In this document: piece after piece, positions 1-11,319 of the stretch | Layout: the number at the start of each line of letters is the position of its first letter | Position numbering within the stretch: position 1 is the stretch's first letter | Assembly (NCBI GenBank): GCA_964605685.1 | Contig: CAZSDX010000010.1 | Location: forward strand, 20,103 to 31,421 | From: an uncultured Polyangiaceae bacterium | GTDB taxonomy: Bacteria > Myxococcota_A > Polyangia > Polyangiales > Polyangiaceae | Length of the DNA: 11,319 bases | Direction of reading: 5' to 3' | The notes under the pieces: model-generated | What the model saw: the letters and a program-made list of their open reading frames with translations, nothing else | What the model was told of the DNA's origin: nothing | Database searches by the model: none | Made by a program: the position numbers and the translations under genes

Positions 1-90
1 CTGCCCGGAGGCCGGGGGGTGAGGTTTCTCCTGCCCGGAGGCCGGGGGGTGAGGTTTCTCCTGCCCGGAGGCCGGGGGGTGAGGTCTCCC
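1..90. repeat. 3 x 30-bp perfect tandem direct repeat (ctgcccggaggccggggggtgaggtttctc), in frame inside the MTase ORF
   Basis: Read directly from the sequence. On the minus strand each unit encodes GETSPPGLRA. Copy 3 differs from copies 1 and 2 at two nucleotides (ttc to ctc, and tcc to ccc), and both changes are synonymous in the minus frame (GAA/GAG Glu, GGA/GGG Gly). The array abuts the window edge, so more copies may exist beyond it. Confidence 0.9.
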
Positions 91-1876
91 CCAACCGCTC
101 CAGAATCGGTCTGAGCGTTTTCTGGACGATGGGCCGCGTGAGCTCCGGCGGCGTGTAGTGGGAGCCGGAGCGGCGGCGCTCCTCGGTGGGCTGGAGGAAG
201 AGGCTGCCGGGGTGGAGGACGTGGGGGGTGCGAGGGGAGAGGCGGCGGTCGAGGGCGGTGAGCAGCTCGGGGACCGTGCGGGCCTTCTTGAGGGCCTCCG
301 CGGGCTTCCCGGAGAGCTCGCAGCGAGCCTTGTCCTTGAGCCATTTGGCGCGCTCGGCGGGCTTCGCGGCGAGGAGCTGGTCGAGATCGATGACGACGTG
401 CTGGGGGGTGACGGCGATGGCCGAGCCCGCGGCGCGCTCGACGGTGAAGCCCATCATGTTCTCGTAGACGGAGCCCAGGTGCTCGACGTCGAGGGTGCGG
501 TAGGAGATGCGCTCGCCGTCGAGGAACATCAGGTTGTCCAGCACCCGCAGCACCACGCCGTCGGAGAGCCGCGGGACGGAGGAGAGGCGCCGGTAGAAGC
601 CCTCGTCCTGCTGCGTGGCCTCACGGACGCGCCCCTCCAGGAAGGTGTACCGCTCGGGGTCGAAGAGGTCGCCGTAGCGGGGGGGCATGTGGAGGGAGAC
701 CTCACCCCCCGGCCCCCTCCCCATCGATGGGGAGGAGAGGCGCTGTTCTGCCTCCCCCCTCCCCATCGATGGGGAGGGGGGCTGGGGGGGTGAGGTTGAC
801 CCATCGACCCCGTGGTGGACCATGCGGAAGAGCGTGAGCAGCCAGGACCAGGCGCCGAAGCGCTGGCCCATGGTGTCGGGGTGAAGCCCCCGATCCGCCC
901 GGAGCCGCTCGTGGAGCGTGGTGAGGGCGTAAGAGCTGCCGTAGAGAGGCCCCTGGGCCGCGACCTCGCGCTCCTCGGCGTAGAGCAGGAAGACCAGGCG
1001 AAGCAGGACCGTGAGGAGGCCGCCATAGATGTCCTCCGGGAGCACCCCGCGGAGGAGCTTGCCCTGGGAAGCCTCGTCCGCCGCGTTGAAGCCCCGGAGC
1101 AGCTCGTAGAGGGCGAGGAGGGCCTGCTCGGAGAGCTGCTCGGAGACCTCGTTCTGGAACTTGCGGGAGGATTCGAGGAGGGGGAGGAGGCGAGAGCGCG
1201 GATCGCCCTGGAAGAGGCGGGCTGGGTCCAGGAGCATGCGCAGGGCAGCGAGGATGGGGCGGCCCGCGGTTTCCAGCATGGGCTGGAGGGGGAAGGTGAG
1301 GTGACCGGAGGCCTCGCCGCGTGGGGCGTAGACCAGGCGCAGGTGGGTTCCGTTGGAGAGGAGGCCGACGGGGATCTGGCGCTCCCGCAGCAGGCGCTCG
1401 AAGCGGATTTGGGGGCTGGTTTTCCAGGCGCGCTCGTGGAGGCCCGGGTGAGGGCGATCGAGGGCGGTGCCGGGGAAGAGGGTCTGGACCAGGAGGAGCC
1501 AGGAACCGGGCTGGTCCGGGTCGGGGACCGCGAAGGTGGGGGTGAGGCGATCCTCGAATTCGGGGAGAACGACGGTCAGCTCGTCGGGGAGGGGAGGGCC
1601 GCCCGGGGCGCCGGCCAGGTCGCCTGGTTCCCAGCCGAGGATTTCCCGGGTGAAGGCCGGGAAGTCGGGGATATGGACGCTGTCGGGGAGATCGCCGTGG
1701 CGATCAGGCTTGAAGGTACGCTCCAGGAAGGCGCGGAGGGCGCGCTGGAGGGGCGCGGCGTTCTCGTCGAGGATGACCTGCGCCGCGAGGAGGGCGGCAG
1801 GGGAGACGACCATGCCGACGGGCTGGACGAAGCCGAGCCATGCTTTGTGCGCTTCGAGGGCGAGATCGCGAGCCAT
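1..1876 (-). CDS. N6-adenine DNA methyltransferase, gamma-class (HsdM/PglX/Eco57I/DrmMI-like); first 625 codons only, 3' end beyond window start
   Basis: ATG is the complement of 1874-1876, sharing one nt with the helicase TGA (1876-1878). I translated the minus strand by hand from that ATG and found no stop down to position 1. The translation reads MARDLALEAHKAWLGFVQPV...RLVFLLYAEEREVAAQGPLY...EHLGSVYENMMGF...SGSHYTPPELTRPIVQ. The LGxxYE and xYTPxxV elements are the helical/motif X signature that precedes the AdoMet-binding motif I in gamma-class amino-MTases; motifs I and IV (DPACGSG, NPPY/F) would lie beyond the window, and motif X plus context alone cannot exclude another AdoMet-dependent function. 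The plus-strand ORFs 158..793 and 812..1903 occupy the same codon phase and have E/G/A/R-rich antisense-type composition, so they are shadows of this gene. Confidence 0.7.
   Translation of the reverse strand, partial: MARDLALEAHKAWLGFVQPVGMVVSPAALLAAQVILDENAAPLQRALRAFLERTFKPDRHGDLPDSVHIPDFPAFTREILGWEPGDLAGAPGGPPLPDELTVVLPEFEDRLTPTFAVPDPDQPGSWLLLVQTLFPGTALDRPHPGLHERAWKTSPQIRFERLLRERQIPVGLLSNGTHLRLVYAPRGEASGHLTFPLQPMLETAGRPILAALRMLLDPARLFQGDPRSRLLPLLESSRKFQNEVSEQLSEQALLALYELLRGFNAADEASQGKLLRGVLPEDIYGGLLTVLLRLVFLLYAEEREVAAQGPLYGSSYALTTLHERLRADRGLHPDTMGQRFGAWSWLLTLFRMVHHGVDGSTSPPQPPSPSMGRGEAEQRLSSPSMGRGPGGEVSLHMPPRYGDLFDPERYTFLEGRVREATQQDEGFYRRLSSVPRLSDGVVLRVLDNLMFLDGERISYRTLDVEHLGSVYENMMGFTVERAAGSAIAVTPQHVVIDLDQLLAAKPAERAKWLKDKARCELSGKPAEALKKARTVPELLTALDRRLSPRTPHVLHPGSLFLQPTEERRRSGSHYTPPELTRPIVQKTLRPILERLGETSPPGLRAGETSPPGLRAGETSPPGLRA
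699..796. repeat. 98-bp MITE-like GC-rich element bounded by 12-bp perfect terminal inverted repeats (ACCTCACCCCCC at 699-710, GGGGGGTGAGGT at 785-796) with two internal perfect palindromes (716-735, 20 bp; 754-781, 28 bp) centred on ATCGAT; lies in frame inside the MTase ORF
   Basis: Seen in the sequence. Palindrome 1 is cctccccatcgatggggagg; palindrome 2 is cccccctccccatcgatggggagggggg. The TIR motif GGGGGGTGAGGT also occurs once per unit in the 30-bp tandem repeat at 1-90. The minus frame stays open across the element and encodes low-complexity GSTSPPQPPSPSMGRGEAEQRLSSPSMGRGPGGEVSLHMPP. Confidence 0.75.
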
Positions 1877-1878
1877 CA
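1874..1878 (-). other. TGATG stop/start overlap between the helicase and MTase genes (translational coupling, same operon)
   Basis: Minus-strand bases at 1878..1874 read T-G-A-T-G. Confidence 0.8.
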
Positions 1879-4800
1879 GGTGAGGGATTCCGGCCAGAGG
1901 TAGACGACGCCAAAGGGTTCGACCCGGGAGGCCCGGGTCTCGTAAGCGGCGGTGATGCGCCTGGGTTCGGACGCGAGCTCGCCGTCCTCGCCGTCGATCT
2001 CGCGAGCGCGGCGCTGCCAGTGATCTTGATCGGCCTTGAGCTGGCGTTTTTCCTCGTCGGAGAACTGGAGCGAGAGCTGCTGCCTGGAGCTGCTGTCGAT
2101 CATGTCCTGGATGCGCTTGCGTTGCGCGAGGAGCAGCCTGCGCATGGCCTCGGATTCCTTTTTCCCGCGGTGCAGGAGGGCGCGCTCGGCCTGCTTTCGC
2201 GCGGCCTCCGCCTGCTTGTGGAGCGCCGGGAGGAGCTGCTCGACGTCGGTGGCGACGGCGGAGGCGAGCAGGCGAGCGACGTCCGAGCCAGGGGTACGGG
2301 CGCCCTCGCGGAGGCCCTCCTCGACGAGGCGCAGCGAGGCGTCCGGGGAGAGGTCGGTGGCGGGTTGAAGGGGTTTTTTGCGCAGGTCGAGGGGCTCCCA
2401 GGGGGCCAGGACCGCGAGGATCTGATCGTGGAGGCGGGCGGCGCGATCTCCGAAGAGAGAGAGGCGGCCCAGGAGGACGACGCGGCGCTGCGGCTCGCGG
2501 GAGACCACGAGGACGGCGCGGGCGAGGTCGTGGTAGACAAAGCCCTGGGCGAGGAAGCGGCCGAGCAAGCGCTGGACGAAGCGGTGCTCCAGGTGCAGGT
2601 GGACGGTGCTGTTGTCGAGGTCGCGGGGGGGATGGAAGGAGACGGAGCGGACCGGGAAGCGAGCGCGCCACTCGGCGAGGGAGACGCCGCGGGGCCGCGG
2701 AGGGCGGAGGGTGTCGAGGGTCTCGACCCAGGAGGCGTCGCCAGCGAGGTGGGCGGCGACGGCGCGGAGATCCCAGCAAACGCGGCCGTCGGGCGAGGTG
2801 GACTCGGCAGGCGCCGGGGCCCCGGCGAGGCGGAGGGAAGCCCGGAGCGCGGCCTGGAGCGCCCCTTCATCGAGGTGCAAGTAGTCCCTGGATCGGGCGA
2901 GGATCTTCTCCAGCGCTTGCAGGTCTTCGTTGATCTGCTCGGCCCGACGTCGATCCAGCTCCTCGTCCCATTTCTCCTGGATCCTGGCGTTGTGCTCGGC
3001 CTGGTCGAGGCGGTGGGCGAGCTGGTCCCGCTCCCGGTGTCGGATGCCTCCATCGAGGAGGGAGGCCAGGCGAGCCTCGATGACCTTGCCCTGGCTGCCG
3101 AGTTCTTCCTGGATGGTGAGGGAGCGGCGGACCAGGACCTTGAGGACGTGGTCCTCGGGGCGCTGGAGGAAGACGAAGTAGTAACAGTGGACGACGGGAG
3201 CGCGCTGGAGCTTGCGGTCGATACGGCCGTTGCGCTGCTCCATGCGGGAGGGGTTCCAGGGGATGTCGAAGTGAAAGAGGTCGGCGCAGTGGTTCTGGAA
3301 GTTGACGCCCTCGCGGGCCGCGTCGGTGGCGATGAGGATGCGGAGCGGCGCGGAGCGAGGATCCTGGTTGAAGGCGTGCTTGATCTCCTCGCGGGTGTCC
3401 TCGTCGAGGCCGCCGTGGAAGGTGCGGATGCGGTCCTCGACGTCGCCCAGGCCAGCGAAGGCCTCGGAGAGCTTGCGGAGCAGGTAATCCTTGGTGGTCG
3501 CGTACTCGGTGAAGAGGAGGACGCGGCGGTGACCCCAGCGCTTCCCTTCGTCGAGGAGGTGCTCCCGGATCCAGCGGAGGAGGAACTGGACCCGCGGGTC
3601 CGGGAGGTGGCGTGCGTGCTCGGCGACGCGGGCCATCTCGTCGAGGAGCTGGAGCTCCTCCGGGGGGATGGCGCCGACCTCGGCCATGCGGGTTGCTACC
3701 TCGATCTGGGACTCCTCCTCGCGGCGTAGCTGGTCCTCGGAGAGCTGCCCCTCGTCGTCGTCCGCGTCGGGGGCATCGACCAGGAGGCGGAGGCGCTCGG
3801 GGGCGATGGCCAGCTCCCGGTTGGCCTTCTTGATGCGGGAGTTCTTGTGGATCGCGAGGGTCGAGGCGAAGGCGTCGATGCTGGAGAGCAGGCGCTTCTG
3901 GAGGCCGATGACGGTGAGGACCGCCGCGGCCTGGGCCTTCTTGGTGGCGGCTGCGGTATTTTTTTCGCGGAGCTCCCGGTACCGATCCAGGAGCCGGGAG
4001 AGGACCAGCTCGGGGGCGTCGTCCGGGAGGTGATCGATGTCGATCTGGTGAGGCTTGCGCTCGGGGAAGCCGCCCGCGACGCGGGCGATGTCCCGCTTGA
4101 GCCTGCGGACGATGACCTCTTCGAGGGCCTCCTTGTCCTTCTTGCTCTTGACCGGGACGCCGCGGGTAAACCGCTGGGGGTCGAGGATCTCGAGGAGCGC
4201 GGCGAAGCTGTTGGAGTGCCCGTTGTGCGGGGTGGCCGAGAGGAAGAGGCGATGCTCGAAGCGGGGGGCGAGGTCGCGAACGATGCGGGTGAAGCGGGAG
4301 TCGATGGCGTAGCTTCCGCCGCTGGAGGGGGCGGCGTTGTGGGCCTCGTCGAGGATGAGGAGGGTGCCGTGGGGATCCTCGTCGAGCCAGGAGCGGAGGG
4401 GTCCGGCGTACTCCTCGTCGCGAAGGCGTGCGTGGGAGATGATGAAGCGGTTGTGGGTGGTCCAGGGGTTGACGTTGTACCCACGCTCCTTGCGCCGCTC
4501 GATGATGAAGGCGCGGTCGTGGACGACGAAGGAGAGCCCGAAACGTTCGTCGAGCTCGTCGCGCCACTGAAGCTCGACGGAGGGAGGGCAGGCGACGACG
4601 ATCCGGCGTACCTTCTGGCGCTGGATCATCTCGCGGAGGATGAGGCCCGCCTCGATGGTCTTGCCGAGGCCCACGTCGTCGGCGATGAACAGGTTGACGC
4701 GGGGGAGCTGGAGGGCGCGGCGCAGCGGCTCGAGCTGGTAGGTAGTGACCTGGATACCGGCGCGGTAAGGGGCCTGAAAGAGCTCGGCGTCGGTGGAGGT

Positions 4801-5091
4801 GACGCAGTTCCAGCGGCGAGCGTGGAGGTAGGCAGCGAAGACAGAGGGCTCATCGAAGCCGCGGCGCGCGACCTCTTTCCAGGAAGAACCCCGGAGGACT
4901 TCTGCATCGACCTCGACCTCCCAGAGCACATCCAGGGGAGCGCCCTGGGCGTCGTCATCGAGGCAAGAAAGAGACACCTGGGTCCAGGGATGCGGAGCCC
5001 CGCCCAGCACCCTCTCGACGAGGTAATTTCGAGCTCGAACCCGGACGATGTCCCCTTTTTTGAGGCCGTCGTTTTCCGTGGGAGTATCCAT
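1876..5091 (-). CDS. SNF2-family (DEAH-box, SF2) helicase/ATPase with long C-terminal extension; candidate DISARM class 1 DrmD-like
   Basis: Listed ORF 1876..5247. SF2/SNF2 motifs appear in order: I DDVGLGKT, II LLILDEAH, III FLSATPHNG, IV LLFTEYATT, V ILIATDAAREGVNF, VI QRNGRIDRKLQ. I prefer the internal ATG at 5089-5091 (MDTPTENDGLKKGDIVRVRARNYLVE...) as the start, because the 52 upstream codons from the GTG at 5247 are P/S/G/A-rich and not protein-like. The start is still uncertain between 5091 and 5247. The stop TGA overlaps the MTase ATG. Confidence 0.85.
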   Translation of the reverse strand: MDTPTENDGLKKGDIVRVRARNYLVERVLGGAPHPWTQVSLSCLDDDAQGAPLDVLWEVEVDAEVLRGSSWKEVARRGFDEPSVFAAYLHARRWNCVTSTDAELFQAPYRAGIQVTTYQLEPLRRALQLPRVNLFIADDVGLGKTIEAGLILREMIQRQKVRRIVVACPPSVELQWRDELDERFGLSFVVHDRAFIIERRKERGYNVNPWTTHNRFIISHARLRDEEYAGPLRSWLDEDPHGTLLILDEAHNAAPSSGGSYAIDSRFTRIVRDLAPRFEHRLFLSATPHNGHSNSFAALLEILDPQRFTRGVPVKSKKDKEALEEVIVRRLKRDIARVAGGFPERKPHQIDIDHLPDDAPELVLSRLLDRYRELREKNTAAATKKAQAAAVLTVIGLQKRLLSSIDAFASTLAIHKNSRIKKANRELAIAPERLRLLVDAPDADDDEGQLSEDQLRREEESQIEVATRMAEVGAIPPEELQLLDEMARVAEHARHLPDPRVQFLLRWIREHLLDEGKRWGHRRVLLFTEYATTKDYLLRKLSEAFAGLGDVEDRIRTFHGGLDEDTREEIKHAFNQDPRSAPLRILIATDAAREGVNFQNHCADLFHFDIPWNPSRMEQRNGRIDRKLQRAPVVHCYYFVFLQRPEDHVLKVLVRRSLTIQEELGSQGKVIEARLASLLDGGIRHRERDQLAHRLDQAEHNARIQEKWDEELDRRRAEQINEDLQALEKILARSRDYLHLDEGALQAALRASLRLAGAPAPAESTSPDGRVCWDLRAVAAHLAGDASWVETLDTLRPPRPRGVSLAEWRARFPVRSVSFHPPRDLDNSTVHLHLEHRFVQRLLGRFLAQGFVYHDLARAVLVVSREPQRRVVLLGRLSLFGDRAARLHDQILAVLAPWEPLDLRKKPLQPATDLSPDASLRLVEEGLREGARTPGSDVARLLASAVATDVEQLLPALHKQAEAARKQAERALLHRGKKESEAMRRLLLAQRKRIQDMIDSSSRQQLSLQFSDEEKRQLKADQDHWQRRAREIDGEDGELASEPRRITAAYETRASRVEPFGVVYLWPESLT

Positions 5092-5108
5092 CCGTTGTAC
5101 GAAGGTGA

Positions 5109-5129
5109 GGGAGGGATTGGGAGGGAGGG
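5109..5129 (+). other. Canonical G-quadruplex motif G3-A-G3-ATT-G3-A-G3-A-G3 (five G3 tracts, loops of 1-3 nt) 18-38 nt upstream of the helicase start; the mRNA 5' leader carries the C-rich complement
   Basis: gggagggattgggagggaggg read directly from the sequence. Confidence 0.5.
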
Positions 5130-5231
5130 CCTCGATGTCACGACATGAGACAAGGGCGAAGGATCCTCCGAGAGCGAGCCCGACGCAAGGAGATCCAACC
5201 TGTGCGGAGGGGCCTTGCGCCCAGGTTCGAC

Positions 5232-5276
5232 GGGGGAGAGACCTCACGCTCCCCCCTCGATGGCTGGGGAGGGGGA
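5232..5276. repeat. Degenerate third copy of the same palindromic element family (gggggagagACCTCACgctCCCCCC-TCGATGGctgGGGAGGGGG) in the helicase/vault-protein intergenic region
   Basis: It shares the GAGACCTCAC plus C-tract arm and the CCCC..TCGATGG..GGGGAGGGGG hairpin core with the element at 699-796. gggggag (5232-5238) and ctccccc (5249-5255) form a 7-bp stem. Confidence 0.55.
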
Positions 5277-5365
5277 CGAGCGTGTTGGGCGCCGCAGCGA
5301 CACGGGGGACGTCAGGGAGCGCGCGGGGCGGCGGTCGGTGCTAGCGTTCCGGCCTCGGACCACCC

Positions 5366-5373
5366 AAGGAGGG
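5366..5373 (+). promoter_or_regulatory. Shine-Dalgarno AAGGAGGG, with 9-nt spacer (5374-5382), upstream of the vault protein ATG at 5383
   Basis: aaggaggg ccaccgtcg ATG, read from the sequence. Confidence 0.7.
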
Positions 5374-5382
5374 CCACCGTCG

Positions 5383-11319: not shown

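Follow-up and report, generated by a model that had tools for sequence, protein, structure and literature searches.

What system do two tightly linked genes belong to when the window edge leaves only the first part of it in view? Within the window, by which we mean the whole 11,319-nt stretch of DNA analysed here, drmD and the 5' part of drmMI occupy positions 1-5091 of the minus strand, and drmMI is interrupted by the window edge at position 1, within a repeat. The initial annotation had read this region as an SNF2 DEAH helicase gene leading through a TGATG overlap into a second open reading frame (ORF), and had proposed a class 1 DISARM-like module. Both ORFs and the junction are indeed present on the minus strand, where the stop TGA (1878-1876) and the next ATG (1876-1874) have one base in common. 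Because DrmD and DrmMI both match class 1 models and their relatives share synteny, we consider it very probable that positions 1-5091 are the promoter-proximal end of an anti-phage operon of the class 1 DISARM type, amounting to its first 1.6 genes, in an uncultured member of the Myxococcota. Codon-position GC fits the two minus-strand frames (GC3 0.89-0.90, GC2 0.43-0.48). Long ORFs also occur on the plus strand of this region, but they display an antisense codon-position GC pattern and were rejected as genes. Coordinates are collected in Table 1.

Table 1. Features of the drmD-drmMI locus in window coordinates (strand given as - or, for unstranded features, as a point).
Feature	Position	Strand	Basis or remark
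drmD, predicted SNF2-like (RapA-like) DEAH ATPase/translocase, 1071 aa	1876..5091	-	NCBIfam, PADLOC, Pfam
Possible 52-codon 5' extension from GTG 5247, probably untranslated	5092..5247	-	profiles, JGI calls
DrmD motif I, Walker A GLGKT	4657..4671	-	invariant in 35 DrmD homologues
DrmD motif II, DEAH box	4339..4350	-	invariant in 35-homologue DrmD alignment
DrmD motif VI, QRNGRIDR, arginine finger	3214..3237	-	invariant in 35-homologue DrmD alignment
DrmD C-terminal region, aa 641-1071, made up of long helices and a beta domain	1876..3171	-	family-wide conservation
TGATG, drmD stop overlapping drmMI start	1874..1878	-	translational coupling
drmMI 5' part, encoding 597 N-terminal aa and 28 aa of repeat, continuing past the window edge	1..1876	-	PADLOC, relatives
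Presumed MTase motif X SGSHYTPPELTRPIV (SGSHYTPPELT)	125..169	-	only MTase motif within window
99-nt palindromic repeat element inside drmMI, 33 in-frame codons free of stops	698..796	.	inverted repeat I1
Three tandem 30-nt units sharing ACCTCACCCCCCGGCC module, in-frame GETSPPGLRA x3	1..90	.	window end, probably also a contig end
Intergenic region, drmD to divergent vault-like gene; expected operon promoter site	5092..5382	.	position

The profile searches that the initial annotation had suggested, for SNF2 and Helicase_C domains and for DISARM families, all returned matches: Pfam SNF2-rel_dom and Helicase_C in the helicase, and the DrmD and DrmMI families. NCBIfam NF038317 (DISARM_DrmD) scores 1027 bits (cutoff 610), aligning residues 11-1069 with profile positions 3-1020 of 1021, and PADLOC PDLC02621 (DrmD) matches the helicase over its full length (E 5.6e-304, 1009 bits). 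Proteins 53-54% identical to it carry the name "DISARM system SNF2-like helicase DrmD" in NCBI and UniRef, and beyond its own population the closest DrmD shares 56% identity with it. Helicase motifs GLGKT, DEAH, SATP, TDAAREG and QRNGRIDR are all kept. The ORF at 1876-5247 would encode 1123 aa from a GTG start; since the family profiles begin at residue 58 of this long ORF, the ATG at 5091 is the likely start, giving a predicted protein of 1071 aa. A JGI gene call on an independent contig, L001, is the identical 1071-aa gene with an ATG start, and GTG 5247, which sits within a palindromic repeat-like motif, was discarded as a start on the strength of profiles and gene calls together. Both drmD and drmMI are under purifying selection, with dN/dS of 0.12-0.20 for drmD against other strains (0.116 for the drmD of contig L166 by codon alignment) and 0.07-0.19 for the N-terminal part of drmMI, compared among strains whose DNA differs by as much as 11%.

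The part of DrmD that lies beyond the ATPase core had been described in the initial annotation as a 480-aa C-terminal extension. That length is approximate (counted on the 1123-aa ORF, about 445 aa remain after Helicase_C), and the region is better regarded as a conserved part of the DrmD family: both the NCBIfam and the PADLOC DrmD profiles extend over it, which rules out a novel fusion, and its dN/dS is 0.15. An AF2 model of DrmD (pLDDT 80.6, pTM 0.74) predicts that this region is RapA-like. The best structural match to the DrmD model is Escherichia coli RapA, the RNA polymerase-associated Swi2/Snf2 ATPase, to which Foldseek aligns the whole modelled chain (6bog_A, 1150 columns, E 1e-26, TM about 0.5), and the likeness takes in the N-terminal beta domains as well as the regions after the ATPase core. 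Sequence identity to RapA is, however, only 16%, with the sequence profile match confined to the ATPase core; furthermore, unlike RapA, DrmD is placed in a defence operon and has no known link to RNA polymerase.

The second gene is represented by its non-catalytic N-terminal portion, about 597 aa, plus motif X, in an ORF that stays open for 625 codons to window position 1. PADLOC DrmMI (PDLC02640) matches the fragment in two stretches (E 2e-162, 540 bits), and six relatives of 1288-1352 aa are 50-53% identical to it over their N-termini. SGSHYTPPELTRPIV, which we take to be motif X of gamma-class N6-MTases, is near-invariant in DrmMI relatives, where motif I DPAMGSGAFLVE comes next; in the gene studied here, motif I and motif IV (NPPF) lie past position 1, outside the window. 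The gamma-class adenine MTase named in the initial annotation is a prediction carried over by homology from full-length relatives bearing Eco57I, N6_Mtase and MmeI_Mtase domains; the window itself contributes just the N-terminus and motif X. As regards an MmeI-like nuclease domain at the N-terminus, of the kind fused to the MTase in type IIG/IIL restriction-modification, Pfam MmeI_N reaches 19.4 bits on the fragment (cutoff 27), over the second half of the profile only, and the PADLOC type IIG models score 140 bits against 540 for the DrmMI model. Scans of genome and metagenome contigs with the fragment returned only relatives of at most 53% identity; a protein database search added one near-identical match, P0001, on a 1.5-kb contig.

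What would lie past the window edge can be judged from 160 related loci, whose DrmMI identities range from 43 to 53%. In every locus with enough upstream sequence DrmD precedes DrmMI (122/122), and in 112 of them no more than 300 nt separate the end of DrmD from the start of DrmMI. Where at least 7 kb is available downstream, DrmA follows DrmMI in 74 of 88 loci, with DrmB and DrmC after DrmA, while the remaining 14 have no DrmA within about 7.7 kb of DrmMI. The order drmD, drmMI, drmA/B/C given in the initial annotation agrees both with these relatives and with the published class 1 order drmD-drmMI-drmA-drmB-drmC (bioRxiv 10.1101/2021.12.28.474362). In locus L002 the downstream genes exceed their NCBIfam cutoffs (DrmA 1196 against 950, DrmB 578 against 240, and DrmC, by NF038319, 188 against 133 bits) and bear MZB/DUF1998 and, for DrmC, PLDc_2 domains. 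All related loci with a visible downstream helicase match this DrmA by tblastn, usually with a separate DrmB match after it; in four loci the split DrmA and DrmB ORFs were verified, as was DrmC in L002. Embedded defence genes lie at the junction between drmMI and drmA in roughly half of the related systems, and inserts there are common and reach 6.2 kb; in locus L076 the stretch after drmMI holds DarTG and an ATPase. The locus resembles class 1 DISARM in its DrmD and DrmMI families, in having drmD before drmMI and in the tight coupling of the two, and relatives at about 50% identity possess the full five-gene set. The window shows the first 1.6 genes of the operon, and no drmMII was seen.

Other systems pair a helicase of this kind with a comparable methylase. 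In ARMADA, an ArmA SNF2 helicase and an ArmB PglX-like MTase precede ArmC, a fused YprA-type helicase-nuclease, and a BrxHII/RapA-like helicase with a PglX-like MTase is common to ARMADA and class 1 DISARM; ARMADA II even has the helicase-then-methylase order of the window (bioRxiv 10.1101/2025.09.15.676423; PMC13463889). The first two genes of the E. coli type II system (armA-armB-armC-armD) are likewise a RapA-like SNF2 helicase and a PglX-like adenine MTase, and PADLOC v2 is older than ARMADA. We set ARMADA apart indirectly, by the equivalog score and by the genes downstream in relatives: the window DrmD is above the DISARM_DrmD cutoff, and where ARMADA type II goes on with a fused YprA/DUF1998 helicase-nuclease and the GajB-like helicase ArmD, the relatives of the window locus go on with DrmA and DrmB, split rather than fused as ArmC and above DISARM cutoffs, and with the PLD protein DrmC. 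An ARMADA origin is, on this evidence, very unlikely. A fragment of BREX type 3, in which the helicase BrxHII stands beside the MTase PglX, is almost certainly not what the window holds, and the initial annotation had already ranked it as the more distant alternative. BREX type 3 is alike in pairing an SNF2-type helicase with an Eco57I/MmeI-like N6-adenine MTase, a description that DrmMI and PglX both answer to, and PADLOC BrxHII models do match the helicase core (E 7e-66), but at 221 bits against 1009 for DrmD. NCBIfam PglX has no match to the fragment and gives a full-length relative 43 bits against a cutoff of 500, PADLOC assigns the fragment only to DrmMI and type IIG models, the two genes stand in the reverse of the order given for BREX type 3 in the initial annotation, and no PglZ, BrxC, BrxL or BrxA gene occurs within the window. 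It is also unlikely, if less so, that the window belongs to a DrmD-DrmMI pair standing alone, be it as an autonomous SNF2 and MTase system or as the leftover of core-gene loss. Such a pair is found in the myxococcote Chondromyces apiculatus DSM 436 (locus L010), where DrmD and DrmMI are both intact, with 1095 and 1288 aa respectively, and housekeeping genes come directly after them, namely a TetR regulator, acyl-CoA dehydrogenases and a cytochrome c peroxidase; in this 21.6-kb locus tblastn finds no DrmA, DrmB or DrmC, and PADLOC has no match downstream. The other thirteen loci in which DrmA was not found point the same way, but in many of these cases DrmA may be displaced by longer inserts of the kind seen in L076, DrmA is present in most informative relatives, and the identity of the window DrmD to that of C. 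apiculatus (51%) does not stand out from its identity to the DrmD proteins of complete systems (50-52%).

The class 1 DISARM operon that we favour departs from its counterparts elsewhere in one respect, as its drmMI carries in-frame palindromic insertions. The 99-nt element, which runs ACCTCACCCCCCGGCC...CCCCATCGATGGGG, is missing from the six DrmMI relatives and is predicted to form a hairpin of -52.9 kcal/mol (z -8.5). Nor does DrmMI sequence continue through the final 85-90 nt up to the window edge; these form a perfect 30-nt tandem repeat that begins where DrmMI relatives continue towards motif I. In all, drmMI holds at least two insertions of the element, probably three. They resemble the palindromic elements of Rickettsia, reportedly described by Ogata and colleagues in 2000 as in-frame selfish repeats within protein-coding genes, in being palindromes of about 100 nt, in frame and stop-free in an otherwise conserved gene; organism and sequence differ, however, and drmMI has several copies in one defence gene. 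The same population offers six other assemblies, none of which reaches beyond the first 1.2 kb of drmMI, a limit that likewise holds for every contig with exact matches to DrmD, three cluster members and the vault-like protein; the PBP transpeptidase encoded in the window had no exact match. In three other assemblies the element at 698-796 occupies the same site, where they break inside it or diverge right after it. We attribute these breaks within drmMI to the insertion there of the palindromic element, which is putatively dispersed. Contig L162, also from this population, joins drmMI codons 1 to about 388 to a more distal portion of a DrmMI gene in reverse complement; it encodes DrmMI residues about 872-946 (E down to 3e-23; 55-78% identity to all but one of the six relatives, 47% to C. 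apiculatus), and therefore the catalytic half exists in the population.

These insertions invite the reading that the locus is decaying or switched off, with drmMI inactivated by element insertion or by inversion and the window a non-functional remnant. At least two insertions within the window portion of drmMI and a third further downstream could be taken in this sense, as could the inverted junction on L162. Against this, the insertions are all in frame and free of stops and share one reading (T-S-P-P), the dN/dS values given above for the N-terminal part of drmMI are low, and an assembly chimera, formed on a short contig through a 41-nt shared palindromic arm, can account for the L162 junction. 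We regard decay as quite improbable, and the chance is similarly slim that the elements act as recombination sites, such that exchange between inverted copies would flip a catalytic segment of about 1.7 kb and make the DISARM MTase phase-variable. A flip of this drmMI segment would resemble the junction on L162.

On its other side, the putative class 1 operon is flanked by genes for a vault-like protein, a DUF481 protein, a PBP transpeptidase and a GT2 glycosyltransferase. We dismissed the vault-like gene as a part of the system, as it has no tblastn match in the 160 related loci, and sister-lineage contigs that carry it have no DISARM genes beside it. The region upstream of drmD includes a short related palindromic motif (about 5232-5275), and a promoter scan there found no sigma-70-type site, a result that is uninformative for a myxobacterium.

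With regard to function, Serratia sp. SCBI serves as an example of class 1 DISARM (Ofir et al. 2018, as cited in bioRxiv 10.1101/2021.12.28.474362; PMC9142583). In that system DrmMI methylates adenine at N6 in a non-palindromic motif and so marks host DNA, DrmA and DrmB assemble into a helicase complex, which loads at DNA ends bearing a 5' overhang and has an ATPase activity that responds to unmethylated DNA with stimulation, the system can do without the PLD protein DrmC, and joint deletion of drmD and drmMI weakens protection against some phages (bioRxiv 10.1101/2021.12.28.474362; PMC9142583). DrmD has no known biochemical role in the literature (PMC9142583), so its cooperation with DrmMI is something that we infer. 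DrmD would be a RapA-like double-stranded DNA translocase working with DrmMI, and the two, always adjacent and usually overlapping, may constitute a conserved two-gene module that helps the MTase to scan DNA or reports unmodified sites to DrmAB. The genes drmA, drmB and drmC would most likely lie just past position 1, possibly after an embedded extra defence gene.

Our findings place the locus as an ordinary new member of the DISARM family, whose sole unusual feature is the set of in-frame palindromic repeats in drmMI. Class 1 DISARM has already been described and has curated models, and DrmD homologues number in the thousands, so the locus adds little there. It does illustrate that equivalog models and the synteny of relatives together allow a confident assignment of two genes left as a fragment at a contig end, and a defence MTase gene that tolerates several in-frame palindromic elements may be of specialist interest. 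For the family more broadly, the DrmD-DrmMI pair of Chondromyces apiculatus, a cultured organism that carries it without DrmABC, lets this poorly understood module be tested on its own.

In regard to classification, drmD and the drmMI fragment have, by sequence, those features of class 1 DISARM that are open to testing in two visible genes. The initial annotation had proposed such a module from a SNF2 helicase gene followed by an adenine methyltransferase gene, and family-level matches support it: the helicase passes the curated NCBIfam equivalog DISARM_DrmD (NF038317) at 1027 bits (cutoff 610), and the top PADLOC model for the second ORF is DrmMI (PDLC02640; E 2e-162). Both ORFs were confirmed where they had been annotated, as was the TGATG junction that couples the two genes, in which the drmD stop TGA (1878-1876) and the next ATG (1876-1874) overlap by one base; the second ORF has 625 open codons up to window position 1. 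With G+C at 70% across the window, long spurious ORFs are common; codon-position GC supports both minus-strand frames (GC3 0.89-0.90), and by this measure overlapping plus-strand ORFs were rejected as antisense artefacts. The most likely drmD start is the ATG at 5091, giving 1071 aa, because PADLOC DrmD family profiles begin to match at residue 58 of the 1123-aa ORF and the gene is called as 1071 aa on L001, an independent JGI contig from the same population.

Features of the window and of the Chondromyces locus
Feature	Coordinates	Strand	Remarks
Three 30-nt tandem units	1-90		in frame (GETSPPGLRA x3); share module ACCTCACCCCCCGGCC with the 99-nt element
Methyltransferase motif X (SGSHYTPPELT)	125-169	minus	only methyltransferase motif within the window
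Palindromic element, 99 nt	698-796		corresponds to ~33 extra DrmMI residues
Helicase ORF	1876-5247	minus	1123 aa counted from GTG
Short related motif	~5232-5275		upstream of drmD
Vault-like protein, 906 aa	5383-8103	plus	divergent from drmD; MVP shoulder and repeat domains
DUF481 protein	~8100-9197	minus	
Penicillin-binding transpeptidase	9160-10194	minus	
Family 2 glycosyltransferase	10368-11081	plus	
DrmD and DrmMI of L010, both intact	6689-13846		Chondromyces apiculatus DSM 436, NZ_ASRX01000010.1

The helicase, with Pfam domains SNF2-rel_dom and Helicase_C, is DrmD. Its top PADLOC model is DrmD (PDLC02621; E 5.6e-304; residues 58-1121 of the 1123-aa ORF against profile positions 9-1036 of 1040), the NF038317 match spans residues 11-1069 of the 1071 aa, and proteins 53-54% identical to it are named "DISARM system SNF2-like helicase DrmD" in NCBI and UniRef. 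Because both family profiles cover the C-terminal region, what had been described as a 480-aa extension of unknown function is instead a standard part of DrmD. Motifs I (GLGKT), II (DEAH), III (SATP), V, and VI (QRNGRIDR) are present and invariant in an alignment of 35 homologues. An AlphaFold2 model with 35 homologues as input (pLDDT 80.6, pTM 0.74) has Escherichia coli RapA as its best structural match (1150 alignment columns, E 1e-26, TM ~0.5), and sequence-level similarity to RapA is limited to the ATPase core. A PADLOC model labelled "DrmA" (PDLC02572) also matches the whole of DrmD (E 1e-172; profile positions 15-1037 of 1043); this name does not seem to fit such a protein and is a reason for caution with automated calls.

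The second ORF is the N-terminal part of DrmMI. PDLC02640 matches its residues 1-356 and, separately, 389-598, and PADLOC type IIG models score far lower. As far as "RPILERLGE" (residue 597), its identity to six full-length relatives of 1288-1352 aa is 50-53%; past this point the relatives show motifs I (DPAMGSGAFLVE) and IV (NPPF) as well as a target-recognition domain. Pfam assigns these relatives Eco57I, MmeI_Mtase, MmeI_TRD, MmeI_N, and N6_Mtase. The earlier gamma-class adenine methyltransferase call thus holds as a label by homology to DrmMI, since the window contains no catalytic motifs, only SGSHYTPPELT, which we take to be motif X as in gamma-class N6-methyltransferases.

That the locus is a decaying remnant is unlikely, as both genes are under purifying selection: among strains, drmD has a dN/dS of 0.12-0.20 and the N-terminal part of drmMI one of 0.07-0.19, and relative to a strain with a 90% identical DrmD protein (L166) dN/dS is 0.15 in the C-terminal 430 DrmD residues and 0.09 in the first 640. 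An ARMADA system would have the same first two gene types, but this reading is very improbable given that the helicase passes the DrmD equivalog cutoff and that, in relatives of the locus, DrmA and DrmB are separate and accompanied by DrmC. Least probable of all is a fragment of BREX type 3, which had already been considered the more distant alternative; NCBIfam PglX models fail, and no PglX model is among the PADLOC models listed for the drmMI fragment.

The class 1 DISARM reading was compared with 160 related loci with DrmMI identities of 43-53%. DrmD lies upstream of DrmMI in all 122 loci with enough upstream sequence, and in 112 of these its end is no more than 300 nt from the start of DrmMI. 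Of the 88 loci that extend 7 kb or more past DrmMI, 74 show DrmA there. In the best-matching complete locus (L002), DrmA, DrmB, and DrmC score 1196, 578, and 188 bits against NCBIfam cutoffs of 950, 240, and 133; these genes have Helicase_C, MZB/DUF1998, and PLDc_2 domains and also match PADLOC DrmA, DrmB, and DrmC. Right after drmC in L002 (20111-21514) is a gene for a CHAT-domain (caspase-like protease) protein with no PADLOC match.

Of the remaining 14 loci, where DrmA is not within reach, two were inspected. In L076, DrmMI is followed by embedded defense genes, namely an ATPase and DarT-DarG. In L010 it is directly followed by housekeeping genes (a TetR regulator, acyl-CoA dehydrogenases, and a cytochrome c peroxidase), and DrmA, DrmB, and DrmC are absent throughout the 21.6-kb locus; thus, a genuine DrmD-DrmMI-only arrangement exists in a myxobacterium, and L010 may be a stand-alone SNF2 and methyltransferase pair in a cultured one. 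Separately, 55 of 101 loci have additional genes, spanning 1.2-6.2 kb, between drmMI and drmA. Among them are genes for a type IV restriction enzyme of the GmrSD type (in 16 loci), an AAA_21/AAA_15 ATPase paired with DUF3226 (PADLOC PDC-M38/AbiL-like), OLD/TOPRIM and UvrD-like proteins, a DarG macro domain, and Abi_C and AbiJ domains. The drmMI-drmA junction appears to be a hotspot where defense genes are embedded.

The DISARM genes here are lineage-specific accessory DNA, because they are absent beside the 81-86% identical vault-like genes of sister lineages and the closest DrmD match beyond the population is only 56% identical. Homologues of the vault-like protein, 55-78% identical, occur across Myxococcota (Polyangiales, Labilithrix, Nannocystis, Sandaracinaceae, Bradymonadia), and on this basis the organism is assigned to that group. 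The vault-like gene has no counterpart in any of the 160 related loci. The other three genes of the window, for the DUF481 protein, the transpeptidase, and the glycosyltransferase, are ordinary. Between 1201 and ~9500, L001 and the window are identical, and across 9500-11319, in the transpeptidase and glycosyltransferase genes, ~8% of positions differ (145 mismatches in 1.8 kb), which indicates a strain mosaic or recombination boundary.

Six other contigs from the population (JGI, Logan, ENA), with 88-100% identity where they overlap in drmD-drmMI, all stop within the first 1.2 kb of drmMI. The window DrmMI has ~33 residues more than all six full-length relatives, corresponding to the 99-nt element at 698-796, which has a folding energy of -52.9 kcal/mol (z -8.5). 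Because L163 and L164 terminate within this element and L162 (JGI 3300044993 Ga0484945_082532) diverges just past it, the insertion is real in several samples and repetitive enough to halt assemblers. It belongs to a family of GC-rich palindromic repeats with modules ACCTCACCCCCCGGCC and CCCCATCGATGGGG; the two copies in the window drmMI and a third later in DrmMI on L162 (1240-1345) share one reading frame (T-S-P-P) with zero stops. In-frame palindromic elements occur in Rickettsia, and the drmMI copies resemble them. The L162 tail (1343-1530), read in reverse complement, encodes AFGLVATNTIAQGDTRSTGLRWICNHGGVIYDATRRVKWPGRAAVIVSVVHVGK, which matches DrmMI residues ~872-946 at 55-78% identity in five of six relatives and 47% in L010 (E down to 3e-23) and is followed by this third in-frame copy. 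The population therefore has a C-terminal DrmMI half, and the element is present there too. The palindromic junction on L162 between drmMI codons 1-~388 and inverted ~872-946 is either a real inversion between inverted copies or a chimera, with the assembly joined through a 41-nt shared palindromic arm.

In the class 1 DISARM of Serratia, DrmMI is an adenine methyltransferase with a non-palindromic motif, DrmAB is loaded at 5'-overhang DNA ends and has an ATPase stimulated by unmethylated DNA, DrmC is dispensable, and deletion of drmD and drmMI almost abolishes protection against phage Nami (bioRxiv 10.1101/2021.12.28.474362; PMC9142583). That work explicitly left the role of DrmD open (PMC9142583). 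DrmD may be a RapA-like dsDNA translocase that would form a conserved working module with DrmMI; a helicase is likewise paired with a methyltransferase in ARMADA and BREX type 3 (bioRxiv 10.1101/2025.09.15.676423; PMC13463889). Apart from the elements read in frame within drmMI, the apparent hotspot between drmMI and drmA, and the possible two-gene pair in Chondromyces, the locus belongs to a known system and is a routine annotation.

Follow-up and report, generated by a model that had tools for sequence, protein, structure and literature searches.

An in-frame tandem repeat at the edge of a DISARM methyltransferase gene is very probably the reiterated end of a hairpin-forming DNA element

A tandem repeat that lies in frame within a methyltransferase gene may belong to the protein, as a linker of tunable length, or may be DNA that has entered the gene and is read through. 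This question is raised by the first 90 nucleotides of the window, by which we mean the whole 11,319-nucleotide stretch analysed here, from an uncultured Polyangiaceae bacterium (GenBank assembly GCA_964605685.1, contig CAZSDX010000010.1). TRF reports one array in the window, at 1–85, with a period of 30 nt, 2.8 copies, 100% matches and a score of 170. By repeat search, 1–30 equals 31–60 at 100% and 61–90 matches at 93%. The features at this edge are as follows.

Positions 1–85, minus strand: tandem array, at least 2.8 copies of a 30-nt unit, found by TRF and repeat search and cut by the window edge.
Positions 86–102, minus strand: host junction R-L-G-E (L595, G596, E597), 5' of the first ACCTCA core in gene orientation.
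Positions 125–163, minus strand: motif X of the methyltransferase (SHYTPPELTRPIV), from the translation, with near-invariant columns S572–V584.

On the plus strand the unit is CTGCCCGGAGG-CCGGGGGGTGAGGT-TTCTC, with exact copies of the core CCGGGGGGTGAGGT at 12–25, 42–55 and 72–85 (+), one per unit. On the coding (minus) strand it is ACCTCACCCCCCGG plus 16 nt, read T-S-P-P-G-L-R-A-G-E. The minus-strand translation runs through ...SHYTPPELTRPIVQKTLRPILERL- and then GETSPPGLRA three times, and the frame reads ...SGSHYTPPELTRPIVQKTLRPILERL immediately before these three units. TRF and translation thus agree with the preliminary description of a 30-nt tandem repeat at 1–90 in frame with the methyltransferase ORF, and its coordinates, its peptide and the spacing of 22 codons after motif X (to the first repeat G) are all correct. 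Since the window begins inside the array, the copy number (three or more) is a lower bound, possibly affected by assembly. All three minus-strand frames of the array are free of stops and the DNA has 70% GC, so the open frame itself is uninformative.

The array lies in the second of two adjacent genes.

Positions 2–1876, minus strand: N-terminal 625 codons of drmMI (PADLOC DrmMI, E 2.1e-162; Pfam MmeI_N), open to the window edge.
Positions 1876–5247, minus strand: drmD, the SNF2-type helicase of DISARM (PADLOC DrmD, E 5.6e-304; Pfam SNF2-rel_dom and Helicase_C).

The ATG at 1876 opens the drmMI frame, which continues through 625 codons without a stop; it overlaps the stop codon of drmD (TGATG), which lies directly upstream. 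The host had been taken for a PglX-like enzyme, a view that the DrmMI match (E 2e-162) beside the DrmD match (E 6e-304) corrects. Judged by these profiles, the host gene is drmMI, encoding the N6-adenine methyltransferase of class 1 DISARM with an MmeI_N-like N-terminal region, and the two genes are the drmD–drmMI pair of a class 1 DISARM system. The DrmMI profile hit is split into residues 1–356 and 389–598 (PADLOC), and 1481 homologues were found, the best at ∼54% identity. The rest of drmMI, with motifs I and IV (NPPY/F), is situated beyond the window edge, as are the far junction of the array and any drmA/B/C partners.

Beside the DISARM genes, a 962-codon ORF at 5215–8103 (+) carries Pfam domains of the eukaryotic major vault protein (MVP), with hits to Vault_3, Vault_4 (weak, sub-threshold) and MVP_shoulder (E 2e-9); an MVP-like protein is uncommon in bacteria. 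An ORF at 7113–9197 (−) has a complete DUF481 domain at residues 126–362, followed by ∼330 more codons, and shares ∼990 nt with the convergent MVP-like ORF, in the 3' third of the latter. The overlap could be due to a lost stop codon, to a sequencing error or to genuine overlap in high-GC DNA.

If the repeat were a native linker, orthologues would be the place to find it. We aligned 13 homologues, comprising 12 distant orthologues (∼50–57% identity) and P0001, the 99%-identical protein of contig L001. The orthologue consensus reads ...TLRPVLxRLGExPxPEQILDLKVCDPAMGSG(AF), with motif I starting ∼15 residues after RLGE. With the exception of P0027, orthologues that extend past RLGE have ∼9 residues before LKVCDPAMGSG, and the repeat is present in none of the 13 aligned homologues. 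P0027 carries an unrelated 45-aa insert exactly at the array site, which does favour a tolerance of length change at this point. The preliminary description had assigned the repeat to a native variable linker; with a gap of ∼9 residues between RLGE and motif I and 13 of 13 homologues lacking the repeat, comparison with the orthologues identifies the array as a lineage-specific insertion and not as a DrmMI linker.

The two nucleotide differences between units had been read as a sign that the peptide is under purifying selection. They occur at 86 and 89, where C stands against the T of units 1 and 2, and are synonymous, as stated (GGG/GGA for Gly, GAG/GAA for Glu). Both lie outside the TRF array, in the codons of G596–E597, which belong to the RLGE conserved among the orthologues and are most likely host flank rather than a diverged third unit. 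The third "unit" consists of 25 nt of repeat and of host flank that resembles the unit tail by chance. Being 3 nt apart, the two differences automatically occupy the same codon position, and the chance that this is the third position is ∼1/3. The synonymy therefore stands and the sign of constraint does not, and purifying selection on the peptide is left without support by two differences that are non-independent, are situated in the host flank and have a chance of about one third. The array proper is free of substitutions and thus carries no information on selection.

The nature of the inserted DNA is indicated by two further copies of its core region in the window.

Positions 699–796: complete palindromic copy, ACCTCACCCC...hairpin – spacer – hairpin...GGGGGTGAGGT, from inverted repeats, fold and alignment gap.
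Positions 5234–5278: degenerate half-copy (GAGACCTCACGC plus an imperfect hairpin), from repeat search, with a weak fold (z = −2.2).

The 98 nt at 699–796 form a clean 33-codon in-frame insertion in drmMI (residues ∼361–393), with no loss of the eight host residues that separate "HDG" from "PxRxG". The palindrome occurs in none of the 12 distant orthologues and is present in P0001. The core CCGGGGGGTGAGGT is exact at 699–712 (−), and a copy with two mismatches at 783–796 closes the palindrome, whose arms of 24–31 nt are 79–94% complementary over the 98 nt; for the array, a single end is visible. A 29-nt segment at 67–95 is 90% complementary to 689–717, and the six core hits in the window were reached by none of 200 shuffles. 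The earlier suggestion that the array is kin to the family of the downstream palindrome is supported by these data, the core being exact in all three units and at 699–712. By sequence, then, the array is a member of this element family. The element at 685–805 has a DNA fold of −54.5 kcal/mol (z = −10.4), and the array alone has no special fold (z ∼ 0). No target-site duplication is seen at 699–796, where the flanks GGGTCA and CTCCCT share no direct repeat. The half-copy lies at the start or upstream of drmD, in a region shared with the divergent MVP-like ORF.

Rfam 15 gives no hit at the gathering score in the window or in four family loci. Sub-threshold generic hairpin models (miRNA precursors) match 699–796, and an E-value search with sub-threshold matches included finds nothing at 1–90. 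In an AF2 model, which was built from a shallow alignment and has the methyltransferase domain missing, both insert regions are predicted as coil with pLDDT <50 (356–405 for the palindrome), each right after a helix (342–355 and 577–594); the second of these, after motif X, ends at the insertion point of the array.

The continuation of the gene can be viewed in part in L001, a 1.5-kb JGI contig that is 99% identical to the window and holds the same palindrome with a 6-nt in-frame indel. After the palindrome, in L001 1324–1531, a second core follows 30 nt on, and the contig then holds the reverse complement of a C-terminal stretch from the same methyltransferase family (AFGLVATNTIAQGDTRSTGLRW...VVHVGK). 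This layout implies a third, inverted copy of the element further down drmMI, starting with a core pair spaced by 30 nt; L001 itself would be a chimera of the assembly or else the product of a real inversion between inverted copies. The array is thus the second of at least two copies of the family in drmMI, and probably there are three.

When used as a query, the C-terminal DrmMI segment from L001 matched only ORFs of 68–94 residues (P0121–P0136), none identical, several of them on contigs of 0.25–7 Mb. This suggests that the C-terminal part of DrmMI is often fragmented or mis-called in other genomes.

We searched for relatives of the unit as protein and as DNA. A full HMMER search of (GETSPPGLRA)3 against 1.84 billion representative proteins matched only unrelated low-complexity repeats, and a protein-level repeat family was rejected on this result. 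A 44-aa protein query aimed at the far junction gave no candidates sharing words, and a second sequence of the junction was not recovered; an exact search for the 25-nt unit in the genome contig collection found no copy. No protein on record is identical to the DrmD of the window, and neither the window nor L001 is part of the metagenome collection. As DNA, the core is widespread. A metagenome scan for two exact cores 10–26 nt apart yielded 38 loci; they come from a wide range of environments, and their flanks have 41–73% GC. All 38 share one layout, which is also that of the array in the window: a hairpin CTCCCCCTCTCC-loop-GGAGAGGGGG, the core, and then one to three further units, each consisting of a spacer (often the hairpin loop and 3' arm) and a core, with distal units often degenerate. 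The periods of arrays with two exact cores range from 17 to 37 nt, and the arrays are mostly intergenic, with low-GC flanks. In the basic module, a GC stem of 10 bp whose loop is free to vary precedes CCGGGGGGTGAGGT.

A scan of a species-representative genome set for the 24-mer GGRGAGGGGGCCGGGGGGTGAGGT gave at least 120 loci. The matches listed include Planctomycetota (Gemmataceae/Fimbriiglobus), Chloroflexota (Anaerolineae, Dehalococcoidia), Hymenobacter and other Bacteroidota, Desulfobacterota, Spirochaetes, Armatimonadota, Gemmatimonadota, Bdellovibrionota and Janthinobacterium. In 109 of 133 modules the 5' arm pairs with the fixed 3' arm (no more than one mismatch in 10), and 70 different loops occur, which argues that the hairpin is selected as a structure. 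An inverted core lies within 160 nt in 54 of these 133, and the core is reiterated within 60 nt in 14 of them (∼10%), mostly in intergenic DNA. At loci with a flank GC below 0.60, all 28 single modules are situated outside long ORFs. The same core is kept in non-coding DNA, in both orientations and in different frames, and on this comparison the unit is conserved at the level of DNA. Peptide-level selection is likewise contradicted, since the core is equally conserved in intergenic DNA, in both orientations, in all frames and across phyla.

This distribution points to a mobile element. Three loci on contigs with the common accession prefix JFJP01 (L004, L006 and L010) carry identical two-unit arrays, which suggests that arrays are copied along with the element. 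The exact 24-nt module was also observed in 10 IMG/VR viral contigs (L163–L172), in which no DUF559 ORF was found; viral contigs are a possible route for spread between phyla. A core variant, GGGGTGGGG, is found in finished Sphingomonas plasmids, with no annotated feature over the matches, and indicates that the superfamily is wider than the exact core used in our scans. In the Sphingomonas parapaucimobilis plasmid NZ_CP155751.1 (L173, 1440–1535) an inverted pair, with hairpin CCCCTCCCC-TTCA-GGGGAGGGG and core GGGGTGGGG, occupies an unannotated intergenic gap, and matches occur at 1–11 places per Sphingomonas plasmid. The literature searched, on DUF559 and repeats, in-frame palindromic elements and small dispersed repeats, holds no description of the element, an absence that is not proof of novelty.

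Copies inside ORFs show how genes accommodate the element. They are read in different frames, as TSPPG, PHPPA, LTPRP, PGGEV or RGVR, and in-frame copies in recognisable proteins were found at L010, L026, L027 and L029 in addition to the window. At L010 the host is a hybrid kinase, with the array in the linker that joins its receiver and HPt domains. In GT4 glycosyltransferases (L026/L039, and two in L029) in-frame arrays occupy one loop, …SSLPEV–insert–ALLVDPLD, and the homologues carry 2, 2 and 3–4 units of 30 or 33 nt at this one site. Such variation is what a length-variable linker would show; it looks like tolerated variation in a loop. At L027 (11557–14712) a BREX PglX ORF that is open for >1000 codons at 57–61% GC has two insertion sites, and at the one 11 residues before LKLLDPACGSGHF (motif I) two full elements flank an in-frame DUF559 domain (Pfam E 5e-35). 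Another DNA methyltransferase ORF (…LVLDPTCGSGTTA…) was observed beside two tandem full modules (L056, 1–1863). Specific targeting of methyltransferases, which we had considered, is weakened by in-frame copies in other proteins, namely a histidine kinase, the glycosyltransferases and a membrane protein.

The periods of the arrays differ between the two settings. All seven validated in-ORF arrays have a 30- or 33-nt period (9/9 when the window and the third copy of L001 are included), versus ∼9 of 18 clearly intergenic arrays (hypergeometric p ∼0.01–0.02, the cases being partly non-independent). This contrast suggests that frame-neutral unit lengths are the ones that survive in genes, and bears out the earlier point that a 30-nt unit is neutral to the frame; copy number drifts in frame. 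The same contrast can be cited for a native linker.

Apart from ubiquitous signalling proteins, DUF559 is the only protein family that recurs near the 159 loci examined for neighbours. DUF559 is a Vsr-clan PD-(D/E)XK nuclease (PMC3424549). A DUF559-like ORF lies beside the core at 16 of the 159 loci, in 15 of them with the core within 140 nt downstream.

Loci with an adjacent DUF559-like ORF: L019, L022, L024, L027, L035, L040, L078, L093, L098, L107, L109, L112, L113, L125, L151 and L154.

These ORFs are usually bracketed by modules and are 40–48% identical to one another. Conservation is much stronger in the DNA core than in these proteins, which implies some constraint. A fixed orientation of the core relative to DUF559 was rejected, the G-orientation being present in only 10 of the 15 downstream cores. 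No transposase family recurs near the cores of the 159 loci, and no Y1/RAYT transposase cluster is found among the 1893 ORFs that neighbour them.

The element resembles several known systems and departs from each. The hsdS genes of EcoR124I/II hold a native 12-bp repeat between the target-recognition domains, and its copy number changes the spacing of the targets. As there, the drmMI repeat has a unit length that is a multiple of three, lies in a restriction-modification gene and can change copy number without a frameshift; unlike there, it is foreign DNA before motif I, without a known effect on specificity. Compared with an in-frame variable linker in general, the array is in an ORF and has a unit that is a multiple of three, but it is not part of the gene family at this position.

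Rickettsia palindromic elements (RPEs; Ogata et al. 2000) are, as summarised in PMC10969869, AT-rich palindromic families of ∼150 bp confined to Rickettsia. Like RPEs as portrayed there, the element is short palindromic selfish DNA that is found in frame in unrelated genes and read through at positions compatible with the fold; palindromic copies in frame in unrelated ORFs are those at 699–796, L010, L026, L027 and L029. Unlike the RPEs of that account, the module is rich in GC and mostly intergenic; many phyla share its exact 24-nt core, and its end is often reiterated in tandem. Given the hosts and the 70% GC, membership in RPE1–10 is implausible; the element works in the manner of an RPE and is very probably not one of them.

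With MITEs that have intragenic in-frame copies (ERIC, BOX and those of Anabaena; PMC10969869) the element shares small size, a non-autonomous nature, terminal inverted repeats, dispersed copies and occasional in-frame fusions. The copy at 699–796 is small, has terminal inverted repeats and contains no transposase gene. Unlike MITEs (PMC10969869), it has no target-site duplication, no transposase-encoding parent was found, and the recurrent neighbour is DUF559; and unlike lineage-specific MITEs, the element is identical in sequence across phyla. REP, BIME and REPIN sequences, mobilised by RAYTs (PMC3116915, PMC3733652), are similar in that a short hairpin, rich in GC, stands next to a conserved tag, and in occurring as singlets, inverted doublets and clusters that are mainly extragenic. 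Their tag, however, is GTAG or CGTC, where that of the element is CCGGGGGGTGAGGT, and REPs are species-specific, whereas the module is identical across phyla and also found inside ORFs. PARCEL repeats (PMC2996958) are, like the element, palindromic, translated and distributed horizontally among distant microbes, but they are selected coding repeats in surface proteins; coding by the element is incidental, in all frames, and most of its copies are non-coding.

Taken together, positions 1–85 are very probably the tandemly reiterated terminal module of a hairpin-forming non-coding element that was inserted in the drmMI ORF. Under this explanation the element, maybe of a subfamily whose end was already reiterated, would have inserted after the GAG codon of E597, directly after the codons for ...RLGE and ∼9 residues before the strand that carries motif I. 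The array may have been brought in with the element or expanded by slippage; reiteration is seen in about one-tenth of the family members, whatever their coding context. Further units could arise by slippage between short stretches of CTCC microhomology, found at the foot of the hairpin and behind the core. In genes, an insertion or a unit would survive only if its length is a multiple of three, and for this reason the array would be translated into a disordered loop, rich in Pro, Gly and Ser, that links the N-terminal region to the Rossmann fold.

Two insertions in the window and a probable third in one gene, together with truncated DrmMI homologues, also fit a gene in decay. It is possible, though rather unlikely in our judgment, that the insertions inactivated drmMI and that the array lies in a pseudogene, its open frame a by-product of high GC. 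Two insertions within 1.9 kb, a third in the C-terminal region (from L001) and an array without stops in all three frames agree with this, as do several homologues that are broken at or near the site. On the other side, the complete copy is exactly 33 codons long, the L001 variant differs by an in-frame 6 nt, the frame has 625 codons without a stop, and the analogous multi-insert PglX gene of L027 is open at a lower GC content. Furthermore, window and L001 differ in drmMI by 8 substitutions in ∼1150 nt, of which 6 are at third positions (binomial p ∼0.02, a test on 8 substitutions that covers only the region upstream of the array); the other two are conservative replacements. On this evidence drmMI still looks to be under constraint, and the array is probably translated. 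The pseudogene reading overlaps with the explanation preferred here, which concerns the nature of the array and not the function of the gene.

The breaks among homologues are of several kinds. Six DrmMI homologues, with the window counted, break or carry inserts right after the RP(I/V)L..L(G) helix. P0037 (L160, 5350–5385) has a hairpin/core-like sequence at the contig end and breaks at the array site; P0117 (L161, 6220–7620) has an IS630-type IS at or near it; and P0085, P0024 (L162) and P0027 also break or carry inserts there, the events including plain divergence and the in-frame insert of P0027. Some homologues are broken by frameshifts at or near the site, and many are truncated. The sample is biased in that the query ended at the array site, which may be a hot spot or a product of this sampling. 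The idea of a specific homing site before motif I was not adopted, given this bias and the heterogeneity of the events (IS630-type IS, divergence, hairpin/core-like sequence), and stays a lead.

Less likely still is that the array represents one end of a larger in-frame insertion with a DUF559 nuclease domain. The precedent is the PglX of L027, where DUF559 lies between two elements at the equivalent position, and the 16 of 159 loci with a DUF559 ORF beside the core (15 within 140 nt) point the same way. However, ∼90% of the loci are without DUF559, and the other drmMI copy is a 98-nt non-coding palindrome.

An assembly artefact, in which a de Bruijn graph loop at the contig end generated the tandem copies, is improbable. 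The window does begin inside the array, the copies are perfect, and L001 demonstrates that assemblies of this population go wrong at such elements. Against this, the same kind of array is found mid-contig in dozens of independent assemblies, on contigs of 180 kb to 2 Mb; L001 carries an independent core pair spaced by 30 nt; and finished Sphingomonas plasmids contain a related variant of hairpin and core. What does hold is the earlier suggestion that the array is a plausible assembly break point, as evidenced by L160, which ends, and L001, which turns chimeric or inverted, at such element copies.

The reading with which we began, a native, translated, variable linker whose peptide is under purifying selection and whose length is tuned by slipped-strand mispairing, accounts for an in-frame repeat with a 30-nt unit, for the insert of P0027 and for the GT4 and period data, but is largely refuted and very improbable on the sequences compared here, given a repeat absent from every aligned orthologue and matched by no protein repeat family, a nucleotide core conserved in non-coding DNA, and an array whose only "synonymous" differences lie outside it.

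What the insertion reading means at drmMI is that selfish DNA tolerated in a loop takes the place of a tunable methyltransferase linker under selection, and it yields a concrete prediction for the sequence beyond the contig end. The locus itself is of moderate interest, and the element family is the more interesting lead. For the family as a whole we put forward a tentative proposal, one that we would not yet expect to hold in full. The element would be undescribed and spreading horizontally, with a hairpin and CCGGGGGGTGAGGT identical over at least 24 nt in at least 8 phyla as well as in some viral contigs. In its autonomous form, two modules would enclose a DUF559 (Vsr-like) nuclease; short palindromic derivatives of it would populate intergenic DNA and, in frame, protein loops, and defence methyltransferases (DrmMI, L160 and the PglX of L027) would be repeated targets a short way upstream of motif I. 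That a 24–40-nt module is conserved almost perfectly across phyla calls for explanation. Were the family truly undescribed, it would represent, in GC-rich form and across phyla, what the palindromic elements are in Rickettsia: DNA that adds peptide loops to proteins (at L027 an entire nuclease domain), that disrupts metagenome assemblies at defence loci, and that offers a testable function for the large orphan DUF559 family.

Follow-up and report, generated by a model that had tools for sequence, protein, structure and literature searches.

The window, by which we mean the whole 11,319-nt stretch of DNA analysed, opens inside drmMI (positions 1–1876, minus strand), the gene for the DISARM N6-adenine methyltransferase, of which the N-terminal 625 codons are present before it runs off the window start (PADLOC DrmMI, E=2.2e-162). 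Directly upstream lies drmD (1876–5247, minus strand), encoding the SNF2-type helicase of DISARM class 1 (PADLOC DrmD, E=5.6e-304; Pfam SNF2-rel_dom and Helicase_C), and the start ATG of drmMI overlaps the drmD stop in the sequence TGATG. This drmD–drmMI order matches DISARM class 1 in the PADLOC profiles. An earlier, sequence-only reading had recognized a methyltransferase here; that call holds, and PADLOC makes it more precise as DrmMI of DISARM class 1. The window covers drmD and drmMI among the DISARM genes, and drmA, drmB and drmC would fall beyond its start. The GC3 of drmMI is 0.89. The window also carries a PBP gene and a GT2 gene.

A palindromic element within drmMI

Sequence inspection, repeat searches and folding together delineate a 98-bp palindromic element at positions 699–796 (no strand assigned), composed of two inverted half-units and a spacer. 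Its left terminal inverted repeat, ACCTCACCCCCC (699–710, plus strand), is the terminus that defines the repeat family described below, and the right terminal inverted repeat, GGGGGGTGAGGT (785–796, plus strand), is its exact reverse complement. Between them lie hairpin 1 (714–738), CCCCTCCCC-ATCGAT-GGGGAGG, which includes the perfect 20-bp palindrome CCTCCCCATCGATGGGGAGG at 717–736; a unique 15-nt spacer, AGGCGCTGTTCTGCC (739–753), which separates the hairpins and forms the apical loop of one long hairpin upon folding; and hairpin 2 (754–781), the perfect 28-bp palindrome CCCCCCTCCCCATCGATGGGGAGGGGGG, that is, CCCCCCTCCCC-ATCGAT-GGGGAGGGGGG, also recovered by repeat search (none of the three assigned a strand). 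The 98-bp segment, its 12-bp inverted termini and its 20- and 28-bp palindromes, all described in the sequence-only reading, can thus be read directly from the DNA. The element has a G+C content of 72%, and a repeat search of the window returned inverted arms at 705–735 and 758–788 (31 nt, 94% complementary). Folding set it far apart from shuffled sequence: RNA spanning 690–805 folds at −99.3 kcal/mol, compared with −61.6 ± 4.0 kcal/mol in 200 shuffles (z −9.3; no shuffle equalled it), and the corresponding DNA fold reaches −54.5 kcal/mol, compared with −28.3 kcal/mol for shuffles (z −9.8). Within the window the terminal 12-mer occurs five times exactly and 12 times with up to two mismatches, against 3.7 expected, and none of 200 shuffles reached 12.

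Three other identities for the element were dropped: an intein, for which the splicing motif is absent; a CRISPR, for which a regular spacer array is absent; and an integron attC site, for which attC-type R and L boxes are absent. Rfam searches returned only sub-threshold miRNA-hairpin look-alikes in the window (E up to 1) and no match at eight loci with canonical family members. A putative G-quadruplex-type pattern (four runs of three or more G) is present at about 771–791, where the competing hairpin is extremely stable.

Alignment with orthologues showed that drmMI carries approximately 33 extra codons at 701–799 (minus strand; 99 bp, with the boundary placed to within 1–2 codons), encoding the peptide STSPPQPPSPSMGRGEAEQRLSSPSMGRGPGGE. 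All 19 of the distant orthologues aligned (around 50% identity) lack this 33-residue segment, and in them ...LFRLVHDG runs straight on to GxHGxxxLPARHG; the peptide without the palindrome, which the sequence-only reading had named as the outcome that would speak against an insertion, was seen in none of them. Consistent with its claim that the methyltransferase frame continues through a Pro/Ser/Gly stretch, minus-strand translation is uninterrupted across the element and reads ...FRMVHHGVDGSTSPPQPPSPSMGRGEAEQRLSSPSMGRGPGGEVSLHMPPRYGDLFDPERYTFLEG.... The right terminus GGGGGGTGAGGT contains TGA in one sense frame, and in the drmMI frame it is read as GGG GGT GAG GT (GGEV). When aligned to the PADLOC DrmMI profile, the protein matches in two blocks, residues 10–365 and 398–607, and the break between them falls exactly at the insert. 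In an AlphaFold model of drmMI, pLDDT falls below 50 at residues 366–413 and is 80–90 in the flanking parts, so that the inserted codons are modelled as a disordered loop.

A second, independently assembled contig (L001, from JGI), which comes from a 99%-identical strain, carries the insert at the same position. The two copies differ by a 6-bp in-frame indel and one SNP inside the element, the six additional bases of L001 falling in hairpin 1 (714–738) and completing its stem; the flanking 360 codons differ by six synonymous and two non-synonymous changes. An open frame and a Pro/Ser/Gly-rich peptide like that of many linkers would also be expected if the segment were a native low-complexity linker of DrmMI, and an assembly artefact might be suspected. 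We find either scarcely credible, however, given the absence of the segment from every orthologue aligned, a near-perfect 98-bp palindrome with a z-score of about −9.5, termini and architecture shared with a family found on over 100 unrelated contigs, and the same insertion site in two independent assemblies.

The window holds further copies of the repeat. At its very start (1–90, minus strand), drmMI carries a second family insertion, consisting of at least three tandem 30-bp units, CTGCCCGGAGGCCGGGGGGTGAGGTTTCTC, translated in frame to GETSPPGLRA; each of the three units contains CCGGGGGGTGAGGT, and the window starts inside the array. In the orthologue alignment this position is a linker just before methyltransferase motif I (LKVCDPAMGSG), and tandem terminus-only arrays are a trait of the family (L024, L095 and L106). 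The recurrence at 1–90 proposed from sequence alone is therefore borne out, whereas that proposed at 5232–5276 survives in reduced form: repeat and motif searches find there a degenerate solo half-unit, ACCTCAC-GCT-CCCCCCTCGATGGCTGGGGAGGGGG (about 5241–5275, plus strand; 77–80% identical), and nothing beyond it. This half-unit occupies the divergent stretch that separates a vault-like gene from the 5′ end of drmD. The supposed degenerate partial copy at 801–811 did not withstand a shuffling control, since the ATCGAT core with up to three mismatches gave four matches and 11 of 200 shuffles equalled this; these positions may be no more than native codons (GVDG). Lastly, L001 contains the N-terminal 400 codons of drmMI, then the element, then the reverse complement of the drmMI C-terminal region (...AAVIVSVVHVGK|TSPPGHPAGETSPP), from which a third family insertion is probably present in the C-terminal domain. 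A DISARM methyltransferase gene thus bears two, and probably three, repeat insertions with its frame still open, one of them immediately ahead of the SAM-binding motif. Genes of this kind will either be cut short by annotation pipelines or be given peculiar low-complexity domains, and palindromes break assemblies; the window itself begins inside one repeat array.

A repeat family across phyla

A genome scan for ACCTCACCCCCCGGCC, with one genome per species, yielded at least 154 matches in at least 120 genome stretches. Among the matches listed, the canonical hairpin, CCCCCTCTCC-loop-GGAGAGGGGG, comes after the terminus in 107 of 154, and the 13 listed from Actinomycetota, Acidobacteriota and other Proteobacteria all lack the hairpin and so served as chance controls. 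The terminus-plus-hairpin architecture is found on over 100 genome contigs, representing at least nine phyla (Chloroflexota, Planctomycetota, Bacteroidota, Desulfobacterota, Armatimonadota, Gemmatimonadota, Bdellovibrionota, Spirochaetota and a CPR lineage), and the family is present in 12 IMG/VR viral contigs. Complete genomes that harbour it include Chloroflexota OY759972.1 and OY969711.1, Anaerolineae CHLO-14, Hymenobacter arizonensis and Desulfamplus CAXXLW01. Uniqueness of the motif, which would have counted against a repeat element, is thus contradicted both within the window and across genomes. Plasmids are also represented: by blastn a canonical family member matches two Pseudanabaena (cyanobacterial) plasmids, and the window element itself gave no plasmid match.

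We define the family by an (A)CCTCACCCC terminus, a G+C-rich hairpin and inverted half-units separated by spacers of 15–40 nt, with a total length of about 88–125 bp. At least 49 full elements with the same ends were found in other genomes; their modal length is 95–101 bp, and the window copy, at 98 bp, lies within the mode. That copy has ACCTCACCCC(CC) at one end and the reverse complement at the other, with perfect 12-mers; a hairpin at the expected distance; and two inverted half-units around its 15-nt spacer. The stem is variant (CCCCTCCCC/GGGGAGGGG, loop ATCGAT), and because stems of the form CCCCTCCCC-ATCGAT-GGGGAGGGG differ from the commonest, CCCCCTCTCC, we regard the window element as a lineage variant. 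The exact window hairpin also occurs beside GGGGTGAGG-like ends in four metagenome contigs (L123, L139, L130 and L131), and the 20-mer of the ATCGAT hairpin in 18 diverse metagenome contigs, with neither L001 nor the contig of the window among them. The 35-nt half-unit is near-identical in Bacteroidota, Chloroflexota and Planctomycetota. Palindromic symmetry often runs past the conserved termini into lineage-specific flanking DNA, as in GTTCTAGAGGGCG|CCTCACC...GGTGAGG|CGCCCTCTAGAAC (L144) and likewise in L015 and L065.

Insertion in frame is not peculiar to drmMI. Other intragenic copies lie in frame in genes for PnkP, a GT39-like membrane protein, HypF, a second membrane protein and glycine dehydrogenase, all read as ...ERGPGGEV. 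The family adds the same PSP...ERGPGGEV peptides to one protein after another. In a loop of Hymenobacter PnkP, the element is present in five orthologues and absent from six. A target-site duplication, a feature the sequence-only reading had envisaged, was not encountered: neither the window element nor any of 49 other full copies is flanked by a direct repeat, and alignment of filled with empty PnkP sites revealed none, although these species are diverged and very short duplications could escape. The comparisons made also revealed no recent insertion and no empty site in a near-identical genome.

We considered whether the drmMI copies could form a phase-variation switch of the DISARM methyltransferase, acting by inversion between copies or by slippage in the G-tracts or 30-bp units. 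Several copies do lie within one defence gene, two strains differ by the 6-bp indel inside the element, and the L001 junction is exactly what inversion between two inverted copies would give. However, a palindrome of about 100 bp is a classic source of inverted chimeric joins in short-read assemblies, and L001 is a 1.5-kb contig known from one sample (3300044993). Slippage would not turn drmMI off, because the 30-bp units and the 6-bp indel stay in frame, and an invertase gene is absent from the window. The scatter of the family through unrelated genes and intergenic DNA of many phyla further argues against a DISARM-specific role, and we consider such a switch very improbable.

The sequence-only proposal of a palindromic miniature element inserted in frame in the methyltransferase gene is upheld by orthologues without the segment, a 99%-identical strain with it, and the recurrence of the architecture across phyla. 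In all likelihood, then, positions 699–796 are a copy of a dispersed, non-coding family of REPIN-, MITE- or RPE-like palindromic repeats that is tolerated in a loop of drmMI. Such a copy would have entered a surface-linker region between the N-terminal MmeI_N-like and methyltransferase regions, adding 33 codons. The insert would persist because its length is a multiple of three and its frame avoids the TGA inside GGGGGGTGAGG; its product would be only a disordered Pro/Ser/Gly loop, so selection would not have removed it. It would amount to selfish DNA in a protein-coding gene, as the Rickettsia RPEs are. Domestication of the element, which the sequence-only reading also suggested, found no support in any role for the host protein. 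The same family would have struck drmMI again in the 30-bp tandem array at 1–90 and left the solo half-unit in the upstream intergenic region. The mRNA hairpin of about −99 kcal/mol may lower expression, as a side effect rather than a purpose.

DUF559 genes and element termini

Unbiased clustering of 5,644 ORFs from 824 kb of element-flanking DNA identified DUF559 as the most recurrent ORF family (10 loci; Pfam PF04480, E 1e-28 to 1e-37) and returned no recurrent transposase-like family. The right element terminus lies 27–117 nt downstream of 8 of 11 DUF559 ORFs and the left terminus 44–199 nt upstream of most; the TGA of the terminus often serves as the stop codon of the ORF, alike in Bacteroidota, Spirochaetota and Chloroflexota. 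Element-derived heads or tails are present in 44 of 116 database homologues. Three DUF559 loci were picked on protein similarity and nothing else: the first forms a perfect terminus–hairpin–ORF–hairpin–terminus unit, the second is bracketed by arrays of a related repeat and the third has no clear element. Permutation of DUF559 proximity gave weak single p-values (0.09–0.58) because the loci are short; combined by Fisher's method they give p = 0.0086, which is moderate. The geometry and the independent loci provide stronger evidence for a DUF559 link than this proximity statistic. Two DUF559 paralogues occur in Hymenobacter artigasi, and several copies can be found per genome; the 11,319-nt window itself contains none. 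A D-F ... E-[IV]-D-G motif, from which catalytic residues would be predicted, is present in these ORFs, one of which (L145, 1501–1878) encodes 125 residues.

We tentatively propose, though on balance the proposal is less likely than not to hold, that DUF559, a Vsr-like PD-(D/E)xK protein, is the partner enzyme of these pan-bacterial, phage-borne repeats, in a system that would resemble REP/RAYT with a different nuclease fold. The repeats would spread through an enzyme that acts in trans and does not generate a target-site duplication, and we infer that this enzyme is the DUF559 endonuclease, its gene lying between inverted half-units as a RAYT gene lies between REPs. DUF559 would recognize the terminus and hairpin, propagating the repeats or keeping both arms identical. 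If so, a new kind of nuclease–repeat partnership would stand beside RAYT/REP, a very widespread domain of unknown function would gain a role and the near-identity of the 35-nt half-unit across phyla would gain an explanation; if DUF559 is not the enzyme, that conservation still needs explaining.

It is also possible, though on balance we doubt it, that the family is real but mobilized in another way (by a RAYT-like Y1 enzyme, an IS transposase, phage functions, template switching or foldback synthesis at hairpins, or gene conversion), with DUF559 genes being only neighbours, either because repeats are where they home or because the hairpins serve them as terminators. Approximately 90% of element-bearing loci have no DUF559 gene within 8 kb, and the half-units of the phage contigs come without DUF559. 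Palindromy that extends beyond the termini (L144, L015 and L065) suits foldback copying better than cut-and-paste, and REPs are described as insertion targets of other elements in passages of PMC3733652 and PMC12288879. Adjacency to DUF559 could also arise from homing into repeats, or from repeats piling up at gene ends. Set against this, it is DUF559, and no transposase-like family, that recurs beside elements in the 824 kb of flanks, and its ORF sits between inverted termini, ending at the terminus TGA, in three phyla.

Keyword searches of the open-access literature returned work on REPs, MITEs and RPEs and nothing describing the present palindromic family, a literal-motif search yielded unrelated eukaryotic papers only, and no title or abstract among the 25 open-access papers mentioning DUF559 ties it to repeats. 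The family and its possible DUF559 partner appear to be undescribed in the open-access literature searched.

Relation to known palindromic repeats

By analogy, the architecture of the whole element is that of a REPIN or a MITE. As in REP/REPIN–RAYT systems, the half-unit combines a conserved linear end with a G+C-rich hairpin (PMC3116915, PMC3337134 and PMC3733652), an inverted doublet around a spacer is the mobile-looking unit and solo units are common; no target-site duplication is seen, some copies are intragenic and inverted units stand on either side of a small gene. The window contains one REPIN-like doublet (699–796) and one solo unit (about 5241–5275). At the 5′ end of the palindrome, however, REPs have a conserved tag, either GTAG or CGTC (PMC3733652), whereas the window end is ACCTCACCCC, with the (A)CCTCACCCC motif and neither tag. 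The flanked gene differs as well, being a tyrosine HUH transposase in RAYT systems and a DUF559 PD-(D/E)xK endonuclease here, and DUF559, unlike RAYT, is multi-copy per genome. No Y1 (HUH) transposase was present among the recurrent ORF families near elements, as judged by clustering rather than with a Y1_Tnp profile. Finally, REP sequences are usually lineage-specific, in contrast to a half-unit that is near-identical across phyla.

Classical MITEs (Correia/NEMIS, ERIC, RUP and Nezha; PMC10969869) are likewise shorter than 300 bp, non-coding and multi-copy, with terminal inverted repeats; their transcribed copies fold into long hairpins, and in-frame fusions are possible (PMC10969869). The window element has the terminal inverted repeats, the small size and the lack of an ORF of its own that characterize MITEs. 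It departs from them in that neither a target-site duplication nor a parent insertion sequence (a DDE transposase with the same termini) was found, the only recurrent ORF between termini being DUF559.

Passages in two sources (PMC10969869 and PMC3733652) portray the RPEs (Ogata et al. 2000) as short palindromic repeats of about 100–150 bp that are rich in A+T, are restricted to Rickettsia and often sit in frame within genes unrelated to one another, with no partner gene known. RPEs so portrayed share with the window family an in-frame palindrome in apparently functional genes and a fold-compatible peptide loop, a likeness of behaviour only. In contrast, the window family has a G+C-rich sequence and is distributed over at least nine phyla, with phage and plasmid DNA in addition. 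Judged from composition and hosts, membership of the window element in the RPEs is implausible, because both its 72% G+C and its hosts differ.

Vsr-like enzymes have been placed in a mobile setting before: the putative homing endonucleases of Vsr-like (EDxHD) type that are associated with fractured genes and group I introns are free-standing selfish genes (Dassa et al. 2009; PMC2677866). Those genes lie between split-intein halves or in introns, mostly in phages, whereas here a Pfam DUF559 gene lies between dispersed palindrome halves; we liken the two by description. Among solved structures, comparison by sequence brought up a single relative, 3HRL, described as an 'endonuclease-like protein'.

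A palindromic repeat inserted in frame in drmMI

Real genes in the window, which has a G+C content of about 70%, were told apart by third-position G+C. Two of them, both on the minus strand, form a DISARM class 1 locus: drmD (5247-1876), encoding the SNF2 helicase DrmD (PADLOC E=5.6e-304), and drmMI, encoding the N6-adenine methyltransferase DrmMI (PADLOC E=2e-162), whose ORF runs from 1903 off the window start with an ATG at 1876. The stop codon of drmD and the start codon of drmMI share bases (TGATG, 1874-1878), suggesting translational coupling of both DISARM genes. To their right lie a vault-like gene, a DUF481 gene, a penicillin-binding transpeptidase gene and a GT2 glycosyltransferase gene. 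The vault-like gene (~5384-8103, plus strand, ~900 amino acids) encodes Major Vault Protein shoulder (Pfam E 2e-9) and vault-repeat (2e-7) domains in a bacterial context, and its transcription diverges from that of the DISARM genes.

The 98-bp element occupies positions 699-796 of drmMI. As the sequence-only reading had described, 12-bp inverted termini (ACCTCACCCCCC at 699-710 and GGGGGGTGAGGT at 785-796, read off the sequence) enclose two perfect ATCGAT-centred palindromes of 20 bp (717-736) and 28 bp (754-781); a repeat search resolved the whole 98 bp as a single long imperfect palindrome with 94% complementary arms (705-735 and 758-788). Folding of positions 690-805 gave -99.3 kcal/mol as RNA versus -61.6 in shuffles (z -9.3) and -54.5 versus -28.3 as DNA (z -9.8), with 0 of 200 shuffles as good in either case. 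The terminal 12-mer has five exact occurrences in 11 kb, exceeding every one of 200 shuffles, and a degenerate partial copy claimed at 801-811 was not above chance. The methyltransferase frame does stay open through the element, its right end being read GGG GGT GAG GT (GGEV) in the sense frame; a TGA is met there in one of the other two frames.

Alignment with orthologues (46-56% identity) bore out the proposed insertion. In 19 of 19, ...LFRLVHDG runs straight into GxHGxxxLPARHG, whereas window DrmMI has 33 extra residues between the equivalents of these motifs. The PADLOC DrmMI profile leaves the insert out, matching residues 10-365 and 398-607 as separate blocks. In an AlphaFold model of window DrmMI (mean pLDDT 72.6), pLDDT falls below 50 at residues 366-413, which come after a helix (351-364), and neighbouring blocks are mostly at 70-90 (10-residue means). 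Because the element measures 98 bp and the net gain is 99 bp, the inserted unit includes at least 1 base beyond the perfect inverted termini.

The sole close relative of window DrmMI in the protein database is a 99% identical protein (P0001) encoded on a 1.5-kb JGI contig of a sister strain (L001; JGI 3300044993). L001 has the same element at the same site, differing from the window by 1 SNP and by a 6-bp indel, which keeps the frame and makes hairpin 1 longer, so the insertion is older than the strain split. The 360 codons upstream of the element differ by six synonymous and two non-synonymous changes, by which drmMI looks constrained. These data show that the element was inserted in a loop-coding part of drmMI, has passed by descent to two strains and is tolerated there without loss of frame. 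Past the element, L001 (1235-1531) continues as the reverse complement of a DrmMI C-terminal segment (...AAVIVSVVHVGK), which then abuts repeat units (TSPPGHPAGETSPP). A real inversion within drmMI could be read from this junction, but an inverted chimeric assembly at the palindromic repeat is far more likely. The repeat units beside the C-terminal segment imply a third insertion site.

Further copies had been placed at 1-90 and near 5232-5276. The window opens with three tandem units of 30 bp, each with CCGGGGGGTGAGGT; they are read in frame as GETSPPGLRA and sit exactly at the orthologues' linker ahead of methyltransferase motif I (LKVCDPAMGSG). The window starts inside this array, which may extend further, perhaps explaining why the contig ends here. 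The second recurrence stood only in part: a half-unit (terminal motif plus G+C-rich hairpin) is present at ~5241-5275, between drmD and the vault-like gene, and it is degenerate and solo.

A dispersed repeat family with a habit of in-frame insertion

A family scan with the exact 16-mer ACCTCACCCCCCGGCC, taking one genome per species, recovered at least 120 stretches, in a sample that the exact query biases toward well-conserved termini. Almost all listed matches share the architecture ACCTCACCCCCCGG-CCCCCTCTCC-(3-10 nt)-GGAGAGGGGGAG ... spacer ... CCCCTCTCC-loop-GGAGAGGGG-(N3-5)-GGGGTGAGGT, and 107 of the 154 listed passed a conservative hairpin test; 13 listed matches in Actinomycetota, Acidobacteriota and other Proteobacteria failed it and served as chance controls. 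Hosts among the matches listed include Chloroflexota, Planctomycetota (Gemmataceae), Bacteroidota (Hymenobacter, Saprospiraceae, Bacteroidales), Desulfobacterota, Armatimonadota, Gemmatimonadota, Bdellovibrionota, Spirochaetota and a Peribacteria MAG. The window element is not unique, its terminus-hairpin architecture recurring in many phyla among these matches, and it belongs to a dispersed family of palindromic repeats. Its ATCGAT-loop hairpin is a variant, found as an exact 20-mer in 18 metagenome contigs, several adjoining GGGGTGAGG-like ends.

Full elements, in which two inverted half-units surround a spacer, number at least 49, with modal lengths of 95-101 bp; other forms are 51-55-bp single-hairpin elements, many solo half-units and terminus-only tandem arrays resembling window 1-90. 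Many of the copies listed lie at contig ends, in line with assembly-breaking repeats. Related copies also occur on two Pseudanabaena plasmids and on 12 IMG/VR viral contigs, in the latter as solo half-units in seemingly intergenic stretches, several shortly before an ATG. Three phage-like IMG/VR contigs (L159 793-5604, L150 and L160) carry several solo half-units in seemingly intergenic positions. Some of these half-units lie 20-60 nt ahead of an ATG, and the hairpin is followed by purine-rich stretches.

Translation across other copies revealed long, clearly coding ORFs with an in-frame interruption, encoding the polynucleotide kinase-phosphatase PnkP in Hymenobacter (where the copy falls between phosphatase motifs GDVHGC and GDLVDRG), a GT39-like membrane protein in Fimbriiglobus, HypF in Anaerolineae, a Chloroflexi membrane protein and a glycine dehydrogenase. 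All five copies end ...ERGPGGEV, in the frame of the window's GRGPGGEV; the family habitually inserts in frame. At one PnkP surface loop (L033 1079-1216; P0237-P0247, loci L141-L144), compared across L033 and 11 close orthologues (10 labelled Hymenobacter or Bacteroidota and one Janthinobacterium lividum MAG), five proteins have the element and six lack it. The spacers of these elements are diverging fast. DNA alignment of filled and empty PnkP alleles disclosed no target-site duplication. In several copies (L144 ~1180-1370, L143, L015 120-195 and L065 3697-3773), 5-13 nt of lineage-specific flank outside the conserved termini share the inverted symmetry (for example, GTTCTAGAGGGCG|CCTCACC...GGTGAGG|CGCCCTCTAGAAC), the opposite of a target-site duplication and a hint of foldback copying or arm-to-arm correction.

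Persistence and relation to named repeats

We infer with high confidence that the element has no function for DrmMI. It would persist through a survivorship filter: its length is a multiple of three, its reading frame is free of stops and it falls in a surface loop. Persistence of this kind is proposed for RPEs (PMC10969869, PMC3733652). As possible side effects, the very stable mRNA hairpin could reduce expression or recruit an RNase specific for double strands, and copies could extrude as cruciforms, recombine with one another and break assemblies.

The family resembles RPEs in behaving as in-frame selfish DNA, and REPINs in its inverted doublets of terminus-plus-hairpin units, solo units and lack of duplication. 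Unlike REPs, it has no GTAG or CGTC tag; unlike with classical MITEs, no target-site duplication was found; and no RAYT or DDE transposase surfaced among the ORF families recurring near the elements. On this combination, we assign it to no named family. Neither the window copy nor canonical members matched an Rfam family, and no named family in the open-access literature searched or in Rfam corresponds to the repeat.

DUF559 as a candidate partner gene

At L054 (4589-5128), a 160-amino-acid ORF lies exactly between inverted half-units, its stop being the TGA of the right terminus. It belongs to Pfam DUF559 (PF04480), a Vsr-like PD-(D/E)xK endonuclease family (E 1e-28 to 1e-37 for five such ORFs). 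Small DUF559 ORFs between inverted half-units were seen at L054, L145 (1449-1921), L079, L098, L099 and L118, often stopping at the right-terminus TGA.

When 5644 ORFs from the loci were clustered all against all, without bias, DUF559 came out as the top recurring family (10 loci), ahead of ABC ATPases. Every member lay 0-237 bp from a terminus, and none of the recurring families was transposase-like. An HMM scan likewise found DUF559 in 10 loci, at most 151 bp from a terminus core in nine (proximity permutation, combined p 0.0086). The right terminus follows the domain by 27-117 nt in 8 of 11 cases, and the left usually lies 44-199 nt upstream. In 44 of 116 database DUF559 homologues, the called protein includes a tail (...SGSPSPQGEGAGG) or head (...RQAPLPPEGKGPGDGV) derived from the element. 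Three DUF559 loci were chosen by protein similarity alone: the first (~470 bp, in a Dehalococcoidia MAG) has a perfect terminus-hairpin-ORF-hairpin-terminus arrangement, another is bracketed by arrays of a related repeat (...GCGGGAGAGGGTCAGGGTGAGGGA) and the third has no clear element. The viral contigs L159, L150 and L160 have no DUF559 gene.

With moderate confidence, we propose that a trans-acting enzyme spreads the family without duplicating the target, in a REPIN/RAYT-like manner, and that DUF559 may be this enzyme or at least a dedicated partner. By sequence, the sole solved relative of DUF559 is 3HRL, which is uncharacterised and named an 'endonuclease-like protein', and a homing endonuclease role was earlier proposed for Vsr-like nucleases (PMC2677866). 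Titles and abstracts of open-access papers mentioning DUF559 contained no link to a repeat.

Arrays of a related but distinct repeat family, with units CCCTCTCCCGC-loop-GCGGGAGAGGG-TCAGGGTGAGGGA and GGCCACCTCCCC-loop-GGGGAGG, occur at L146 (1190-1430 and 1864-2040), L122 and L128, suggesting a wider superfamily; one pair of these arrays brackets a DUF559 gene. In four Hymenobacter genomes (L118, L092, L094 and L085), a DUF559 gene and flanking elements lie in synteny, immediately upstream of recQ. In L085 this gene is a pseudogene interrupted by several stop codons, and in L118 and L092 a stop-to-stop ORF spans DUF559 and the element and continues into recQ.
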